Below are positions 1 through 64,000 of a DNA stretch of 64,000 bases, in pieces. The notes beneath the pieces were generated by a model. It was not told the origin of the DNA and did no database searches. It was given only the letters and a program-made list of their open reading frames with translations. This stretch comes from Candidatus Uhrbacteria bacterium (lineage in GTDB: Bacteria > Patescibacteriota > Patescibacteriia > JACPHY01). The stretch spans positions 111,505-175,504 of the forward strand of contig JACPHY010000001.1 of NCBI GenBank assembly GCA_016188355.1, read 5' to 3'. Positions within the stretch are counted from its first letter, which is position 1. Each line of letters begins with the position of its first letter. The position numbers were made by a program, and so were the translations under genes.

Positions 1-1293
<1,293 letters not shown>

Positions 1294-1305
1294 GGGTGGT
1301 AACGC

Positions 1306-1317
1306 GGGGGGGGGGGG
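1306..1317. repeat. G12 homopolymer tract in the ligA-gatC intergenic spacer
   Basis: Twelve consecutive G read directly from the sequence. It could be a slipped-strand/phase-variable tract or an assembly artefact. Confidence 0.6.
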
Positions 1318-1390
1318 ATGTGGTTTTGGTGTCTCTTGTCTCGTTTTGTTTGTGCGGTTATGGCTGGAGATGCGCTCGGGGTGCCTTGGT

Positions 1391-1408
1391 CTTATTCGTA
1401 CGAATAAG
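1391..1408. promoter_or_regulatory. Perfect 18-bp palindrome CTTATTCGTACGAATAAG. Candidate operator / dimeric regulator binding site upstream of gatC.
   Basis: The sequence equals its own reverse complement. It is AT-rich in GC-rich DNA, lies about 145 nt upstream of the gatC start and is followed by a partial repeat GAATAATACGAA. Confidence 0.5.
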
Positions 1409-1551
1409 CGAATAATACGAACACTCCGCATGATGCTGGCGGATGTGGAGGAACTGCGTTACGCTGGCAGAGCACAATGGCGACCCTGGTGATCTGCGGT
1501 CAGACCATCGAATGGAAAGGTGATTGGGGTACGAGAAATATCCGTGATGCT

Positions 1552-1848
1552 ATGGCACTCACTCGTGCGGATGTCCTTCATCTTGCGAAACTTGCTCGGA
1601 TGACGTTGACCGATACGGAGGTGGACCATTACACGGCCCAGCTGTCTTCAGTGCTCGCGTATATTGATCAATTGCAGGAAGTGGATGTGACCGGTGTGGA
1701 TGCGGTCGCGCACCTGACGGGTTTGGAGAATGTCACCCGCGAAGATGTGGTGCACGGATGTGGAGCAGAGGAGCGGGAACGTATCCTCGCACAATTTCCC
1801 ATGCGAGAAGGCGATCTCCTCAAAGCGCGTGGCGTATTCGGATCGTAG
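1552..1848 (+). CDS. gatC: Asp/Glu-tRNA amidotransferase subunit C
   Basis: MALTRADVLHLAKLARMTLTDTEVDHYTAQLSSVLAYIDQLQEVDV is the typical GatC architecture. The internal Met at 1552 was chosen over the long ORF start at 1477. Confidence 0.8.
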   Translation: MALTRADVLHLAKLARMTLTDTEVDHYTAQLSSVLAYIDQLQEVDVTGVDAVAHLTGLENVTREDVVHGCGAEERERILAQFPMREGDLLKARGVFGS

Positions 1849-1866
1849 CCACGCGACGCAACGCAT

Positions 1867-2394
1867 ATGACGTTTCGTGCTCGCTCCGGTTTTCTCTCGA
1901 TCGATGCGCTCCTCCTGGCGTTCGCGTTGACCGCTTCGTTGTTTTTGGGCAGTGCGCGTCCGGCGGCGCGATCGTCCGCTCTTACCCGTCCGGAGTCCCG
2001 GGATGCGAAGCGCCTCTCCGATATGCGACAACTGCAAACAGCGCTGGAAATATACTACGCCGACCTTGGTGGGTATCCGGCGGGATCATTTTCCATGCTC
2101 GGCGATGCGGCGACGACCTGTTTGCATGCGAGGGGATTTGCGCCGGGTGGTTGCAGTAATCCGTACATGGGGGAGGTTCCCAAGAATCCCGAGCCGGGTG
2201 GCCGGCCCTATCACTACACCGCGTATCGAGATATGGCGCATCGGCAGGTATGTGCGCGCGCGCCGTGCCCGGGATTCGAAATCGCGTTTGATCTTGAATT
2301 CGCAAAGCCCGACACCGGAGACCGAATGCGTGATACGGCCGCTCGTGGCGTGGCGCATTGCATTGTTTCAGAAAACGGTATGCGCTGCCGATGA
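1867..2394 (+). CDS. Type IV pilin / pseudopilin-like protein with a prepilin-type N-terminus. It is inserted between gatC and gatA.
   Basis: N-terminal R-S-G|FLSIDALLLAFAL hydrophobic helix, followed by the RDAKRLSDMRQLQTALEIYYADLGGYP motif typical of CPR-type pilins. Confidence 0.7.
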   Translation: MTFRARSGFLSIDALLLAFALTASLFLGSARPAARSSALTRPESRDAKRLSDMRQLQTALEIYYADLGGYPAGSFSMLGDAATTCLHARGFAPGGCSNPYMGEVPKNPEPGGRPYHYTAYRDMAHRQVCARAPCPGFEIAFDLEFAKPDTGDRMRDTAARGVAHCIVSENGMRCR

Positions 2395-2409
2395 GGCGCG
2401 TTCCTGGGT

Positions 2410-3879
2410 ATGGAATACACTTCCGTTACTGACCTTGCTGCAGGATTGCGTGCGCGATCCTATTCGGCAGAAGAATTGACCCGTTCCTACATTGATCGGA
2501 TCGCGGCGCGCGATTCGCGTGTGGGTGCGTACCTCCATCGCATGGAGGAGGATGCGCTGATGACGGCACGTCGTGTGGATGCCATGATTGCGTGCGGGGA
2601 GGAGCTCATGCCGCTCGCGGGTATTCCGATGGCAGTGAAAGATGTGCTGCTTGTGGCCGGACATCCGGCAACTGCGGCATCGAAAATGCTCGAACCATAC
2701 GTAGCGGCGTACGATGCCACGGTAGTTGCGAAGCTCAAACAGCAGGACGCCGTACTCCTCGGGAAAACGAATTGTGATGAATTTGCGATGGGTTCGTCCA
2801 CCGAGAATTCGGCATACCAGAAAACGAGCAATCCTTGGGATGTGGCCGTAGTTCCCGGCGGATCCTCCGGCGGTTCTGCGGCGGCGGTTGCAGCAGATTT
2901 GTGTGCGGCATCGCTCGGTACAGACACTGGTGGATCGGTGCGTCAGCCGGCGAGTCTCTGTGGAGTCGTGGGTCTCAAGCCGACGTACGGCGCGGTGTCG
3001 CGGTACGGGCTTATTGCCATGGCGTCGAGTTTTGATGTGGTGGGTCCATTTACGCGGACCGTCGCCGATGCGCGGCTGGTGTTTGCGGCGATCGCCGGGA
3101 GCGATCCGAAGGATGCGACCACGCAGGAGCCGCGGACCACCGGCCAGCGGCCACCGGCCGTACGCGGACTTCGGGTGGGCATTCCGAAGGAGTATTTTGC
3201 TTCCGGTATCGATCCGGATGTGGAAGCGGCGGTGCGCGAAGCGATTCGGGTGATCGAGGGATTGGGGTGCACGATCGAAGAGGTTTCGCTCCCGCACACG
3301 CAGTATGGGCTTGCCGTGTATTACGTGCTCATGCCGTCGGAGGTCTCTGCGAACCTCGCGCGTTTTGACGGGATTCGGTACGGCGCATCGCTCGCCCGCA
3401 CGGAGCCGCACGCCGCCTTGCCGCGCGTGTACACGGAAACACGCACCCAGGGATTCGGTCCGGAGACGCGTCGTCGGATCATGCTCGGCACGTACGCGCT
3501 CTCGAAGGGATATGCGGATAAGTACTATACACGCGCACTCGCGGTGCGTGCGTTGCTCAAGCAGGATTTTGAGCGCGCATTTGCGAGCGTGGATGTGCTC
3601 CTAACGCCCACCGCGCCAACTCCCGCGTGGTCGTTCGGTGCGAAAACGGACGATCCGTTGCAGATGTACCTCTCCGATGTGTTTACGGTTTCCGCAAACG
3701 TCGTCGGGATTCCGGGTATGTCCGTCCCCTGTGGGTTTGTGGAACGGAGCGGCAAGCGCTTGCCCGTAGGTCTCCAGCTGCTCGGTCGTTGGTTTGACGA
3801 GTCCACGCTATTTGATCTGGGAGAGGCGTATCAGGAAGCCACGACTTGGCATCGGGAGCGACCGCCGCTAGCATCGTAG
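2410..3879 (+). CDS. gatA: Glutamyl-tRNA(Gln) amidotransferase subunit A
   Basis: Amidase signature GGSSGGSAAAVAA, KDV...G motif, length 489 aa. No gatB is adjacent. Confidence 0.92.
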   Translation: MEYTSVTDLAAGLRARSYSAEELTRSYIDRIAARDSRVGAYLHRMEEDALMTARRVDAMIACGEELMPLAGIPMAVKDVLLVAGHPATAASKMLEPYVAAYDATVVAKLKQQDAVLLGKTNCDEFAMGSSTENSAYQKTSNPWDVAVVPGGSSGGSAAAVAADLCAASLGTDTGGSVRQPASLCGVVGLKPTYGAVSRYGLIAMASSFDVVGPFTRTVADARLVFAAIAGSDPKDATTQEPRTTGQRPPAVRGLRVGIPKEYFASGIDPDVEAAVREAIRVIEGLGCTIEEVSLPHTQYGLAVYYVLMPSEVSANLARFDGIRYGASLARTEPHAALPRVYTETRTQGFGPETRRRIMLGTYALSKGYADKYYTRALAVRALLKQDFERAFASVDVLLTPTAPTPAWSFGAKTDDPLQMYLSDVFTVSANVVGIPGMSVPCGFVERSGKRLPVGLQLLGRWFDESTLFDLGEAYQEATTWHRERPPLAS

Positions 3880-3930
3880 TCACGAATGCGTAACGAATCA
3901 TCCCCAGGACGTGCGTCCTGGGGATCGATG

Positions 3931-4992
3931 TTACTGGAGGATCATGAACGTGCCGTCGGGCAGCTGGCGGGCGAGTGTGTATCTCCCGCTTTTTTCGGCA
4001 GCGGCGAAAGCGGCATCGGCTGCGCGGCGACGGTGCTCCGGGCTGAGATGGTACATGGCGGCCACACGGTACGCGCCGAGAGCATCGTGTTCCGCAAGCC
4101 GCTCGTCATACCATGCGGTTGCAGCGCGTGTTCGATGCTCGGCCGTAAGTCCGCTTTTTGGTCGGTACGCGAGACTGAGCGCTTCTCGGAACTTGCCGTC
4201 ACGGAGCAGTTGTTCGAATTGCTGATTCGTGAGTTCTGATATTTCCGGAACGGTCCTGGAGATGGGCCGTGTGGTGACGAGCTCGATGATCCGTTCCTTC
4301 TGATGGTTGCCGATGGCGGAAGCGAGCTCGGAATCGGCGACTCGCGTTTCTATTCGGCGCAGTACTTCCGGAGGGACGCGGTTTTGGTAGAGATGCGATA
4401 AATGGATCGCGGGATACAGGAAATTGTGCGACTCGGCCCAGGTGAGAATGGACAGTATTTGTGCGTCGGTGGGCGGATGTCGTTCCCGGAATTCTTGTTC
4501 GTCGAAGCTCGGACCATCGAGCCATCGCAGCGCCACGATCGCCTCGTGGTATGGAGACGTTGGGCACCAGGATATCGTATGGAGGAGTGCGTCCGCTGTT
4601 TTTGCTTCCCCTCCGAGTACTCCTATGGAGAATCGATCCGTGTATCGGGAATCCGCATAGCGCGTGAGTGCCCGTTCCACGATGCCACAGATGGTTGCGG
4701 TGGGCAGCTGTGCAGCGTCTGCGGTGACCGCAAAGGCAAGATGATTCCCAATCCATGCGCGCGACGAGGTTTCGGTTTGGATGGCGGTAGCGAGGAGTTT
4801 GTGAAACGCGTCCTGGGATATGAGCACGGAATGCTCTTTGGCTATTACCATCGCCTGTTTCGGGTCGCCGGAGGCAAGGTGATGGTGGATTTTGCTGATG
4901 ATGGACGACCGGAGCGACCAGGCGCTCCCCGCAATAAGAAGGATGCTGCAGAGCATCACGAAGACTGCCGGCTTTTTCCAGTTCGCGTTCAC
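3931..4992 (-). CDS. Hypothetical protein with N-terminal signal/TM segment
   Basis: 353-aa ORF with a hydrophobic N-terminus (AVFVMLCSILLIAGSAWS). No recognisable domain. Confidence 0.45.
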   Translation of the reverse strand: MNANWKKPAVFVMLCSILLIAGSAWSLRSSIISKIHHHLASGDPKQAMVIAKEHSVLISQDAFHKLLATAIQTETSSRAWIGNHLAFAVTADAAQLPTATICGIVERALTRYADSRYTDRFSIGVLGGEAKTADALLHTISWCPTSPYHEAIVALRWLDGPSFDEQEFRERHPPTDAQILSILTWAESHNFLYPAIHLSHLYQNRVPPEVLRRIETRVADSELASAIGNHQKERIIELVTTRPISRTVPEISELTNQQFEQLLRDGKFREALSLAYRPKSGLTAEHRTRAATAWYDERLAEHDALGAYRVAAMYHLSPEHRRRAADAAFAAAEKSGRYTLARQLPDGTFMILQ

Positions 4993-5065
4993 GGTGTTTC
5001 CTTCCTCGTTGGTTGAGAATGTGCGAATCGATCATGCCAAAGGGCGATGATTCGGTCAAGCGCAA

Positions 5066-5094
5066 CCACCCCCAAGCATGATGCTTGGGGGTGG
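5066..5094 (-). terminator. Strong GC-rich hairpin downstream of the dsbA-like gene (14-bp stem CCACCCCCAAGCAT / ATGCTTGGGGGTGG)
   Basis: Perfect inverted repeat read from the sequence, sitting between the stop of 5109..5870(-) and the start of 3931..4992(-). It lacks a clear U-tract, so it is a terminator or structural element. Confidence 0.45.
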
Positions 5095-5108
5095 TGGTGC
5101 GGAGGGGC

Positions 5109-5870
5109 CTATTGATTGAGCGCCTGCTCGATGAGGCTCTTCAATTGTGCGTAGGGGACTGCGCCGGGCACTTCCATGCCGTTCACGTAACTGGCGGGCG
5201 TACCGCGGACGCCGATGGCGAGTCCCGATTGCTCCTGTCCCTCCACCTTCTTCTGGTACTTTCGGGAAGTGACGCAGTCGTTGAACTGTTTCTCATTGAG
5301 CTTCAGGTCTTTCGCGATCCGCTTGTAGAGATCGGGCCCGAGTGCATCCTGCTGCTCAAAGAGTTTGTCCGCGTATTCCCAGAATTTGCCCTGCTCCGAC
5401 GCGCATTCCGATGCTTCTGCGGCGGGCCGTGCATTCGGGTGAATAGATTCCAGTGGGAAATGCCGATACACCCATCGCACCTTGTCTCCATATTCGCTCA
5501 TGGCCTGACGGACGGTGGGGTGGAAGCGTGAGCAGAAGGGGCATTGAAAATCCGACCATTCCACAATCGTTACTTTTGCATTGGGATTCCCACGGATGTG
5601 GTCATCATCGGTTACCGTGATATTGACGGGGCCACTGGGCGCTGCATCTGGTGCGGCCCCACTCGGTGCCGTGGGCGCGGTGGGCGCCGCAGCGGTGCCG
5701 GTGTCCGCCGGCTTCCCGGATTGTGCGCGAATCGCTCCCGGCAGGAGAATGAGGAAACCGAGCAGGCCAATCGTGCCGACGCCACATGCCATGCCCACCC
5801 CAAACGCGGTGCGGACCGGAACGTGATCTACCCAACCCGAGCGACTATCGGAATGCGTGTCGTGATCCAT
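5109..5870 (-). CDS. DsbA-family thiol:disulfide oxidoreductase (thioredoxin fold), membrane anchored, with an Ala/Pro-rich linker
   Basis: CPFC active site in WSDFQCPFCSRF, with a DsbA-like downstream pattern and an N-terminal TM helix. Confidence 0.75.
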   Translation of the reverse strand: MDHDTHSDSRSGWVDHVPVRTAFGVGMACGVGTIGLLGFLILLPGAIRAQSGKPADTGTAAAPTAPTAPSGAAPDAAPSGPVNITVTDDDHIRGNPNAKVTIVEWSDFQCPFCSRFHPTVRQAMSEYGDKVRWVYRHFPLESIHPNARPAAEASECASEQGKFWEYADKLFEQQDALGPDLYKRIAKDLKLNEKQFNDCVTSRKYQKKVEGQEQSGLAIGVRGTPASYVNGMEVPGAVPYAQLKSLIEQALNQ

Positions 5871-5997
5871 AGAGGAAACAAATACGTCTACTCGTCAGTG
5901 TACCAAGGGGCATGGGAACGACGCAATGGAAGTTGAGGGAGATTCAGGTGCGCGGTACGCTACCAGGAGAGTATAACGGTATCTCCAGTATCTCGGT

Positions 5998-6666
5998 ATG
6001 CGCCAGCTCGTCATTGACATTGAAACCAGTGCCCCAGAATTTGATTCGTTTGATGTGGAAACGCAGGAGTATCTCCTCAAGCGGGCAAATACGCCGGAGA
6101 AAATTGCGGAAGTAAAAGAGCGGTTGAATATTTTCCCATTGACCGGAGAAATTGTGGCGATTGGGATGGTGGATGTGGCGACGGAGCAGGGAACGGTATA
6201 TTACCAGGCTCCCGGTCGCACCATTGCGCCGTTTACGGAGGATGGGACGCACTACGTTGCGGGGACGGAAGCGGAGTGTCTCCAGCGATTCTGGTCCGCT
6301 AGTGCCGACGCCGACCGCATTATCACCTTCAATGGCCGGGCATTCGATGCGCCGTGGCTCCTCCTACGGTCGTTGGTGCACGGTATTCCGGCAGCGCGTA
6401 ACCTCATGCCGCCGCGGTACTCGACCGGGTTTCATGTAGACCTAGCGGATCAGCTCACCTATTACGGCGCCGTGCGTAACTTCTCGCTCGATTTTTGGTG
6501 CAAGACGCTCGGCATTCCTAGCCCGAAAACGGACATTTCCGGCGCAGATGTCCCGTCTATCTATCGCGCAGGGGAATACGAACGGATTGCGCGGTACTGT
6601 ATTCGTGATGTGCGTGCGACGCGGGTGCTGTTCCTGAAGTGGGAAGCGACGATCGGTCAATGGTAA
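5998..6666 (+). CDS. RNase H-like 3'-5' exonuclease related to the PolB exonuclease domain (YprB/PF13482-like), paralog 1
   Basis: Exo I DIET, Exo II FNGRAFDAPWL and Exo III YCIRDVRAT motifs. It is paralogous to 56281..57012. Confidence 0.7.
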   Translation: MRQLVIDIETSAPEFDSFDVETQEYLLKRANTPEKIAEVKERLNIFPLTGEIVAIGMVDVATEQGTVYYQAPGRTIAPFTEDGTHYVAGTEAECLQRFWSASADADRIITFNGRAFDAPWLLLRSLVHGIPAARNLMPPRYSTGFHVDLADQLTYYGAVRNFSLDFWCKTLGIPSPKTDISGADVPSIYRAGEYERIARYCIRDVRATRVLFLKWEATIGQW

Positions 6667-7433
6667 TGGATATGCCCATGGAATCGGTAACTACGATTTG
6701 GCTCGGGCCGGTTCCGGTGCACGTGTGGGGTGTTTTCGTAGCGGCGGGCATGATGGTGGCTTTGGCGATTGCCGTACGGCGAGCGCCTCGGGTGGGTATT
6801 CCGGCAGAGCGAGTACTAGATATTTCGATCGGTATCCTCATCGCGGGGTTTGTGGGTGCGCGATTGGGGCATGTGACGTTCTACGAACCGTCCTATTATC
6901 TGGCTGCTCCGATCGAAATATTGAAAATTTGGAACGGCGGCCTCTCCTCGTTTGGGGCATTTTTGATTGCCACCATTGTTGGGGCGCTGCTCGTTCGGAG
7001 GAGCGGAATTTCACTGCGCCGCTTCAGCGATCTCATATTTCGGGCGCTTCCCTTTGGATTTATCATTGGCCGTTTGGGGTGTCATATCACCCGGATGCAC
7101 CCGGGTCCGATCGGCTCGGGGTGGGGCTACTTCCCGTTTCCGGATGGATTCACGCGACTCGACCTCGGACTCCTGGAGGCGGTGCTCTGGGCGGTCATTG
7201 CTATTCCCGCGCTATTCGTGGATCGTGCAGATGCACATCCCGGGCGTGTGACGGCAGTGGTGATTGGTATGTACGCATTGGGTCGATTTGGCCTCGATTT
7301 TCTTCGTGCGATGGACACACGATATTTCGGACTCACGCCGGCACAGTATGGATGCATGGTGCTCCTCGTCATCGCTGTCGCATGGGGGCGGGGCGCCTGG
7401 GTGGCGGGTGCTCGATCAGGGAAGAGTGTGTGA
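6666..7433 (+). CDS. lgt: Prolipoprotein diacylglyceryl transferase
   Basis: Multi-TM protein with the IIGRLGCHITRMHPG signature region. The start is ambiguous (Met at 6660/6666/6672/6678); the 6666 start overlaps the upstream stop (TAATG). Confidence 0.8.
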   Translation: MDMPMESVTTIWLGPVPVHVWGVFVAAGMMVALAIAVRRAPRVGIPAERVLDISIGILIAGFVGARLGHVTFYEPSYYLAAPIEILKIWNGGLSSFGAFLIATIVGALLVRRSGISLRRFSDLIFRALPFGFIIGRLGCHITRMHPGPIGSGWGYFPFPDGFTRLDLGLLEAVLWAVIAIPALFVDRADAHPGRVTAVVIGMYALGRFGLDFLRAMDTRYFGLTPAQYGCMVLLVIAVAWGRGAWVAGARSGKSV

Positions 7434-7437
7434 TCGT

Positions 7438-8964
7438 ATGTGGAATTACCGCATCACCACCTTCCTGACCGGCGCTGCCGTCATGATTGCGGAGATTGGA
7501 GCGGCGCGTGCGTTGGCGCCGTATTTTGGAACGTCCATTGTGGTGTGGACGAATATTATTGGGAGCATTCTCGTGGCGTTGAGCGTGGGGTACTGGATCG
7601 GTGGTCGATGGGCGGAACGTTGTCCCGATCGGCGGTGTTTAGGCGGAATCATCATGAGTGCGGGTGCCTTGCTCCTCCTCCCGGGTTTCGCCACTCCCCT
7701 GATTGCGCGCGGCATGATCGGGGATACGCCATGGTTGGGTAGTGGATTTACTGCGTTGCTTTTCGGATCACTCTTGGTCATCGTGTTGCTGTTCGTGGTG
7801 CCGATCGCGCTCCTGGGTATGGTGAGTCCGTTCGTGCTCAAGCTAGCGGCGCGGGAACGGAGTGACATTGGCGCAATCGCGGGGCAACTGTATGCCATTT
7901 CCACGATTGGTAGTCTGGTGGGCACATTTCTCCCGACACTCGTCCTTCTGCCCACTCTGGGAACGCGACGCACGGTGCTCGCTGCGGCAACGTTGTTGTT
8001 GGTGCTTGGCGCGGCACAGTTTGTCCGTCGGCGCGTCTCGGTCGTGGCTGTGGGTGTGGTCGGTTTGTTGCTCATCGCGCTTCCGGAACATCCTCCGGCA
8101 TGGTGGGGGGGAGGAACGGTGATTGCGGCGGTGGATTCGCCTTACCAATTCATTCGCGTGGTGGATCATCCGCGCATTGCGTACGGATCTCCTGGTCGTG
8201 CACTCGTGTTCAATGAAGGGTTGAGCACGCAATCGCTCGCGGTACGTTCCGGGGATGCGCTCCAAGGATATTTTGCGGTCGCGGCTGCGTTGCCGGGCGC
8301 ATTCGCGGAGCAGCCCGTATCAGTACTCATTCTCGGGAATGCAGGTGGGACGGTCGGCGCAGCGATGCAGCAGTGGTTTCCGAAGGGCGCGGTGGAGATT
8401 ACCGGTGTGGAGATTGACCCCGCCGTCACCGCGCTGGCGCGCGCGACGTTTGCTCATTTTCCGGAGTATCCGATTGCGCATACGGACAGCCGTGTGTTTT
8501 TGGAACGGAACCAGCGGCAGTACGACCTCATTCTGGTGGATGCGTACACGAATCAGTTGACGATTCCGTCGCACCTGGTGACGCGGGAGTTCTTCCAGCT
8601 CCTTCAACGCCGTCTGACGCCGCGTGGGTTTATTGCGATGAATATCAATGCGCCGCGCGCGGATTCTCCGTTACTGCAAATCCTTCTGGCGACGGTTGCC
8701 GATGTTTTTCCGCGGGTGACGGTAGGACATGCGGGGACGGCGTGGAATTATCTCGTGACGGGAAGCGATGCGCCGATTGCGTGGGAGCGACTCCCGACGG
8801 TGGCGATGCCGGAACCGTCACGCGCCAGCGTGCATGCGTATCTCGCACAGCAGGCGGTCGTGCATCGCAATGATGTCGCACGAAAGCTCACAGATGATTG
8901 GGCACCGATTGAACTCATGACGGACGCGGAAGTGTTCACGGCTCTGCGAATGCACCGCGAGTAA
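7438..8964 (+). CDS. Spermidine-synthase-family (PABS) aminopropyltransferase/methyltransferase fused to an N-terminal multi-TM domain
   Basis: Seven or more TM helices, then a Rossmann region ILGNAGGTVG...VEITGVEIDPAV...YDLILVDAYT. The ATG at 7438 lies inside the longer ORF 7264..8964. Confidence 0.75.
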   Translation: MWNYRITTFLTGAAVMIAEIGAARALAPYFGTSIVVWTNIIGSILVALSVGYWIGGRWAERCPDRRCLGGIIMSAGALLLLPGFATPLIARGMIGDTPWLGSGFTALLFGSLLVIVLLFVVPIALLGMVSPFVLKLAARERSDIGAIAGQLYAISTIGSLVGTFLPTLVLLPTLGTRRTVLAAATLLLVLGAAQFVRRRVSVVAVGVVGLLLIALPEHPPAWWGGGTVIAAVDSPYQFIRVVDHPRIAYGSPGRALVFNEGLSTQSLAVRSGDALQGYFAVAAALPGAFAEQPVSVLILGNAGGTVGAAMQQWFPKGAVEITGVEIDPAVTALARATFAHFPEYPIAHTDSRVFLERNQRQYDLILVDAYTNQLTIPSHLVTREFFQLLQRRLTPRGFIAMNINAPRADSPLLQILLATVADVFPRVTVGHAGTAWNYLVTGSDAPIAWERLPTVAMPEPSRASVHAYLAQQAVVHRNDVARKLTDDWAPIELMTDAEVFTALRMHRE

Positions 8965-8971
8965 TATTTTT

Positions 8972-9340
8972 ATGGGAGCATGCGTGGAATTCAATGCGAG
9001 CATGGCATTGCGGGATATCGCGGAATATCATGCCGGTCGTCGGAAGCTGGCCGAGTGCGTTCCGGAGACGCTCGCGGTGGGCGCGGTGCACGAGTTTTGG
9101 AAATCCGGGCATCGCATCTACCGTCTCGATCTCGAGACCCCACTTCGGAAGACCACCGGCAACTGTAACGTAACGCGGCCGTTCGCCAGCGTCCGGATCC
9201 TTGAGGTGACGCATGTGTTGGTCGACGGGGCGCCGGTCACCCGTGGCCGATATTGTCTGTTGGAGGTGTTCGATCCGCAGGATCCGACCGTGCATTTTGA
9301 AGGCGTCCTCCGCGTATCGAAGGGTGGACCGATCGAGTAG
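8972..9340 (+). CDS. Hypothetical small protein
   Basis: 122-aa ORF in a compact gene array. No recognisable motif. Confidence 0.35.
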   Translation: MGACVEFNASMALRDIAEYHAGRRKLAECVPETLAVGAVHEFWKSGHRIYRLDLETPLRKTTGNCNVTRPFASVRILEVTHVLVDGAPVTRGRYCLLEVFDPQDPTVHFEGVLRVSKGGPIE

Positions 9341-9361
9341 TGTCTGTTTTTTGTTTTTTGT

Positions 9362-10345
9362 ATGGCGCGTGTCATTACGATTTTGGGTGCGGGAAACATG
9401 GGTACTGCGCTCGCGACGGTGCTCGCCGCGAATCGGTACGAGGTGGTGCTGTGGTCGATTGAGCCGGAGGTGGTTGCGGAGATTACGACGCAGCACCGTA
9501 CGGAAAAGTACCTTCCCGGCATGGTACTGCCGCCGCAGGTGACGGCTACGGGCGACCTGTCACAAGCGATGGCCAGTGCGCGCGGAGTCATTTTTGCGGT
9601 TCCTTCCTCGGTGATTGTACGGGTCGCTGCAGACGTTGCATCACACTGCGGGGTGCGCATGCCGGTGTTGAGTGTGGCCAAGGGGATTGATGCGGATACG
9701 CTGCAACCGTTGTCGGAGTGTATCGCGGGTGCATTGGGTCGTCGGCGCGGCACCGTGGCTGGACTAGCGGGTCCTGCGGTGGCCATGGAATTCGCCCGCG
9801 GCACCCCGACCGCCGTCGTGGTTGCCGGCACTCCTCTGGTGACGCGATTTTGGCAACGCGCATTCCGGCGGCCAGCATTTCACGTGGAGGAATCTCGGGA
9901 TCTCCGTGGGGTTTCTTGGGCGGCATGTCTCAAGAATGTGTATGCCGTGGCATTGGGCATGGGTGATGGGCTGGGTTTTACCATGAATACGAAGGCACTC
10001 CTCGTCACGCAGGCATTACGGGAAATGGCCACCTGTCTGGATCGGGTCTCGGCGCATCGTGCTACGGTGTATGGTCTCGCGGGGTTGGGTGATCTCGTGA
10101 CCACGGGGTTTTCTCCACATGGGCGAAATCGTCAGTTCGGTGCGCGCATCTGTGCTGGTACGCAATGCGATATCCCTGCAGTGCTGCGCACCATGACGGT
10201 GGAGGGTGTCGCCGCGGCGCAGGTGGCGCATCGGTGGGCGCGCGCGCAGCGTCTCCGGCTGCCGTTATTGGAACTCGTGTGGCGGGTGTGCCATCGAAAT
10301 GCAGATCCCACGCAGGCGATGCGCGCCTATCTCCAAGCGATATGA
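9362..10345 (+). CDS. gpsA: NAD(P)H-dependent glycerol-3-phosphate dehydrogenase
   Basis: ITILGAGNMGTALA dinucleotide fold and the family architecture, 327 aa. Confidence 0.9.
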   Translation: MARVITILGAGNMGTALATVLAANRYEVVLWSIEPEVVAEITTQHRTEKYLPGMVLPPQVTATGDLSQAMASARGVIFAVPSSVIVRVAADVASHCGVRMPVLSVAKGIDADTLQPLSECIAGALGRRRGTVAGLAGPAVAMEFARGTPTAVVVAGTPLVTRFWQRAFRRPAFHVEESRDLRGVSWAACLKNVYAVALGMGDGLGFTMNTKALLVTQALREMATCLDRVSAHRATVYGLAGLGDLVTTGFSPHGRNRQFGARICAGTQCDIPAVLRTMTVEGVAAAQVAHRWARAQRLRLPLLELVWRVCHRNADPTQAMRAYLQAI

Positions 10346-11478
10346 TCCGCACCGTAGCTCGTGCGACGCAGTGGTGGTACGAGCGGGCAGTGAAGCCAGT
10401 GCTCTTTCGGTGGGACCCCGAAACCGTGCATGATCATGCACTGCAGTTTGGCGCGTGGATTGGTGCGCATCCTCGGTTACGGGAGATGGTCGCCCACGGA
10501 TATGCATACCACCATCCTGCGCTGACGCAGGAGTTGGCGGGCATCACCTTTCCGGCACCGATTGGTCTCGCGGCAGGATTCGATAAGAATGCGCGACTCC
10601 TGGAGATCCTTCCGGCAGTGGGATTTGGTTTTGCGGAGATTGGTTCGGTGACGGCGGTGCCGTGTGCGGGGAATCCGAAACCGCGGCTCTGGCGTTTGCC
10701 GGAGAGTGGCGCGTTGCAGGTATATTACGGGCTCGCGAATGATGGCGCCGCGATCATCGCGGAGCGATTACGACGGCGAGCGCTGTGCATCCCCATTGGC
10801 GTGAGCGTTGCGAAGACGAATGCGCCGAGTACGGCGGCCCGTGCCGCGGGAATCGCGGATATGGTCGCGGGTATGCGCGCCGTCCAGGGTGTCGGATCGT
10901 ATTGCACGCTCAATGTGAGCTGCCCGAACGCGTTTGGCGGTACGCCATTCTCCGACGACTCCGATGCGCTCGACGAGTTGCTCCAGGAAACAGATGCACT
11001 GCGGAGTGCGGTGCCCGTGTTCCTGAAGTTGCCGTGTGATAGTACTGCGGAGGAGTTTGACGCGCTGTTGGCGGTTGCGGATCGGCATGCAGTTGCCGGA
11101 GTCATTATCAGCAATCTGACGAAGGATCCACAGTATCCAGGAATTGCCGTTGCGGATCGGGCGCGTTTGCAGCGCGGGGGGATCAGCGGGAAACCAGTGG
11201 CGCAGCGCGCGAATGCGCACATTGCACGGACGTATGCGCGATATCGCGATCGTTTCGTGATCGTGGGATGTGGCGGAGTGTTCACGGTGGATGATGCGTA
11301 CGAGAAAATACGGTGCGGTGCATCACTGGTGCAGCTCATCACGGGTATGATCTATCAGGGGCCTTCGCTCATCGGGCAACTGCATCGGGGACTCGTTGAG
11401 CGATTGCATCGTGAGGGATTTGCTTCCATACGCGATGCGGTAGGCAGTGGTGTTGCCGGAATTCATTCTTCATCATGA
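10342..11478 (+). CDS. pyrD: Dihydroorotate dehydrogenase (quinone), class 2
   Basis: GLAAGFDKN, IGSVT, NVSCPN and GGISG motifs. The start ATG overlaps the gpsA stop (ATGA). Confidence 0.9.
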   Translation: MIRTVARATQWWYERAVKPVLFRWDPETVHDHALQFGAWIGAHPRLREMVAHGYAYHHPALTQELAGITFPAPIGLAAGFDKNARLLEILPAVGFGFAEIGSVTAVPCAGNPKPRLWRLPESGALQVYYGLANDGAAIIAERLRRRALCIPIGVSVAKTNAPSTAARAAGIADMVAGMRAVQGVGSYCTLNVSCPNAFGGTPFSDDSDALDELLQETDALRSAVPVFLKLPCDSTAEEFDALLAVADRHAVAGVIISNLTKDPQYPGIAVADRARLQRGGISGKPVAQRANAHIARTYARYRDRFVIVGCGGVFTVDDAYEKIRCGASLVQLITGMIYQGPSLIGQLHRGLVERLHREGFASIRDAVGSGVAGIHSSS

Positions 11479-11488
11479 GGTATTGTGT

Positions 11489-11965
11489 ATGCCGCGAAGC
11501 ACACGATGGTTGGTGGTACTCCTTCGGGTGGCAATGGGGTGGATGTTGCTCTATGCGGGGATAACCAAAGTACTGGATCCGGCATGGACCGCAGCAGGAT
11601 ACTTGCGTAATGCGCACACTTTTTCGGCGTTCTATCAATGGTTTGCGCAACCGGGCAACATCGAATGGGTGAATGCGCTGAATGCATGGGGATTGACGCT
11701 CATCGGCATCGCGCTCTTCGTGGGGTTGGGCGTTCGTGTTGCTGCGCCTCTTGGCGCGGCGCTCATGTTGCTCTATTATTTCCCTGTATTGCAATTTCCC
11801 CATCCGAACGCGCACAGCTACCTCGTGGATGAGCACATCGTGTACGCATTGGCGCTCCTCGTGCTCGCGGCCATGGGTGCAGGACGGATGATGGGACTGG
11901 ATGCGTGGTGCGCACGACTGCCCCTGTGTCGCCGCTATCCGCGACTTCGATCAATCTTCGGATAA
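11489..11965 (+). CDS. DoxX-family membrane protein
   Basis: Four-TM small protein (WLVVLLRVAMGWMLLYAGITKVLDP...). An internal Met was chosen after the pyrD stop. Confidence 0.6.
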   Translation: MPRSTRWLVVLLRVAMGWMLLYAGITKVLDPAWTAAGYLRNAHTFSAFYQWFAQPGNIEWVNALNAWGLTLIGIALFVGLGVRVAAPLGAALMLLYYFPVLQFPHPNAHSYLVDEHIVYALALLVLAAMGAGRMMGLDAWCARLPLCRRYPRLRSIFG

Positions 11966-11976
11966 CATCTTGGCGT

Positions 11977-12357
11977 ATGCGAACATGGACCGGCGTGGGA
12001 ATCGTGGCGGGTATCATGTTATTGGGAGGTGCTGTGGTGTATTACCAGTTTCGAGCGCCCGCCCCCTTGGATGCATTTGCGTCCTGCCTCAAAGAAAAGG
12101 GCGCGGTGATGTACGGGACATCGTGGTGTCCGCATTGTACGCGTCAGAAGCAAATGTTCGGACGTTCGTTCCGGCGCGCGGCGTACGTGGAGTGCTCGAT
12201 GCCGGGGAATCCGAATGCGCAGGCTCCGGTGTGTCAGGAGCAGAAGATCACGGGATATCCCACATGGATTTTTGCGGATGCGTCGCGCGTCTCCGGCGTA
12301 CAGGAGCTTACCGCACTCGCGGAGAAGACGGGCTGTGCGCTGCCGGTACGTAAATGA
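11977..12357 (+). CDS. Membrane-anchored thioredoxin-fold protein (DsbA/thioredoxin-like partner of VKOR)
   Basis: WCPHC active site, one N-terminal TM helix, immediately upstream of a VKOR homolog. Confidence 0.65.
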   Translation: MRTWTGVGIVAGIMLLGGAVVYYQFRAPAPLDAFASCLKEKGAVMYGTSWCPHCTRQKQMFGRSFRRAAYVECSMPGNPNAQAPVCQEQKITGYPTWIFADASRVSGVQELTALAEKTGCALPVRK

Positions 12358-12446
12358 GCAACCCTGTTTTTCTGTATGCGCACCGTCCGTGTGGGGCGGC
12401 GCGCGTGCGGGAGAGGGATCGAGGGACAGGGTGATGGTGTGTTCCT

Positions 12447-12893
12447 ATGCGTCGTTTATTGTTCGCGGTCGCGGTATTCGCATTGGCGGGCACGTTGGTT
12501 TCCGGGTATGCGCTGCGACAGCATTATGCACCAGCGGGGAGTTCGTTTTGCAATGTCACCACCACGTTCTCCTGTGATCTCGTGAATCAGAGTACGTACT
12601 CGGAAATCATGGGAATTCCGGTCGCCGCGATTGGTGTGGTGGGATATGTTGCAATGTTGGTGCTCGCGATGATCGCGCGGGGGAATGCGCGACGCGCGGC
12701 GTGGTGCATCCCCTGGTTGCGTGCGGGTGCGATCGGGGGGATCGTGTTTTCGTTGATTCTCACCGGTATTGAGTTGTTCATCATCGGCGCAATTTGTGTG
12801 CTATGCGTTGCGTCGCAAGTATTGATGTTCGCGATTGGGGGATGCGTGGCCATGCTTCCGCGGTCTTCTCGGTCTCCTGGCCCTGAATCGTAA
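12447..12893 (+). CDS. Vitamin K epoxide reductase (VKOR) family protein
   Basis: Loop Cys pair (FCNVTTTFSCDLV) plus the TM CxxC active site (CVLC), 4-5 TM helices. Confidence 0.75.
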   Translation: MRRLLFAVAVFALAGTLVSGYALRQHYAPAGSSFCNVTTTFSCDLVNQSTYSEIMGIPVAAIGVVGYVAMLVLAMIARGNARRAAWCIPWLRAGAIGGIVFSLILTGIELFIIGAICVLCVASQVLMFAIGGCVAMLPRSSRSPGPES

Positions 12894-13267
12894 TTGCTGC
12901 CCTCTGTTCCTCGTGTGCGGGTTCGGCGCGCGTCAGGAGGATCGGACAGCGTGGATACGTGTCGATAGACAATCAAATATACGCGGCATACGGGAGCCAA
13001 TGCGTAGGCGATTGTTCATGGAGCAGCATGGAGCGAAAGCTGAACAGGATTGACGTCGCTCGAGACGGTTGCGTACGCTGCTCCTAACGCAGAACGAATC
13101 CCTCCGCGACAAACGAACCACGCGCACGGCGCGTGGTTCGCGTATGGGGGATCGTGCCTGCCGCCGTTCCCATGGAGGGCCGGTGCACATCACATTTCAT
13201 GCCCAGCGTATCGACATCGTCCCTCGGAGTGCAACATCCCAAAGGAGTGCTGCTGCCGTTCCGCATC

Positions 13268-14599
13268 ATGCGTCGTGCGCTGCGTGGCGGATTTCGGTGG
13301 TTACCGTGGAGCGCGTTCGTTGGTATCGCGGTGATTGGCGGCATGCTTGCGGTGCGTGCCCGCCTACAGGCGGCGCGCCCTCGCGCGCAGATGCGCGTCC
13401 TCGCTCCGCCTGCGGTACCGATCGTTTCGTCGGCCGCTCTCGAGCAGCCGGTATCAGTTGCCACTGTTGCTGCTGCGCTGCGTCGTGGAGCGTTGGCCGG
13501 GACATTGCCGATCGCGGACGTGACGCTCGATGCGTCGGCATCAGATTGGGGGGCAGTGGTCTTGCTTCCGCAGTTGCATCGATATCCGGGGAGCGTCTCG
13601 GCCGATGCGGTGAATGATCGGGCAGTGCGTGCGCAGCGGCAGACATATGACATTCTCCGTGGTCTCCTGCGACAGTGGCCGATTGAGTTGATGATGGTCG
13701 AAGGGGAATTGGCGGGACCGGTATCGAGAGAAAAACGGGATCGTACGGCACAGCGCATCGCCGCGCGTGCGGAGATGGTGCGTGTGCAAGACGCGTTGCG
13801 TATCGTCATCACGCAGACGGAGGACGAGGAAGCGCGATCGCGATTGGAACAATTTGCGCGTACGATTCCTGCGGCACTGGTGCGCGCGGATCGTGCTATT
13901 GCGTTGGATGGTGCGCCCTATCAATTGTGGGCGGAGGGGCAGTCGCTCACGATGGTTGGTGCGGAACGCGCGGCCACGCGCGCAACGAGTGCAGATCTCG
14001 TGCGGACGCAAGTCTACCTCCAGGACCGTCTGGCGGCGTTGACGGGATCCGATCGTATCGTTCCGACTACTCCAATGACGACCCTCCTTGCGGATACATC
14101 CGCACGGACGAATCTCCTGCGCGCGTACCTCCAGGCGCGTACGCAGCGTGCGCCAGGGTCAGGAAAAGCAGGGTCGATATCGGCTTCGAGTATGCGCGAT
14201 CCGGCGCTCGCTCCGTATGCGCAACAGCTGCAGCGTGCATTGGTGATGCTTGAGGATGCGGAATCCGCGTCTTCGGATGGTCAGGTCCGCGCGCCGTCGC
14301 GTGCAGCGAATCCGTATCTGCGCATTCAGGATCCCCGGACGATTCGTCGGATGCTTGAAGAAAACGAATCCGCAATAACGCAGACGGTGCTCGAGCAGCG
14401 GAATGGCGAAACGGCGGAATATATGGCACAAGCGCTTCGCGTACAGGGCGGTGGCGTGGGCATGTTGCAGTATGGTGCTGCACATGCGCCCGGGTTGGCG
14501 CGCGCGTTGCGGGCGCAGGGATTAACGGTGCTGACGGTGACGCCGGACGAGGTGGCGCAACGTATGCAGGAGCCCGATGCATCCACACGCCGTCCATGA
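13268..14599 (+). CDS. Hypothetical membrane-anchored protein
   Basis: Long ORF with an N-terminal TM helix (LPWSAFVGIAVIGGMLAV). No recognisable domain. Confidence 0.45.
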   Translation: MRRALRGGFRWLPWSAFVGIAVIGGMLAVRARLQAARPRAQMRVLAPPAVPIVSSAALEQPVSVATVAAALRRGALAGTLPIADVTLDASASDWGAVVLLPQLHRYPGSVSADAVNDRAVRAQRQTYDILRGLLRQWPIELMMVEGELAGPVSREKRDRTAQRIAARAEMVRVQDALRIVITQTEDEEARSRLEQFARTIPAALVRADRAIALDGAPYQLWAEGQSLTMVGAERAATRATSADLVRTQVYLQDRLAALTGSDRIVPTTPMTTLLADTSARTNLLRAYLQARTQRAPGSGKAGSISASSMRDPALAPYAQQLQRALVMLEDAESASSDGQVRAPSRAANPYLRIQDPRTIRRMLEENESAITQTVLEQRNGETAEYMAQALRVQGGGVGMLQYGAAHAPGLARALRAQGLTVLTVTPDEVAQRMQEPDASTRRP

Positions 14600-14697
14600 G
14601 GGTTGGTGCGTGATGGTGATCGCATCCGGCATCGACCCCTCCCGATCGGGAAGGGTCGATGCGAAATGGGATGAATCGCGCGGCGTCGCATGGGACA

Positions 14698-15396
14698 TTA
14701 CCTGCGATCACCGAAGAGCGCATCGAGAATGAGGAGTTCGCCCAATCGGGAACTGCCCGATGTTTGATCACCATTCAGGATGGAGTCGTCGGAATTACCG
14801 AACAGCGATTCGAGGACCAGGAGTTCCCCCAACGATGATCCTCCAAGGCCGTTGCCGAAGAGATCTGTGCCATTTCCAAAGAGTGATTCCAGGACCATGA
14901 GTTCTCCCAGTTGCGATCGGCCGTTTCGGTTGCTGCCGTTGGAGATGCGGTCCAGGGTAAGGAGATCCTGGAGATTGGAAGATCCGGTCATGGTGCCGTT
15001 CGTATCAGAGAATAGCCCCTCGAGGATGATGAGTTCTCCCAATGAAGATCCACCGAGATCCCCATTCCCGAACAGTGATTCCAGGATGAGGAGACGGCTG
15101 AGATCGCTGCCCGTTCGGGTGGGTGCAGTGGTTGTATTTTGGCGTTGATTCGGCGTGGAGTTCTCGGATGAGGGGCTGGTGGTGTCGATTTCCCAATTTT
15201 GATCGGAATTCGGATCGTTGGTGTTCGGATTTTCGGTTTCTTCCCAGGTTGCTGCAGTGGCGGTCGCCGTGTTACGAATCGCGCCCCACATGGTACCGAG
15301 GGCGAGGACGAGCGTGAGCGCGATGGTCACAATGCGTTTTCCGGGAGCGGTGAGTGCAATCATACGCAATACACAGTAGTGTCGGATGGTGAGCAT
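14698..15396 (-). CDS. Secreted repeat protein with 6-7 copies of an (S/N)xLGEL(I/L)(I/V)LExLFGNG repeat
   Basis: Signal-peptide-like N-terminus, with repeats SSLGELIILEGLF, SQLGELMVLESLFGNG, SSLGELLVLESLFGN, SRLGELLILDALFG and others. The likely true start is the internal Met at 15363. Confidence 0.6.
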   Translation of the reverse strand: MLTIRHYCVLRMIALTAPGKRIVTIALTLVLALGTMWGAIRNTATATAATWEETENPNTNDPNSDQNWEIDTTSPSSENSTPNQRQNTTTAPTRTGSDLSRLLILESLFGNGDLGGSSLGELIILEGLFSDTNGTMTGSSNLQDLLTLDRISNGSNRNGRSQLGELMVLESLFGNGTDLFGNGLGGSSLGELLVLESLFGNSDDSILNGDQTSGSSRLGELLILDALFGDRR

Positions 15397-15561
15397 TCGT
15401 CAGTGGGTGGACGAGTTCGACCTTTAGGTGCGTGGCAGCGTGTGCGATCACAGATCGCGAGTGTGCACGCATGGAGCTTATACGCGGGATGCAGAGACGG
15501 TGTTTCATTACGACACACCTACCCCGCAATTTGGGGTAGGTGTGTTCGATGCAGGCACTGC

Positions 15562-15918
15562 TTATGGCGTCGCTACGGATATGACACGCAGATGTGTGTC
15601 ACCGCGATGGGTGTACATCGCATGATGCCGATGGCTGTTCCAGATGCGGCATAAGACGATCCCCAGCACCGCTGCCCCCACTTCTCTCCATGCCGATGCG
15701 GGAAACGCGGATGCCGATGATTCGGTGGCGATGCGATACATGGCGCTCGTCACGCGGAGAGCCACCACAAGCGCGGCTGCGATTTGGAGTACCGTGATCG
15801 CTCGGGCACGACGACGTTCGGCATACACACGAGACATGGTTTGTGTGTGGAGCAGGGGAGGGAACTCGGGCTCGGTGATCACGGGAGGCGTGTCCGTAAG
15901 GAGCGGAGTTTCGTGCAT
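15562..15918 (-). CDS. Putative anti-sigma factor (membrane protein downstream of the ECF sigma)
   Basis: Positional (immediately 3' of the ECF sigma gene) with a single TM helix (ITVLQIAAALVVALRV). An internal start was chosen to avoid a 35-nt overlap. Confidence 0.4.
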   Translation of the reverse strand: MHETPLLTDTPPVITEPEFPPLLHTQTMSRVYAERRRARAITVLQIAAALVVALRVTSAMYRIATESSASAFPASAWREVGAAVLGIVLCRIWNSHRHHAMYTHRGDTHLRVISVATP

Positions 15919-15937
15919 ACGATGGGCAATAGAGGTG

Positions 15938-16501
15938 CTATGGGCTATCGACGTGGTGATTGCGAATGGCAATTTTTGCGCGTCGTACGAATGTTTTCAC
16001 GGTATTCGTGGGCACAGAAATGATACCCGCGATTTCGTCGTATGTATATCCCTGCCAGTAGTGGAGGAGGAGCACCTCGCGATAGATGGGTCGCAAACCA
16101 GCGAGGGCGCGCTCGATATCGAGTTGTGCAGCGAGTTGCAGCGGCGATCGGAAGGCATCGGCATGGGTGTCGGGAGGGTCCTCATTGCTGTCGGGATCAT
16201 CGAACGCTAAATACACGCGGTGGCGAGCGGATTTTCGAAACCAGTCGTAGACTACGTGCCTGGCGATCGTGAACATCCACGCGCCAAATGGACGTCCTGG
16301 TTCGTATGTGTGGATGTGCTGATAGAGTTTCAGGAATGTTTCCTGTGTGAGCTCCGCGGCATCATCGCGATTATTCACCATGCGAATAATGAATCCGTAG
16401 ATGCGATGTTCATAATGCGACACGATATGCGTAAACGCATGCATATCTCCGCGTTTTGCGGCGATGAGGATTTCTGTGGGAGGGGGAGGGAGTGGTGCCA
16501 T
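15938..16501 (-). CDS. ECF-family RNA polymerase sigma-70 factor
   Basis: Region 2 (ELTQETFLKLYQHIHTYEPGRPFGAWMFTIARHVVYDWFR) and region 4 HTH (LLLHYWQGYTYDEIAGIISVPTNTVKTFVRRA). Confidence 0.85.
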   Translation of the reverse strand: MAPLPPPPTEILIAAKRGDMHAFTHIVSHYEHRIYGFIIRMVNNRDDAAELTQETFLKLYQHIHTYEPGRPFGAWMFTIARHVVYDWFRKSARHRVYLAFDDPDSNEDPPDTHADAFRSPLQLAAQLDIERALAGLRPIYREVLLLHYWQGYTYDEIAGIISVPTNTVKTFVRRAKIAIRNHHVDSP

Positions 16502-16908
16502 AGCGGCGTCGCGTGCGAGCGCCGGCCGTAGATGCCACAGAGTGGTGCGTCACATGAATTGTCGGTGGGTTGGGGCAGTCCTGCGGTGCGTTCGTGATGC
16601 GTGGCGAGATGTTCCGCAATGCAGACTCAGAGCGTTGCGTGGCATTCTGAAACCGTGACCGGATGCCGCGCGTATGACCTTCTGAGACTCGTCGAGGATA
16701 GCACAAGGCGAGTACTCGGTAAAGGTCGACGCGTACGGCATGAGTGACGCAGGCGCCGTGCTTCCGGAGTATGTGCGCATGATTCGTCGATGCATGGATC
16801 GCGAGTGAAGCACGCATATGGCGGAGCGCATGCACGCACTGCTTTTGTGATATGGCATTCGTCACTTCCGAACGATACCCCGCAACGACGGGATGGCATT
16901 GGGTTGCC

Positions 16909-17454
16909 ATGAGTACGGGTGTACTCCTCGCGGTATTGGCAGTTACGGTATTCCGCGTGCCGCAGGCCGCAGCAGCGCAGACCGTGGACGGAGGAGTGGG
17001 AAATGGCATGCTCGGTACTTCGAATCTCGGAGAGCTGATCGTGCTGGATGGTTTATTCAATGGAGGAGGCGATGGGATTTTGGGAGGCGGCAATGGGAGG
17101 TCGCGACTGGGAGAGCTGATTGTTCTGGGCGGACTCTTTGATGGCGGTGGTCGCGCCGTTATCGTGGAATCCGGAGATACGCTGTCCGGTATTGCGCAGC
17201 GATTCTTGGGTACTGCGTCTCGGTTCCCGGAGATTGCTGCGCTCAATGGTATCGCAAATCCCAACCTCATCTTCCCGGGCCAGCGGTTGCAGCTTCCGGC
17301 GAATGGTGGGGTGGTGGGCACTTCCGGCGGACTCGGTGAGTTGCTGGTGCTCGACAGTCTGTTCGATGGCGGATCTGGGGGGAGGAACGGCACCTCAAAT
17401 CTCGGCGAGCTCATCATCCTGGATCGGCTGTTTGGCGGCGGAGGCATATTCTGA
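16909..17454 (+). CDS. Secreted LysM-domain protein carrying the same GEL(I/L)(V/I)L(D/G)xLF(D/N)GG repeat
   Basis: Signal peptide, repeats [49 protein letters not shown] and [16 protein letters not shown], plus an internal LysM ([16 protein letters not shown]...[14 protein letters not shown]). Confidence 0.65.
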
Positions 17455-17575
17455 GAGGCAGACTCCATGCGTCTCTCTTGAGGATACATGTCGCACAGAG
17501 CGTCTCGCGGTATGCATCGCGGGACGTTCTGTTGCGTGATTAAGATGGGAATTTCGATTACCATGGAAGTGATGT

Positions 17576-17809
17576 ATGATGCTCTCACCGAATTACTGGG
17601 AATACGGCGGCTGGTGGATTGGTATCGGTATGGTGCTTTGGTGGGTACTTCTGGTACTGGTCATTGTGGCATTGGTCCGTTGGATGGTTGGTGACTGGGA
17701 TCGACGACATCGGGGGAAGTCGGCGCGGGATATTCTTGAGGAGCGTTATGTGCGGGGAGAAATTTCGAAAGCGGAGTTCGAAGAAAAGCGTCACGATCTT
17801 GGAGCGTGA
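17576..17809 (+). CDS. SHOCT-domain small membrane protein
   Basis: TM helix followed by the C-terminal ARDILEERYVRGEISKAEFEEKRHDL SHOCT signature. Confidence 0.6.
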   Translation: MMLSPNYWEYGGWWIGIGMVLWWVLLVLVIVALVRWMVGDWDRRHRGKSARDILEERYVRGEISKAEFEEKRHDLGA

Positions 17810-18252
17810 TTGGGAAGGTGGCCGTGTACCGCGCACCACGACATGCTATCATGGCGCATGATATGCGCCGTAGCGTATTTCGTGGTCTTACGACAGCGAT
17901 ACTCGCCATCCTGTTCCTGGTGCTCATGTTGCATGTGGGCGGCATGGGCTTGTTGCCGTCCGCTGCGGCGTGTCACGCCATGAGCAGTACGTCGTCCTGG
18001 TGCATCGTGACGGAAATGCTCGCGCAATCGTTGGTGTCGACCATCGCGTCCCTGGTGGCTGCTTTGGTGGTGGTTGGTGGGGTCAGTGGGGCAGCGGTCG
18101 TGGGTGACGGACGTACGATGCGCATGCGCGCACCGCCGCTCGCGTCCGCATTAGTGGTGCCTACGCTTCGTGCGTTGTGGCGTGGGAGAGCGCGTTGTCG
18201 CGATGCGATGATTGGGTGGCGCTCGTTCCGCATGAACGAACGTCATGGGTAA
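17806..18252 (+). CDS. Hypothetical membrane protein (GTG start overlapping the SHOCT stop)
   Basis: ORF with 2-3 hydrophobic segments and Cys/His residues (AAACHAMSSTSSWC) upstream of the copper cluster. Weak. Confidence 0.3.
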   Translation: MIGKVAVYRAPRHAIMAHDMRRSVFRGLTTAILAILFLVLMLHVGGMGLLPSAAACHAMSSTSSWCIVTEMLAQSLVSTIASLVAALVVVGGVSGAAVVGDGRTMRMRAPPLASALVVPTLRALWRGRARCRDAMIGWRSFRMNERHG

Positions 18253-18352
18253 TGGATACGGGAGGAGGACGCTTCGTCGTTGCGGACGCATCAGGGGACC
18301 GTCCGTCTTTTATTTTATTCATGCATTGCGCTTCGGAATGGTGTTTTGACGT

Positions 18353-18559
18353 ATGCGTACGATCTACCAGGTTCAGGGCATTCACTGCGCGTCGTGTGTG
18401 GCGAAAATCGAAAAAGCGTTGCAGGGGGTGGCAGGTGTGACGAAGGTGTCGGTGAATTTCGCCACGGAGACCGCGACCGTCGATGGGGACGTATCACTGG
18501 AGGCACTTGCACCTGCGGTGGCGCGGGTGGGTGCGTACACATTGGAACCCATGGAGTGA
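18353..18559 (+). CDS. copZ: Heavy-metal-associated (HMA) domain copper chaperone
   Basis: 68 aa, with metal-binding GIHCASCV (a GMxCxxC variant) and a ferredoxin-like HMA pattern. Confidence 0.8.
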   Translation: MRTIYQVQGIHCASCVAKIEKALQGVAGVTKVSVNFATETATVDGDVSLEALAPAVARVGAYTLEPME

Positions 18560-18562
18560 CGC

Positions 18563-20629
18563 GTGCACCCCTCTATGTCGTCATCGATATCTACGACCCA
18601 TCACGATCATGGTGCGATGGTGCAGTCGCATCATGCCAATACTCGGAAAGCGGCCGAGCTGCAGAAGCTCCGGCAGAAACTCGTAGCCGGCTCCGTGCTC
18701 GCGGGCGTGGTGCTCATTGGTGCGTTCCCGCAGCCGTTGCGCGCGATGGGGCTGGACGGCATCGTGACGGTGTTGGCGCATCCATTCATGCTCTTCGCGC
18801 TCACCGTGCCGGTGCAGTTTTGGGCGGGATCACAGTTCTACCAAGGGCTGTGGCTTTTGTTCCGGTATCGCACCGCGGACATGAATACGCTCATCGCGAT
18901 AGGGACGCTCGCGGCATTCGGGTATTCGGTGGTCGCCACGTTCGCGCCACAACTCTTCACGCGTGGTGGACTGCAGCCCGATCTCTACTACGACACCGCG
19001 GCGGTCATCATTGTGCTCATTCTCCTTGGGCGCTATTTGGAGGCGCGTGCGAAGGCGGGCACGGGAGAGGCGATTCGGAAGCTTATGGGGCTTCAGGCGC
19101 GTACCGCGCGTGTGCTTCGGAACGGTGTCGCGCAGGATATCCCGATTGCGGACGTGTTGGTGGATGATCTCCTCGTCGTACGAACGGGCGAAAAAATTCC
19201 GGTGGATGGAGTCATCGTGGAAGGCTCCGGGAGCATTGATGAATCTATGGTGACAGGGGAGTCCATGCCGGTGGAAAAGGGGGTACATGCTGCGGTCGTG
19301 GGTGCGACCGTCAATCGGTCGGGACTCTTTACGATGCGCGCGACGAAGGTGGGGAGGGACACGGTGCTGCAGCAAATCATCCGCATGGTGCAGGAGGCGC
19401 AAGGATCGAAAGCACCTATTCAGCGGCTCGCCGATCGTGTTTCGAGTGTGTTCGTGCCGATTGTGTTCGCGGTCGCCATAATGACGTTTGGCGTGTGGTG
19501 GGCATTCGGTCCAGCTCCGGCACTCACCTACGCGCTCCTGAACACCGTTGCCGTGCTCATCATTGCGTGTCCGTGCGCGTTGGGATTGGCGACGCCCACT
19601 GCGGTCATGGTGGGTGTGGGGCGCGGTGCAGAGCGTGGCGTGCTCATTAAAGATGCGGAGGCACTGGAATTGCTCCAGAAGATCCAGATCATCGTACTCG
19701 ATAAGACGGGCACCCTGACGCAGGGTCGGCCGGTAGTGACCGATGTGCAGGGCGTACATGATGCGCAGCTGCCCGCGATTGCTGCGCTCGCGCAGCGCTC
19801 GACACACCCCCTCGCACAGGCGGTGGCCGCGCATGGTGCCCCGATTCCTACTGCTGCACCCGTGGTGCAGGAGTTCATGGAAATTGCCGGTAAGGGTATC
19901 CGGGGACGAGTGGATGCTCGCATGCTCCGTCTCGGGAATGCGGCGCTGTTCATGGCCGATGGGATTGCGGTGGGCGATTGGGAGGAGCGAGCGCGTGCAT
20001 TTGCCGAATACGGGAAAACGCCACTCTATGTCGGCGTGGACGATGGAGTCGTGGGGATTATTGCGGTCGCGGACACCTTGAAGCCGACCTCACGTGATGC
20101 CATTGTGGCATTACGAAAGTTGGGACTGTCCGTGATTATGGTTACCGGTGATCACGCGGTCACCGCGCAAGCGATTGCGCGCGAGCTCAGTATTGATCGG
20201 GTGCTCGCGGAAGTAAAACCCGAGGAGAAGGCGGCAAAGATAGCAGAGCTTAAAGCGACGGGCGCACGCGTGGCGATGGTGGGGGATGGCATCAATGATG
20301 CGCCGGCCCTCGCGGCCGCGGATGTCGGGATTGCCATGGGCACCGGGACCGACGTAGCGATGGAATCGGCGGGCATCACCCTCATGCGTGGTGACCTCAT
20401 GGCCATCGTGGAGGCCATTCAACTCTCCCGCGCCACGCTCCGGCATATTGTCCAAAATTTGTTCTGGGCGTTCGGGTATAATGTGATCCTCATCCCGGTG
20501 GCGGCGGGCGTACTCTTTCCGTTCACCGGTACGCTCCTCAATCCCATGCTCGCCGCTGGCGCCATGGCGTTCTCTTCGGTGTCCGTCGTGGTGAATTCGC
20601 TGCGATTGAAACGTGTTCGTCTGACTTGA
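18563..20629 (+). CDS. copA: Copper-translocating P1B-type ATPase. It has a His-rich N-terminus and no fused HMA domain.
   Basis: TGES, CPC (IACPCALG), [17 protein letters not shown] and HP motifs. 8 TM helices. Confidence 0.92.
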
Positions 20630-21399
20630 TGATTGTTGCTATGGCCAACCATTCCCATCAATGTGCACGTTGTCTCGAGATCCCAGACTATGGGACATTT
20701 CTCTCCGTGTGTTGGCGTGATGGTGAGCACTTTCCGGCGGAACGCCGTGCATTCGGATTCGCATTGGCCGCCGCCGCATTGCTCGGCATCTTGGTCTACG
20801 TGGCGTATTGGGCATTCCTCATCGACATTCCGGGATTCGCGGGTCGCATTGGTCCGCATCTCCCCTATGTGGTGTTGAGTGCCGTGGCGGTGACGTCGGC
20901 AACGTGGCATCTCAAAGCAGTGCGTCGTGAGTTGAGTGCCATGATGGCCATGATGGTAGGTATGACCTTTGGTATGATCGCGGGGTTTCTCGCGGGGTAC
21001 CTGGTGGGCGCGACGAATGGCATGTTTACGGGATCGGTGTTTGGCGTTCTCGTGGGATGCGCGTTGGGGTGGTATGTGAGTGATTGTTGCGCCATGATGT
21101 CGCGCATGGAAGGCATGATGGCTGGACTCATGTCGGGTACGATGGGTGCAATGACCGCAGTGATGCTGCTCAATGATCGACTCGCGTGGTTCACGCCGTT
21201 CTTGCTTGCGGTGTGCCTGGTGGTACTCTCGGGTTGTTCGTACCTCACCCACCGAGAGTACCGGGAGCGGCAGGGGGTACAGGTCACGTTCCGGGGAACG
21301 GGATTTCTCCCGGTGCTGGTGATGAGTTTTCTGAGCGTCACGGTAACCCTGCTGATTATGGTTGGCGGTCCGAAGTCCGTGCTGTTCCTCGGATTTTAA
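20626..21399 (+). CDS. Met-rich polytopic membrane protein of unknown function, co-transcribed with copA
   Basis: N-terminal HSHQCARC followed by about 6 TM helices rich in Met ([28 protein letters not shown]). Overlaps the copA stop by 4 nt. Confidence 0.5.
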
Positions 21400-21402
21400 T
21401 GT

Positions 21403-21840
21403 ATGTCTACAGCACCATCATATCGTTGGTGGACTCGCGTGGGCATCCTCCTCATGGCAGGAGTTACGGTGTTCTCTTTTGTGCGTGCGGGTCAGAAGAT
21501 GTGGGGCGGGGGAATGGTATCGCGTGCTGCTCCGGCATCGATCACCGCAACCAATGCGGTGATCGGCGCAGATGGCATCCAGCGGGTGACGCTTGGCTTT
21601 GGGCGATTGAACTACAACCCAGCCGCCATCCGCGTTCGTCGGGGAATTCCGGTGGCGCTCACCGCCGATCGGACCGTCGGTGGCTGCTTTTCCTCGTTTG
21701 TGATTCCGGAGCTGAATGTGTGGAAGCAGTTTTCCGAAACGGATCGCACCATCACCTTTACCCCGAATCGTTCGGGAACATTCCGATTCACATGCGCGAT
21801 GGGGATGGGCGATGGACGATTGATTGTCGAAGAAAGTTAG
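21403..21840 (+). CDS. Membrane-anchored cupredoxin-like (Cupredoxin_1/plastocyanin-like) protein
   Basis: N-terminal TM helix, then a beta-sandwich pattern ending FRFTCAMGMGDGRLIVEE, comparable to the cupredoxin F-x-C-x(3-4)-H/M-x-x-M-x-G-x-L-x-V-E C-terminus. Confidence 0.55.
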   Translation: MSTAPSYRWWTRVGILLMAGVTVFSFVRAGQKMWGGGMVSRAAPASITATNAVIGADGIQRVTLGFGRLNYNPAAIRVRRGIPVALTADRTVGGCFSSFVIPELNVWKQFSETDRTITFTPNRSGTFRFTCAMGMGDGRLIVEES

Positions 21841-21841
21841 T

Positions 21842-22228
21842 ATGGCGCGGTCCGCATCATTCCTCGCGGCGATGGGCGGGTGTCTCGGGGTGTTCTGTCC
21901 TGCATGCATCCCTGCGCTCGCGGTGTTCCTTCCAACGATCGGATTGGGATTCCTTGCATCGCTCACCGCGAGCTGGCTGCTCTTGCTCGTTGCCGTGGGC
22001 GGGGCGCTTCTCGGGCTTCACCTGTCCGCGTTGGTGCATCGGCGACATGCACCGTTCTTCATTGGACTGTTCGCTAGCCTCCTGCTCATTGCTGGTCGGG
22101 GATTTTTCTTGGACCGTGTGATGATTTGGACGGCGAGCGCGGGACTACTGATCGCCGCGGTGTGGGATTACCGCTGCCGGAGGAAATCGACTGCTGCGGT
22201 ATGTGTCCCCGCAACGACGGTGCGGTAA
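21842..22228 (+). CDS. MerC-family heavy-metal transporter-like membrane protein
   Basis: TM1 motif MGGCLGVFCPACIPALAVFLPTIGLGFL resembles the MerC N-terminal GCAACFPALA...IGLGFL metal-binding helix (from memory). 4 TM helices and a C-terminal Cys pair. Confidence 0.5.
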   Translation: MARSASFLAAMGGCLGVFCPACIPALAVFLPTIGLGFLASLTASWLLLLVAVGGALLGLHLSALVHRRHAPFFIGLFASLLLIAGRGFFLDRVMIWTASAGLLIAAVWDYRCRRKSTAAVCVPATTVR

Positions 22229-22271
22229 TGAAGAGGCGCCTCCGACAGTAGATCGGTGGCGCCTCGGAGCA

Positions 22272-22820
22272 TCAGTGGGGGAGCATCGAACCGAGTTGAC
22301 GTTGTTCGATCTCGGCAGCGGCGTTTTGGTAGGCTTCCGGATAGCGTTCGGCGACGAGGGGAGCGATGCGCGACGTGGTCATGGCATTCGTATGCGTGAC
22401 GACGTCGGCGACATCTTGGTATGCGCGCGTGAGCGCGTGGCGGCGGATCCATCGTCCCATCTGCGGACTTGGTCGGCGCACCAGGTAGTCGAGTGTGGCG
22501 TATACGACACCGCAGCCAATGATCCCCATGATGACCTCGTCCCGGGAGAGCGATGTCGAGAGAGGGTCGTTTGCATGGAGGATGCCTATATGGACGCCGA
22601 CCAAGATGCCGATGCCGATGGTCACTACGAAGAGGAGGTGATGCGTGATCGCTCCTATGATTCCTCCCATGAGTTCCGCACGTCGTCGCACGACTTGCGC
22701 ACGATTGCAGGCGATAACGAGTTGATCGAATGCGTGTTGCGCATCAGGAGGGAGTTCTGCTATTTCCGGGATGACGCTCAGGGGCTCCATGTGCCTCCTC
22801 CAAGGGACTGCGATGGACAA
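22272..22820 (-). CDS. Hypothetical membrane protein
   Basis: 182-aa ORF with 2 TM helices. No known motif. Confidence 0.4.
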   Translation of the reverse strand: MSIAVPWRRHMEPLSVIPEIAELPPDAQHAFDQLVIACNRAQVVRRRAELMGGIIGAITHHLLFVVTIGIGILVGVHIGILHANDPLSTSLSRDEVIMGIIGCGVVYATLDYLVRRPSPQMGRWIRRHALTRAYQDVADVVTHTNAMTTSRIAPLVAERYPEAYQNAAAEIEQRQLGSMLPH

Positions 22821-22903
22821 GAAAGGTACGTATCGATACGGCAGGGAACGCCGCTGGCATCGTCAAGGATTTCCGGATAGCATGATGAGGGTACGTGATG
22901 CAT

Positions 22904-22991
22904 GGTGGGGTCGCATAGTGGTCGAGTGCGCTCGCTTGGAAAGCGAGTAGACCGCAAGGTCTCGCGGGTTCGAATCCCGCCCCCACCGCCA
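22904..22991 (+). tRNA. tRNA-Ser (anticodon GGA), type II with a long variable arm, CCA encoded
   Basis: Acceptor GGTGGGG/CCCCACC, anticodon stem CTCGC/GCGAG with loop TTGGAAA, long variable arm, T-loop GGTTCGAATCC, discriminator G + CCA. Confidence 0.85.
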
Positions 22992-23100
22992 GAGCGTCCA
23001 AGTGAGCAGCTGAGATACGGCAAGAGTTTTTGGCCCTTGTCCGCGACTCTTGGGGGGTGAGCTTGGACATAGGTACGTCCATCAAAACATCAAAAACTGA

Positions 23101-23133
23101 CGCCGATGTGGGCGTCAGTTTTTGATTTCTGAC
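23101..23133. terminator. Bidirectional intrinsic terminator (AAAAA-CTGACGCC-loop-GGCGTCAG-TTTTT)
   Basis: Perfect 8-bp GC-rich stem with a 6-nt loop, flanked by an A-run upstream and a T-run downstream, about 110 nt after tRNA-Ser. Confidence 0.7.
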
Positions 23134-23291
23134 CGTGAATCCCTCCGTGCCAAGTTTTAATGCCGTTCGCTGCTTTCTCAGCTTGAATCGCATCGTGCAC
23201 TTTGAAATGCAGGCGTGCGCGATGATCGCACACATCTCGGTACGCCGCTCGTCCTCAGGGACGGGCGGCGGTTGTGTGGATATAATGCAGT

Positions 23292-24632
23292 ATGAGAACG
23301 TGGTTGGATTTTCTTGAGCAGACAACTATGCGATGGCGTATCTTCGCTTCGGGTGCATGCGGGGCGCTCCTCCTGCCGTCATTTTTTGTTCCGTCACTGT
23401 TCTCGCACCTCCTCGCATTGCTCGCGATTGCGCCTGCGCTCGCGCTGATTGCGCCGCTTACCTGGTGGCCGCGCTATCTCGCGGGCCTTTGTTTTTTTGG
23501 TGCTTGGATTCTGCCGACGACGACGTGGTATTACCGTATTTTCCCGTGGTGGCTTGCGCTGCTGGCGTCCGTGGGGTACGTGACGCTCATTGCGCTCGCA
23601 TTTGCGCTCCCGGCGTTGTTCCGGCGCCGTCTCGTGATTCGGGATCTCGCGTTTACCGTAATTCCCTGGGCGCTCCTCGAGAGCGTGCGTCTCTACGCGC
23701 CCGTGACGCAGGATTGGTGGATTCCGCATCTCGCGAATACGCAGTGGCTCAACCCGTTGATCGTGCGCGCGGCAACATGGGGAGGGATCCCGACCGTGAT
23801 CGTGGTGGTGTTGCTGGTGAGCGCGACGCTCGCGTGGCTCGCGATGCGTCCGCGGCGGCATATGGCGATCATGGGGGTGGGTTTCGTGCTGGGTGCGTGC
23901 GCGCTCTATGCGGCAGCGATGCGTACGTGGGATTTTGATACCCCATATCGTGTCCTCGTGGTGGGAGTCCAGGCACCGCCGCATGGGGGTATCCGCGCCA
24001 ACGCGGACGCATCGGATGTCCAGGAGCTCATGCGCATGACGGCGGATGCGGTGCAGTCACTGAAGTACACGGGTCAAGTATTGTTCGTCGTTTGGCCGGA
24101 AAACATGATTGCGGAATCCGAGAGCGTGCGTATTGGGGAGTTTGCACGCGCGCAGGGAATCTTCTTGGTATGGAATCGGGCAGAATCCGTCCCCGGCGCT
24201 CCCGATCGTCCTGCGAACACTGCGGTGTATTCCGGGGCGGATGCACCGAATGCGGCGGTGCAGGTGCTCGCATGGAAACGGCATGCGGCGCCCAGCGAGC
24301 AGATCACGACCGGGGCATTTTCTTCTCCGCTCCAGATCGTGGGGCATCGGGTCGTGGGCGCAATTTGTTATGATCTCCATTATCCGGATATCGGAGAGCG
24401 GCTCCGTGGTCACCATTTGGTTCTCGGAATGATCGATGATGATCGGTATGGGACGCTGTTGCCGTACCTCCATGCATCCGATGTCGTCTACCGTGCGGCG
24501 CAGCATCGGATTCCGATTGCGACCGGGTCGACGAGCGGTCCTACGATGGCGGTCGATCGATTTGGCGTCGTTCGGGCAGGACCATTACCGATCGGCGTGC
24601 GTGGCGTGATGGCGAGCGAATTGGCGTGGTAG
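23292..24632 (+). CDS. lnt: Apolipoprotein N-acyltransferase
   Basis: N-terminal polytopic membrane domain plus a C-terminal CN-hydrolase domain with VVWPE (Glu), K and AICYDLHYP (Cys) catalytic-triad context. Confidence 0.75.
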   Translation: MRTWLDFLEQTTMRWRIFASGACGALLLPSFFVPSLFSHLLALLAIAPALALIAPLTWWPRYLAGLCFFGAWILPTTTWYYRIFPWWLALLASVGYVTLIALAFALPALFRRRLVIRDLAFTVIPWALLESVRLYAPVTQDWWIPHLANTQWLNPLIVRAATWGGIPTVIVVVLLVSATLAWLAMRPRRHMAIMGVGFVLGACALYAAAMRTWDFDTPYRVLVVGVQAPPHGGIRANADASDVQELMRMTADAVQSLKYTGQVLFVVWPENMIAESESVRIGEFARAQGIFLVWNRAESVPGAPDRPANTAVYSGADAPNAAVQVLAWKRHAAPSEQITTGAFSSPLQIVGHRVVGAICYDLHYPDIGERLRGHHLVLGMIDDDRYGTLLPYLHASDVVYRAAQHRIPIATGSTSGPTMAVDRFGVVRAGPLPIGVRGVMASELAW

Positions 24633-24875
24633 GTGCTGCGGACGTCCATACGGAGGCCTGCCGTATGTGGGGATTTTGGACGATCCGGAAGGATCGCTTT
24701 GTTTGGCGTTGGGCTGATGGGGAGACCGAGGGCAAAAAGACGCGGCACTGGTTGTTGACAGTTCCGCTCCTGCAAGCTGCGCTCGTCTGAATGTGCCGCG
24801 GTTGCTTTATGCGGGGATTTCCGGTAGCCTAGAAAAGTGTTCGTTCCAAATCTCGGTGTTGCATGGGAGGGTCGG

Positions 24876-25772
24876 ATGCACCAAGAGATCGTCGATGCGG
24901 CGACCGCCTGTGGGCAGCTGCTCCGTTCGCAGTGGCTTCAGGGGCCGCTCCCTTACCGTCGCAAGGCAGATGACAGCATGCAGACGGAGTGGGATGTGCT
25001 GGTGGAGGAGCGCTTGAGTGAGGTGATTGCGCGCGTGGATCCTGCCGCGGTGATCATTGGGGAAGAGGCGAGCGGAGGGAGGTTCCGATCGTCCTGGACC
25101 CCGGGAACGTCGATGTACTTCATCGACCCCATCGATGGCACGGGTACGTTTGTCGCACGGGAGTTCGCCTATTGCGTGAGCGTGACGCGTATCGCGCGCG
25201 ACGGCGCACTGTCCGCAGTGATTGTGCGTCCTGCCTATGAGGAAGTCTGCGTGATTGATGGGTCGGGCATTCACTGCGTGCAATTCGGATTTTCTGTGCC
25301 GCTCCTGCCTGCTGCGCTGCCTCGTTTTTCGCCGTTACAGGCGCTCACGTCGTTTGCGCCGGGAGATCTCCTCCTCACGCACTCGCAGATGCATCGCAGC
25401 GTCATATCGAAATTTCCCGGGAAAACGCGTTCCTTTGGCTCGCTCATCTATCATGCGCTGAGCGTGGCGCGTGGAGGTGCGGTCGCTGCGCTGCTGCCGG
25501 TGGGTGAGCCGTGGGATCGTCTGCCGATCCTTGCGATCATGGGTGCACTGGGCGGAGAGCTGAGCGTCTTGCATGGAGCACCGCTGACGGTACCGCAGCT
25601 GCTCGCGCAGGAATTCCATGGATCCTGTAGCTGTACGCCGATGCTCATTGCGGCGCACCCGGGTACTCGTGCGCTCCTCGAGCCGATGCTGGAGTCGGTG
25701 TGCTGTGCGGCACGGATGATGAGCCGATTTCGCGAGATGCGGGGGGAGCTTGACGAACAGGCGCAGGGGTGA
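24876..25772 (+). CDS. Inositol monophosphatase / CysQ-family phosphatase
   Basis: IIGEEASG and FIDPIDGTGTF metal-binding motifs of the IMPase fold. Confidence 0.7.
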   Translation: MHQEIVDAATACGQLLRSQWLQGPLPYRRKADDSMQTEWDVLVEERLSEVIARVDPAAVIIGEEASGGRFRSSWTPGTSMYFIDPIDGTGTFVAREFAYCVSVTRIARDGALSAVIVRPAYEEVCVIDGSGIHCVQFGFSVPLLPAALPRFSPLQALTSFAPGDLLLTHSQMHRSVISKFPGKTRSFGSLIYHALSVARGGAVAALLPVGEPWDRLPILAIMGALGGELSVLHGAPLTVPQLLAQEFHGSCSCTPMLIAAHPGTRALLEPMLESVCCAARMMSRFREMRGELDEQAQG

Positions 25773-26476
25773 TAGCCTCCGCGTGGAGGCAGTACATGCG
25801 AAGTGCTAGTTTCCGAGCGTATCGGATTGGCGCTGCGATCGCGATCACGGCGTACTCCGTTCCCGCGGTCGCGAAGTTCACCGCAGCAGATGCTGCGCGC
25901 ATCCATGGGGCCACGATCCTCCGCATCGCCGATGCGACCGTGACGCTGGACGAGTTCGCTCAGTATCCGTTGCCGTCCGCAGAGTGCGTGGTTTGGGTGC
26001 AGGTAGCACTGCCGGATGCGCGTTTGCCGCGCTTGCTGCTCCAGCATGATCGGCGCGCAGATGGGGCAATGGATGTGGTCGCGGTCGCGCCAGCACAATA
26101 CCGCGCCGCATTCCGTGATCTCGCGACGGACTTCCTTGCATCGCTGCCCTATCACATCACCACATCGTCCGTGACGCACGATCGTGGTTGTGATGTGCGC
26201 GTGTCCGGTGTGCTGGTCGGAAAAGGAGCGAAGCCATGGGCGCACGAGGATTTCATCCGGCTCATTGCGACCGAGTACGCGCGATCGGGTCCTCCGGAGA
26301 TTCAGTACATCTGTACGGATATCCCTACCTGGATCGCACGTGCCTACCCCGTGGTTTTCCGGCGCGTGGTTCCCTCCGAATTTCGGGGGAAGCAGGTGCT
26401 CGCCGAATTGGATACGGATACATCTCGACTGCGATTGGATCGCGCACAGCCGCGGACGTCTCCGCGCGTGCCATAG
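25769..26476 (+). CDS. Hypothetical secreted/anchored protein
   Basis: 235-aa ORF with a hydrophobic N-terminus, start overlapping the upstream stop. No motif recognised. Confidence 0.4.
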   Translation: MIASAWRQYMRSASFRAYRIGAAIAITAYSVPAVAKFTAADAARIHGATILRIADATVTLDEFAQYPLPSAECVVWVQVALPDARLPRLLLQHDRRADGAMDVVAVAPAQYRAAFRDLATDFLASLPYHITTSSVTHDRGCDVRVSGVLVGKGAKPWAHEDFIRLIATEYARSGPPEIQYICTDIPTWIARAYPVVFRRVVPSEFRGKQVLAELDTDTSRLRLDRAQPRTSPRVP

Positions 26477-26573
26477 ATGGTTCATACGCCGCCCACCTCC
26501 GTGGGCGGCGGTTGCATGTTTGTATGGCGCTCCGGTTGCCTGCGCCCGCGGCGCGGCATACGATATCTTCGGT

Positions 26574-27407
26574 ATGCGGATGCACCTCTCCCTTGTTCGG
26601 GCGCTCAGTATCGGCAGTTTTCTTGGTATTGCGGTGGCGCTCCTCTGGATGCGCGTGGAGGCATCGACGAGCAGCGTGCCGAGTCCGGAGAGCGATGTGG
26701 TGGTCGCTCCGGAGCCATTGGCATTGTCGGGACTCGGGGGGGGTGACGATGAGCTCCTCGTGGAGCCTGTTCCATTGCCCGCCGCTCGCCCAGTGGTCAT
26801 CACCAATACTCCTCCTGCTCCTCCGGATGCTCGGGTGGTTCGTTTGCGAGTGCCATTTGTTTCGCAGGCACCATTTCGGATTTGGAACCTTCCCTATAAA
26901 GAATTTTGTGAGGAGGCGTCGCTCCTGACGTTGCATCTCTGGAAACAGGGGAAGCCCACTCCGCCTGCGGATGCGCTCGATCGCGCACTCAAAGAACTGC
27001 AAGCGTGGGAAACGGAGCAACTCGGTACCTGGGAGGACACCACGGCAGTGCAGGGGGTGCGCCTCCTTCGCGAGTATTTTGGATATGCCGATGCGCGGGT
27101 GGTGGAGTCGGTGTCGATTGATCGGATCAAGCGGGAACTCGACGCGGGCCGTCCGGTCGTGGTTCCTGCGGCGGGTCGTGCACTGCCGAACCCGTATTTC
27201 CAGCGACCGGGTCCGTTGTACCACATGCTCGTGATTATTGGGTACGACGATCGCGCGGGGGAATTCATCACAAATGATGTGGGGACGAACACGAAAGGCG
27301 CGGGGTTGCGGTATCGATACGATGATCTCTATCGAGCGATGGGAGACTGGTCTGAAGATCGCCACGCTCCGGATACCACGCGAAAGGTGATGATCGTGTT
27401 GAGCTGA
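26574..27407 (+). CDS. Peptidase C39-like (papain-fold, BtrH/C39_2-like) protein with an N-terminal TM anchor
   Basis: VPFVSQAP...NLPYKEFCEEASLLTL...YHMLVIIGYDD pattern characteristic of C39_2-family domains. An internal ATG was chosen within the longer ORF 26184..27407. Confidence 0.55.
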   Translation: MRMHLSLVRALSIGSFLGIAVALLWMRVEASTSSVPSPESDVVVAPEPLALSGLGGGDDELLVEPVPLPAARPVVITNTPPAPPDARVVRLRVPFVSQAPFRIWNLPYKEFCEEASLLTLHLWKQGKPTPPADALDRALKELQAWETEQLGTWEDTTAVQGVRLLREYFGYADARVVESVSIDRIKRELDAGRPVVVPAAGRALPNPYFQRPGPLYHMLVIIGYDDRAGEFITNDVGTNTKGAGLRYRYDDLYRAMGDWSEDRHAPDTTRKVMIVLS

Positions 27408-27613
27408 TGACGGTTCATTATGTGTAGGAGTGTTTTCGGAACGTGTTTTTCGCAGCAGGGAATGTCCTGCATGCGACGTGGCAGCGTCGTGCGCATGAAC
27501 TGCGGGAGTGGGTGATTGCGGCGAGAACTGCGGATCAGTTGCGATCGACATTGCCGGAGACATCGTATTTTGCTGGGGTCTCTTGATATGGTGCTTGGAG
27601 CACCGGAGGAGCT

Positions 27614-28003
27614 ATGCGTTGCATGCTGTCGACCACAGAACCAGCGGTGCAGTTTTTTCGGCGTGCGGGATACGCGTATCAGAAAGAGGAAGGCGGAGAG
27701 CTGGCATTCACCCGACGCGTCGGCGGGGCGTCGTTCCCGCGGTATCACGTGTACGTAACGGATGCGAATGGTGCGCGAGCGCAGCTGACGATCAATGTGC
27801 ACATTGATCAAAAACAGCCGACGTACACCGCGGGGAAAGTGCATAGCGGAGAATACGACGGACCGCTCGTGGAGCAGGAGCTCGCGCGACTACGACAGTT
27901 GGTACAGGGGCAGGAGGAACGGAATCGTGCGAGCACGGACGAACGAGCGCATCCGGACACGGCACCACCCAAGAAGGGGTGGTTTGGTCGATTGTTTTCG
28001 TGA
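27614..28003 (+). CDS. Hypothetical protein immediately upstream of dnaG
   Basis: 129-aa ORF with no recognised motif. Its stop abuts the dnaG N-terminal extension. Confidence 0.4.
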   Translation: MRCMLSTTEPAVQFFRRAGYAYQKEEGGELAFTRRVGGASFPRYHVYVTDANGARAQLTINVHIDQKQPTYTAGKVHSGEYDGPLVEQELARLRQLVQGQEERNRASTDERAHPDTAPPKKGWFGRLFS

Positions 28004-28039
28004 GTATCATGCGATCGGTTTGTTGGTTACTCCCTTTTT

Positions 28040-29899
28040 CTGTCTACCGTTGATGAAATCAAAGCGAAGATCGATCTTGCGGATTACCTGCGTGAGCAAG
28101 GTATTCCGGTGAAGCCTGCGGGCACCAGCCTGAAGGCGTGTTGCCCGTTCCATGCAGAAAAATCGCCGTCGTTCATGGTGAATCGCGCGAAGCAGGTGTG
28201 GTACTGCTTCGGGTGTGGGAAGGGTGGCGATCTTTTGACCTTCGTGCAAGAGCGTGAGGGGTTAGAATTTGCGGAGGCGCTGAAACTGCTCGCGGAGCGT
28301 GCGGGCATTCGTTTGGAAGCGGCGGATCCGCGACTTGAGGGCAAGAAAACACGATTACTTGCGGTGCTGGAGGAGGCGGCTCGTTTTTTCGCGCGGCAAC
28401 TGCAGGAGGGAGCCTCGGGCGCGGGAGCGCGCGCGTACGTGGCACAGCGACGCATTGCGGAGGCGATGATGGAGCGATTTGTGCTCGGATATGCGCCCGA
28501 TGCTTGGGATGCGCTCGCAACGTTTTTGATGCAGCGTGGTTTCCATGCGCAGGAGATCGTGGATGCTGGCCTCGGCATTCCGAGTCGTCGCGATGGTCAG
28601 TCGGTAGGAGAGGAGCGCATCCTCTCGGGAACTCGACTTTATGATCGTTTCCGGCATCGGCTCATGTTCCCGATCCACGATGTACACGGACGCATCGTGG
28701 GGTTTACCGGCCGCATCCTGGAGGGCGGGACGACCGTGGGTCGCGGTGATCCGCCGGCAAAGTACGTGAACACGCCGGAGACGGCGCTCTATAAAAAAGG
28801 GGCACTGTGCTACGGACTCGCGTTTGCGAAAGAGGCGATGCGGAAGAAGGGTGCCGTCATTGTAGTCGAAGGCAATGTGGATGTGATCACCTCGCACGGT
28901 GCAGGATGGCCGCAGACCGTCGCGGTATCGGGGACCGCATTGACGCCGGAGCAGTTACGGCTCTTGAAGCGATATGCAAGCACCATCCTCCTCGCGTTTG
29001 ATGCTGACCCCGCAGGGGCGGGCGCGGCGGAGCGTGGTATCGACGCAGCATTGGATGCGGGATTTGATGTGCGCATGATTCGGATGCCCACCGATGCAAC
29101 GGGGCAGGCAATTGCGAAAGACCCGGATGAGTGCATTCAGCGGGATCGTGCGGCATGGGAGCGTGCGGTCGCGAATCCGGTGCCGGTGTTGGATGAATAT
29201 CTCGCGCGCATCCGATCGCGATTTAACCTCCGAGTGCCCACCGAACAGCGGACGGCGGGGCAGATTATTGTGGGACACCTGGTGCATGTGGTGGATCCGA
29301 TTGAGCGCGCGGCGTGGGTGCGTCGATCGGCGGAGCTGTTGGGGGTGGGGGAATCGGCTATTCAGGAGGCGCTGCGGAAGCAGGTGCAGGGAATCACTGC
29401 CCCGGCAGCAGCTCCATCGCGTGCACCGGCGGCCGTGCTTTCCCAAGCAGACCCATTCGAGCGGCTCGGGAACCGACTCCTCGCGCTCCTCCTTCGTGCT
29501 CCAGGGGTATTTGCCCAGATTCGTTCGGTGCTCCAGGCGGAGGCATTCCCGACGTTGCCGCAGCGGGAGTTGTACAACCGGTTGGGAATCGAGTACACTC
29601 CACAGGAGAACGGAACGGCGAATGTTTCGGCATCCGAATTATCCACCGATGCCTACGTTGAGCGATTACAGCTCTTCGCCGACCGAGAGTTTGGGGATTT
29701 GGATGATGCGGAATTAATGCGCGAGGGGGAGCGCTGTGCTCGGACCCTGCAGCGGGAGCACGTGACGCGAGAACTTCGCGCGATTGCGGATGAATTGCGT
29801 TTGCTCGAGGGCGCGCGAGATCCTGCCGCTGCGGCACGTCTCGCAGATCTTGAGCGTCGGTTTCAGGTTCTGACGCACATACTTGCAACGTTTTCGTAG
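28040..29899 (+). CDS. dnaG: DNA primase. Its conserved N-terminus lies upstream of the first ATG and there is no canonical start codon in frame.
   Basis: CHC2 zinc finger CPFHAEKSPSFMV...YCFGCGKGGD, TOPRIM EGNVDVIT...DADPAGAGAA. The in-frame upstream codons encode VDEIKAKIDLADYLREQGIPVKPAG, the typical primase N-terminus, with a stop at 28001-28003. The only candidate start is CTG at 28040; there is no in-frame ATG/GTG/TTG between 28004 and 28109. Confidence 0.88.
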   Translation: MSTVDEIKAKIDLADYLREQGIPVKPAGTSLKACCPFHAEKSPSFMVNRAKQVWYCFGCGKGGDLLTFVQEREGLEFAEALKLLAERAGIRLEAADPRLEGKKTRLLAVLEEAARFFARQLQEGASGAGARAYVAQRRIAEAMMERFVLGYAPDAWDALATFLMQRGFHAQEIVDAGLGIPSRRDGQSVGEERILSGTRLYDRFRHRLMFPIHDVHGRIVGFTGRILEGGTTVGRGDPPAKYVNTPETALYKKGALCYGLAFAKEAMRKKGAVIVVEGNVDVITSHGAGWPQTVAVSGTALTPEQLRLLKRYASTILLAFDADPAGAGAAERGIDAALDAGFDVRMIRMPTDATGQAIAKDPDECIQRDRAAWERAVANPVPVLDEYLARIRSRFNLRVPTEQRTAGQIIVGHLVHVVDPIERAAWVRRSAELLGVGESAIQEALRKQVQGITAPAAAPSRAPAAVLSQADPFERLGNRLLALLLRAPGVFAQIRSVLQAEAFPTLPQRELYNRLGIEYTPQENGTANVSASELSTDAYVERLQLFADREFGDLDDAELMREGERCARTLQREHVTRELRAIADELRLLEGARDPAAAARLADLERRFQVLTHILATFS

Positions 29900-29983
29900 G
29901 GATCTGCTCCTCATCAGCGCCAACGCTGACGGGGATTGCTTGCTTTCTTCTGTGTGACCGCGTACCAGTGAAGCGCTTGTGCT

Positions 29984-31288
29984 ATGGCGAACAAAAAACA
30001 TGCAGCAGGGAAGCGGGGGCAGGTGCATCGGGCGCGGCCACCCGTTCGGGCGGCGGCACCGAAGAAATCTCCGCAAAAGCACAAGAAGGTGAAGGTGGCC
30101 GCAAAGCCGAAGACGGTGATGCGTGCGTCGCCCCCGCGGCCCGTACCGCAGCGAGCGGGTCATGCCGGGCAGCTGAGCACCGCCCCACGGGTGCCGGTGG
30201 AGCCGCCGATCGCGGCGCGAGAACTCCTGTACCAAAAAGGACAGGTACGGGGTTTCGTGACCGAAATGGAGATCCTCTACGCCTTTGCGGAATTTGAGGA
30301 GTATTTAGAATTTTTGGAAGACGTCCTCGACACGCTCCAGGATCGCGGAGTGCAAATCGTGGAGACGGGCGGGGAGATGCTGGGGAAGCGCGAGGAGCAT
30401 CAGGTGCTCCTCGGAAAACCAAAGGATGCGAAATCACGCGAGAAATCCTACGAAATCCCGGAACTTACCGCGGATTCGATTCAGATGTATCTCCGCGAGA
30501 TTGGTCGCGTCCCGCTCCTCACGCCGAAGGAGGAAATTCTCCTTGCGAAACGGAAGGATCGACAGGACCGGGAAGCCGTGAAGAAGCTCATCGAGGCGAA
30601 CCTCCGTCTCGTGGTTTCCATTGCGAAGAAATTCGTCGGGAAGCAGCTCTCGCTCCTCGACCTCATTCAGGAGGGGAACATCGGTCTCTTCCGCGCCGTG
30701 GAAAAGTTCGATTACAAGAAGGGATACAAATTCTCCACGTACGCGACCTGGTGGATTCGCCAGGCGATCACCCGAGCGCTCGCCGATCAGTCTCGCACCA
30801 TCCGTATTCCGGTGCACATGGTGGAGACGATCAATAAGTTTCAGCAGATCGAGCGTCGCCTGATCCAAGACCTTGGTCGTGAACCACTCCCCGAAGAAAT
30901 CGCCGCGGAAATGGGAGAGCAGGTCGACAAGATCAATCACATCATCAAGATTTCGCAGGACACGGTGTCCCTCGAAACCTCGGTCGGTGAGAGCGATGAA
31001 GATTCCACGCTCCAGGATTTCATCGAGGACGTCCGTTCCGTCACCCCAGATCGCGCCGCGGCGCTCCAGTTGCTCCGCGATTACGTGAAGGACATCATCA
31101 AGGACCTCTCACCCCGCGAGCAGAAAATTCTCGACATGCGGTTCGGCCTCACGGACGGCGTCCCGCACACGCTCGAGGAAGTGGGTCGCGAGTTCGATGT
31201 CACCCGTGAGCGTATCCGCCAGATCGAGGCCAAAGCCCTCGAGCGCATCCAGGGATCCCATGCGGTCGAGAAGCTGCGGGATTACTAG
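29984..31288 (+). CDS. rpoD: Primary RNA polymerase sigma factor sigma-70
   Basis: Lys-rich basic N-terminus, region 2 ([37 protein letters not shown]), region 3 and region 4 ([23 protein letters not shown]). Forms a dnaG-rpoD pair. Confidence 0.92.
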
Positions 31289-31500
31289 CTCCTGATCGTC
31301 GCATTGCTGTAGTTCCGGGAATGTGCTCCGTTAGGTATTCGGGGTTGCATATCTCGTCCTCTGATGGTTCCCGGAACTTGCACAGCATGGTTTCCTATGT
31401 GCACACTGTCATCGTGAGCGAGCAGCGGCTGTCGCCCACTTGGAGTGTAGCCAATGATGAGCGCTGCTCGCCAGCAATACAAGCAAATGGAAGGCAATGA

Positions 31501-31576
31501 TCCGGGGTAGCTCAACGGTAGAGCATCTCGCTGTTAACGAGATGGTTCTGGGTTCGAATCCCAGCCCCGGAGCCAT
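31501..31576 (+). tRNA. tRNA-Asn (anticodon GTT), CCA encoded
   Basis: Acceptor TCCGGGG/CCCCGGA, D-arm GCTC-AACGGTA-GAGC, anticodon loop CTGTTAA, T-loop GGTTCGAATCC, discriminator G + CCA. Confidence 0.85.
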
Positions 31577-31682
31577 GAGTGGCAGTGTCTGACAACCCAG
31601 ATGCTGCCAGTCAAAAGACCGCCACGCGAGTGGTGGTCTTTTGACTTTCCAATGATCCCTTTTCCGTTTGGATGGGACATTG

Positions 31683-32222
31683 TCATTGCCCGTCCAGTTC
31701 GTTCATCAGCGATTCATTATTACTGCCAAATCCCATCTCCCAGAGATCGTGACCCCTTCTCCACACTTTCCAGCCGCCGAGCCATTTTGTATTCCATACC
31801 TGATCGGCAGTAAGTTGCCCTACAAAGGGGACTCCATCGGGCATCGAAGGGTCGAGCCGATACCATACATCGCCCAGCCGCACTTCGACGATGGTATGTG
31901 TTTTCGCGTGATCCAGTGAGCGTAGCTTGACCAGGTATCCATCGATTCCCATCGATTTGCAAAGAGCGAGATAAACGAGTGCCAAGTCCGAGCAGGACCT
32001 ACCCGCGTAGACGTAGCCGTCTCCGATGATTTCTGAAGCCGTTCTCTTCCACTGGACGCTGTCGGCGTGCGCTTTCGTCTCGCCATTGTACGGGCGGAAT
32101 TCGAGCTTTCCTCGGATTTTTTTCCTCAGCAATACGAGATCATCTGCGGTTTCGATGCGCATGCCGTGCAGGAAATTAGTAATCCGTTGGTCTACTTCTG
32201 TTTGGGATTTCTTCTCCTCCAT
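31683..32222 (-). CDS. Transglutaminase-like cysteine peptidase superfamily protein
   Basis: GYVYAGRSCSDLALVYLALCKSMGIDGYLV...HT.VEV... consistent with a Cys-His-Asp transglutaminase-like core. Lower GC than its surroundings. Confidence 0.5.
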   Translation of the reverse strand: MEEKKSQTEVDQRITNFLHGMRIETADDLVLLRKKIRGKLEFRPYNGETKAHADSVQWKRTASEIIGDGYVYAGRSCSDLALVYLALCKSMGIDGYLVKLRSLDHAKTHTIVEVRLGDVWYRLDPSMPDGVPFVGQLTADQVWNTKWLGGWKVWRRGHDLWEMGFGSNNESLMNELDGQ

Positions 32223-32409
32223 ATTAAATCCATTTTACATCGCAGCTCGAGCATTCACGAAACACGAAACGAATAACGAATGGTCGAATGGTGGGGTCGG
32301 CCACACTTTCATCTACCTGCGGTCAAAGAAAAACGAGCATTCCCCGCGGGGGAGTGCTCGTTTCGTGGTCGAAGGTGCGATGGGATTCCGAGGTCTATTG
32401 ACTTACGCG

Positions 32410-34839
32410 TTAGTGTGGTGCGGCCGGTGCGACGCGGTTCGGTCCTGTGAGGTCCGCCGTGAGTGCTCGCGCCTGCTCCGCGAGGAACGTGAGTGCTGCA
32501 TCGCCGAGCACCGTTGCTTCCGTCGAGCGCCACGCCTGCGCCGTTCTATGGGGATCGGTGATGATACCTGCCTCCACGAGGGGATTGAGGACGTGCTCCG
32601 TGAGGGCATCCATGGGGTCGTGGATGTTCCAGCAGAAGATGAAGCATCGTTCCTCTATGGGAGGAAGTCCGTGGTCGGTGCCGGGGCGTTCCCACACACC
32701 ATCCTTGGTCGCCTCGACGAGGTGGGCGCGGTTACCGCGGATGCGGATGAGGAGTTGCGTCGCATGCGCCAGGACCTCCATGCCGAGTTCCGGGCGTTTT
32801 CTCGTCCAGGCGCGAATTCCGGAGCGGAGCGCGATGAACTGCCAGCGAATGTTGCCAGGATCTGTTGCCGCAACCGCTGCGACCTCGCGGTAGTTTCGGA
32901 GGTTCACGTCGAAGGCATCCTCGTCCTCGCGCCGCTCGGAACGCTCGCGGAGTCGGTGTTCCTCCCATGCCATGATGACGCGGGGATCCTTCGCGTGGAG
33001 TTGTGTCGCCTTCTGGAGGCAGATACGTGCGAGGGAGGTCGCTTGTGCTTCGCGCCCCGCCAATCCATCCATAGAGTACATAGAGTAGGACTCGCTTGCG
33101 TGCGCGCCGAAGTACGTACTGAGCGCGAGCAGTGTGGTGAGATCCGGCATGGCATGGGCCGCCTGCACACGGCGGTAGAGTGCGAGTGCGCGGTCGGCGG
33201 TGAGCTGCTCCCCGTCGGCGAGGGACTCGTGGTTCGCGATACGCTGACGAATGTGATCCGAGAGGAAGGGAACCTGGGCGGCGATGTGGTCGCTTGGTCG
33301 AAGGCCCTTCCGTTCGATTTCCGCAACGAAGCGCATGCCCGTTGCATCGAAGAAGTCCCAGTTGCGGAGATCGGTGGTGAGGAGTTGGTCGATCATGTGA
33401 TCGTTCTCATCATGATCTTTGATTCCGTACGTGCGGAGCGCGCCGTGGAGGACGGTGCGGAGATCCGTGGTCTTGAGGTGGCCGGTGTGCCACGAGAGGA
33501 GGTCGCGCTCACCTCCGGCGCTCGCGAGGAGCGTGACCACCTCGACGATGGGCGGATATCCGAGCAGGCCGGCATCGTCGGACGTGCGCTGATGCCGCTC
33601 TTCGTTGTGATGGGCGGCGAGAATGGTGCGCGCGCGTTGCGTCGCGAATTCCGTGATGCCCTCGAGAAGGAGCTCGCGGAGTGCCGTCCGGGTGACGATG
33701 GTCTCGTGGTGCGAGTCGCCGAACGTGGGCCATGCCGGTCGCTCGATGCGTTCGATGGCCGCGCGATCCGCCTGCAGCATCGCGTGGTCGATTTCGTGTG
33801 CGATGGTTTCCGCGAAATCGCCGTACGCGAGCGTATCGTCGATGTCGATACGGACGATCGGTCGGCCGGTAACGGTGATCGTTCCCGCGGCCGTGTCGAT
33901 TGCCGCTTCGCGTTCCGTTTCCCCGAGGCGGTTCGCGTCGCCTCCGCGTTCGAGTTTGTAGGCCATGACGAATTGGGGGACTCGCGCGCGGAGGAGTCGC
34001 TCGGCGACGCCCGGGGTCTCGGTGCCGTAGTATGCGGCGATCGTTGCCACAAGGTAGTCGTCGAGTCGCTCTTGGAAGCGCCGTGCGTTCGCGAGGTACG
34101 CATCGCGTCGTTCGTGGAAGTCGCGATCCGGGAACCGTACGGTGCGGGGTGCGAGGATGGAGAAGTGGTCGGTGCCGTCCTCGCGGCTGAACGTCGTGAG
34201 CCGCGTCGCGGACGTCGCTTTTGCGATGACCGCGTCGAGTTCGGTCCGCGTTCCAGCGAGGTACGTGGGGTACCACGCGCGGAGTTTGGAGTCCTCGGCG
34301 ATCTGCGCACGTGTGCGGTCGAGGATTGCTGTGGCCTGGGCTCGATCGACGACGACGCGCGTTCGCGTGCTCTGGACGTGGAGGCGCACCGTGGGGTTCG
34401 CCGTGAGCCAGGCGTTGAAACTCTGTCGTGTGGCGGTGAGTACCCGTGTCTCCGCGGGTTTCCCCTGATGCTTCCGCAGCGTCGTCGTGAGGGCGGCGAG
34501 GTACGCATCGTTCGCCTGCTTCGCCGCGATCTCGAGGAGGTCGAGGACGTCGACTGTCGTTGATGCTTCGGGAATCTGATCCGGAACCGGGCAATGGGCG
34601 ATCGCCTCCGTGAGGAGGCCCACGATCATTGTGTGCGTCTCGGTCTCGCCGGGCTTTCCGTCGCACGTCGCGAGCAGCGCTGCCTCATCTCCGAACTGGA
34701 TGCCCGCCTCGCAGTGTTCGGCGCGCTCGAGGAGTCGTTGGACGTCCGTATGGGAGGGGGTGGTGGTTGCGGTCGATGCTGCGTTCACTGCAGCCGGGAC
34801 GAGCGTGAGCGTCGCTCCAACGAGGAATGCGATGTGCAT
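32410..34839 (-). CDS. Large secreted protein (about 810 aa) with an HExxH zinc-metallopeptidase-like motif
   Basis: Signal peptide MHIAFLVGATLTLVPAAVNAAS, and IAHEIDHAM (HExxH) about 330 aa from the N-terminus. No other recognisable domains. The ORF continues to 34905 with an alternative start. Confidence 0.6.
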   Translation of the reverse strand: MHIAFLVGATLTLVPAAVNAASTATTTPSHTDVQRLLERAEHCEAGIQFGDEAALLATCDGKPGETETHTMIVGLLTEAIAHCPVPDQIPEASTTVDVLDLLEIAAKQANDAYLAALTTTLRKHQGKPAETRVLTATRQSFNAWLTANPTVRLHVQSTRTRVVVDRAQATAILDRTRAQIAEDSKLRAWYPTYLAGTRTELDAVIAKATSATRLTTFSREDGTDHFSILAPRTVRFPDRDFHERRDAYLANARRFQERLDDYLVATIAAYYGTETPGVAERLLRARVPQFVMAYKLERGGDANRLGETEREAAIDTAAGTITVTGRPIVRIDIDDTLAYGDFAETIAHEIDHAMLQADRAAIERIERPAWPTFGDSHHETIVTRTALRELLLEGITEFATQRARTILAAHHNEERHQRTSDDAGLLGYPPIVEVVTLLASAGGERDLLSWHTGHLKTTDLRTVLHGALRTYGIKDHDENDHMIDQLLTTDLRNWDFFDATGMRFVAEIERKGLRPSDHIAAQVPFLSDHIRQRIANHESLADGEQLTADRALALYRRVQAAHAMPDLTTLLALSTYFGAHASESYSMYSMDGLAGREAQATSLARICLQKATQLHAKDPRVIMAWEEHRLRERSERREDEDAFDVNLRNYREVAAVAATDPGNIRWQFIALRSGIRAWTRKRPELGMEVLAHATQLLIRIRGNRAHLVEATKDGVWERPGTDHGLPPIEERCFIFCWNIHDPMDALTEHVLNPLVEAGIITDPHRTAQAWRSTEATVLGDAALTFLAEQARALTADLTGPNRVAPAAPH

Positions 34840-35050
34840 GATTCGGCGACCTCCGTGATGGCGCCAGGGAATGGTGTACGTTGTGAAGGTCCGGTGTCTG
34901 ATCAATGCTATCGGGAGTGTAGAGGAAATTTCTCATAATGTCAATCATCACGGAGGGAATCCGGAAGTAATGGGTCAAGTCTAATTTTCATTTGCTGACC
35001 CTGCTGCGAAACTCCTTCGGGATTGGCATTCGCTGTGGGTAGTTCGAAAT

Positions 35051-35581
35051 ATGCTATACGAGGAAATCCAAAAACTCATCGATCCGTCCATTTGCGACAG
35101 TGAACAGACGCGAGTGCATTTTCTCAACAGGTTAGAAGAAGGAAATTTTACCAGAGACGAAAATCCGCAAACGCATTATTGCGCCTATTTTCTTCCCTAT
35201 CATCAGGCAAAGAAAAAAGTTTTTATCGTCCATCATAAAAAATCCGGCCTATGGATTTCTCCGGGTGGCCATATTGATAAAGGCGAGGGACTTCTCGAGA
35301 CCCTCAACAGAGAAATTGATGAGGAACTCGGAGTGCAAAATTTTTTTCGGGAGGCGCAATCTCCTTTTTTGCTCACCATCACCCCGATTGAAAATGCGGT
35401 TCAGCCCTGCAAAATGCACTACGATATTTGGTACGTCGCGCTTACGGATGGCGCCAATTTTGCCGTTGATCCAAAAGAATTTCATGAAACGAGGTGGCTG
35501 ACCATCAATGAGGCAGAGCAGATAGTGACGGATCCACCGAACAGAAAAGCGTTAGCAGTAATAAGGAAAAAGTACGAATAA
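35051..35581 (+). CDS. NUDIX hydrolase, in a conspicuously low-GC gene
   Basis: Nudix box GGHIDKGEGLLETLNREIDEELGV. The gene and its flanks are AT-rich relative to the window. Confidence 0.7.
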   Translation: MLYEEIQKLIDPSICDSEQTRVHFLNRLEEGNFTRDENPQTHYCAYFLPYHQAKKKVFIVHHKKSGLWISPGGHIDKGEGLLETLNREIDEELGVQNFFREAQSPFLLTITPIENAVQPCKMHYDIWYVALTDGANFAVDPKEFHETRWLTINEAEQIVTDPPNRKALAVIRKKYE

Positions 35582-35675
35582 AAAACTGAAGCCGTGAACC
35601 AAATCCATTCGATGGCATGAAACGCCCGCCCAGGAAATCCTGGGCGGGCGATGGGTGACGATCGATGCGTGATGA

Positions 35676-37139
35676 CTACGGCGTCTTCACGTCCGTCTGC
35701 AGTGCTGCGGGCGGAAGCTCCCATTCTCCGCGGATCCAGTCGAAGAGATGGCCAGCGTCGAAGGCGGCGAGGAGCTGATTCGCGTGCTCGAGGAGATCAT
35801 TGCCCAGCTGTACGTTGTGGTACCAGAGCCGTTGCGTGCTCGGCACGCACCACGGAGGCATCCCATTTCCCGAATTGAAGTTGCGCAGCAGCTCCTTGTT
35901 GGTGCGCAGGAATTCGATCGTATCCCCGAGGAGCTCCGGGAAGAGCGGGAAAACGCCACTGTCCGAGAACCGACCGAGCACGAAGAAGTGCTTGCAGGAC
36001 CCCTGGAATCCGAGGACGTACGGGTCCACCGAACGAATCCAACGGATCGTCCTCCAGTCGCGGCCTGCCTCGGCGAGGTACGGCGTTGCGATGACCAGAT
36101 GGTCGAACTGCGGAAGCGCTTCCTGGATCAGGCGGAGGAGGTGGATGGGGATCATGTCGCCGCTGTACGCCTGGATGGGGCGATACCGACGATTGAACAT
36201 CTGGAACGTGTGCGCCCACCGATCATTTTCCGGGAAGAGGTTGCAGAAGAATTGCGTCGCATTGCTGACACTCCCCGGATCCGAGGAATCCATGGCACCG
36301 ATCGCGCGTTCCGCGTCCCTCGGATTCTTCATCGCGTGATACCACACGGGGCATGCCATGAAGAGATCCGGAAGGTAGCGGATCGGGATGAACGTGTTCG
36401 GCCGGACGAGCTGCTTGGTCCAGAGGTAGCCGAGTACGTTTCGGACTCCCGTGAACCTTCGGATTTCCTCCTCCGTTCGCTGCGCTTGCAGCCCCATGCC
36501 CATACCACGGAGATCCTCGACGACCGCTTTCGCTTTCGCGGTGAACGCCTCCTCGTCGACGCCCGCGATACCGTATCCAAGATCGAGGCCGGCGAGTTGA
36601 GGGAATTCCTCCCGAAGGTACTGCTCCAGGGCAGCGAGGACTTTGGGATCGTCCACGGAGAGGATGCTCGACTCGTCGCGCGGCTGCTGCGGGAGCGGAT
36701 CGTTTTCCGTCACCTGCGCCACCGTTTCGTGTGGCACGTCCTTCATGCGGGATCGCCAGGGATGTCCGGTGATCGGCGGCGCGATCGCGCACTCTCCTTG
36801 GTTCGTGCGCATGAGGCTGTGCATGTGGCTGAGGAGCGGGTCTCCGGCGGGCAGTGCTTCGGGTTCCACGAGTTCCATGGCACCATTCGCACGCCAGCAG
36901 TTGCTGCGCTTCCGATCCTCGATCACCGAGAAGGACACGACGGTCCCGACCGTCAATGGAACCGCGCAGTCATCCGAGTGCAGGAAGACATCCTCTTTGC
37001 CGAGGTCCGTGACGGGTGCGCCTTCCTCCGTGAGGATGGACGCGCGGGAAATCCACGCGAATGCTCCACCATCGTTGCGATGGACCGATCCGATGCGTCC
37101 GGTGTACCGTTTCATGCCGTTGGCTGCCATGGGCAGCAC
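35676..37139 (-). CDS. Cold-shock-domain (OB-fold) N-terminal fusion protein with an about 400-aa uncharacterised C-terminal domain
   Basis: N-terminus YTGRIGSVHRNDGGAFAWISRA...KEDVFLHSDDC...GTVVSFSVIEDRKRSNCWRANGA matches the CspA-like RNP1/RNP2 pattern. The rest has no known motif. Confidence 0.55.
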   Translation of the reverse strand: MLPMAANGMKRYTGRIGSVHRNDGGAFAWISRASILTEEGAPVTDLGKEDVFLHSDDCAVPLTVGTVVSFSVIEDRKRSNCWRANGAMELVEPEALPAGDPLLSHMHSLMRTNQGECAIAPPITGHPWRSRMKDVPHETVAQVTENDPLPQQPRDESSILSVDDPKVLAALEQYLREEFPQLAGLDLGYGIAGVDEEAFTAKAKAVVEDLRGMGMGLQAQRTEEEIRRFTGVRNVLGYLWTKQLVRPNTFIPIRYLPDLFMACPVWYHAMKNPRDAERAIGAMDSSDPGSVSNATQFFCNLFPENDRWAHTFQMFNRRYRPIQAYSGDMIPIHLLRLIQEALPQFDHLVIATPYLAEAGRDWRTIRWIRSVDPYVLGFQGSCKHFFVLGRFSDSGVFPLFPELLGDTIEFLRTNKELLRNFNSGNGMPPWCVPSTQRLWYHNVQLGNDLLEHANQLLAAFDAGHLFDWIRGEWELPPAALQTDVKTP

Positions 37140-37388
37140 CTCCAGTCAGTCAGCCGCGTCAGTCAGGTTGCGGCTCTTTGGAAAAGAACGCGGTCATCTT
37201 TCCGCAGAGCCTCCGCGCATCGATCGTGTCGACATGCGGAGGACTGCGGAAATAGGGGAATGGGGTACTCTAGCATCTCCGGTGCCCTTGTCAAACCCTA
37301 GACGACGCAATGCGATTCCCGTATCGTGTGCATGATCGTGGGTGGGGGGGCTTGCACCTTTGATGTGCGTCGAGAAAGGAGTACTGCG

Positions 37389-37634
37389 ATGACCTGGTGG
37401 CGGATGCAACCGTTTCGGCTTATCGGCACGGGTTCGTGGCTTGGCGGCGTTTGTACGGGATTCGCCTACGCGCTGGGCGTGCCGGTGTGGTCGGTTCGCC
37501 TCATCTGGGGAGCGTCATTGCTCTTTCTGGGGGTCGGAATGATTCCCTACGTTGCGCTCTGGATCCTCGCCCCGGATTGGGAGGTCGATCCGCCCGATTT
37601 TTACGAGCGAACGGGCGGGGTATCCACCGAGTAG
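37389..37634 (+). CDS. PspC-domain membrane protein
   Basis: RLIGTGSWLGGVCTGFAYALGVPVWSVRLIWGASLLFLGVGMIPYVALWI is the canonical PspC domain. Confidence 0.7.
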   Translation: MTWWRMQPFRLIGTGSWLGGVCTGFAYALGVPVWSVRLIWGASLLFLGVGMIPYVALWILAPDWEVDPPDFYERTGGVSTE

Positions 37635-37684
37635 ATCGTGCGTCCGTGGTATTCTAGAGAGGCAAGCGATTTACTCGTGGTCGT

Positions 37685-38137
37685 ATGTCCCATCGATTCT
37701 GGCGGCGACTTTGTATCGGTGCGTGTGTCGCACTGGTGTTGGGGTTTGTGGTGTGGGTTGGTGTGCGTGAGGAGCAGTCGCCACAGCGCCGGTTCGATGT
37801 GACCGTAGCGATCATTGCGTCGCCCGCGCAGATCATCGCGGAATCGCCCGTGTCGTGGACATGGGATGTACGCGCGCCGGTCGGGGCGATGGCATCGCGC
37901 AGTGGTATTCGTTGGGGAGCGATTGCACATCCAGGGGAGTGGACAGCGGAGGTGACCCCAGAGCGTTCCGGGTACCCCAAAGTGCTGGTGGAGGAATCGG
38001 CGGCCCCCGTGGCGTTGCCGATGCGGTGGACCAAGGTCGGGACGTTGCCCCTCCCCGGAACCTACTCTCTCCGGGCGTACGCGGTCGTTGATGGTGTCCC
38101 GTATTGGTCGCCGGAGTACGGGGTCACCGTGGAGTGA
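37685..38137 (+). CDS. Hypothetical secreted protein
   Basis: N-terminal TM/signal segment (LCIGACVALVLGFVVWVGV), 150 aa, no motif. Confidence 0.4.
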   Translation: MSHRFWRRLCIGACVALVLGFVVWVGVREEQSPQRRFDVTVAIIASPAQIIAESPVSWTWDVRAPVGAMASRSGIRWGAIAHPGEWTAEVTPERSGYPKVLVEESAAPVALPMRWTKVGTLPLPGTYSLRAYAVVDGVPYWSPEYGVTVE

Positions 38138-38242
38138 ATGCGGTGCGCGCATGGGAATGCCCGTGCGCGTTTTGTTGTCGCGTGTTGACAGTGCAGCGTC
38201 GATACGATACGGTGCCCTCTGTTCTTTCCGGGAGGTGGGCGC

Positions 38243-38848
38243 ATGTCCAAGATGAGCGGTCAGCAGCAGGAAGTGATCATTGCCATCGCGATTGCCTCGT
38301 TTGTGCTTCTGGGAGCGGCCGCATTTTCTGCGGAGGAGTCGGTGCCCGCGACGGGAGACTGCGCGTCCGGAGATCGTTCGGTGGCTGCGAACCATGCACG
38401 GTGTCGTGCGCATTCGGAACGAGCACGCGCGGCACCGAAATCCGAGTCGTCCACGCGCCGATCGCCTCTGCGGGCGACGAGCAAGCTCCTCTTGCCGTGT
38501 GCGCGCCCGATCGGCATCACCGGTTTTTTCCGGGGACGTGGCGGGAAACATGACGGCATCGATATTAATGCGGCTGCCGGTACGCCGGTACTCGCTTCCG
38601 AGGCGGGCATGGTACGATCGGCCGAATGGAACGGCGGGTACGGAAAAGATGTGGTCATCGATCACCCGAATGGCCTCCGGACTCGGTACGCCCATAACTC
38701 GGTCCTCCTCGTGACGCGCGGACAGCGGGTACGTCGTGGTCAGCGGATCGCGCTCGTGGGTGCAACCGGCCACGCAACCGGTCCACACATCCACTACGAG
38801 GTTTTTCTGCACGGCACGCGGGTCAATCCGTTCCTGTACCTCCAGTGA
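38243..38848 (+). CDS. M23-family (LytM-like) peptidoglycan endopeptidase
   Basis: HDGIDINAAAGTPVLASEAGMV...GYGKDVVIDHPNGLRTRYAHNS...GQRIALVGATGHATGPHIHYEV (HxxxD and HxH zinc motifs). N-terminal TM. Confidence 0.8.
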   Translation: MSKMSGQQQEVIIAIAIASFVLLGAAAFSAEESVPATGDCASGDRSVAANHARCRAHSERARAAPKSESSTRRSPLRATSKLLLPCARPIGITGFFRGRGGKHDGIDINAAAGTPVLASEAGMVRSAEWNGGYGKDVVIDHPNGLRTRYAHNSVLLVTRGQRVRRGQRIALVGATGHATGPHIHYEVFLHGTRVNPFLYLQ

Positions 38849-38983
38849 GTGGGGTGTGGGTGCGACGGTGGAACGCCTCGAGGTGATCGAGGCGTTCTTT
38901 TTTTTGTGTATCCATTGACAGCGCATGGGAGGCGCGGTACGGTCGCATTCCGTTCGTTCGTTCACAAGAAGGGAGTGGCCCAC

Positions 38984-39184
38984 ATGGAGCAGACGATCGG
39001 TCGCTGGGATCTGATCATCGGCGTATCCTTCATGATTTTCCTGGGCATTCTCGCATTAGCGATGGTATGGGGGGGATACCGATACCCCGTATGCCCGCAG
39101 TGCGGCACGAACACGCACGTACGACGCAACGGCGGACGACCCACCTGTACCATTCATGGCGACGTGCCCCGACCGCGGTCGTAG
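38984..39184 (+). CDS. Small membrane protein with a C-terminal CPQC...C...H zinc-ribbon-like motif
   Basis: 66 aa, one TM helix then YPVCPQCGTNTHVRRNGGRPTCTIHG. The weak ORF call is taken from the internal Met of ORF 38849..39184. Confidence 0.3.
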   Translation: MEQTIGRWDLIIGVSFMIFLGILALAMVWGGYRYPVCPQCGTNTHVRRNGGRPTCTIHGDVPRPRS

Positions 39185-39200
39185 GGCAGGGAGGGCAAGC

Positions 39201-40379
39201 ATGCCGAAATATCCAAGCAGCACGGGAGCGGTGCTCTGCGTGCTGGTGGCGACGGGGATGGTGATTGGCGAGTGGCCTGCGGAGGCGCGTCCGACCATGT
39301 CGCTTCTGGAGCGCATGCGTACGGCACGGTCCGCGGTGGCGACGGCGACGGTGCAACCCAAATGGTGCACGGCGCGCGTACGAGTCGGAAAACGATGGCG
39401 GATGCGCGGATCCAACTGCAGTATCGCGGCGGCTGCCGTAGGCATCCCGCAGCAAGGAACGTGGATGATCGTCGCATTCCCCTGGGGAATGGATACGTTC
39501 CATGTGGATCGATTTCGGTTCGTTCGTCTCGGCCAGCGCAAGGGGATCAATACCGAATACCTCGTGCTCCGACGCACCACGAATGACACGTACGTGTCCA
39601 TGGGTGATGCGGTGCTGGCATGGAAGGTGCCCGTGCGGCAACAGAACGGCACTTGGATCAACGTCGTGTATACCCCGTATGCATCCGCGCTCCATCGTCC
39701 GGCGATGGTGGCGGAGGGCAGGCGCCTCTTGGGAAGCGTGATCCATGACGCGCGTTCCCAGCTCGATCGACGCAAGGTGTATTCTGTCGCCGGCGATGGT
39801 CGATGGGTGACCTCGGTCGTTCCTGCGGCAACCACGGAGACGATTGCTATCGTCGAGAAAATGGACCACTACGAATTCTCCTTGTGCCAGCAGCGTGCAC
39901 GAGCGGAAGAACGCGCGCGTTGCCTTCGGCGACTCATGGAAGTCCCCTACGTGGTGCTTGCGGCGAATGGTCCCGATGCGTACCGATATGCGTTGAGCCG
40001 TTCTCGTGCACGGGGGTTCATGCAATTCATGCCTGGGACGTGGGCGATGGTGCAGCGCGCGTATCCCGAGGCGCGTCTCCCGCCGTTCATGGAGGGCGCG
40101 TCCGATCAGACGACGGCCGCCATGGCGGCCATACTCCTCAACGATTACAACACGCAGTATCTCCAGGATGCGCACCGGCGGACACTCGGTCCTACGCCGG
40201 AATCGTTCACCCTGTACGCGGCAGCCGCATACAACGGCAACCCAAAATGGGCGATCCAGGCGATTGGTCGGTGTGGCGCGCATTGGATGGACCGGCGACG
40301 CTGCGGTATCCTCCGTTCAGAAACCGCGGTGTACATGGAAAAGGTACGCGTCGTCTGGCCGAAGATTTCGACGATCTAA
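39201..40379 (+). CDS. Secreted protein with a C-terminal lytic transglycosylase (SLT)-like domain
   Basis: Signal-like N-terminus, and the C-terminal GFMQFMPGTWAMVQRAYP...AAMAAILLNDY pattern resembling SLT-domain motifs. Confidence 0.5.
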   Translation: MPKYPSSTGAVLCVLVATGMVIGEWPAEARPTMSLLERMRTARSAVATATVQPKWCTARVRVGKRWRMRGSNCSIAAAAVGIPQQGTWMIVAFPWGMDTFHVDRFRFVRLGQRKGINTEYLVLRRTTNDTYVSMGDAVLAWKVPVRQQNGTWINVVYTPYASALHRPAMVAEGRRLLGSVIHDARSQLDRRKVYSVAGDGRWVTSVVPAATTETIAIVEKMDHYEFSLCQQRARAEERARCLRRLMEVPYVVLAANGPDAYRYALSRSRARGFMQFMPGTWAMVQRAYPEARLPPFMEGASDQTTAAMAAILLNDYNTQYLQDAHRRTLGPTPESFTLYAAAAYNGNPKWAIQAIGRCGAHWMDRRRCGILRSETAVYMEKVRVVWPKISTI

Positions 40380-40445
40380 TGCTCCACGAGCAGCCGCATG
40401 GCTGCTCGTTTTCCTTGTTGGTGTTGTGATACGCTACGGATATCT

Positions 40446-40958
40446 ATGGGGTTCGATATCCTCCTGCTGATCACGATCATCATCATCGGAACGCTCGCGT
40501 GGGGTGGGATCCGCGGTGCGCCATGGGTTCCGACGCACCGCAAGGATGAGTCGCGCATCGTGGCGCTCGCCCGTCCACCGGCGGGTGCTCGTGTGGCGGA
40601 TCTCGGGTGCGGTACCGGCGGCGTGCTCGCGGCATTCGCGCGTGCGGGATGTCGGGTCACCGGGTGGGAGCTCGCGTTGGTGCCGTGGTGCATTGCCTGG
40701 TTGCGGCTTCGTCGGTTCACCGGCAGTCACGTGCGGCTCGGAGATTTTTGGGGCAAATCATTGAGCGAATTCGATGTGGTGTACCTTTTTTTGTTCCCCC
40801 GAGCGTATGCGCGGTTAGCGGAGCAGCTCCGCAGGGAGCTGCGGCCGGGTGCGCGGGTGCTCGCGTCCGCATGGCCGCTCCCCGGATGGGATCCGGAATG
40901 CGTGGATCGGGCTCCAGGGCGCATCCCCATTTACGTGTATCGCGTGCCGCGCGTATGA
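40446..40958 (+). CDS. Class I SAM-dependent methyltransferase with an N-terminal TM helix
   Basis: Motif I VADLGCGTGGV, acidic motif II context, 170 aa. Its stop overlaps the PolX start (ATGA). Confidence 0.6.
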   Translation: MGFDILLLITIIIIGTLAWGGIRGAPWVPTHRKDESRIVALARPPAGARVADLGCGTGGVLAAFARAGCRVTGWELALVPWCIAWLRLRRFTGSHVRLGDFWGKSLSEFDVVYLFLFPRAYARLAEQLRRELRPGARVLASAWPLPGWDPECVDRAPGRIPIYVYRVPRV

Positions 40959-42712
40959 CGAACGCCGAAATTGCACTTGCGTTGCGTTCGATTGCCGAGC
41001 TCCTGGCGATTCGTGGGGAGAATCCGTTTCGCATTCGCGCGTATGAGCGTGCCGCCATGTTCCTCGAGGGATTCCCGCAGGATCTTGAGGATGTGTACCA
41101 TGCCGGTGGCACGAACGCACTTGCGGAGCTTCCCGGGATCGGGAAAGATCTCGCTGAAAAAATTGGAGAGTTGGTGGACACCGGAAAGCTGCAGTTCCTC
41201 CGCGATCTCGAGCAGCGCGTCCCGAAGGGACTGCGGGCAGTTATGGCGGTGGAAGGGATGGGACCGAAGCGAACGCAGTTCGTTTGGGAGGAGTTTCAGG
41301 TGCGGAATCTCCGTGATCTCGAACGGCTTGTGCGTTCGGGAAGGCTCAGTCGGGTGCGCGGATGGGGCACGCAGAGCGTGCAGAATATTGCCCGCGCCAT
41401 CGAGACGCACCGTGCGTTCGGGAAGCGCCTACCGATTGGGAAGGCGCGTCCGATCGCAGAGGCGCTTCTCCGTCATCTCGAGCGCTCGCAGCTCTGTGAC
41501 ACGGTGACTATTGCGGGGAGTCTCCGACGATGGAAGGAAACCATTGGAGATATCGATCTCCTCGCGACGAGTGCGCATCCGGAACGGGTCATGGAATTCT
41601 TCTGTGGGCTGCCGTTCGTCGCACGGGTCATCGCGCGGGGGCCGACGAAGGCGAACGTGCTCCTCCGTGTGGGTATCGAAGCGGATCTCCGCGTCGTGGA
41701 TCCCGACGTGTTCGGTGCGGCGCTCCACTACTTCACCGGATCAAAGGCGCATAACATCCACGTGCGGACGATTGCTGTCGCGAAAGGGTTGACGATTTCG
41801 GAGTATGGAGTGTTCCGCGGGACGAAAGCGCACAAAGGAAAACGAATCGCCTGTCGCACGGAGGAGGACGTCTTTCGAACGGTCGGACTTCCGTACATTC
41901 CCCCCGAGCTGCGCGAGGACATCGGAGAAGTGGAATTGGCGGAGCAGCATCGACTGCCCGCGCTCCTTGAGGCTGCGGATCTCCACGGCGACCTCCACCT
42001 GCATTCCGATTTTTCCGATGGGAGTGGTTCCATGGAGGAAATGATCGCGGCCGCAAAACGCGCCGGACGATCATATATCGCACTCACGGACCATGCATCC
42101 GTGATGGGCATGGTGCGCGGCCTCAAAACGCGATCTCCGCAGCAGCGGGGGAATGTGGCAGCGTACGTGAGGCGCGTTCGCGCTGCCGCAGCAAAGGTGT
42201 CCGGTATTCAGGTGCTCGTCGGAGCGGAGGTAGATATTCTGCCCGATGGGAGGCTGTATTTGAGCGATGCGGAGCTCCGGCAGTTGGATTGGGTGATCGG
42301 GTCCGTGCATCAGTCGTTCAAACAGACGCCAGCGCAGGCAACGCAGCGTTTGCTGCGGGCAATGGACCACCCCGCACTGCGCTGTATCGGTCATCCATCC
42401 ACACGGCTCATCGGCGGACGCGGCGAATTGGCGCTCGATTGGGATGCGGTATTTCGTCGAGCGGCAGAGCGGGATATTGCATTGGAGTTGAATGCGTCCT
42501 GGGTGCGACTCGACCTGGATGACGTGCGGTGTCGGCGGGCGCAATCAATGGGGGTGCGGGTGTGCGTGAATTCCGATGCGCATCATCCGCAAGAATTTGA
42601 TGTGACGTACGGAGTGCATCAGGCGAGGCGCGGGTGGCTTACCCGTGCGGATGTATTGAATGCGCTGCCGTGGTCCAAATTGCAACAATGGCTTCGTCGT
42701 GGTCGCGCATGA
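40956..42712 (+). CDS. polX: Family X DNA polymerase (Pol beta-like core + C-terminal PHP phosphoesterase)
   Basis: N-terminal HhH (LPGIGKDLAEKIGELVDTG), palm aspartates (GDIDLLA), and a C-terminal PHP domain (DLHLHSDFSDGS...HASV...). Confidence 0.85.
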
Positions 42713-43057
42713 CGCATGCTCCACTCGTTCGGATCATGCGTTCCTCGTGGACCCCATCCGAACCCGAGCGCAGCCCCACTTCGCGCCCCACGCCATCAAA
42801 CTCTGCGGGGTAGGCAGCGCTTCGCGGGGCAAGCGATCTGGTTGGAGGGAGGGGGGATGGGGTGGGAGAGAAACCGGCTTGCCCCGCGGAGCTTCGTTGA
42901 GGAGTGAAGTGGGGCCTGCCCCGCGAAGCCTTGGCGAAGTGGGGGAGGTTTCCCCACGATCCGATGAGTGCACGGCGGCCGCGAATGACGTACGCTGCAG
43001 ATGACCCTTCTGTGCAATAATGCTTCATGAGCACTTCGTGCAACTTTTGATGCTGGT

Positions 43058-43537
43058 ATGCCGTATGAACGTTCTGTAGGGGCGATTGTGTTCCGTCGCG
43101 GGGAGCCGCCGGAGCAGGAGTTGCATTTTTTGTTGTTGCGATACCCGGGTGGGTATTGGGAGTTCCCGCGTGGGCATGTGGAGGTGGGGGAGCGGGAACA
43201 CACGACAGCGATTCGGGAGATTCAGGAAGAAACAGGCATTACGGATTTGAAATTCTTGCGCGGTTTTCGGGAGCGGTATCGGTTCCATTTTCGTCGTGAA
43301 GGTCAGTCGGTGACCAAGGACGCCATTATCTATCTTGCGGAATCTCCCACGTGGTCAGTGGTGACTTCGGAAGAGCATTTTGGATACGTCTGGGTCTCCT
43401 ATGACGATGCCCTCACGCATCTCAAGTTCGATAACAGCAAGGCCATCATGCGCGCGGCGCACGCGTTTTTTGCGCGTCGTCGTCGCGGCGGTGGTCGCCC
43501 GCGTACCTCGGATGCTGCACGAAAGAGCGCGGCGTAG
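43058..43537 (+). CDS. NUDIX hydrolase (Ap4A-hydrolase-like)
   Basis: Nudix box PRGHVEVGEREHTTAIREIQEETGI. Confidence 0.75.
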   Translation: MPYERSVGAIVFRRGEPPEQELHFLLLRYPGGYWEFPRGHVEVGEREHTTAIREIQEETGITDLKFLRGFRERYRFHFRREGQSVTKDAIIYLAESPTWSVVTSEEHFGYVWVSYDDALTHLKFDNSKAIMRAAHAFFARRRRGGGRPRTSDAARKSAA

Positions 43538-43538
43538 G

Positions 43539-44318
43539 ATGCATGCGGCGTGGGGAGGCATCGTGCTCTGCATGGGCCTTCTGTGGTTGCCGTTTCCCGC
43601 GCACGCGGTGATCGGGTTACCAGATGACGATGATGATGGTATCCCGGATGCATGGGAAGAAATTTTGGGAACATCTCCACAGGTACGCGATACGGATGCG
43701 GATGGACAGCCGGATGGCGTGGAGCTGCGTCAGGGATATGATCCCACACAGCCAAAGCCCGCGCGTCTTTCCGACGCGCAGCGTGCGCGAGATTCGGATG
43801 GGGACGGCTTGGCCGATGTGCAAGAATTTGTCTGGGAATTGAGTCCGCTCGATGCGGATAGCGATGGCGACGGGTACTCCGACGGCGTGGAGATCCGCAA
43901 TGCGCACGATCCGCGGAATCCCGTACCCGTGCCACTCGTGAAGCGGATTGAGGTGCATCGTCGTTCCCAGCAGCTCACGTACGCAGTGGGTCCGTACTTG
44001 TTGGGCACGATGCGGGTATCCACGGGGAAGCCACGAACGCCCACGCCCACAGGAACCTTTCGTATAGCGAGTAAGTCGCCGCGGGCGTGGTCGAGTCTCG
44101 CCCATCTTTGGATGCCCTGGTGGATGAACTTCACGGGATCCGGAGCCTCACCCGGACGTTTTGGCATCCATGAACTTCCGGAATGGCCCAATGGAAAAAA
44201 AGAAGGGGAGAATCACCTCGGCCGACCGGTATCGGGGGGTTGTGTACGTGTGGGGAGGGTGGAGGCAAAAAAGCTCTACGATTGGGCAGATATCGGAACG
44301 GAGATTGTGATTCGGTAG
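43539..44318 (+). CDS. Secreted L,D-transpeptidase (YkuD domain) with Asp-rich calcium-binding-like repeats
   Basis: Signal peptide, DDDDDGIPDAWEE, DTDADGQPDGVE and DADSDGDGYSDGVE repeats, and a C-terminal catalytic HELPEWPNG...SGGCVRV (Cys). Confidence 0.75.
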   Translation: MHAAWGGIVLCMGLLWLPFPAHAVIGLPDDDDDGIPDAWEEILGTSPQVRDTDADGQPDGVELRQGYDPTQPKPARLSDAQRARDSDGDGLADVQEFVWELSPLDADSDGDGYSDGVEIRNAHDPRNPVPVPLVKRIEVHRRSQQLTYAVGPYLLGTMRVSTGKPRTPTPTGTFRIASKSPRAWSSLAHLWMPWWMNFTGSGASPGRFGIHELPEWPNGKKEGENHLGRPVSGGCVRVGRVEAKKLYDWADIGTEIVIR

Positions 44319-44367
44319 GCGCTGCTGGCGTGTCCAGGATTCGCTTCGCTGCGAGTGTCTCTATGTG

Positions 44368-44400
44368 CAACCCTATCGAGGGTTGACATTTTTTGTTTTT
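44368..44400 (+). terminator. Hairpin CAACCCT-ATCG-AGGGTTG followed by a T-rich run. Putative intrinsic terminator of the L,D-transpeptidase gene, overlapping a TTGACA -35-like hexamer for the downstream gene.
   Basis: Perfect 7-bp stem with a 4-nt loop, then ACATTTTTTGTTTTTTG. The alternative reading is the promoter of 44485..45237. Confidence 0.45.
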
Positions 44401-44484
44401 TGTGGCACAAATTTCGTTGTCGTCGCGTGGTGACCAAAAGCCGCGCGGAATGACCAAAGAACCGAACAACGAAGGAGATCGACC

Positions 44485-45237
44485 ATGATCGACCAGAAGA
44501 AGACCGTTCGTGCTGCGTTCGCCAACGTGCAGCTCCGTGATATCCTCAACGCGCACTGCGAGGCCTGCTGGGCGGAGGGCTGGAAAAAGGGAAAGACCGC
44601 GGCGCTCGACAATCCCAACAACCCGTTCGTCGGCGGTCCGCAGGACCTGCTCGTGAAGGGCATCGCGGAGGTCACGAAGCCCGACGGCAGCATGGTCACG
44701 ATCACGAAGCTCACGCGCCTCCGCCTGCGGGAGCTCGACGATGTGAGTCTCGCCATGATCGGCACCGCGATGGGCAAGAATCTCGTCGGCATCCGCAGGA
44801 CCGCGGCGGACAACCCGGACGAGAACGCGCGGAACAAGATACTCGGCTCCGACGTCGTGCATCAAGAGTATGTGGACACGTTCGGTGAGAACGTGGACAA
44901 CGACTACAAGCACTTTCTGAACAACGCCGTCGCCGCAGCCGCCGTGCTCGAGTGCGCGGTGAGCTTCGTCGGCAAGGACCTGACCATCGACGAGCTCGCG
45001 GACGCGATCGAGGCGACGCTCCGGGGTGAGCGTCCGGACCTCGCGCTCCTCTTCTCGCTCGCGTCCCGCTCCTCGTGGATCGGCCGCGCGGTGCAGGATC
45101 AGAGCTGGAAGAACTCCGGCGATTTCGCCTTCTACTTCGGTCTCACCAAGGACGTCGCCGCCATCGACGCGTACGTCGCCGGCCCGGTCCTCGAGCGATT
45201 CGCGCAGGAATTGCGCAGCGGAAAGTACAACAGCTAG
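44485..45237 (+). CDS. Hypothetical protein with strong expression signals (consensus-like promoter, AAGGAG RBS, strong GC3 codon bias)
   Basis: GAAGGAGATCGACC-ATG RBS, a TTGACA hexamer about 95 nt upstream, and nearly uniform G/C third positions unlike neighbouring genes. No domain recognised. Confidence 0.6.
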   Translation: MIDQKKTVRAAFANVQLRDILNAHCEACWAEGWKKGKTAALDNPNNPFVGGPQDLLVKGIAEVTKPDGSMVTITKLTRLRLRELDDVSLAMIGTAMGKNLVGIRRTAADNPDENARNKILGSDVVHQEYVDTFGENVDNDYKHFLNNAVAAAAVLECAVSFVGKDLTIDELADAIEATLRGERPDLALLFSLASRSSWIGRAVQDQSWKNSGDFAFYFGLTKDVAAIDAYVAGPVLERFAQELRSGKYNS

Positions 45238-45403
45238 CTCCCCATCGTCTCCGGACGGTGGTGGGCACGGGAACCTGACTGGACTCGCTTCCAGGAGGGA
45301 ACCCACGGGATATGGATGAGCGCATCGCGCTCGATCTGTATGCCCACCGCCGTTCGGGACCACCGAACGGCGCGAGGGAGCCGCCCATACGTGGGCGGCT
45401 CTT

Positions 45404-48400
45404 TCATATTGGCGTGGCGATGGGATGCTGTTTCGTGAGATATTCGTCTAGCTCCTGCGCGAGGGTGGCGGTGGTCGTGATACGGACACGCGCGCGACGG
45501 TCGCGCAGCGTTCGGAGGAATAGTCGGACGAGGCGACGGTATTCCTCGTAATCTGCGGTTTCTCCAGGTATGGAGCAACCGAAGTCCTTCTTCTGGAACT
45601 CTGCGAGGACATCGGGAGTAACGACGGCAGACATGCAATCAAGAAGGTATCGCGTGCAGGTATTCGGATCATCCTCCAGGGGCACCTGATCCAACGACTC
45701 GACGATCGGTGCAATACACTCGGCGAAGCGGCCGGTATTGCGAACGAGCATGCAGTCGAATCCGTGTTCGAGCGATGCGATGGCTTCCGCGACGGTCCAA
45801 AAACCTCCGTTGCCGATGACCATGACCCGCGGTTGATCCACGCTCAGCCGTGCGTAGAGCGCTTCCATGTATCGAATGTGATGGACGTACGATGCGTTCC
45901 ATCGATCGCGGCCGCGATATTCCCAATTCGCCTCAAATGGAGTGAGGATTGCATCTACGGGGGTGATCGCGAACACCTCGTCTTGGTTTTTTGCCGCGTT
46001 GGTCCATGATTCATTGCCGGGAACATAGGTACTCATGCCCGGGGAGATGGCAAACAGGTGCGCACGTTCGCGTTTGGGGAGGTGACCACACGTACGTTGG
46101 TATTCGACGTTCGCGTGCCCAAAGGTGACTCCCATGCCCGATTGAGTGCCGGGGACGCTCACATTCGCGCGGTGGGCATGGGCGACGGTGAGGACGGCGT
46201 CGGCAAATTGGGAGAGCGGATTTGTGGTGGAGTGGGACATATCTCCAACTGCGCGACAGCCCCCCATGATATTGATGAGTGGGCGGGTGCGATCGAGGCG
46301 CAGGCGTTCCAGGATGGATTCTTCCATGTGGAAAGGAATCGTGCCGGAGGGATCTTCGGTTCGGTGCGTGAGCGCGACCGTACGGATAGTGGCTGGTTTC
46401 TGGGCGAGCGCAGCGGCATAGCCCCATGCCGCATTGCAGTGCTGCGCTGCGGCCTCGAGAAAGGAAGGGCCGAAGATGACTTCATGTGGACGAACTTCCG
46501 GCAGAAAGCGCTGCTCAAAATCCATGGCGGTGGTGATGTTTCCGTAGAGGAAGCGCGCGTAGTGCTGTTGCGCCGTGCGGAGGAGCGTCAGGAGTGCTGC
46601 GGTTGCGGTGGTGCTCCATGCGTCGGCGCTGCCGGTTGTCAGTGCGTCAAATGCGCGCCGCGCGGATGCATGGTAGGAGGTGGCATTCGTCAGGAGAAAG
46701 TGGAGCGCAGTTTCGGCGTAGCTGTGGAAACGTTCTTGCCAGCGGCCGCGTCGCTGCGTATCGATCTGCTCGAGTGTGGTGACGGTATGGGTGAAGTAGC
46801 GAAAGGTGCGGAGCGCGTCCTCTAAATGTTCGTATTGATCCTGCGCAAAGAGGGGGAGCGTTTCGAGGGTGCGCCGGTGTCCCGCATCCAGATGACGATC
46901 TTCGTTGACGAGAATGCGCGCGAGCTGCCCGTCGGCGATCGCTTCTACGAATCCGTGCTGCCCATGCTGCTCGCTGGTCGTATATCGTCCCCGGAAGGCA
47001 ACGAACGTCATGGTGGGTTCTGGGGGAGGAGCGCTGAGGAACGCGCGCGCTGCCTTCGCGGCGTTGTAGTAGTTCGGATCATAGAGGAGCCGAACGCGCG
47101 AACGGTATTCCGTGTTTTGTTCGTGGAGGAGATCATGACTGGAGAATCGGTATGCTTCCCGACGCACGCGTTCTCCAGCAAGTGCGGCGCCAACGGCATC
47201 TCCGATGCGGAGTACGGCAAATGCGCCAGAGGGTCCTTGTTGGAGGAGCGCATGGAACAGGAGATCGGGAATGATGGCGTTCGTACGGACGCAGCGGGCA
47301 CTGAACGCATCGGGATTTCGGAGTGCTTCGGTGGTGAGCTGGGTGAGGGTGGGTGGTTGGTGTTCCTGCAGAGACCAGGCCGCGGCGAACGCATCGAATT
47401 GTGCAGCGGCAACGTGCACGTATGCGGCACGATTATTCTGTTGTTCATGCATGCGGACGCGAGCTTCGTGGTATGCGGCATCCGTCGGCAACCATTGATT
47501 GTGTTGAAGGGTCGCGAGGAGTTCTGCGCTCAGGAGTCCGTACGGAAGATGCGTGTGTAGATATTCCCCATCAATACGAATACCGCTCGCATCGATGGTC
47601 AAGGGAGTGTGACCCCGCCGGGTACGCAGTCCGGTGGCATCTCCGTTGCGTAGAAAATAGGCGGTGAGATGTGCGCGCTCCGTTCGTGCGTGTAGGAGGG
47701 CGGGCTCCTCCTCGAGTGCTCGGAGTGCGGCGATGGATTCGGTGATGGGTGCGGCGCCGATGGTGCGGAATCGTTTTTTGGTGAGGAGTTCCGTGGGGAG
47801 AAATCCTACGTTCGTGAGCATGCGACGGAGGAGTGTCTCGCGATCGGATGTGCCAAAGAGCGCATCGACCATATCGATCCAGCGTGCATCAGGGGGGAGG
47901 TCGATCGCCTGTGCGCACGCGCGGGCGAGTGCGGCGGGGTATGTGGCGGCGGTGACCTCCGGATGTTGGGCGGCGAATTGCAGTCGCTCATAGCAGTCGC
48001 GTGCGTCTCGTGCGGTTTCGAGGAGCTCGGGAATGGGGATGTCGGGAAATTGCTCGAGGGTGACGGGCGATGTCGTGACCGCGTGTTGCGACCAGAGGAA
48101 CAGCGCGCGCACATACGAAATCGTCTCATGGCGTGCGGTGGGGTCGATCAGGAGCGCGCGTAGCGCGCTCCCCTGGTGCCCATTGCAAAATCCAAGAATA
48201 CGCACGGCGGTCGGGAATCGTGCGCAGGTTTCTGGTGATGGGAATAGCGTGCTGTCGGGGGCGATGGGAACGCGCGGTGCGGCATCCTGCACGCGGAGTC
48301 GAAGACGATCCGCGAAGATATCCTCAAGGCGCGCGCGCAGATCATCCTCGGGCGCGTGTATTTCCGGAGTCACGGGCGCGGCGGGTGGTGATTCTGGCGG

Positions 48401-48412
48401 GCGTGATCCCAT
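45404..48412 (-). CDS. 1002-aa protein with a C-terminal Rossmann-fold LOG/SLOG-like domain (aa ~750-1000) and a large uncharacterised N-terminal region
   Basis: C-terminal motifs INIMGGCRAVG ... GTQSGMGVTFGHANV ... VIGNGGFWTVAEAIASLE resemble the LOG-family GGGxxGxMGA and PGGxGTxEE motifs. Nothing is recognisable in the first ~750 aa. Confidence 0.6.
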   Translation of the reverse strand: MGSRPPESPPAAPVTPEIHAPEDDLRARLEDIFADRLRLRVQDAAPRVPIAPDSTLFPSPETCARFPTAVRILGFCNGHQGSALRALLIDPTARHETISYVRALFLWSQHAVTTSPVTLEQFPDIPIPELLETARDARDCYERLQFAAQHPEVTAATYPAALARACAQAIDLPPDARWIDMVDALFGTSDRETLLRRMLTNVGFLPTELLTKKRFRTIGAAPITESIAALRALEEEPALLHARTERAHLTAYFLRNGDATGLRTRRGHTPLTIDASGIRIDGEYLHTHLPYGLLSAELLATLQHNQWLPTDAAYHEARVRMHEQQNNRAAYVHVAAAQFDAFAAAWSLQEHQPPTLTQLTTEALRNPDAFSARCVRTNAIIPDLLFHALLQQGPSGAFAVLRIGDAVGAALAGERVRREAYRFSSHDLLHEQNTEYRSRVRLLYDPNYYNAAKAARAFLSAPPPEPTMTFVAFRGRYTTSEQHGQHGFVEAIADGQLARILVNEDRHLDAGHRRTLETLPLFAQDQYEHLEDALRTFRYFTHTVTTLEQIDTQRRGRWQERFHSYAETALHFLLTNATSYHASARRAFDALTTGSADAWSTTATAALLTLLRTAQQHYARFLYGNITTAMDFEQRFLPEVRPHEVIFGPSFLEAAAQHCNAAWGYAAALAQKPATIRTVALTHRTEDPSGTIPFHMEESILERLRLDRTRPLINIMGGCRAVGDMSHSTTNPLSQFADAVLTVAHAHRANVSVPGTQSGMGVTFGHANVEYQRTCGHLPKRERAHLFAISPGMSTYVPGNESWTNAAKNQDEVFAITPVDAILTPFEANWEYRGRDRWNASYVHHIRYMEALYARLSVDQPRVMVIGNGGFWTVAEAIASLEHGFDCMLVRNTGRFAECIAPIVESLDQVPLEDDPNTCTRYLLDCMSAVVTPDVLAEFQKKDFGCSIPGETADYEEYRRLVRLFLRTLRDRRARVRITTTATLAQELDEYLTKQHPIATPI

Positions 48413-48635
48413 GTGCGTCCTGCGTATTACGTTGCACTGCGCGCCGTGGCTCGGTCACGGCCAATCTGGTATTCTCCAGCATACCATGCCATTTTTATGG
48501 ATCGGTAGCGCATAGTCATTGACTGTTGTGCAGATACCTGGTACAGTGCGGTTGTTCATTTTCTTGAGAAAAAACGATACCAGTGCGTGGTGACCGTGCG
48601 GTGGCAGGCGATGCGCACTGAGGAGGAGACCGATA

Positions 48636-49601
48636 ATGGAACCGAGTAATCATGATGCTCCGGTGGTGCGGAGCGGCCGGCCGAAACCGGTTCTGCTCGC
48701 GGCGTTGACGCTCATCGGATTGGTGGTCGGCATCATCGTGTACGCGAAGGGATGTGGCGGCAGCAGCGACACGAAAGACGCGGGGTCGGATCGTGCACCG
48801 CCCGCAGCGCGCACCGTGCTCATGGATGCGTGTCTCGGTCTCTGGGGAAGTACCCAGGAGAACGCGCATGCGCGTTGGGACGCGGTGCGGACGGCGATGG
48901 CGCAGTACGCCGAACGTGACGATGCGTTGCCGGGGCTTGCGCAGATGACGGCGGGTCGACCGCTGGAAAGTGGGCTGGCTGTGTGTCAGACGCTCCTCAT
49001 GCAGGCACCGAGTGGCGATGCGCGGGCCGGGGCGTCGGGACCGATCGAACCGAGTGAGGTGCAGCGGGTTGCGTGGTTGCTCCTGCAGGATGCGGATCTC
49101 CGCGCATTGCTCGATGATGAGTATCGTCATGCGTGTGATGGGGAGCTCATGTACGCCGAGGCGAAAGTGACGGAACCGTCGCAGCCATGGTCGGGCGATC
49201 AGCGCGAAGCGTGGACGGAAGAGTGCGTACAGTGGCATCGTGGGAGTCGTTCGGGACAGGTGCCCGCATTGGTTCCTCCGCCTGCAGATGCGTCTCCCTC
49301 GATTCCGGTCGCGCCGCCTCCTGCGGAGCCTGCGATTCCCGCATGCGCAACGGAGGTGCTCCGGACGCACCACGATGCGATCGTCGATGCTAATGGCGAC
49401 CACGAGCGTGTATTGAAGTACGCGCGCGCGCTCGCCGGGTGCACGGCCGCAGCGAAACCGTGGGCGACGCTCGGATTGAGCGACGCGGATGCATTCTTCG
49501 ACCAGTTCGTGGCACCCATCAACCGCAAGCATCACTGGCTGCAGGAAGAGCAGCCCGACCTCTACGACGCTATCCTATCGCGGTGGTCGGCCGACGGTTG
49601 A
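48636..49601 (+). CDS. Hypothetical membrane-anchored protein (divergent from the 1002-aa gene)
   Basis: N-terminal TM (VLLAALTLIGLVVGIIVYA), a Pro/Ala-rich segment, 321 aa. Confidence 0.45.
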   Translation: MEPSNHDAPVVRSGRPKPVLLAALTLIGLVVGIIVYAKGCGGSSDTKDAGSDRAPPAARTVLMDACLGLWGSTQENAHARWDAVRTAMAQYAERDDALPGLAQMTAGRPLESGLAVCQTLLMQAPSGDARAGASGPIEPSEVQRVAWLLLQDADLRALLDDEYRHACDGELMYAEAKVTEPSQPWSGDQREAWTEECVQWHRGSRSGQVPALVPPPADASPSIPVAPPPAEPAIPACATEVLRTHHDAIVDANGDHERVLKYARALAGCTAAAKPWATLGLSDADAFFDQFVAPINRKHHWLQEEQPDLYDAILSRWSADG

Positions 49602-49726
49602 AGACGCAGAGGGGCAATCTCCGGATTGCCCCTCTTTCATTTGTTATTGATGCTTGACATGCGACCCCGCATTGTGTACCGTTTCGGCAGTTCGTTTCAT
49701 GTGGAACAGGTGCCTAACGGATCTCG

Positions 49727-52129
49727 TTGGGCATCAGAAAGGAGGCGCGTATGTGGCAGATGGTGCGACGCATCTGCGCGTGGGGCATGTGGGCGTTGGT
49801 GGTGGTGTCCCTCGGAGCGAGTGGTGCGGTGATTGCGCTCTTCGCGTATGCGTGGCGGCAGCTCCCCGATTTGGATTCCATTCGTATCGATCGGCTCGCG
49901 CAGGATGTCGTGGTGCTAGATCAGCGCCATCAACGGATTGATGTGCTGAAGCAGGAAGAGGATGGAGTGCATCGGGTGGTTGTCCCATACGGGGCCATTC
50001 ACCCGCATCTCATCGATGCGGTCATTGCCACGGAGGATTCGCGGTTCTGGGAGCATGAGGGCATGGATTTCTACGGTGCGGTTCGTGCGGGCATGGCGAC
50101 GCTGCGGGATCCCGATCACGTGCAGGGGGGGTCTACGATTTCGCAGCAGATCCTGAAGCTCTCGGTGCTCCGCGGGGAACACCGCGTGATTCGAAAAGCG
50201 GAAGAAGCGCTCCTTGCGGGTGCGCTGGAAGCACGATTCACCAAGAAGCAACTTCTTGAGCTCTATCTGAACACCGTGGATCTGGGCGAGGGGAATGCCG
50301 GAGTCGAAGCGGCGGCGCGTGAGCTCTTCGGGAAATCGGCATCAACCTTGACCCTTGCGGAAGCCGCGTTGCTCGTCGGGAAGATACAGGCACCGGAACG
50401 ATTTTCGCCATTCTGTGCGTACCAACGCACGCGAGATCGACAGGCGCACGTGTTGCGCCGGTTATCCGCGGTGGGGAAAATACCGTCGGCGACCGAGCAG
50501 GCCGCATTGCGTGCACCCATCTCCTTCGCGCTGGCGGACGCGGTGCCCGATGCCATGGATGTGGCGGGCGCAGTGGACGTGGTGCTGCGCGAGCAGGCAC
50601 TGGTGCCCGGCGATCGCGTGGTGACGACCATTGATCTCGCCCTGCAGACGCACGCCGCACGTGCGCTCCGCGCATCACTGCAGGAGTATGCGATGCGGAG
50701 TGGGGAACATCGTGGTCCGCGGGCAGTGCTCCCGGAACGTGGGCGCGTGTGGCGGCAGTCCCTCGCGGCGTTTCGGGCCACGCTTCGATCGTGGGGAACC
50801 GCGCCAAAGGCGTTGCTCGTGCATGATTTCCGTGCGCTGTCCTGGCCGACCGCGGCTACGCATCCGGCGTGTGCATTTGGGACGACCATCATTCGGCGTG
50901 CCGCGGCGAACGCGGTCGTTACGGGTGTGGTGACTGCCGTGGATCGCAACCGTGCGGTGCTGGATTTGGGCGATCTCCGGGGAACGATCGCGGCGAAGTC
51001 GATTGCATGGACCGGAAAGCCGCTTTCCGGGGTTGCTCCCTTGGGCGCCGTGGTGGACGTGCAGTTGCCTGCGACGCTCCCGGTGACCTCGGGGGCGACC
51101 GTCGCGGTGACCTTGGTGCCGCGTCCATTCGTCGAGGGTGCCGTAGTGGCACTGGTTCCGGAAACCGGAGCATTGCGCGCGGTCGTGGGTGGCGCGGAGA
51201 TGCGTCGTGGCGATCAGAACCGGGCCCTCGATGCGCGACGTCCCATCGGGTCGACGGTGAAACCGTTTGTGATCGCATCAGGATTCGCATTGGGCCTCTT
51301 CCGCGGCAACGACGTGGTGGAAGATGTGCCGATCGAATATGTGAATCCGGAGGATACCCGTCAACGGTGGACACCGCGCAACTGGTATCGCACCTACAAG
51401 GGCTCCATGCTGCTCACCGATGCAATGGCACAGTCGGTGAATGCGGTTGCGCATGCGACGACGTTGATGGTGGGCATTGATCGTGTCGCGCTCCTCGTGG
51501 AGGAGTTGTGTCCGGGTGATCCGATGCAGCGACTGCCCGCCTCCGGACTCGGCACATTCGATCGGTCCCCCATGGAACTGGCAACGGCGTTTGCGGCATT
51601 CGCACACGAAGGCCGCGTGCCGACGTGGCGTGTAGTGCAGCAGGTGCAGCGATCGGACAGTGACCTGCATCCACCCGCTACGGCAACGGCCGTGCTCGAT
51701 CCTCGCTTCGCGCGGACCATGGACGCGCTGCTTGCGCAGCCGGTGATGCATCCCGCGGGGACTGCGCATCGACTCGCACGACTGGGTCTCGGTATTCGAG
51801 GGAAGACCGGGACAACGAATGATGCGAAAGATGTGTGGTTCGTGGGATATCATCCGGAGCTGCTCGTCGCGGTATGGGTGGGATACGATGAGCCGAAATC
51901 ACTGCAGCATCGACGTGGCGGGGAGAGTGGCGCATCGCTCGCGGTACCGGTTGCGGAGGCGGTGTTCACGGCAGCTGCCGCGTGGGGATGGATACGGCCG
52001 GTGCCCATTCCTGATCTGGTCGTGGCCGAGTCTCCGCCGTTTGGTGTGGACGCGAGCGCGCGGCTGCGAGCGGCATTTGTACTTCGAGAACAGCGGTACG
52101 CGTATGGTGCTGCCGCGGAGGGAGAATAA
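49727..52129 (+). CDS. Class A penicillin-binding protein 1A (glycosyltransferase GT51 + transpeptidase)
   Basis: GT51 motif IATEDSRFWEHEGMD, and transpeptidase SxxK (GSTVKPF) and KTG (RGKTGTTND) motifs, with an N-terminal TM helix. Confidence 0.9.
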   Translation: MGIRKEARMWQMVRRICAWGMWALVVVSLGASGAVIALFAYAWRQLPDLDSIRIDRLAQDVVVLDQRHQRIDVLKQEEDGVHRVVVPYGAIHPHLIDAVIATEDSRFWEHEGMDFYGAVRAGMATLRDPDHVQGGSTISQQILKLSVLRGEHRVIRKAEEALLAGALEARFTKKQLLELYLNTVDLGEGNAGVEAAARELFGKSASTLTLAEAALLVGKIQAPERFSPFCAYQRTRDRQAHVLRRLSAVGKIPSATEQAALRAPISFALADAVPDAMDVAGAVDVVLREQALVPGDRVVTTIDLALQTHAARALRASLQEYAMRSGEHRGPRAVLPERGRVWRQSLAAFRATLRSWGTAPKALLVHDFRALSWPTAATHPACAFGTTIIRRAAANAVVTGVVTAVDRNRAVLDLGDLRGTIAAKSIAWTGKPLSGVAPLGAVVDVQLPATLPVTSGATVAVTLVPRPFVEGAVVALVPETGALRAVVGGAEMRRGDQNRALDARRPIGSTVKPFVIASGFALGLFRGNDVVEDVPIEYVNPEDTRQRWTPRNWYRTYKGSMLLTDAMAQSVNAVAHATTLMVGIDRVALLVEELCPGDPMQRLPASGLGTFDRSPMELATAFAAFAHEGRVPTWRVVQQVQRSDSDLHPPATATAVLDPRFARTMDALLAQPVMHPAGTAHRLARLGLGIRGKTGTTNDAKDVWFVGYHPELLVAVWVGYDEPKSLQHRRGGESGASLAVPVAEAVFTAAAAWGWIRPVPIPDLVVAESPPFGVDASARLRAAFVLREQRYAYGAAAEGE

Positions 52130-52130
52130 G

Positions 52131-52829
52131 ATGCGCATGCGATACGGAAACGTGGTGGGGATCATCGGTCTCGTCGTCGGGAGCCTCGGCGGCGGTGCGA
52201 TCATCGTGCAGCCGTGGTTATGGAAGGTCACCGGAAGGCCAGCGGCGGTGCCGAATGCCACCATGGAGTCTCCTGCGCCAGCTGAAGGCTGCGCGATTCC
52301 CGCGGTGGTCATCGAGCGATTCCCGGAATTTCTCCGCGAATATCGACGCACGGGACGCGGCGACCCGAAGAGATTCGGGCGGCGTATGTACGCGTGCGCG
52401 GTCGAGCGGAGTCGCGAGACGCCGTACGTGACGATGCTGCGAGACGCCGCGAAGACGAACGACAGCATCGCGCGCCTGGCGCTCGATGGCATCGCGCGGG
52501 CTACGTGCGATGCGCACGCGGCACTCGGCGGCGTGACGACCGCACATGCATCAGACGCATGCGTGCACGTCGTGAGCTTCATTGGTTCGGGGCAGGTGAC
52601 GGATGTACAGGAACGAGAACGTGCGGTTCGCGTGGCGAGTCGTGCATCGGTGCTGCGCGCGGGGCTATCGCTGCCACAGTTCATCGTGGGGGAGTTCTGT
52701 TCCGATCTCGCCGCACTCGCGCCGCGCACGCGCGATCGGTTGCTCGCCAGATATCCGGACTTGGACGTACTCCGTACGGACTACTGCGGCACCTCGACGG
52801 CAGTGTTGCTCCCCCATTCGGGAGAATAA
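52131..52829 (+). CDS. Hypothetical protein with an N-terminal TM helix
   Basis: 232-aa ORF starting 2 nt after the PBP1A stop. No motif recognised. Confidence 0.4.
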   Translation: MRMRYGNVVGIIGLVVGSLGGGAIIVQPWLWKVTGRPAAVPNATMESPAPAEGCAIPAVVIERFPEFLREYRRTGRGDPKRFGRRMYACAVERSRETPYVTMLRDAAKTNDSIARLALDGIARATCDAHAALGGVTTAHASDACVHVVSFIGSGQVTDVQERERAVRVASRASVLRAGLSLPQFIVGEFCSDLAALAPRTRDRLLARYPDLDVLRTDYCGTSTAVLLPHSGE

Positions 52830-52934
52830 GAGCAGCGCACGCGGCATGGCACAACGCCATGCCGCGTATTCATTCGCAAAAAAACGTGATACAACATTTT
52901 TATCCTTCTGCGTACCGATGCCTTTTCCTACGAT

Positions 52935-53945
52935 TTGCCACCTGGGGTGATCGCGGAGCCTCCCGCGCGCCGGGATCGTTCGCGGTTACTCGTGCTGGAT
53001 CGCGATTCGGGTCGTATGTCCGATCGCGGTATTCGTGATCTCCCGGAGCTTTTGCGGCCGGGTGATGGTGTCGTGCTCAATGATACGAAAGTGTTCCGCG
53101 CGCGCCTCGCGGCAACCGTGGACGGCAAAGCGGTGGAGCTCCTCCTCATTCGACCGGATGGGGATGCATGGATCGTGCTCGCACGTCCCGGCCGTCGGCT
53201 TCGTCCTGGGTGCGTGGTGCTGGTGGGTGCGTTGCGCGGCACGGTGTGCGCCGTGGTTGCGGATGGATCGTATCGCATCGCATTTGATCGGCCGCCGGAA
53301 CGGGTGATCGCCTACGCGAATCGGGTGGGGAGCATTCCGACCCCGCCGTATATTCAGGGATCGGTGCACCGGATCGCGGAATATCAAACGGCCTATGCGC
53401 GCCACGTGGGTTCTGTTGCGGCGCCCACGGCCGGATTCCATCTGACCCCGCGCCTGCTCCGTGCGTTGCGCGCGCGCGGCATCCATGTGGTTCGGGTGAC
53501 GCTGCATGTGGGTATTGGCACCTTCCAGCCCATCCGCGCGGAACGCCTCGAAGCGCACACGATGCACGCGGAGTGGGTCGCCATCACGCCGCGAGCGGCG
53601 GCTCGCATTCGCGCCATTCAACATGCGGGTGGTCGGGTGGTGGCCATCGGCACGACGACGCTCCGCGCGCTCGAGGGCGTCGCGCAACAACAGGATGCGC
53701 CACTCCAGCCATATACCGGTTTGGTGCGCCTCTTCATCACCCCGGGATTTCGTTTCCGGATCGTCGATGTGCTGCTCACGAATTTTCATCTTCCCCGCTC
53801 TACGTTGCTCGTTCTCGTTTCCGCATTTGCTGCGCCGGGCCGTCGCGGATATCGCGGCCGCGATTTCGTGCTCCGCGCGTACCGTGCCGCGATCCGGAAG
53901 GGATATCGATTTTATTCATTCGGAGACGCGATGTTGCTGCGGTAG
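52935..53945 (+). CDS. queA: S-adenosylmethionine:tRNA ribosyltransferase-isomerase
   Basis: N-terminal RDRSRLLVLDR, central PPYIQ...YQTAYAR..GSVAAPTAGFHLT, and C-terminal FHLPRSTLL patterns typical of QueA. Confidence 0.85.
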   Translation: MPPGVIAEPPARRDRSRLLVLDRDSGRMSDRGIRDLPELLRPGDGVVLNDTKVFRARLAATVDGKAVELLLIRPDGDAWIVLARPGRRLRPGCVVLVGALRGTVCAVVADGSYRIAFDRPPERVIAYANRVGSIPTPPYIQGSVHRIAEYQTAYARHVGSVAAPTAGFHLTPRLLRALRARGIHVVRVTLHVGIGTFQPIRAERLEAHTMHAEWVAITPRAAARIRAIQHAGGRVVAIGTTTLRALEGVAQQQDAPLQPYTGLVRLFITPGFRFRIVDVLLTNFHLPRSTLLVLVSAFAAPGRRGYRGRDFVLRAYRAAIRKGYRFYSFGDAMLLR

Positions 53946-53998
53946 CGTCCGATCGTGCTCGATGCGCCGTGGTATAGTGGATCTCTTGCGTCCACGAT

Positions 53999-55261
53999 AT
54001 GCGATCCGCATCTCGGACCTTGTTTCGATTCCTGCCGCTGTGGGTGTTCGTTTTCATATTCAAAATTGGTGCGGGCATGCACTACGCGCTATTCACGCCA
54101 CTCGCGGAGCGTGTGCTCCCGTTGCCGATCGTGGGCGTGCTCGTCGCAGGTGCTGCGTTGGGCCAGCTCCTGCTCGATGTTCCTGCCGGATTGTTGTTGG
54201 ATCGATACGGATACGTCCGCTTGCTGCGGTATACGACCATCTGTTTTTTGCTGGCCGGCATAGTTTTCGGTTTCGGCCTCTCCCCATGGGTGCTCGTGGT
54301 GTCCTTGGTGATTTCTATCGGGGGTTGGTTATTTTTTGACCCCGGGATTGCCGCATACCTGCTCACGCATACCCCGGCCGGTATTGCTGGTCGGGTCATG
54401 TCCTTCCGCGATGTGGTGGAGGCGGGGGGTTTGCTCTGTTCTGTAGTGGCGCTGGCCTGGCTGCTGGCACTGCCGCTTCCTATCCTTGGCGCGCTGCTCG
54501 CGTTGCTCTTTTCCATTGCGCTGGTGGCGCTCGGTTTTTTGCCAAAAGAAACACGTCCCGTACCTGCGGGGAGTGCCCTATCTACACGGCATTACTTCAT
54601 CCGTCGGCGTTTCGTGGTGGCACATCTCCGCTCGGTGCTCCGTCGATTCAATCCCGCGAGTACCATGCTCCTGGTGAGTGGATTTAGTTCGACCGTTTTT
54701 TACGGCATATTGTGGTTCGTGGTGCCGCTCATGGTCGCGCGCGGTACCCAATCGGGTATTCCCAGTGCGGGGTTGGCGGTATTTGATATTGCCGTGATCG
54801 TTTCCGGATTTTTCTTGGGTCGTCTCGCGGATCGATGGAATCGGGGGCTGCTCGTTCTGGTGGGTTTGTTCATCTTCGCGGTCGCGGGGACGATGTTGGG
54901 TTTTTCGTTAGGCGTTTGGTTCCTCCTGCTTGGGTTTTTGACGACCGCGGGAGAGGAGATGGCGAGTGTGGCGCTCTGGGCGTGGCTCCATCAACTCGAT
55001 CGCGATCATACGGAAGATGCGTTCGTTGCGGGGACGGTCATCATGATTCGGGACATGGGATGGATGGTGGGTCCGTTGCTTGCCGGATTTCTCTTTGGGG
55101 CGGTGGGGCCCGAATGGACGATTGCAGTGGGTGCCTGCTTTGTTTTTGTTGCGTGGGGTGTCGCGGTGGGGAAATTGGGTACGCATCATTTCCGCGCATT
55201 GTTGCGCCAGCCGCTCGCCGCGATACCCACATATCCGCATCGACGACGACATAAGGGATAA
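53999..55261 (+). CDS. MFS-family transporter
   Basis: 12 predicted TM helices with the MFS-like loop LLDRYGYVRLL after TM2. Confidence 0.75.
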   Translation: MRSASRTLFRFLPLWVFVFIFKIGAGMHYALFTPLAERVLPLPIVGVLVAGAALGQLLLDVPAGLLLDRYGYVRLLRYTTICFLLAGIVFGFGLSPWVLVVSLVISIGGWLFFDPGIAAYLLTHTPAGIAGRVMSFRDVVEAGGLLCSVVALAWLLALPLPILGALLALLFSIALVALGFLPKETRPVPAGSALSTRHYFIRRRFVVAHLRSVLRRFNPASTMLLVSGFSSTVFYGILWFVVPLMVARGTQSGIPSAGLAVFDIAVIVSGFFLGRLADRWNRGLLVLVGLFIFAVAGTMLGFSLGVWFLLLGFLTTAGEEMASVALWAWLHQLDRDHTEDAFVAGTVIMIRDMGWMVGPLLAGFLFGAVGPEWTIAVGACFVFVAWGVAVGKLGTHHFRALLRQPLAAIPTYPHRRRHKG

Positions 55262-55354
55262 GCGGGTGCGTAACGGGACCACCCCCCTGCCGAGATGGCG
55301 GAGGGGGTGGTGTTTTGGATATCCACAGCGTTGTCCTTGACCTGCTGCTGGAAT

Positions 55355-55369
55355 GTTCGGTTTTTGTTC
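55355..55369 (+). promoter_or_regulatory. GTTC-N7-GTTC direct repeat (GTTCGGTTTTTGTTC) about 45 nt upstream of the lexA start. Candidate LexA operator.
   Basis: Read directly from the sequence. It matches the direct-repeat LexA box architecture known from Alphaproteobacteria (GTTC-N7-GTTC) rather than the palindromic CGAAC-N4-GTTCG box. Confidence 0.45.
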
Positions 55370-55412
55370 GGTACTCTGGAAGAGGGATCAATGCAGCGGC
55401 GGGATGATTGTT

Positions 55413-56018
55413 ATGGCACTGACCAAACGACAGCATCAGGTACTCGCATTTATCATCAATTACGTTCGCGAGCACGAGTACGCGCCTTCCATTCGAGAAA
55501 TTGCGCAGGGATTGGGCGTGGCGTCGCCGGCGACCGTTCATGAGCACTTGGAATCATTGCGGCAGAGCGGATATCTCGCAGGATCGGGATCGCGTGCGTG
55601 TCTGCCCACTCGAGCGACATTGGGCATCGGCAAGGCATTCGAGTTGCCGCTCCTGGGGACCATTGCTGCGGGCGCACCCATCGAAGCCGTCGAAACCCGC
55701 GAAGCGATCGCGGTACCCGCAGACTTCGTGGTGGACGGTATGAATTCCTATGTGCTCCGCGTCCGCGGCGATTCCATGATTGAGGAGGGTATTTTTGATG
55801 GTGATTACGTGGTGGTAGAACGGAACCCATCACCGAAGAACGGGGAGGTGGTGGTTGCGCTCCTCGACAACGCATTTGCCACATTGAAAAAGTTTTACCG
55901 CGAGCGCGGTCGCATCCGTCTCCAACCCGCGAATGCCACGATGCGTCCTATCTTTGTTCGTGACTGCATTGTGCAGGGAGTCGTACGCGCCGTGATCCGA
56001 AAATACGCAGCCGCATAG
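55413..56018 (+). CDS. lexA: LexA repressor (SOS regulator, S24 peptidase)
   Basis: N-terminal winged HTH (LTKRQHQVLAFIINYVREHEYAPSIREIAQGLGV), Ala-Gly cleavage site (IAAGAP), and catalytic Ser/Lys (RVRGDSM, ATLKKF). Confidence 0.85.
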   Translation: MALTKRQHQVLAFIINYVREHEYAPSIREIAQGLGVASPATVHEHLESLRQSGYLAGSGSRACLPTRATLGIGKAFELPLLGTIAAGAPIEAVETREAIAVPADFVVDGMNSYVLRVRGDSMIEEGIFDGDYVVVERNPSPKNGEVVVALLDNAFATLKKFYRERGRIRLQPANATMRPIFVRDCIVQGVVRAVIRKYAAA

Positions 56019-56026
56019 GGGGTACG

Positions 56027-56284
56027 ATGCCCCCACTCCCCTGTATGCCTCCTCGATATGATGAACCCGTAGAAGTGCTCGCGCTCTTCACGCATGCCGG
56101 TATTCGTCCCTATCGCATGAAATGGGGAAGTCGCGAGTATGGCCCCTTGCAGGTCCATCTCTCGCACACGGTGCGCAATGGCCAGCGGCAATGGCATGTG
56201 TTCTCCGTCTCTGATCCCGCAAACGTTTTCACCATCGCCTTCGACCCCCTCGCGCTGCGTTGGCAGCTCTGGGATCAGCGATGA
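56027..56284 (+). CDS. Small hypothetical protein encoded between lexA and the exonuclease/recQ genes
   Basis: 85-aa ORF starting 9 nt after lexA and overlapping the next gene as ATGA. No motif recognised. Confidence 0.4.
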   Translation: MPPLPCMPPRYDEPVEVLALFTHAGIRPYRMKWGSREYGPLQVHLSHTVRNGQRQWHVFSVSDPANVFTIAFDPLALRWQLWDQR

Positions 56285-57012
56285 ATATGCACACGCTCAT
56301 CTTCGACATTGAAACGGTCGGCGAGGATTTTGATGCGATGGATGCGACCACACAGGAGGTGATGACGAAGTGGGTGCGGGAGAGTGTTCGGGATGAGGAG
56401 GAGTACACGCAAGAGTTGGCGCGACTGAAGGGACGCCTCGGATTCTCGCCGTTTACAGGTACGATTGTGGCCATCGGCACGCTCGATGCAGATTCTGGGA
56501 AGGGTGGGGTTTATTTTCAAGCACCGGAGAAAGAACCGGAGGTGTTCGAGGAGGATAGTGTGAAATTCGAGCCAATGGACGAACGTCGCATGCTGGAGAA
56601 ATTTTGGGAGGTGGCACAGTACGCACGGGTGTTGGTGGGATTCAATAGTCGCGGATTTGATGCGCCATTTTTGATCATGCGTTCTGCGGTGCACCGTATC
56701 ACGCCGACGGTTCCGCTTATGGCGGGGCGCTATCTCTACCAACAGCGTGGAGTGAAGCATGTGGACCTCATGGATCAACTGCAGTTTTATGGCTCCGTGT
56801 GGAAGCGTCCGAATCTCCATCTCGTCACCCGTGCCTTTGGCATCGAGAGCCCCAAAGCTGATGGGGTGACGGGTGATGATGTTGCGCCATTATTTCAGTC
56901 GGGTGACTACGAGACGATTGCACGATACAATCTCCGTGACCTCCGCGCGACGCGCGAGCTTTACCGTGTCTGGCAGTCGTGCATTCATCCGGCGACGGGG
57001 GAACCGTACTGA
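56281..57012 (+). CDS. RNase H-like 3'-5' exonuclease related to the PolB exonuclease domain (YprB/PF13482-like), paralog 2, immediately upstream of recQ
   Basis: Exo I FDIET, Exo II FNSRGFDAPFL and Exo III YNLRDLRAT motifs. Collinear with 5998..6666. Confidence 0.7.
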   Translation: MNMHTLIFDIETVGEDFDAMDATTQEVMTKWVRESVRDEEEYTQELARLKGRLGFSPFTGTIVAIGTLDADSGKGGVYFQAPEKEPEVFEEDSVKFEPMDERRMLEKFWEVAQYARVLVGFNSRGFDAPFLIMRSAVHRITPTVPLMAGRYLYQQRGVKHVDLMDQLQFYGSVWKRPNLHLVTRAFGIESPKADGVTGDDVAPLFQSGDYETIARYNLRDLRATRELYRVWQSCIHPATGEPY

Positions 57013-57013
57013 T

Positions 57014-59230
57014 ATGCAGGGATCGCGTGCATTGCGCGATGCGCGTGCAGTGCTCAAGGAGGTGTTTGGATACGCCAAGTTTCGTCCATATCAGGGCGAA
57101 GCCGTTGCTCGCGTGTGCGAGGGGAAGTCGGTGCTCGTGGTGCTCCCGACCGGGGGTGGAAAATCGCTCGTGTACCAGGTACCGGCACTCGTACGGGAGG
57201 GGTGCGCACTCGTGTTTTCTCCGCTCATTTCCCTCATGCGTGATCAGGTGGATCAGCTGCGCGCGGCTGGCGTTCGTGCGGCGTACTACAATTCCACGCT
57301 GACGAGTGCGGAACGAGCAGCGGTGTATGCGCAGGCACTTCGGGGGGAGCTCGATCTCCTCTACATTGCACCGGAGGGATTTTTTACGGATCAATTTCAG
57401 GAAGTGTTGGGGCAGCTCCGCATCGCGCTCGTTGCCGTGGATGAAGCGCATTGCATTTCGGAATGGGGGCATGAGTTCCGTCCGGAGTATCGTCAGCTCC
57501 GTTCGCTCCGTGCGCGCTTCCCGGACGTGCCGATCGTTGCGTGTACTGCAACGGCAACGGCGCCCGTGCGTGCGGATATCGTGCAGCAGTTGGGCGTTCC
57601 CGACATGGAGGTGTTCGTGGGGAGCTTTGAGCGGGAAAATCTCACGCTCCAGATTGTGACGAAGCAAGACGTGGTGGCGCAGGTCGCCGAAATGCTCACC
57701 TGTCACCGTGACGAATCCGCGATTGTGTATGCGGCAACGCGGAAGGCAGTGGAACATCTTGCCGAAGCACTGCAGGAAAAAGGGTTTTCGGCATTGCCGT
57801 ATCACGCCGGCATGGATGCGGTCACCCGCGACGCGCACCAGCGTGCGTTCGCGAACGATGAGGTGCTCTGCATGGTGGCGACGGTTGCGTTCGGTATGGG
57901 GATTGATAAGTCCAATGTGCGCACCGTGATCCATGCGAATTTGCCGAAATCAATCGAAGGGTACTACCAAGAGGTGGGACGCGCGGGGCGTGATGGACTG
58001 CCGTCGACTTGTATTGCATTTGTGTCCAATGGCGACATTGCGACGCAGCAGTATCTCATTGACCAGGCAGAGAGCGTAGATGAGCGCGCGCGGGCGCAGC
58101 AGCAGCTCGCACATGTAGTCCGGTTCGTGCGGAATCTCGAATGTCGTCACGCGGCGATTTTACGGTACTTCGGGGAGGAGCGGGGTGATTGGACGTGTGG
58201 CAATCGATGCGATGCGTGTTGCACGGACCAGATTACGGAACGCGACATGACGGAGGAGGTGCAGAAGGTGTTGTCTGCGGTTGCACGGATCGAGCGCACG
58301 GGATTTCCGGTGGGTGTGGGCAAGCTCACGCAGGTGCTCGCGGGTTCCGCCGCGCAGGAGGTGGAGCGATTTCAGCATCTCTCCACGTTTGGTGTGCTCC
58401 AGGGGAAAACGAAGTCTGCCATTCGCGAGATGATCGGCGTGAGTATTGATCGCGGTTTCCTGCAGCAGGAGACCGGAACGTACCCCGTCCTTCGCCTCGG
58501 CGCAGGAGCACCGGCGGTACTTCGCGGCGAAACGCGTGTGGTGGTCCGTGTGCGGCACACGCCGGAGGCGGCATCCGGAGCGGAGGCGGCGCAGGACGCG
58601 GCGCTTTTCGACCTCCTGCGCCATTGGCGCGCCGCGGAAGCGAAGCGGAGCAGTGTGCCGCCCTATGTGATTTGCTCGGATGCGGTGCTTCGTGCGCTCG
58701 CGACGTACCTGCCGCTCACCCGAGAGGATCTCCTCCGCATTCCTGGAATTGGTGCCGTGCGTGCGGAGCGATTCGGATCCGCCGTACTCGACGTGCTCCA
58801 ACAGTACGTGCGTGAGCATGGCCTCTCCTCGCGGATGCCGCCCACTGCATCGGTGATGACGAGTTCCAAGACGCGATCGCATGTGTCCCGTAGCGCCGCG
58901 CGTGGCAGCGATACCGTCGCCGCGACCATCGCGCTCCACCAGGAAGGGAAGTCCGTCGCCGAGATTGCATCGCATCGCGCATTGAATCCGCGCACCATCG
59001 TGACCCACCTCGCCGAGGGATTCCGTGATGGCCGTATTGCGAGCGATGATCTGCGTCGGTTCGTTCCCCAAGATCGCGAGCACGTCATTCGCGACGCCTT
59101 CGATCGCGTCGGCTCTTCCGTGGCACTGAATCCCGTGAAGCAGCTCCTCCCGATCGATTATTCGTACGACGATCTCCACTTCGTGCGGGCAGTCATGGAA
59201 CGAGAACGGGATGGGGGCGGTCACCAATGA
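57014..59230 (+). CDS. recQ: ATP-dependent DNA helicase RecQ (with RQC and HRDC regions)
   Basis: Walker A PTGGGKSL, DEAH box VDEAHCISEWGHEFR, helicase C motifs, Zn-binding Cys cluster (CGNRCDACC), and a C-terminal HRDC-like domain. Starts 2 nt after the exonuclease stop. Confidence 0.92.
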   Translation: MQGSRALRDARAVLKEVFGYAKFRPYQGEAVARVCEGKSVLVVLPTGGGKSLVYQVPALVREGCALVFSPLISLMRDQVDQLRAAGVRAAYYNSTLTSAERAAVYAQALRGELDLLYIAPEGFFTDQFQEVLGQLRIALVAVDEAHCISEWGHEFRPEYRQLRSLRARFPDVPIVACTATATAPVRADIVQQLGVPDMEVFVGSFERENLTLQIVTKQDVVAQVAEMLTCHRDESAIVYAATRKAVEHLAEALQEKGFSALPYHAGMDAVTRDAHQRAFANDEVLCMVATVAFGMGIDKSNVRTVIHANLPKSIEGYYQEVGRAGRDGLPSTCIAFVSNGDIATQQYLIDQAESVDERARAQQQLAHVVRFVRNLECRHAAILRYFGEERGDWTCGNRCDACCTDQITERDMTEEVQKVLSAVARIERTGFPVGVGKLTQVLAGSAAQEVERFQHLSTFGVLQGKTKSAIREMIGVSIDRGFLQQETGTYPVLRLGAGAPAVLRGETRVVVRVRHTPEAASGAEAAQDAALFDLLRHWRAAEAKRSSVPPYVICSDAVLRALATYLPLTREDLLRIPGIGAVRAERFGSAVLDVLQQYVREHGLSSRMPPTASVMTSSKTRSHVSRSAARGSDTVAATIALHQEGKSVAEIASHRALNPRTIVTHLAEGFRDGRIASDDLRRFVPQDREHVIRDAFDRVGSSVALNPVKQLLPIDYSYDDLHFVRAVMERERDGGGHQ

Positions 59231-59266
59231 AATCACCGTCCCGCGGTGAGCGGGACGGTGTGAGAT

Positions 59267-59671
59267 CTACGGGCGGCGCTGTGCACGGACCGGCAGCTCC
59301 ATGACGCGCTGTGGCGCAATAAGCCTCCGGACGAACGTGAATGTGTGAGTATCTTCGGAACGTTCTTCCTCGAACGAGGTGCCGATGAGGTGTGCGAATA
59401 GGGTCACCAGCTGTCGGCGCTCGCGACGAGATAGGTGTCCCAGAAATCGCATGACCGGTTCTGGTGTGCCGCACCAGGGAGTGGCACAGGTGAAGGAGAC
59501 GGTTGTGTCGTCGTCCGTATCGAGTCGGAGAATCGTGCACGGATTCCGCGTCCCGCAGGTGCTGTCCGCGACGGCATCAAGATGGAATGTGATGCGCTTG
59601 ACGTTGTAGATGTAACCGATGTCAGGGAGCGGAGAATCTCCTGCGTGCGTGTGTGTGGTTTTTGGTGCCAC
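59267..59671 (-). CDS. Hypothetical protein
   Basis: 134-aa ORF convergent with recQ. No motif. Weak. Confidence 0.3.
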   Translation of the reverse strand: MAPKTTHTHAGDSPLPDIGYIYNVKRITFHLDAVADSTCGTRNPCTILRLDTDDDTTVSFTCATPWCGTPEPVMRFLGHLSRRERRQLVTLFAHLIGTSFEEERSEDTHTFTFVRRLIAPQRVMELPVRAQRRP

Positions 59672-59822
59672 GGGCGCTCCTTTCCCAAATGCGAGACCCA
59701 GTGTCCCGCATGGACTGCGCCCACCCTGTCATGGATGCAGCGGCACGTCAAGGACCATCGCCGGCGGATGTGGTAACGGAAACGAAATGCCGCCCGCGGG
59801 AGCGAGCGGCTTGGACATCTGG

Positions 59823-60149
59823 TTACGAGGAGCGCGATGGCAATGTGGGATCCGCGGCTCCGGTCTCAGGGATTTTTGGTGCGTCCTGATAGAAACCCTT
59901 CCAGACGAGTCTGCGTGGCTCTTGGAAGAACACGCCCTCTGGTTGATTGCTCGGAGCTGCGGTGGACGTGTGCGGGATGCGTTCTGGTCCGGGGTACGAC
60001 CCGAGTTTCGGCATCCATGATCCCAAAATTTCGTCCGCGCGTTCTCGGTCGTTTGCGTACACTGTTGCCGTAATGGCGTAGCGCTCGATGAAGTACCCGT
60101 CGGTGTCCGTGGTGTACTCCACGAGAAATGTGGTGTCCCATCGTCGCAT
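59823..60149 (-). CDS. Hypothetical small protein divergent from dinB
   Basis: Internal Met chosen from ORF 59823..60272 to avoid overlapping the dinB start. No motif. Weak. Confidence 0.25.
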   Translation of the reverse strand: MRRWDTTFLVEYTTDTDGYFIERYAITATVYANDRERADEILGSWMPKLGSYPGPERIPHTSTAAPSNQPEGVFFQEPRRLVWKGFYQDAPKIPETGAADPTLPSRSS

Positions 60150-60191
60150 GGGTGATCCTCCGTATGGGGTGGCAATGGACGAGATACGTGT

Positions 60192-61613
60192 ATGTTGACA
60201 CAGGATATGACGAACGTCCAGCGCATCATCATGCATGTCGACATGGACAGTTTCTTTGCATCCGTCGAGCAACAGGCGAACCCGCGATTGCGGGGAAAGC
60301 CGATCGCCGTGAGCGGTGACCCAAAATCACGGACCGTCGTTGCGGCGGCATCGAAAGAGGCAAAGCGATTCGGGGTGAAATCCGCAATGACCATTGGAGA
60401 GGCGCGACGATTATGCCCGAAGATCCAGTTTGTGCTCGGAGATCCAGATAAATATGTCTCGGTGGCGCAGCGGATCGTTCGTGTGTTTCAGGAGTACACG
60501 CCGGACGTCGAGGTTGCCTCGATTGATGAGGCATTTCTTGAGATGACGGGATGGTCAACGCATTTTGCTTGCGGGGATTGCGTGCGGACGGGAGCGGCAC
60601 GTGGTGATGGGGAGGAGTCGCGTGCGTGGTGTGGTGCGGTTCGGATGATCGCAGAGCTCCGCCGATGCCTGTACCGGGAAGTGGGGGAGTGGATCACCTG
60701 TTCGGTGGGTGTTGCGCAAAATAAGCGTCTTGCGAAATTGGCTTCTGATTTTCGTAAGCCGAACGGACTCGTGCTCGTGTATCCGCATGCGGGAGTAGGA
60801 GCGCATCCGATGCCGGATGTCGTGTGTGCGGTGACACGCGAAACGCTCCTGGCCTCCCTGCAGCTTCGCGATTTGGGTGGCATAGGACCGCGTATTGAGG
60901 AGCGGCTTCGGCGCATGGGCATTGCTACGATCGCGCAACTTGCGGGAACCCCGATTACCGTCCTCCGCGATGCGTTTGGCGTGTATGGCAACGAACTCCA
61001 TGACATGGCCATGGGGCATGATGTCCGTCCGGTGAGCGCGAACGATGCAGATCCGAAGTCGATGGGACATTCGGTGACGTTGCCTCGGGATCTCCGGACG
61101 GTGGAGGAGATACGCCCGGTCGTGGAAGAGCTCGCAGAGCGGGTAACAGCGCGGTTGCGGCGCGATGGATTTCGGGGATCGCTCATTCGATTGACCATGC
61201 GGTATGGCGACTTCACTGACGCGCACGAACAGAGGACGATTTCCGAGGCAACCAACGATGGGCGCCGTGTCGCGCGTGCGGTCATGGATATGCTTGCGGC
61301 AAGACTGATGCGATTGCCGGTGCGTCTCGTGGGGATCAGCGTGGGTCATCTTGTTCGGGTAACCGCAACCCAGGTTTCGTTATTCGCAGAAGATGTGCGC
61401 TGGCAGTCCGCGATCGCCGCTATGGATGCGGCCAATCATCGTCACGGTGCGTGGACCGTCCTCCGCGCGTCACTCCTGGGGCATCCCCGGGTCCTTCGCA
61501 GGGTTGCCGCAGCATTTCAATCGACCGCCCATCTCCGTGATGCAGTGGATGCGGATGGAATTGTAGGTGAGGATCGCGACGATCCCTCTGTAGGGACAGA
61601 TGGACAAAAATAG
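60192..61613 (+). CDS. dinB: DNA polymerase IV (Y-family translesion polymerase)
   Basis: HVDMDSFFASVEQ, SGD...SKEAKRFGV and IDEAFL motifs, with little-finger domain length. A C-terminal extension brings it to 473 aa. Confidence 0.9.
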   Translation: MLTQDMTNVQRIIMHVDMDSFFASVEQQANPRLRGKPIAVSGDPKSRTVVAAASKEAKRFGVKSAMTIGEARRLCPKIQFVLGDPDKYVSVAQRIVRVFQEYTPDVEVASIDEAFLEMTGWSTHFACGDCVRTGAARGDGEESRAWCGAVRMIAELRRCLYREVGEWITCSVGVAQNKRLAKLASDFRKPNGLVLVYPHAGVGAHPMPDVVCAVTRETLLASLQLRDLGGIGPRIEERLRRMGIATIAQLAGTPITVLRDAFGVYGNELHDMAMGHDVRPVSANDADPKSMGHSVTLPRDLRTVEEIRPVVEELAERVTARLRRDGFRGSLIRLTMRYGDFTDAHEQRTISEATNDGRRVARAVMDMLAARLMRLPVRLVGISVGHLVRVTATQVSLFAEDVRWQSAIAAMDAANHRHGAWTVLRASLLGHPRVLRRVAAAFQSTAHLRDAVDADGIVGEDRDDPSVGTDGQK

Positions 61614-61646
61614 CATTTTGCGCTATATTGCCATAGCCATGGAAAT

Positions 61647-62006
61647 TTGCATGAAGAAGAGGAGGAGAATCCCATGCGACGTGTCCCCGTGATTGGTGAT
61701 GGCGCGCATCCGGAGGTGCTGCGCGTGCAGGAAGAATTGCGAGAAAGGGGTTTCGAGTGCTACCCATGGGAGCCGACAACACCTCCGCTGCCGCCAGCGA
61801 TCATTGCCTTTCTCACGTCAGCGGAACCGCCGTTGTACTTCTGGAGCGCGTTCGCGCACCGCTCGATGCGCATACTTCCGGCGCAGTTTTCTGGAGGTAC
61901 GCTCCCGGCGATCATGGCGGATATTGCTTCCGCGAATTTCGGCCGTGACTGGCAGCGTGCGCTGGACGCGCTCGTCCGAGCGCTCGAACAGCATTTCCCT
62001 GCATGA
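61647..62006 (+). CDS. Hypothetical small protein
   Basis: 119-aa ORF with an acidic N-terminus. No motif recognised. Confidence 0.35.
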   Translation: MHEEEEENPMRRVPVIGDGAHPEVLRVQEELRERGFECYPWEPTTPPLPPAIIAFLTSAEPPLYFWSAFAHRSMRILPAQFSGGTLPAIMADIASANFGRDWQRALDALVRALEQHFPA

Positions 62007-62074
62007 CGACCGAGTCGTCGAGGTCTCCGCGGGCACCCATCCCGCGGAGACTTTTATTGTTATACTGCATCAAT

Positions 62075-62476
62075 ATGCGGCGTGCGCGTTCGGACTTCGA
62101 GTCCTGTGTCGTTGATGCGATTGCGGCAATCCCGGAGCATCTTCGGGTACGTTTTCGCAATGTGGCCATTACCATTGCGGACGCTCCCACCGCAGCGCAG
62201 CGCGCAGCGTTCGACTGTACGTCGGAGGAAACCATGTACGGATGTTACGAAGGGACTCCGTTAACGGAGCGAGACGGAGATGGGGAGCCATTGCTTCCGG
62301 ATCGCATCGTGCTCTTTCGTCGTCCACTCGAAGCAGATTTTGGTGATGATGCGAACCGGCTGCGACGAGAAATTGCACTCACGATACTCCATGAGTTTGC
62401 CCATCATGTTGGCATTACAGATGAGCAATTGGAACGCCTCGAACAGCAATGGGTGGACCGTGGCGTGGTACGCTGA
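62075..62476 (+). CDS. Metallopeptidase-family protein (DUF1025-like, zinc HExxH)
   Basis: C-terminal TILHEFAHHVGITDEQLERLE is the characteristic motif of the small 'possible zinc metallopeptidase' family. The internal Met gives the typical 134-aa size. Confidence 0.55.
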   Translation: MRRARSDFESCVVDAIAAIPEHLRVRFRNVAITIADAPTAAQRAAFDCTSEETMYGCYEGTPLTERDGDGEPLLPDRIVLFRRPLEADFGDDANRLRREIALTILHEFAHHVGITDEQLERLEQQWVDRGVVR

Positions 62477-62611
62477 TCGTGTGGACCTCATTGCGGGGCA
62501 ACGAGTTCCGTCGCAGCGCGCGTCGCGGACATCGATGCGTCCCGCATGCGTGGGTGCGTTCCTGCTCCTACCCTGCGTACTCGGGACGGATATCATGACG
62601 TCACCGGTCGT

Positions 62612-63718
62612 ATGCTTGCCGCAGTAGTGATTGCTGCTGCTCTTGCGGTTACCGGAGAGGTTCCGATGCCGGTTCGTATTCCGGGCGGCATCGCATCTCC
62701 GGTGATCGTGGATCATGTCCGCGCGGTGTACCTGACGTCTGGTGCCGCGGGGAGTGATCAATTCCCGCGATATCTTGCATTGCTCAGAACCACCACGATC
62801 AATGCGCTGGTGGTCGATGTGAAAGATGCGAATGGTCGACTCGCGTTTCGTCCCGAATCTCCGTCGTTATCCGCACTGGCGCCCGCGCATCCGACAATCA
62901 GCAATCTTCGGGATCGGGTAGCGGATATCCATGCGAACGGCGGTCTCGCGATCGCGCGGATTCCGGTATTTCAGGATTCGTGGTTTGCGGAACAGACTCC
63001 GACAGAAGCGATTCGGAGCACATCAGGAGCGTTGTGGCGCGATCATATCGGACAGGCATGGCTCGACCCCGCATCGGAACGCGTATGGAACTACGCCATC
63101 GATCTCGCGCGCGAAGCTGCTGCGTTTGGGTTTGATGAGGTAAATTTTGACTACATCCGCTTCCCGTCAGATGGGACATTGGCACGCGCCACGTATCCTC
63201 GATGGAATCGGAAGACTCCTCGTCGTGCGGTGATTGCTGCATTCGCCCGTGCGGTGGATCAGGGCGTTCGTGCGCAGGGGATTCGGACGTCTGCGGACCT
63301 GTTCGGCTTAGTGTTCTGGGCGAAAAATGATTTGGGCATTGGTCAATATCTCGAGGATCTCGCCCCACATTTCGACGTGCTCGCGCCCATGGTATACCCC
63401 TCGCACTATGGGAAAGGATTTTTGGGATTCGCGAATCCTGCAGTGGAGCCGTTTGCAGTCATTTCGGAAACCCTCCAGAAAGGTCGGCAGCGACTCCAGC
63501 GACTTCCCAAGAACGATCAGCCCGCAGTCCGTCCCTGGCTGCAGGATTTTCGGATGGGAGCTCCCTATGATGCGGCGATGATTCGCGAGGAAATGCGCGC
63601 CGCTGCGGATCAGGGATCGGTCGGATGGATGCTGTGGAATCCATTGAGTCGGTACACGGACGGTGCGATTGCATTGCCTTCGGTAGCGGAAACGATATTT
63701 CGCTCCTTTAAAAAATGA
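62612..63718 (+). CDS. Putative secreted glycoside-hydrolase-like TIM-barrel protein (GHL/DUF4015-like)
   Basis: Signal/TM start, with spaced acidic/aromatic motifs (VVDVKDANG, WLDP, FDEVNFDYIRFP, VYPSHY, GWMLWNP) reminiscent of the family. Assignment is tentative. Confidence 0.45.
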   Translation: MLAAVVIAAALAVTGEVPMPVRIPGGIASPVIVDHVRAVYLTSGAAGSDQFPRYLALLRTTTINALVVDVKDANGRLAFRPESPSLSALAPAHPTISNLRDRVADIHANGGLAIARIPVFQDSWFAEQTPTEAIRSTSGALWRDHIGQAWLDPASERVWNYAIDLAREAAAFGFDEVNFDYIRFPSDGTLARATYPRWNRKTPRRAVIAAFARAVDQGVRAQGIRTSADLFGLVFWAKNDLGIGQYLEDLAPHFDVLAPMVYPSHYGKGFLGFANPAVEPFAVISETLQKGRQRLQRLPKNDQPAVRPWLQDFRMGAPYDAAMIREEMRAAADQGSVGWMLWNPLSRYTDGAIALPSVAETIFRSFKK

Positions 63719-63788
63719 CCACAGGAGACACACAGATTCTCCACTTGTTTTCCGCAATAGGACTACATGTAGCGAAACCAGGGAGCCC

Positions 63789-63817
63789 TTGACGAGGGTT
63801 TGGATGATTTTTATACT
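63789..63817 (+). promoter_or_regulatory. Consensus-like sigma-70 promoter (TTGACG - 17 nt - TATACT) driving the downstream small RNA candidate
   Basis: -35 TTGACG at 63789-63794 and -10 TATACT at 63812-63817, with an exactly 17-nt spacer. No ORF of at least 60 aa follows. Confidence 0.6.
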
Positions 63818-63823
63818 GCGCGT

Positions 63824-63991
63824 GCCACGTCATCCAGCGTAGTCCCTCGGCCATAACGCGTAGCCCAAATACCACTGGTAGTGGCTACTGCAACCCTTAC
63901 TAAAATTAGGGTCCGAGGGCACACATGACGCGGTACTACCCCCGCACCTCTCCCCGACAAAGAACGGGGAGTGGGGTGCGGCTTTTTTGAT
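63824..63991 (+). ncRNA. Candidate small structured RNA of about 170 nt (long imperfect closing stem with internal hairpins, 6S-RNA-like architecture), ending in an intrinsic terminator
   Basis: There is no protein-coding ORF of at least 60 aa. A 5' arm (CACGUCAU...GUCCCUCGG) pairs with a 3' arm (CCGAGGGC...AUGACGCG). Internal hairpins include GUAGCC/GGCUAC, CCACU-GGU-AGUGG and ACCCU-...-AGGGU. The terminal GC hairpin (CCCCG...CGGGG) is followed by UUUUUUGAUUUUUU. Confidence 0.5.
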
Positions 63992-64000
63992 TTTTTAGAC

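Follow-up and report, generated by a model that had tools for sequence, protein, structure and literature searches.

Organization of the Locus

In the genome of a Candidatus Uhrbacteria bacterium, the gene for an ECF sigma factor lies between two genes for secreted proteins built from the same repeat, one of them with a LysM domain. This arrangement raises the question of which genes the sigma factor controls and what their products do at the cell surface. The original prediction read it as an envelope-stress or cell-surface regulon, with a putative anti-sigma factor encoded next to the sigma gene and the two repeat proteins as targets. We followed this up in the complete stretch of 64,000 nucleotides (64 kb) surrounding the locus, hereafter the window. 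The four predicted ORFs (A, the small ORF, the ECF sigma gene and B) were all found at their positions, and the locus comprises the following features:

13229..14599, plus strand: TraB-like putative hydrolase (NCBI call P0122, 456 aa)
14619..14672, no strand: imperfect palindrome with 27-nt arms, 81% complementary, between the convergent TraB-like gene and gene A
14698..15396, minus strand: repeat protein A, 232 aa, six repeat cores, without LysM
15417..15425, minus strand: motif AAAGGTCGA in the leader (5′ UTR) of A
15481..15507, minus strand: ECF-type promoter of A, TGAAAC-N17-CGTA
15513..15545, no strand: perfect 13-bp hairpin in the interval between the small ORF and the A promoter
15562..15918 (ATG) or 15562..15972 (TTG, listed ORF), minus strand: small membrane ORF 3′ of the sigma gene
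15938..16501, minus strand: ECF (group 4) sigma factor, 187 aa, with Pfam and NCBIfam matches
16648..16674, plus strand: ECF-type promoter of B, TGAAAC-N17-CGTA
16721..16729, plus strand: motif AAAGGTCGA in the leader (5′ UTR) of B
16852..17454, plus strand: repeat protein B, 200 aa (signal peptide, two cores, LysM, two cores)
17161..17298, plus strand: LysM domain of B, residues 104-149 (Pfam PF01476)

The palindrome between the convergent genes is likely a bidirectional terminator hairpin, which was missed by the consensus terminator scan because a T-run is absent; the consensus scan for sigma-70 promoters and terminators was uninformative. The hairpin at 15513..15545 represents a terminator-like insulator of the sigma operon. 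In another locus, L001, an inverted repeat of different sequence was seen by eye at the corresponding position. A PADLOC search for defence systems with five proteins yielded 0 matches, and a description of the module was not found in the literature on CPR, LysM, TraB and ECF.

Repeat Proteins A and B

A regular-expression search in all six frames of the 64 kb detected the repeat core exclusively in A (six copies) and B (four copies). The prediction that A and B are paralogues sharing one repeat, with the ECF sigma gene between them, was borne out. The repeat itself, formerly described as a unit of 13-16 aa, turned out to be an 11-residue core, L-G-(D/E)-L-(I/F)-(V/I)-L-D-x-L-F, which is separated by variable linkers of Gly, Asn, Ser and Asp and recurs with a period of 20-29 aa. 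Likewise, A does not consist almost entirely of repeats as had been assumed, its first ~95 residues representing a signal or anchor sequence followed by a non-repeat stretch rich in Thr, Asn, Ser, Pro and Glu. Comparison with the orthologue P0001 (45% identity), encoded in a syntenic Uhrbacteria locus, indicates that A probably starts at Met12 (position 15363). B is 66% identical to its orthologue P0004 over the full length, and the start of B at 16852 is supported because this identity extends through the N-terminal extension. Signal peptides of the repeat proteins were judged by eye only. The mature proteins are strongly acidic, with a pI of about 4.05 for A and about 4.4 for B, and both contain almost no His or Cys.

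The LysM domain predicted in B was clearly confirmed (PF01476, E 2.7e-12, 46.9 bits compared to a cut-off of 20.9), and AlphaFold modelled this region with block means of 91-96 over residues 81-130. For the repeats, pLDDT values of 40-55 were obtained from an alignment of 22 sequences only, and DSSP assigned no secondary structure. A beta-solenoid, one of the folds originally considered, was not obtained, the LysM domain alone being modelled with confidence.

The possibility that the ORFs are chance frames through low-complexity DNA, for which nothing speaks apart from the compositional bias of the linkers, had been judged unlikely from the outset and is now refuted with near certainty. Tandem Repeats Finder detected no tandem repeat in the DNA, and identity among the ten 33-nt cores is only 63%, codon differences being synonymous in 200 and non-synonymous in 174 cases. 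The LysM domain is intact, homologues of both A and B are present in other genomes, the N-termini in the 71 homologous clusters described below resemble signal peptides by eye, and the promoters are conserved.

A Repeat Family Found Mainly in Patescibacteria

In accordance with the original prediction, the repeat gave no match to known families. Neither A nor B gave a repeat match in Pfam or NCBIfam, ten further members of the family gave no repeat-family match in Pfam, and no match to the repeat was found among PDB sequences at E <= 10. This includes the RTX, LRR, dockerin/EF-hand, curlin, choline-binding and Sel1/TPR profiles, which matched neither A and B (Pfam, NCBIfam) nor the ten members (Pfam). 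Based on the lack of profile matches, the variable linkers and the wrong residue pattern, RTX-like, dockerin/EF-hand-like and LRR-like interpretations of the core were dropped; a transmembrane beta-strand was dropped as well because polarity does not alternate in the core.

Among 1.84 billion representatives, the repeat family comprises 71 clusters, none of which is annotated. Their named sources are Patescibacteria throughout, with the exception of one contig labelled Gammaproteobacteria. The repeat count is even in 65 of 80 proteins (81%) and usually amounts to four or six; LysM is present in about 40% of the family and absent in about 57%, the median pI is 4.1, and the linkers contain 27% Gly, 15% Asn and 13% Ser. 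Some members alternate sub-types of the core, and a single locus may hold paralogues with and without LysM. The flanks of the core show weak preferences, S/N/T followed by N/D/S before it and G/N/S after it: 82% of the units have N/D/S/T as the preceding residue, 87% have D/E/N/Q at core position 3, and 74% have G/N/S as the following residue. A conserved cleavage site flanking the cores was not found in the family. The C-terminus usually lies 1-3 residues past the last core.

Sigma Factor, Promoters and Small Membrane ORF

The prediction of an ECF sigma factor was fully substantiated by matches to Sigma70_r2 (PF04542, E 6e-19) and r4_2 (PF08281, E 4e-15). The protein contains regions 2 and 4 only and scores 94 bits with TIGR02937 (cut-off 42.9). 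SigW models are among its best NCBIfam matches, though both SigW equivalogs remain below their cut-offs (PRK09641, 98.9 compared to 209 bits; TIGR02948, 94.4 compared to 243), and the sigma factor resembles SigW in promoter type only. Orthologues with 38-79% identity adjoin repeat genes in L001, L002, L005, L006, L021 and L022, and 7 of 14 non-identical loci have an orthologous sigma gene as a direct neighbour.

A shared ECF-type promoter had been proposed as a check on the regulon, and such an element was indeed detected: TGAAAC-N17-CGTA occurs exactly twice in the 64 kb, 5′ of A and 5′ of B (0.09 expected). The same element is located ahead of repeat genes in five other genomes, and in L001 it stands 5′ of the A orthologue and of the B orthologue. 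In 15 loci amounting to 210 kb, the element was matched exactly 11 times and always within the module: nine copies precede repeat genes by no more than 184 nt (binomial P about 5e-15), and the remaining two were found in L022, 5′ of the sigma gene and of the TraB-like operon. In the window, the promoter is absent upstream of the sigma gene and of the TraB-like gene, and a relaxed search 5′ of the sigma and TraB-like genes of five loci did not reveal any. The element corresponds to the B. subtilis sigma-W-type consensus tgaAAC/CGTA (PMC5758882). Judging from these sequences, the sigma factor of this locus presumably uses both promoters.

Both repeat-gene leaders of the window additionally carry the motif AAAGGTCGA, which occurs in two copies in the 64 kb (0.33 expected) and is also present in leaders of L001 (twice), L002, L006, L009, L010, L013 and L022. 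Rfam matches in the region 14500-17600 were sub-threshold chance matches only. Folding of nine leaders around AAAGGTCGA revealed no common structure, with z about -1 and one unrelated leader at -3.7.

The small ORF downstream of the sigma gene, originally taken as the anti-sigma factor, gave no anti-sigma domain in Pfam or NCBIfam. Its ATG at 15918 is conserved with L001, the listed ORF starting at TTG 15972, and it shares about 40 N-terminal residues with a 58-aa ORF of L001. By eye, the motif PExxLHxxxMxxxxxxRR followed by membrane segments is common to the small ORF, the 58-aa ORF of L001 and a 100-aa ORF of L022. The sigma-containing loci L002, L005, L006 and L021 have no such ORF and no room for one. 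We consider the small ORF a candidate for a non-canonical anti-sigma factor.

The TraB-Like Neighbour

The regulon reading thus held for the sigma factor, the LysM domain and the promoters; it overlooked the most constant partner, a TraB-like protein encoded just outside its coordinates. In all 14 non-identical loci, which were found from either side (repeat gene or enzyme gene), the TraB-like gene adjoins a repeat gene in convergent, tail-to-tail orientation. For a further repeat gene, in L024, the contig ends after another 0.6 kb, and this remainder contains no TraB-like gene. The TraB-like protein of the window is 100% identical to Ca. Uhrbacteria HYV74_00555, with an alternative ATG at 13268.

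Seven homologues share the invariant motifs PQxH, ND..Q, EG(E/D)LxGxV, RN and QxGxxH, the His of PQxH, the E-G-(E/D) pair and the His of QxGxxH being conserved in 7/7. PF01963 is the top Pfam family for three of the seven (E 1.8e-4, 9.7e-4 and 0.14; 12-22 bits compared to a threshold of 26.8), and TIGR00261 traB matches three of the seven below threshold (best E 4.4e-6); the protein of the window itself gave no match. As both libraries place TraB first, yet below threshold, the protein appears to be a distant relative of TraB/PrgY/GumN at most. When the seven-sequence profile was compared by hhalign with YbaP of E. coli, a genuine member of the TraB family, no match was obtained, a search of PDB sequences with the profile (hmmsearch) gave chance matches only, and Foldseek found no match in the PDB for the AlphaFold model, which is of medium confidence (pLDDT 60.6) and derived from an alignment of three sequences. 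In this model, five beta-strands are predicted, with each motif at or just past a strand end, as well as a helical insertion that is about 150-200 residues long. Typical of the TIKI superfamily is an alpha/beta fold whose core of five parallel strands resembles that of ChaN, Ere or RRSP. Active TIKI enzymes carry a 2His/2Glu signature at the ends of core beta-strands (PMC6254334), to which the His/Glu motifs of the TraB-like protein may correspond. The protein is membrane-anchored, with a putative extracellular topology.

Proposed Role and Alternatives

The module, recognizable by its gene anatomy, protein family, promoters and synteny, is conserved and uncharacterised, and its repeat is undescribed; it is a cell-envelope module almost confined to Patescibacteria (CPR) where the source is named. 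As a working model, which we favour tentatively, a SigW-type ECF sigma factor would direct the synthesis of acidic repeat proteins, whose cores would be trimmed or cleaved in the wall by the TraB-like enzyme. The activated sigma factor would recognise TGAAAC-N16/17-CGTA ahead of the repeat-protein genes, and the cell wall would be loaded with secreted, very acidic motif proteins, some of them pinned to peptidoglycan by LysM. The repeats are not predicted to fold alone, and therefore the hydrophobic cores, held on flexible linkers, would most likely represent multivalent short docking motifs; from the N-cap and C-cap statistics given above, each core may adopt a short helix upon binding. The TraB-like enzyme would then recognise the repeated core and trim or cleave the repeat proteins, setting the amount of hydrophobic motif that is displayed or released. 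This scheme would parallel the removal of wall-associated hydrophobic pheromone peptides that has been proposed for PrgY/TraB in enterococci. It is from gene adjacency alone that we infer binding or cleavage of the repeat proteins by the enzyme. A LysM tether favours retention over release, and AlphaFold gave no helices in the repeats; both observations count against the proposed mechanism. The same applies to the sub-threshold TraB matches, the negative hhalign and Foldseek comparisons, the lack of a conserved cleavage site beside the cores, the absence of the ECF promoter from the sigma and TraB-like genes of the window, and the repeat gene of L024.

In a variant that we regard as rather improbable, the repeat proteins would be wall-tethered polyprotein precursors, from which a TIKI/TraB-type enzyme would free acidic hydrophobic undecapeptides, LG(D/E)L(I/F)(V/I)LDxLF. 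If true, these undecapeptides would be signals or membrane-active effectors directed from the ultra-small Patescibacteria to neighbours or hosts. Bacteria would then have an equivalent of multi-copy pheromone precursors, and a substrate class would be assigned for the first time to a free-living bacterial TraB/TIKI protease.

Even repeat numbers, alternating core sub-types and paralogues with and without LysM would also fit a pairing of cores with each other. It is possible, if somewhat doubtful, that the proteins form a self-assembling surface matrix, in which the cores are stickers between Gly/Asn-rich spacers, associating as helix pairs or bundles or as an amyloid- or hydrogel-like network, and the wall layer is anchored by the LysM paralogues; the TraB-like protein would be a maturation factor or merely a co-regulated neighbour. 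The linker composition, the termination of the proteins soon after the last core and the lack of a monomer fold in AlphaFold are in line with such a matrix. Nevertheless, Curlin_rpt and the other repeat models of Pfam do not match, beta-solenoid amyloids are usually modelled confidently by AlphaFold, which is not the case here, and the strict conservation of a hydrolase next door that looks catalytically intact would be left unexplained.

A classical envelope-stress regulon, in which the small ORF is the anti-sigma factor, stress frees the sigma factor and the acidic wall proteins act as a protective sponge, for instance for cationic membrane-active peptides or metal ions, with the TraB-like protein as a conceivable site-1 protease, appears unlikely. 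It would account for the SigW-type promoters, the small membrane ORF that directly follows the sigma gene both here and in L001 and L022, and the strong acidity of the products. A copper-type P-type ATPase and an HMA domain are encoded in the neighbourhood of the window locus; this neighbourhood additionally contains CsoR, MerC and a cupredoxin in L001, and a P-type ATPase is found near L004. However, such metal-handling genes are found beside only 3 of 14 loci, His and Cys, the usual ligands of copper and soft metals, are almost absent from the products, the small ORF has no anti-sigma domain and its position is empty in at least four sigma-containing loci, and a sponge would not need the highly conserved 11-residue core. 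Very unlikely, finally, are paired Ca2+-dependent helix-loop modules similar to dockerins or EF-hands, docking to a cohesin-like partner or to each other. In dockerin helices, an acidic residue is followed by hydrophobic residues in the same spacing as in the cores (+1, +3, +4, +7 and +8), and the even copy number and the Asp/Asn/Gly-rich stretch directly ahead of the core, with N/D/S at the preceding residue, point in this direction as well. Yet Pfam yielded no dockerin or EF-hand match at E values of up to 1, the linkers vary too much in length to provide a loop of exactly 12 residues, Ser, Asn or Thr occupies the equivalent of the hydrophobic loop residue 8, and AlphaFold predicts no helices.

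Relation to Known Systems

With the B. subtilis sigma-W regulon, the locus shares a group-4 sigma factor with regions 2 and 4 only, TGAAAC-N16/17-CGTA target promoters (PMC5758882), a gene for a small membrane protein right after the sigma gene, and envelope-protein targets. It differs in the lack of an RsiW-type anti-sigma domain and, in the window, of an autoregulatory promoter, in its targets, which belong to a new repeat family, and in its host, a Patescibacterium. The enterococcal PrgY is an extracellular membrane peptidase thought to degrade the wall-associated hydrophobic cCF10, LVTLVFV (PMC7117660). As in PrgY/TraB (PMC7117660), the TraB-like protein presumably has a membrane-anchored extracellular TraB-type domain with conserved His and Glu residues and is genetically linked to short peptide sequences that are very hydrophobic and associated with the wall. 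In contrast to PrgY/TraB, the similarity is sub-threshold, the protein has an N-terminal anchor and a long helical insertion, and the hydrophobic sequences are four to six internal repeats of a secreted protein rather than signal-peptide fragments; the locus is chromosomal instead of plasmid-borne, with no pheromone receptor or conjugation genes nearby.

As in other LysM cell-wall proteins (autolysins, SafA, aggregation-promoting factors), a single LysM would tether the secreted protein B to peptidoglycan; unlike these, B has no catalytic domain, and its LysM lies in the middle of a repeat array. Several units of 11-13 residues between spacers are likewise found in yeast alpha-factor-type precursors, curli CsgA and FG-nucleoporins, and hydrophobic stickers of the 'LFG' type are common to sticker-spacer proteins and the repeat proteins described here. 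The latter are distinguished by their acidity and by Leu/Ile/Val-rich cores with a conserved Asp; they have no dibasic or other defined processing sites, and neither a Curlin_rpt match nor a predicted beta-solenoid.

A large part of bacterial diversity belongs to the Patescibacteria (CPR), most of which are uncultured, and to our knowledge little is known about how their surface is constructed and regulated. The locus represents a compact, testable module in which a sigma factor and a clear promoter are combined with two to three repeat targets and a conserved, presumably extracellular enzyme. Even on a conservative reading, the repeat merits its own family definition, with 71 clusters of which none is annotated. 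If the TraB-like protein acts on the repeats, they would provide a natural substrate class for the widespread and poorly understood TraB/GumN family, and the PrgY/TIKI theme of proteases acting on hydrophobic extracellular peptides would extend to a new phylum-level group.

Gene Organization of the Locus

The window belongs to the genome of a Candidatus Uhrbacteria bacterium (Patescibacteria, Parcubacteria group). In the following anatomy, two paralogous secreted repeat proteins, A and B, flank an ECF sigma gene, and these genes, together with the small ORF, lie exactly where the original prediction placed them:

13229-14599, plus strand: TraB-like gene, 456 aa, convergent with A
14619-14672: imperfect palindrome, 27 nt, between the convergent A and TraB-like genes
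14698-15396, minus strand: repeat protein A, 232 aa
15507-15481, minus strand: ECF-type promoter of A, 85 nt upstream of A
15513-15545: perfect 13-bp hairpin between the sigma operon and the A promoter, just upstream of the latter
15562-15972, minus strand: small membrane ORF
15938-16501, minus strand: ECF sigma gene
16648-16674, plus strand: ECF-type promoter of B, 178 nt upstream of B
16852-17454, plus strand: repeat protein B, 200 aa, divergent from the sigma gene

The 456-aa protein matches HYV74_00555 at 100% identity. A second Uhrbacteria assembly (locus L001) is largely syntenic with the window, with identities of 45% for A, 66% for B and 78% for the sigma factor. Both hairpins appear terminator-like but lack T-runs, and are consistent with separate transcription units.

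The module is flanked by DoxX/VKOR genes (thiol-redox membrane proteins; 11447-12893) on one side and by genes for a SHOCT protein and a copper-type ATPase (17576-20629) on the other. The equivalent neighbourhood in L001 additionally carries CsoR, MerC and a cupredoxin, and in L004 a P-type ATPase gene lies directly 5′ of the LysM-repeat gene. These neighbours, seen in three of 14 loci, could reflect a metal or redox link or coincidence. The heavy-metal-associated (HMA) domain and P-type ATPase ORFs (18353-20629, plus strand) share one frame, split by a lone TGA at 18557-18559 (ATGGAGTGACGCGTG) that may stem from a sequencing error, mark a pseudogene or be read through; their L001 orthologue is a single fused gene of 762 aa.

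A Family of Acidic Repeat Proteins

When the whole window was scanned by regex in all six frames, the 11-residue core appeared only in A (six copies) and B (four copies). Tandem Repeats Finder reported no DNA tandem repeat, the ten 33-nt core sequences share a mere 63% identity, and their codon changes comprise 200 synonymous and 174 non-synonymous ones. The repeats are therefore a feature of the protein rather than of low-complexity DNA, the artefact that the original prediction had named as its possible undoing. That prediction had also found the repeat to resemble none of the repeat families known to it, and the database searches agreed: neither Pfam nor NCBIfam models matched the repeat of A and B, Pfam did not match it in ten further members, and PDB sequences gave no match at E ≤ 10. 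The LysM domain claimed for one protein was confirmed in B (residues 104-149, Pfam E 2.7 × 10−12).

The repeat region of A, used as phmmer query in an exhaustive search of 1.84 billion representatives, yielded 71 clusters at E ≤ 10−3 (1e-3), all with short members of 96-391 aa. From 80 members read, 340 units were tabulated, giving the consensus [S/N/T]-[N/D/S]-L-G-[D/E]-L-[I/F]-[V/I]-L-D-x-L-F-[G/N/S], in which conservation exceeds 90% at each of the core positions L1, L4, L7 and F11. Core spacing varies (mode 23-28 residues), with linkers of 27% Gly, 15% Asn, 13% Ser and 11% Asp, and most proteins end 1-3 residues past the last core. The family is strongly acidic (median pI 4.1, median net charge −11) and nearly devoid of Cys, His and Lys; LysM is present in 34 of the 80. 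An even core number was counted in 65 of the 80 proteins (four cores in 37, six in 26). In some members (P0136, P0158, P0160, P0173; P0007, P0009, P0011, P0014, P0139) two core sub-types alternate, for example NLAGLIAVDRI(T/V)GG with LGDLIVLNGLFG, or SLGQLIVLDKLFD with a 12-residue partner. This alternation, consistent with the even copy number, suggests that a pair of cores may be the functional unit.

Using a 22-sequence alignment, AlphaFold modelled LysM confidently (block means 91-96), whereas the repeats reached a pLDDT of 40-55 without secondary structure; the beta-solenoid considered in the original prediction is thus not supported. The core is preceded by N/D/S/T in 82% of units and followed by G/N/S in 74%, and its position 3 is D/E/N/Q in 87%. 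This pattern resembles an 11-residue helix bounded by a capping box and a Gly C-cap, contrary to the AlphaFold model, in which helices are absent.

A Conserved TraB-Like Partner

Strict synteny was observed with a partner that the original prediction had missed: in 14 of 14 non-identical loci (the window, L001, L002, L004, L005, L006, L008, L009, L010, L013, L015, L017, L021 and L022), a repeat gene lies tail-to-tail with a gene for a 290-490-aa protein. The loci were reached from the repeat proteins and, conversely, from the neighbour in GTDB genomes and JGI metagenomes. Where a source is named, it is Uhrbacteria, Magasanikbacteria or Peregrinibacteria, save for one 7.8-kb contig labelled Gammaproteobacteria. 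The sole repeat gene without this neighbour, in L024, is 0.6 kb from a contig end.

The neighbours are mutually homologous (26-53% identity), begin with a membrane anchor or signal sequence and share invariant residues in the motifs PQxH, ND..Q, EG(E/D)LxGxV, RN and QxGxxH. Pfam TraB_PrgY_gumN was the top family in three of seven members (E 1.8 × 10−4, 9.7 × 10−4 and 0.14, below the 26.8-bit cut-off), spanning the model's C-terminal RN...GxxH portion, and NCBIfam TIGR00261 traB matched three of seven (best E 4.4 × 10−6). The two His and two acidic residues agree with the 2His/2Glu signature of active TIKI-superfamily enzymes (PMC6254334). The AlphaFold model (pLDDT 60.6) contains five beta-strands, with one motif at or just after the end of each, and a long helical insertion. 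Neither Foldseek of this model against the PDB nor hhalign against E. coli YbaP gave a hit. Weighing the sub-threshold matches and the signature against these nulls, we describe the neighbour as a distant TraB/PrgY/TIKI-like protein, short of a demonstrated member.

Sigma Factor and Promoters

The sigma factor has regions 2 and 4 only, and its ECF identity was borne out by TIGR02937 (94 bits versus a cut-off of 42.9). SigW was among the best NCBIfam hits, though far below equivalog cut-offs. Orthologous sigma genes (38-79% identity) adjoin repeat genes in seven loci; more divergent ECF sigmas lie 0-1.1 kb away in L010, L013 and L015, and L004 has a region-4 fragment. The small ORF 3′ of the sigma gene had been proposed to encode an anti-sigma factor. 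Neither Pfam nor NCBIfam detected an anti-sigma domain in it, and in L002, L005, L006 and L021 no ORF separates the sigma and repeat genes. Its first ~40 residues (PExxLHxxxMxxxxxxRR) recur in a 58-aa ORF of L001, and by eye a 100-aa ORF of L022 has a comparable motif at its N-terminus, ahead of membrane segments. It is at best a candidate non-canonical anti-sigma.

As predicted, A and B share an ECF-type promoter: the 64-kb window contains precisely two copies of TGAAAC-N16/17-CGTA (0.09 expected), one upstream of each. In B. subtilis the ECF consensus is tgaAAC with CGTA, the latter typical of sigma-W promoters (PMC5758882). Over 210 kb from 15 distinct loci, nine of 11 exact matches precede a repeat gene, correctly oriented and at a distance of no more than 184 nt (window 2, L001 2, L006 1, L021 3, L022 1; binomial P about 5 × 10−15), and L002 has the variant GGAAAC-N17-CGTA. 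The other two, both TGAAAC-N16-CGTA in L022, are:

136-161, plus strand: promoter 5′ of the sigma gene
3949-3924, minus strand: promoter 5′ of the lipoprotein gene heading the TraB-like operon

The former points to autoregulation, and the latter would place the enzyme in the same predicted regulon in at least one genome. In the window, neither the sigma gene nor the TraB-like gene has such a promoter.

The conserved motif AAAGGTCGA occurs just twice in the window (15417-15425, minus; 16721-16729, plus), in the 5′ leaders of A and B, where it follows the −10 element by 9-60 nt. Further copies stand in leaders in L001, L002, L006, L009, L010, L013 and L022, and thus in the repeat genes of distant lineages. 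The motif had no match in Rfam, nor did the leaders fold alike. The LysM-repeat gene leader of L002 (Magasanikbacteria; 6790-6900, plus) carries four direct TCCGGCT copies ~20-30 nt apart. Related leaders in L004 (6880-7003, plus) and L015 (6684-6810, minus) have common stems, GAGGGC(C/T)GC/GCGGCCC and CTACCTTCC/GGAGGGTAG, that would hide the Shine-Dalgarno sequence. For L004, the leader's predicted fold is much more stable than those of shuffled sequences (z = −3.7), and the shared structure may be a translational control element.

Proposed Role of the Module

We infer that this sigma factor uses these promoters and that the TraB-like enzyme recognizes the repeated core; its N-terminal anchors and Ser/Thr/Pro linkers (by eye) suggest an outward-facing enzyme domain. 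The sigma factor would thus induce wall-tethered multivalent motif proteins, which the TraB-like hydrolase would bind or cleave. We favour this reading tentatively, at somewhat short of an even chance. Functionally, the nearest parallel is enterococcal PrgY/TraB. This membrane peptidase is believed to work outside the cell on strongly hydrophobic pheromone peptides associated with the wall, LVTLVFV for example (PMC7117660). That the repeat proteins are polyprotein precursors releasing hydrophobic undecapeptides is improbable.

Among the alternatives, a self-assembling surface matrix is a serious if unlikely one, and a classical stress regulon in which the proteins form a protective acidic sponge is distinctly less probable. 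Ca-dependent dockerin-like modules we consider very unlikely, and an artefact has a negligible chance.

Our literature searches turned up no account of either the repeat or the module, and family hits with a source name were annotated merely as 'hypothetical' or 'LysM' proteins. The ECF sigma, LysM and the TraB-like fold are parts of known kinds; the novelty lies in the repeat family and in the three-part association.

Follow-up and report, generated by a model that had tools for sequence, protein, structure and literature searches.

The gene at positions 45404..48412 (minus strand) of the window, the 64,000-nucleotide stretch of Candidatus Uhrbacteria DNA analysed here, encodes a genuine, large cytoplasmic protein of 1,002 residues (hereafter T) that belongs to a rare CPR/Patescibacteria family and consists of two modules: a C-terminal SLOG (SMF/DprA-LOG) domain and an unclassified N-terminal module (N-module) of ~690 residues. 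We propose tentatively, and with slightly less than an even chance of being right, that T joins a SLOG domain sensing nucleotides or NAD derivatives to an output module, and that it is tied to nucleoside/NAD salvage. CPR bacteria, with their tiny genomes, have to obtain nucleotides and cofactors from their hosts by scavenging, and a conserved protein of 112 kDa is a costly investment for them; with a nucleotide-sensing domain encoded beside salvage genes, T may reveal how CPR bacteria sense or process what they scavenge.

The open reading frame is unbroken from its ATG start to its stop codon, as first annotated. The sequence-derived properties of the product are those of a soluble protein with a pI of 6.3; no transmembrane segment was found in it, the peak 19-residue hydropathy (KD19) being 1.31. 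Both structure models of T are confident. A Pro/Ser-rich leader (residues 1-19; 48356..48412, minus strand) is predicted to be disordered (pLDDT <50) and shows weak conservation and low occupancy in the family alignment. It is followed by the N-module (residues 20-692; 46337..48355, minus strand), the SLOG domain (residues 694-905; 45698..46333, minus strand) and a helical extension past the SLOG core (residues 906-1002; 45407..45697, minus strand). On the model, the uncharacterised region spans ~690 aa and the SLOG domain with its helical tail ~310 aa, in place of the ~750 and ~250 aa initially estimated. This two-module layout is preserved over the whole length of the protein in more than 30 homolog clusters, and in one lineage the N-module and the SLOG domain are encoded by separate ORFs.

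Both sequence and structure identify the C-terminal domain as a SLOG fold, and its sequence places it in the LSDAT subfamily, the Rossmannoid SLOG type by which animal TRPM channels sense ADP-ribose. (The LSDAT family of the SLOG superfamily is attributed to Burroughs et al. 2015, as cited in PMC13143021 and PMC6459960.) The Pfam model LSDAT_prok (PF18171) matches the C-terminal 299 aa at 27.2 bits, above its gathering cut-off of 25.4, and full-length T at 22.7 bits, slightly under that cut-off; among 34 relatives it matches 31 with E<0.01 (the best at 3.3e-11), and LSDAT_euk (PF18139) additionally matches 3 of the 34. A search with the T-family profile retrieves TRPM2 and TRPM8, and in structure comparison the closest solved relatives are the MHR1/2 regions of TRPM channels (TRPM2, TRPM5 and TRPM8; for example, 7aov, 8sr7 and 9p3r), which align over 268-278 residues at 12-17% sequence identity. 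As these alignments exceed the ~210-residue SLOG core, part of the tail may, on the model, belong to the fold common to TRPM; the modelled tail comprises helices 916-930, 933-944 and 953-971, a strand (976-980) and a further helix (984-995), and its conserved residues are D943-F944-G945 and R959. The LOG/SLOG-like Rossmann C-terminus of the initial annotation is thereby upheld in a more specific form: the LSDAT type of SLOG passes its cut-off, whereas the LOG family proper (PF03641) gave no Pfam match at E<=10 with either whole T or the C-terminus alone. T shares with the LSDAT families (PF18171/PF18139) the Rossmannoid fold and every signature loop; it differs from them in that its SLOG domain is C-terminal, behind a 690-aa module, and in that the family is mainly from Patescibacteria. 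Unlike TRPM channels, T has no channel, no transmembrane segment and no detected MHR3/4, and the domain order is reversed. YpsA and DprA are set apart by their signature motifs (GxD/E in YpsA), by a single-domain layout or other partner domains, and by lineage.

Four motifs of the SLOG domain show the highest conservation in the family (alignment of 34 sequences at 25-40% identity); three had been picked out in the initial annotation and are present, and TGRFAE was found besides. IMGGCR (residues 715-720; 46253..46270, minus strand) forms the glycine loop following the first strand, aligns with LISVTGG of TRPM2, and contains G717 (33/34) and G718 (34/34). PGTQSGMG (residues 754-761; 46130..46153, minus strand) is the counterpart of the LOG motif GGGxxGxMG and of GGTHAGVM in TRPM2; seven of its residues (P754, G755, T756, Q757, S758, G759 and G761) are each kept in 31 or more of the 34 sequences, and the motif is specific enough to pull the family from genome and metagenome collections. 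GNGGFWTVAE (residues 867-876; 45785..45814, minus strand) is the counterpart of PGGxGTxxE in LOG and DGGPGTLNT in TRPM2, with N868 in 32, G869 in 34, G870 in 33 and E876 in 30 of the 34 sequences, and the pattern NGGxx(T/S)xxE is retained in seven of eight distant relatives. By motif register, E876 would occupy the position of the LOG motif glutamate; TRPM2 has Thr where the T family keeps this Glu. TGRFAE (residues 893-898; 45719..45736, minus strand) is an LSDAT-type G-R motif (pattern G-S/T-G-R-x-A-D/E; GSGRLAD in TRPM), with G894 in all 34 sequences and R895 in 33. In a column-by-column comparison with 7aov/6drj, R895 aligns with the arginine of TRPM2 GSGR (R334 in zebrafish TRPM2), and R278 and R334 are residues of the N-terminal ADP-ribose pocket of drTRPM2 (PMC7555694). 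The predicted nucleotide-binding site is intact as far as its motifs tell, the glycine loops, NGGxxTxxE (with T873) and the ADP-ribose-contacting arginine of TRPM2 all being kept, and their retention in 30-34 of the 34 sequences, at identities of 25-40%, argues for a functioning pocket. By extrapolation from TRPM2, ThsA and LOG, the ligand would be of a nucleotide type, such as ADP-ribose.

The N-module is largely alpha-helical; in the model it also contains two three-stranded elements, a beta-meander (271-289) and a sheet (470-503), together with a long bundle of four helices (~524-636) and strands at 639-647 and 674-682. That the N-terminal region shows no recognisable domain, as the initial annotation held, agrees with family-profile searches, relatives included, and with structure comparison; the module has no Pfam model, and to our knowledge its combination with LSDAT has no earlier description. 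In the literature collection searched, no paper mentions PF18171 or PF15891 or ties SLOG to Patescibacteria. The beta-meander (strands 271-273, 278-281 and 286-289 in the model) carries the family-invariant residues D274, G277, H288 and P290, both among the 34 aligned sequences and among 20 locus-derived ones, and the segment of residues 271-293 (LTIDASGIRIDGEYLHTHLPYGL; 47534..47602, minus strand) may, judged by this invariance, be a functional site of the N-module. The numerous invariant polar residues of the module (Asp, His, Arg, Glu and Tyr) hint at a site for ligand binding or catalysis of a kind not described before; the module might instead be a scaffold rather than an enzyme. A histidine-phosphotransfer (HPt) domain was considered and rejected: the structure matches are generic four-helix bundles, with 6-12% identity over ~100 residues, and they stand beside cytochrome b562 and designed bundles.

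T was at first called an orphan. An exhaustive HMMER search showed otherwise, recovering 96 cluster representatives at E<=1e-3 (61 at E<=1e-30), many of them full-length at 30-41% identity. A word-indexed homolog search, by single protein or by the 34-sequence alignment, had returned the query alone; such searches are too insensitive at <=40% identity, so that the exhaustive one was required. T as a single protein also gave no match in NCBIfam, PADLOC, PHROGs or a PDB sequence search. The 96 clusters hold one to three members each among ~15 billion proteins, which makes a role in core metabolism unlikely; most genomes of the located homologs are titled Patescibacteria, and four bear other taxon labels. 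The family is patchy, with a tandem duplication of T at locus L004, a split gene and an internal deletion. Rarity, patchiness, tandem duplication and alternative partners are more in keeping with accessory or conflict genes than with core salvage.

The relatives of T usually adjoin nucleoside/NAD-salvage genes rather than immune genes. In a survey of 122 neighbouring genes at 25 loci, which matched 83 Pfam families, the commonest neighbour family, with 8 of the 122 genes, is PF15891 (nucleoside 2-deoxyribosyltransferase-like, NDT-like), and its adjacency is the one neighbour association that was tested against position: all ten NDT-like genes in 285 kb of flanking sequence lie within 800 nt of a T homolog, nine as its immediate neighbour. 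These genes are scattered over the clades of T with ~30-37% mutual identity, and in four distant relatives (L043, L036, L038 and L034) one lies directly upstream on the same strand. Since the adjacency recurs across deep clades and the orientation switches while the genes stay adjacent, inertia is a poor explanation for it. The other salvage neighbours are more various: PnuC together with AAA_28 at L043, PF05014 at L037, TK at L036, an IMPDH/GMPR-like gene at L038, ThyA, DHFR, Lyase_1 and Amidohydro_1 at L041, and Ham1 at L040; the survey also counts IU_nuc_hydro twice, NUDIX twice and His_Phos_1 four times, a NadR-like gene is among the recurring salvage neighbours, and in the window a NUDIX gene lies two genes from T. 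Nucleotide-metabolism genes are fairly common in small genomes, so chance may account for these looser associations, such as those with TK and ThyA. The initial annotation had set the gene outside any metabolic operon and would have been refuted by homologs consistently embedded in a known housekeeping pathway; this holds in part, since salvage neighbours do recur, but T is not bound into any pathway operon of constant make-up, and its family is too scarce for core metabolism.

No NDT-like gene was found in the window. The gene facing T there (44485..45237, plus strand) encodes a 250-aa protein (W250-type) and is convergent with T, the 3' ends lying 166 nt apart. Its homologs are likewise downstream of and convergent with T at L016, L004, L025 and L010 (two copies at L010), four loci that represent different deep clades of T, and it has no match in Pfam, PHROGs, PADLOC, NCBIfam or PDB. 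The 250-aa protein belongs to a family that has no name but is repeatedly found next to T homologs, and by this adjacency it is a candidate partner. No conserved upstream operon partner was found in the query's clade; since the partners in this clade are convergent and not co-transcribed, their linkage to T is one of adjacency alone. The strong expression signals initially credited to the neighbour were not borne out, a simple promoter/terminator scan giving nothing above chance. The recurrent neighbours of the family comprise the NDT-like genes and two unnamed small-protein families, W250-type and "type C"; at about one third of the loci, T has no member of these three families as its neighbour. 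A relationship between W250-type and "type C" proteins is unsupported (hhalign E 0.11, probability 0.5%), though their motifs are collinear.

Under the salvage-linked proposal, the SLOG domain would bind a small molecule containing ribose-phosphate, most likely an NAD-derived one (ADP-ribose, or one related to NMN/NR) or a nucleoside monophosphate, and its occupancy would then control, or couple to, the ~690-aa N-module. T would cooperate with a small partner encoded alongside, most often an NDT-like N-glycosidase/transferase and in the window the unnamed 250-aa protein, and would follow the principle of ThsA and TRPM, in which the SLOG domain senses and another module acts; the setting would be nucleoside/NAD scavenging rather than a phage-defence island. 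A similar division of labour could serve immunity. In a two-gene system of the Thoeris kind, for immunity or abortive infection, the NDT-like enzyme would respond to infection by producing a signal derived from nucleotides, the SLOG domain would sense it, and the N-module would act as a new effector, harming either the cell or the invader; we consider this unlikely, although several points speak for it. In ThsA, the SLOG domain is a sensor of cADPR isomers made by TIR, and the active sites of NDT and DNPH1 resemble those of the ThsB TIR (PMC11204291); the NDT-like partner keeps an invariant Glu within SILEATE, and the NDT fold with its catalytic Glu is TIR-like. The rarity and patchiness of T, its tandem paralogs, split gene and internal deletion, and its three alternative small partners are also common features of conflict systems. 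Against this, and against the conflict-system setting suggested in the initial annotation, PADLOC-DB 2.0 gave zero matches for T and for ten partner proteins; none of TIR, SIR2, SMODS, CD-NTase, cyclase, SLATT or nuclease is among the 25 most frequent of the 83 neighbour families; and no phage, plasmid or viral copies were found by phage and plasmid tblastn, BFVD Foldseek or an IMG/VR scan. Moreover, T homologs are flanked by housekeeping and salvage genes and not by defence islands, the partner in the query's clade is convergent and non-operonic, and structure comparison found no toxic effector fold of a known type in the N-module. T also differs from ThsA (SIR2-SLOG or TM-SLOG) in lacking an N-terminal SIR2, TM or macro effector domain and in having a SLOG of another subfamily, and from systems with ThsB in that no TIR gene was found in the window.

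Alternatively, the SLOG domain may itself be the catalyst: as a nucleotide N-glycosidase (phosphoribohydrolase) of the LOG/PpnN kind, it would free base and ribose-5-phosphate for use in salvage, and the N-module would be regulatory or oligomerising, as in PpnN. We rate this as improbable. The motif NGGxxTxxE876 does keep the Thr and Glu of LOG PGGxGTxxE in register; R855, conserved in 31 of 34 sequences, lies 13 residues ahead of the motif, presumably near the position of the LOG MHxRK arginine, for which the spacing is 15; and the neighbours include further enzymes of glycosidic bonds (PF15891, PF05014 and IU_nuc_hydro) besides other salvage genes. The motif Glu, however, is used for ribose binding in sensor SLOG domains as well, as in ThsA structures, and so does not discriminate; the LOG family is unmatched even at E<=10, the extra domains of T are unrelated to those of LOG and PpnN/YgdH, and a purely regulatory role would leave the heavy polar-residue conservation of the N-module unexplained. 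Very unlikely, in our view, is a structural or scaffold protein whose SLOG domain has degenerated into an interaction module that binds no ligand and whose neighbourhood is inherited synteny devoid of functional meaning. Nucleotide binding is known for only some TRPM SLOG domains, and some TRPM channels have no known MHR1/2 ligand; the N-module is mostly helical with bundle-like subdomains, and a third of the loci are without any recurrent partner. These points have to be set against the strong conservation of the nucleotide-site motifs across the family and against an NDT-like adjacency that spans deep clades and survives changes of orientation.

A more far-reaching reading, which we regard as doubtful, is that T and its small neighbour form an unrecognised two-component nucleotide-signalling system of Patescibacteria, an analogue of Thoeris. 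The NDT-like enzyme, the 250-aa protein or the "type C" protein would make or destroy a ribose-containing signal that the SLOG domain reads; the N-module, with its invariant Asp/His site, would be a new fold and a new kind of effector enzyme; and the system would serve in defence or in managing the interaction between episymbiont and host. Were this so, no bacterial domain known from a working sensor-effector protein would be closer to the ligand-sensing domain of TRPM than that of T. The SLOG domain of T is, in this analysis, the nearest bacterial structural relative of the ADP-ribose-sensing MHR1/2 of TRPM2, and as the key arginine is kept, it makes a soluble, tractable system for studying how MHR1/2 arose and what its ligand chemistry is. 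The N-module, which is modelled with confidence, matches no known fold and has an invariant site containing Asp and His, is a candidate for a new enzyme or effector family. If T is a plain salvage regulator, the value of the finding would lie mainly in annotation, with ~100 clusters of "hypothetical protein" and two unnamed partner families gaining a context. Two Logan metagenome contigs encode a protein identical to T.

The gene of the 1002-aa protein T (45404-48412, minus strand, with an ATG start and 1002 codons in the ORF listing) lies in a window of about 60% G+C, a composition that yields many long spurious antisense ORFs and so makes ORF length weak proof of a gene. We consider the T gene real because two independent metagenome contigs encode a predicted protein identical to it, because exhaustive HMMER searching of 1.84 billion cluster representatives recovers 96 relatives at E<=1e-3 (61 of them at E<=1e-30), many being 950-1050 aa long and alignable end to end at 30-41% identity, and because conserved blocks span the entire length of T in an alignment of 34 family sequences. 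The same scan overturns the view of T as an orphan put forward in the initial annotation; a word-indexed homolog search is blind to relatives as distant as these, which exhaustive HMMER sees. Two minus-strand antisense ORFs, 44131-45363 (410 aa) and 48516-49535 (339 aa), are high-G+C artefacts that overlap the real plus-strand genes 44485-45237 and 48636-49601, respectively, and mislead naive longest-ORF calling.

T is a soluble two-module protein in which no hydrophobic segment was found. Its C-terminal part (residues 694-905) had been proposed to be a LOG/SLOG domain, and this identity is borne out by Pfam, by a profile search of the PDB and by an AlphaFold2 model. The sole Pfam match of T is PF18171 LSDAT_prok ("SLOG in TRPM, prokaryote"), which reaches 22.7 bits with full-length T, slightly short of the 25.4-bit cut-off, and 27.2 bits with the isolated last 299 residues; 31 of 34 relatives match this family (best E 3.3e-11), three of them matching LSDAT_euk too. 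Searched against all PDB sequences, the T-family profile finds essentially TRPM channels only, the best match being the crystal structure of zebrafish TRPM2 MHR1/2 (7aov, E 1.1e-5). The model of T built from the 34-sequence alignment is confident (mean pLDDT 88, pTM 0.85), and in model comparison TRPM is followed by TM1055 (12.8), the Moco carrier protein (11.4), LOG (11.3), YgdH/PpnN (11.0), the ThsA SLOG domain with 3'cADPR (10.4), DprA (10.0) and YpsA (9.4). Sequence and structure together therefore confirm the proposed SLOG identity and place the domain, more narrowly, in the LSDAT subfamily; it shows every defining feature of its Pfam family that is open to in silico testing.

The motifs on which the proposal was based are located at residues 715-720 (IMGGCR), 754-761 (PGTQSGMG) and 867-876 (GNGGFWTVAE), and a fourth conserved motif, TGRFAE, at 893-898. 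In the profile alignment with TRPM2, IMGGCR pairs with LISVTGG, PGTQSGxG with GGTHAGVM, GNGG..T..E with DGGPGTLNT, and TGRFAE with GSGRLAD. The glycine loops together with N868, G869, G870, E876, G894 and R895 are kept in 30-34 of the 34 aligned sequences, and NGGxx(T/S)xxE is retained by seven of eight distant relatives. Counted along the profile alignment, R895 corresponds to zebrafish TRPM2 R334, which with R278 defines the N-terminal ADP-ribose pocket of that channel (PMC7555694). The position of E876 would be occupied in LOG enzymes by the glutamate of PGGxGTxxE, a match made by motif register alone, whereas TRPM2 has a threonine there in the profile alignment. The SLOG domain of T is thus of LSDAT type, with a conserved predicted nucleotide site.

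The N-terminal module (residues 20-692) is new and conserved. Its earlier description as an uncharacterised region holds in that none of the 34 members has a Pfam match there at E<0.01, and searches of NCBIfam, PADLOC, PHROGs and the PDB sequences give no match for the module of T; its extent is about 690 residues rather than about 750. The module is ordered, its model in isolation from the family alignment reaching pLDDT 89.7 and pTM 0.88. Helical subdomains are combined with a small meander of three strands (271-289), a three-stranded sheet (470-503), a long bundle of four helices (about 524-636) and two additional strands. Conserved polar residues are unusually numerous (R85, R246, D274, H288, E316, R320, D383, Y436, R439, Y449, K453, H486, E490, R499 and E531), and four invariant family positions, D274, G277, H288 and P290, fall in the meander LTIDASGIRIDGEYLHTHLPYGL. 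Because of this abundance and the clustering of four invariants in one meander, conservation suggests a putative binding or catalytic site rather than a passive scaffold.

The family is rare and patchy, with clusters of one to three sequences each and "hypothetical protein" as the sole name in any source. Among 16 loci from a genome-collection scan (a metagenome scan added 17), 12 are titled as Patescibacteria-group MAGs (Parcubacteria, Uhrbacteria, "Saccharibacteria") or plain "bacterium". The other four (L010, L011, L014 and L017) are titled Gammaproteobacteria (three) or Lentisphaerae (one); all remaining taxon-named loci are titled Patescibacteria, and we suspect that these titles are bin labels of mislabelled or mis-binned MAG contigs. 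Two distant relatives, L043:5195-9186 and L044:189-2999, lie in DNA of 22-25% G+C with 42-45 in-frame TGA codons and read through with genetic code 25, so UGA is a sense codon in their genomes; such recoded lineages would be consistent with Gracilibacteria or Absconditabacteria. One genome carries tandem paralogs of 35% mutual identity (L004:6720-9743 and L004:9911-12901), and a short homolog of 745 aa (L014:9941-12178) has an internal deletion of profile positions ~335-596 in the middle of the N-terminal module. On the contig shared by L018 and L035, the N-terminal module (L018:8119-10041) and the SLOG domain (L018:9887-10882) are encoded by two separate ORFs that overlap in different frames, through either a natural split of the gene or a frameshift in the one assembly. 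Searches of phages, plasmids and viral contigs turned up no copies, and comparison with viral structures gave no match either.

The flanks of T are not syntenic across 25 non-redundant loci. A Pfam scan of 122 neighbouring genes (three per side) gave as commonest families PF15891 Nuc_deoxyri_tr2 (8), His_Phos_1 (4), IU_nuc_hydro (2) and NUDIX (2), on a background of housekeeping genes. Within 285 kb of flanks, all ten PF15891 (nucleoside 2-deoxyribosyltransferase-like, NDT-like) genes lie within 800 nt of T and nine are its immediate neighbours, mostly convergent with 126-243 nt between 3' ends, in clades of T sharing just ~30-37% identity; the adjacency is strong and non-random. In the distant relatives L043, L036, L038 and L034 the NDT-like gene immediately precedes that of the SLOG protein in the same orientation, and at L043 it adjoins genes for a PnuC NMN/NR transporter and a NadR-kinase-like AAA_28 protein; at L037 the classical PF05014 family occurs three genes upstream. 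Further neighbours of distant relatives include thymidine kinase, IMPDH/GMP-reductase-like, ThyA/DHFR, Lyase_1, Amidohydro_1 and Ham1 genes.

Two unnamed families occupy the same position as the NDT-like gene, and at about two-thirds of all loci one of the three small partners stands beside T. The 250-aa gene of the window (44485-45237, plus strand) recurs at L004, L016, L025 and, in two copies, L010; its family conserves residues including W33, G50, H126, N147, D213 and D228, and searches of Pfam, PHROGs, PADLOC, NCBIfam and PDB with the protein were all negative. The "type C" family (~150-175 aa; L009:13008-13532, L026:1916-2395, L037:1649-2104, L041:10117-10581 and L045:1970-2452) adjoins SLOG-protein genes in varying orientation, carries the motifs INAAG and ANATWxAGQPFR...KDWVQ, and has no database match. 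Kinship between these two families was not significant (hhalign E 0.11). At L006 a convergent downstream 607-aa protein with a Pol-beta-type nucleotidyltransferase domain (13225-15048, minus strand) replaces the small partner.

We propose that the SLOG domain would bind a ribose-phosphate ligand, most likely NAD-derived (e.g. ADPR) or else a nucleoside monophosphate; that binding would be coupled to the N-terminal module after the pattern of ThsA, according to PMC11204291 a SIR2-SLOG protein activated by cADPR isomers, and of TRPM2, a SLOG-gated channel (PMC13143021, PMC7555694); and that the small neighbour may make, remove or compete for the ligand. T lacks defining features of ThsA, of LOG enzymes and of TRPM channels, and is therefore none of these. 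A role in metabolic sensing or processing is our preferred, still tentative, reading because the context is rich in salvage genes and these bacteria depend on scavenged nucleotides.

That T and its partner form a Thoeris-like conflict system, a kind of system mentioned in the initial annotation, seems unlikely: rarity, patchiness, paralogy and alternative partners would suit it, as would the chemistry of NDT enzymes, which resembles that of TIR domains (PMC11204291), but the T family shows no defence-system hallmarks, and TIR, SIR2, cyclase, nuclease and SLATT partners are absent from the families listed in the 122-neighbour scan. Similarly improbable is a catalytic, LOG/PpnN-like SLOG domain, since T has no LOG Pfam match and is far closer to the non-catalytic TRPM domains, although the retained Thr/Glu motif and a conserved arginine nearby could be read as catalytic. 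A ligand-free scaffold is very hard to reconcile with the conserved predicted nucleotide site. The SLOG domain belongs to a known Pfam family; what is new, as far as established, is its fusion to a large module without known fold, a distribution mainly within Patescibacteria, and the repeated occurrence of T beside PF15891 genes or one of two unnamed small families. T ties TRPM ligand sensing to CPR nucleotide scavenging in a way that is open to testing.

In the window T sits amid housekeeping genes: one flank holds PolX-PHP, methyltransferase, NUDIX, YkuD L,D-transpeptidase and the 250-aa gene, and the opposite flank a membrane-anchored protein of 321 aa, PBP1A and QueA. The divergent 321-aa neighbour (48636-49601, plus strand; pI 4.9, one strongly hydrophobic N-terminal segment at about residue 19) matches no family and does not recur beside T homologs, and is therefore probably unrelated to T. 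In the YkuD protein (43380-44318, plus strand), the catalytic domain is preceded by bacterial TSP3 repeats, which are thrombospondin type 3-like. GC skew is positive in each 2-kb bin of the window (1-64000), the cumulative skew climbing monotonically, and the long ORFs are mostly on the plus strand, the T gene being among the few on the minus strand.

Follow-up and report, generated by a model that had tools for sequence, protein, structure and literature searches.

The window, i.e. the whole 64,000-nt stretch of Candidatus Uhrbacteria DNA that was analysed, ends in a region lying 3' of its last long open reading frame (ORF). The product of this ORF (62546-63718) is a putative glycoside hydrolase of the DUF4015 family (Pfam, E = 2.6e-89), identical to the NCBI protein HYV74_00810 from a metagenome-derived Candidatus Uhrbacteria assembly, and no coding sequence was found 3' of it within the window. 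On the forward strand, which carries all parts of the RNA locus described below, a sigma-70-type promoter, TTGACG-17-TATACT, is present at 63789-63817; it agrees with the consensus at 10 of 12 positions and was the sole sigma-70-like site detected by the consensus scan in 63000-64000. Comparison with 10 homologous loci shows that the arrangement TTGACN, 16-17 nt, TATACT precedes the RNA in all 11 loci, with an invariant TATACT -10 hexamer (11/11) and a spacer of variable sequence, and that the distance from the promoter to the first helix of the RNA (P1) is the same in the window and in 10/10 other homologues. Transcription is predicted to start at about 63822-63825, near the 5' end of P1 or 1-3 nt before it, and the RNA has a length of roughly 165 nt; its ends and its abundance are predictions made from sequence signals. 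Neither strand contains an ORF, however short, that is conserved across the homologues. A preliminary description of the locus had reported the near-consensus promoter and the lack of an ORF after the last CDS, and had proposed a candidate structured small RNA bounded by a promoter and a terminator; both observations were reproduced, and a free-standing, promoter-bounded gene for a structured small RNA is supported by the recurrence of the promoter, the fold and the sequence blocks in the 10 other loci.

The DNA past the end of the window was obtained from the Logan contig L001 (window position = L001 position + 56571). Directly after the RNA, just beyond the window, a second intrinsic terminator composed of 7 G-C pairs and a following GATTTTTAT is located at L001 7429-7450, and a second terminator downstream of the 3' hairpin (P5) was also identified in L064 (4157-4173). 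About 100 nt past the second terminator of L001, a promoter-like sequence, TTGCTG-17-TAAAAT, lies within GTGG direct repeats, which are of the kind bound by MraZ; it is absent from the scan listing because it matches the consensus at only 9 of 12 positions. A separate mraZ promoter 3' of the RNA is also present in L050, L064, and L048. The start of mraZ, which was set by comparison with homologues, is at L001 7601-7610, and rsmH follows. The genes found around the RNA are those for the DUF4015 glycoside-hydrolase-like protein, a Zincin_1 protein, and DinB and the mraZ-rsmH cell-division genes, and this neighbourhood points to no partner protein or ligand.

The segment 63819-63995 (177 nt) folds with a minimum free energy of -76.9 kcal/mol, as compared with -54.4 +/- 4.4 kcal/mol in 200 dinucleotide shuffles (z = -5.08; 0/200 shuffles as good). 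Its overall layout is a Y-shaped 5' domain consisting of helices P1-P4 (63822-63936), an invariant linker, a GC-rich hairpin (P5), and a U run, and P1-P5 were found alike by RNAalifold and by the model-based alignment. The Y domain is closed by P1, in which the 5' strand GUGCCACGUCAU (63822-63833), containing a conserved A.C mismatch at 63827, pairs with the 3' strand AUGACGCGGUAC (63925-63936). An internal loop separates P1 from P2: its 5' side (63834-63843), here CCAGCGUAGU and reading GGUGGU in 6 of the 11 homologues, is conserved in the alignment, and its 3' side (63920-63924) is variable. P2 is formed by CCCUCGG (63844-63850) and CCGAGGG (63913-63919), with six aligned pairs, and its 3' strand begins directly after P4 without a junction nucleotide. 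The two arms of the three-way junction are the P3 hairpin GCGUAGCC...GGCUACUGC (63858-63891), which contains a one-nucleotide bulge and varies in the length of its apex, and the P4 hairpin ACCC...GGGU (63893-63912), which carries an A-rich loop of 10-19 nt that varies in sequence and length; a single invariant A (63892; alignment column A71) lies between them. The linker UACCC (63937-63941) between P1 and P5 is invariant and single-stranded, is part of the invariant block GGUACUACCCCCGC, and is the only sizeable unpaired segment that is invariant.

P5 (63942-63981) is a 15-bp GC-rich hairpin with an invariant base (CCGCAC/GUGCGG), an upper stem resembling CUCUCC/GGAGNG, and a variable apex, and the hairpin ranges from about 35 to 75 nt across the homologues. 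In the window, it is followed directly by CUUUUUUGAUUUUUU, so that P5 and the U-rich tail CUUUUUUGAUUUUUUA (63982-63997) constitute an intrinsic terminator in this genome, which the consensus scan missed because of the internal loop in the hairpin. Among the homologues, P5 is directly followed by a U run in only 5/11 and lacks one in the other 6, which indicates that termination is not the sole role of P5. The preliminary description had depicted a long imperfect stem closing the RNA and a terminator composed of a GC hairpin and a U run. The stem exists as P1 but closes only the 5' approximately 115 nt rather than the whole RNA, and the terminator holds for the window but its hairpin proves to be a conserved domain whose U run is present in 5/11 loci only.

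Ten further distinct homologues were identified, all directly downstream of a DUF4015 gene, making 11 with the window: L048 (4871-5027), L050 (3354-3512), L051 (2868-3063), L052 (4170-4355), L053 (4223-4378), L057 (3706-3864), L061 (1454-1610), L063 (4307-4468), L064 (3978-4134), and L066 (3700-3858). Homologues were traced through the contigs of DUF4015 relatives (55-71% protein identity), and L056 and L057 came from a pattern scan of metagenomes. That scan, which used a 20-nt degenerate pattern, returned two true matches and four chance matches in coding regions; the pattern was too strict in that it demanded TGA, in place of which three homologues have TGG. With a covariance model, the 11 RNAs score 98-154 bits (E = 1e-18 to 3e-30), and their mean pairwise identity is 0.69 (range, 0.54-0.93; n = 11). 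In the intergenic region of approximately 450 nt, the loci resemble one another only in the RNA and in the mraZ promoter boxes, and the sequence of the RNA has been kept while the neighbouring DUF4015 protein has diverged to 55-71% identity. The RNA was found neither in the DUF4015-mraZ spacers of L054 and L067 nor in 46 mraZ loci of other lineages of the candidate phyla radiation (CPR)/Patescibacteria, two other Uhrbacteria included, when these were searched by nhmmer with a single sequence and with a profile. A search of 59 sources (489 kb in total) with the covariance model yielded nothing new, and BLAST searches against E. coli genomes and phage records gave no match. These 11 sequences come without exception from syntenic loci in related genomes and represent a lower bound on the distribution of the RNA, which, as far as could be searched in sequence data, appears to be restricted to a high-GC subclade of Candidatus Uhrbacteria.

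The alignment of these sequences (A5, n = 11) shows that the fold is conserved: 97.1% of the base-pair cells are standard pairs, as against 28-44% in a control in which the 3' partners were slid by 1-3 columns. Compensatory changes on both sides were detected in 9 of the 34 pairs (14 cells), values that none of 500 shuffles reached, in a comparison that comprises 11 related sequences and in which the shuffles leave the phylogenetic signal in. The covarying pairs are distributed over P1 (two), P2 (two), P3 (four), and P4 (one). In P1, for which 10 pairs were aligned, 99% of the cells are paired and changes from C-G to U-A and from G-C to A-U are seen; compensatory changes affect two of the six aligned pairs of P2 and four of the eight of P3, and among the four aligned pairs of P4 there is one A-U to G-C change. 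The six aligned pairs of P5 are 100% paired with zero covariation, and no covariation information is to be had from the P5 base (CCGCAC/GUGCGG) or from the outer pairs of P1 (UGCC/GGUA), both being invariant. When the Y domains were folded singly, the same architecture was obtained from each, with z values of -0.8 to -4.9 (at or below -2.4 in 9/11). Apart from the linker, the few unpaired positions that are invariant are the G before P2 and the single A between P3 and P4, and the apices of P3, P4, and P5 drift freely in length and sequence. The RNA thus displays compensatory changes beyond the level of the controls, as is generally expected of a conserved structured RNA, and the covariation among homologues that the preliminary description had named as a check is present.

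We weighed four other explanations of the RNA, two of which would make it a regulator of mRNAs. A role as a cis-acting leader or attenuator of mraZ-rsmH-ftsL, in which the Y domain would serve as a sensor and P5 as a terminator, with read-through adding to mraZ expression, would suit the riboswitch-like layout, in which a three-way junction whose nucleotides are conserved precedes a terminator-like hairpin, and mraZ is the next gene in the same orientation in 8 of the 11 loci (counting L052, where three other ORFs intervene, and leaving out L063 and L057), an arrangement under which a link between the RNA and the regulation of the dcw (division and cell-wall) genes is conceivable. Placement in a 5' UTR would imply one class of downstream gene with no intervening promoter or terminator, whereas the second terminator and the separate GTGG-repeat promoter stand between the RNA and mraZ, and in L051 the downstream gene is rplJ, which has a sub-threshold L10-leader match of its own. 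The preliminary description had considered a leader in the terminator-ON state for a gene beyond the window, a reading that these three observations render unlikely; they show at the sequence level that the RNA is transcriptionally insulated from the mraZ operon. Moreover, L054 and L067 keep the DUF4015-mraZ order without the RNA, P5 lacks a U run in 6/11 homologues, and no match to any Rfam riboswitch or leader family, the mraW motif included, was obtained. No conserved, mutually exclusive terminator/antiterminator pairing that overlaps the aptamer was found; the 3' strand of P1 and the 5' strand of P5 share only a 4-bp complementarity (GCGG/CCGC), which is lost in L052. A pseudoknot or switch between GGUGGU of the internal loop and ACUACC at the linker was considered and dropped, as it was no better than composition-shuffled loops in 9/11 and its register differs across the alignment. 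The leader explanation is accordingly judged improbable. Somewhat better placed, but still unlikely, is a base-pairing small RNA in which the invariant pyrimidine-rich segment GGUAC-UACCC-CCGCACCUCUCC, accessible in the linker and, when P5 breathes, beyond it, would anneal to mRNA sites that are rich in purines and resemble Shine-Dalgarno sequences, and in which the Y domain and P5 would act mainly as stabilisers and terminator. An antisense seed would be compatible with the longest invariant block, GGUACUACCCCCGCACC, which is rich in pyrimidines and in part single-stranded, and conservation of the opposite strands merely for pairing would explain the missing covariation in P1 and P5. Many trans-acting small RNAs of bacteria with C-rich seeds, e.g. 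RsaE/RoxS, consist of a structured 5' domain, a short C-rich single strand, and a terminator hairpin, and the layout of the present RNA may be likened to theirs. On the other hand, the fold is predicted to leave only 5-6 nt of the block unpaired, and conserved junction nucleotides on a tight three-way junction are needless for a purely antisense RNA. No convincing target was found within the 65 kb scanned: the best duplex (16461-16510, -32.6 kcal/mol) was rejected because it lies opposite a minus-strand ORF, antisense to its start, and a 9-nt complementarity to the mraZ codons for K-Y-R is explained by codon usage and was not accepted as evidence because genomes lacking the RNA have these codons too.

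The other two explanations would identify the RNA with widespread non-coding RNAs. The preliminary description had likened it to 6S RNA, an abundant RNA that would mimic an open promoter and so sequester the RNA polymerase holoenzyme containing sigma-70. In agreement with this, the promoter looks strong and constitutive, the RNA is about 165-180 nt long, and it has no ORF, and an unrecognised analogue is conceivable given that our literature search yielded no paper pairing 6S RNA with the CPR/Patescibacteria. The checks against Rfam that the preliminary description had suggested (6S RF00013, SRP RNA, and riboswitch models) assigned no family: a scan of the whole window with Rfam 15 at gathering scores gave nothing overlapping the RNA, and even at E <= 10 there was no match on 63650-64000 or on nine homologous loci, RF00013, 6S-Flavo, and other 6S-like models included. 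The fold also differs from that of 6S RNA. P1 pairs 63822-63833 with 63925-63936, as its counterpart does in 11/11 homologues, and the 3' 45-60 nt, about one-third of the RNA, form a separate local hairpin in all 11. A single internal loop is present, where P1 gives way to P2; it comprises 3-15 nt of the 5' strand and 5-11 nt of the 3' strand and is flanked by one helix of 12 bp and another of 6 bp that leads to the three-way junction. Since the 5' end pairs with nucleotide ~115 and not with the 3' end, there is neither an extended rod nor a large central bubble, and the resemblance to 6S RNA put forward earlier does not hold; we consider a 6S identity very improbable, and the RNA probably serves neither as a polymerase mimic of this type nor as a leader for the gene downstream. 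A highly divergent universal RNA, i.e. 5S rRNA, an SRP RNA whose 5' domain is Alu-like, a fragment of tmRNA or RNase P RNA, or a Y RNA, might be suspected from the ~115-nt Y domain with its closing helix and two arms, as in 5S rRNA, and from the succession of a 5' Y domain and a long hairpin, a topology near that of Bacillus-type SRP RNA; the motif GGUCCGA, seen in the RNA, occurs in eukaryotic Y RNAs too. Against this, the Rfam models for 5S, SRP, tmRNA, RNase P, and Y RNAs gave no match at E <= 10 in the window and the nine loci, ARAGORN found no tRNA or tmRNA in L001 7100-7650, and P5 lacks the loops of SRP domain IV and has an apex that is not conserved. The SRP and 5S identities were rejected on the basis of the negative model searches and the missing signature loops. 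The RNA is also missing at the same site in L054 and L067 and from the 46 other CPR loci, in the local DNA searched, which fits poorly with an essential universal RNA, and such an origin is hardly credible.

The reading that we favour, to which we would assign about even chances, is that the locus is an independent small RNA gene of a previously unclassified, lineage-restricted family, whose product acts in trans through its folded structure. Transcription would be driven by the near-consensus sigma-70 promoter from beside P1, and the transcript would form a Y of ~115 nt, in which P1 and P2 make up the stem, with the conserved internal loop, and the P3 and P4 arms sit on a tight three-way junction. 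The invariant 5-nt UACCC linker would then lead to P5 as a rigid, GC-rich hairpin, and transcription would stop either at the U run that follows P5 or 10-100 nt further downstream, where the next terminator lies. The shape of the folded RNA may be what acts in trans, by binding a partner, as a scaffold or decoy for a protein, or possibly by binding a ligand. This is suggested by the invariance of the helix ends, the junction nucleotides, the linker, and the base of P5 while the apical loops drift, and drift in the very loops that antisense RNAs normally use favours a reading based on shape. A protein partner (in an RNP, or with the RNA as scaffold or decoy) or a small ligand would be the most economical reading of the sequence data. 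A more far-reaching proposal, which we regard as doubtful, is that the RNA represents a new CPR-specific class that serves as a trans-acting sensor of a ligand or protein, as a non-canonical replacement for a housekeeping regulatory RNA (e.g. a 6S-like polymerase regulator of unrelated structure), or as an RNP component connected with the control of the cell envelope or of division in these reduced genomes, and whose recognition surface would be built from the invariant three-way junction together with the UACCC linker and the P5 base.

The RNA, as a candidate independent small RNA gene, is treated here as a new family of a familiar general kind, the free-standing structured small RNAs of bacteria, because no Rfam 15 family matches it and no such CPR RNA was found in the literature searched; the latter search yielded nothing on 6S RNA, other small RNAs, or non-coding RNAs in CPR/Patescibacteria or Uhrbacteria. 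The promoter, the invariant junction, linker, and hairpin base, the compensatory changes, and the retention beside a diverged protein make it a clean candidate for a new RNA family, which could be added to Rfam. The CPR/Patescibacteria are largely uncultured and have small genomes, and the RNA offers a concrete starting point for work on the RNA-based regulation that they have kept, with an immediate impact that is limited by its narrow range (11 distinct sequences).

Several known RNAs share parts of this design. 6S RNA (RF00013) is similar in length, in its strong promoter, in being non-coding, and probably in abundance, but the present RNA has no rod, no closing stem between its 5' and 3' ends, no central bubble, and no covariance-model match. 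5S rRNA likewise consists of about 115-120 nt in a Y shape, with a terminal helix formed from both ends and two arms; unlike 5S rRNA, the RNA described here lacks the loop C and loop E signatures, gives no match to RF00001 at E <= 10, lies away from rRNA genes, and has an extra conserved 3' hairpin. The three-way-junction riboswitches (purine and TPP) resemble it in having a P1-closed junction at which the most conserved nucleotides are found and, in the window, in the GC hairpin and U run that follow. In contrast to these riboswitches, it has no competing antiterminator and no Rfam aptamer match, the base of its hairpin is invariant and often without a U tail, and the gene downstream has its own promoter and is not constant. 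The mraW RNA motif of Actinobacteria (RF01746) is also located upstream of the mraZ/mraW(rsmH) cell-division cluster; however, the present RNA does not match its model, has another fold, is split from mraZ by terminators and a promoter, and stays beside the DUF4015 gene where mraZ is not downstream (L051). Further parallels are offered by the orphan, lineage-specific structured RNAs reportedly found in the comparative-genomics surveys of Weinberg, Breaker, and colleagues, e.g. the raiA motif, Chloroflexi-1, Acido-1, and Dictyoglomi-1. The Uhrbacteria RNA differs from these in coming from the CPR/Patescibacteria and has no sequence or structure match to them in Rfam 15, but it is like them in standing alone as a non-coding gene that has a promoter and a terminator of its own and a narrow taxonomic range, in having neighbours that give no function, and in combining a covarying multi-helix fold with invariant junction nucleotides.

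The gene order DinB, Zincin_1, DUF4015, RNA, and mraZ is maintained in most of the clade. Upstream of the RNA locus lies a DNA-damage gene cluster (window 56873-61613; L053 595-2842 and L063 1-2467 in two related loci), which includes RecQ and DinB (IMS family) in the window; in the relatives, LexA adjoins DinB, and L063 also carries a GIY-YIG gene. Apart from the sRNA, the only RNA genes in the 64,000-nt window are those for tRNA-Ser(GGA) (22904-22991) and tRNA-Asn(GUU) (31501-31575). At 58-63%, the GC content of the window exceeds what is usual in CPR genomes. Each of the 16 bins of 4 kb from 1 to 64000 has a positive GC skew (0.08-0.18), the cumulative skew climbs monotonically, and a single replichore probably spans the window.

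A further intrinsic terminator, also strong (CCCCGCC-loop-GGCGGGG, then GATTTTTAT), is located directly 3' of the U run of P5, the 3' hairpin of the sRNA, at positions 7429-7450 of L001, the contig sequence that continues past the window end (= window 64000-64021). Such a back-up terminator is present 10-100 nt 3' of P5 in every homologous locus examined. On the other side of the RNA, a short terminator-like hairpin that contains the -35 hexamer and is followed by a T-rich spacer was identified at window 63783-63801, L048 4834-4851, and L063 ~4270-4290; this hairpin, which overlaps the sRNA promoter, may act as the terminator of the DUF4015 transcript. In L051, where rplJ is the downstream gene, the region upstream of rplJ (3167-3378) matches RF00557 (ribosomal protein L10 leader) with 29.8 bits, below the gathering score of 44; L10 leaders of CPR appear to diverge from the Rfam model.

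The automatic call for mraZ (L001 7442-8044, 200 aa) is ~55 codons too long: homologues begin at (M/V)FIGEY, which places the gene at 7601/7610-8044. The overlong N-terminal part spans the mraZ promoter region (L001 7534-7600 = window 64105-64171, just past the window end), in which 4-6 direct GTGG(G/A) repeats, spaced by ~10-11 nt, surround the promoter TTGNNN-17-TA[A/G]AAT. This arrangement, also located at L048 5116-5170, L050 3636-3700, L064 4245-4315, and L061 ~1689-1760, is kept in all Uhrbacteria loci examined, including those lacking the RNA, and the repeats look like MraZ autoregulatory boxes.

A conserved motif of ~25 nt, CACAnnTTCTCCAC N6-8 TGCGCA, was found 3' of the DUF4015 stop codon (window 63730-63755, ACACAGATTCTCCACTTGTTTTCCGC); it precedes the sRNA -10 element by about 55-85 nt. 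It is common to the window, L048, L050, L053, L061, L063, L064, L066, and L067, and lies right behind the stop codon in the window and in L048, and as far as ~130 nt downstream of it elsewhere; in L051 and L052, it takes the form of three YCCAC repeats ~11 nt apart. Since L067 has the motif without the RNA, the motif would be part of the DUF4015 3' end or a separate regulatory site. In reverse complement (GTGGAG), it is similar to the MraZ boxes.
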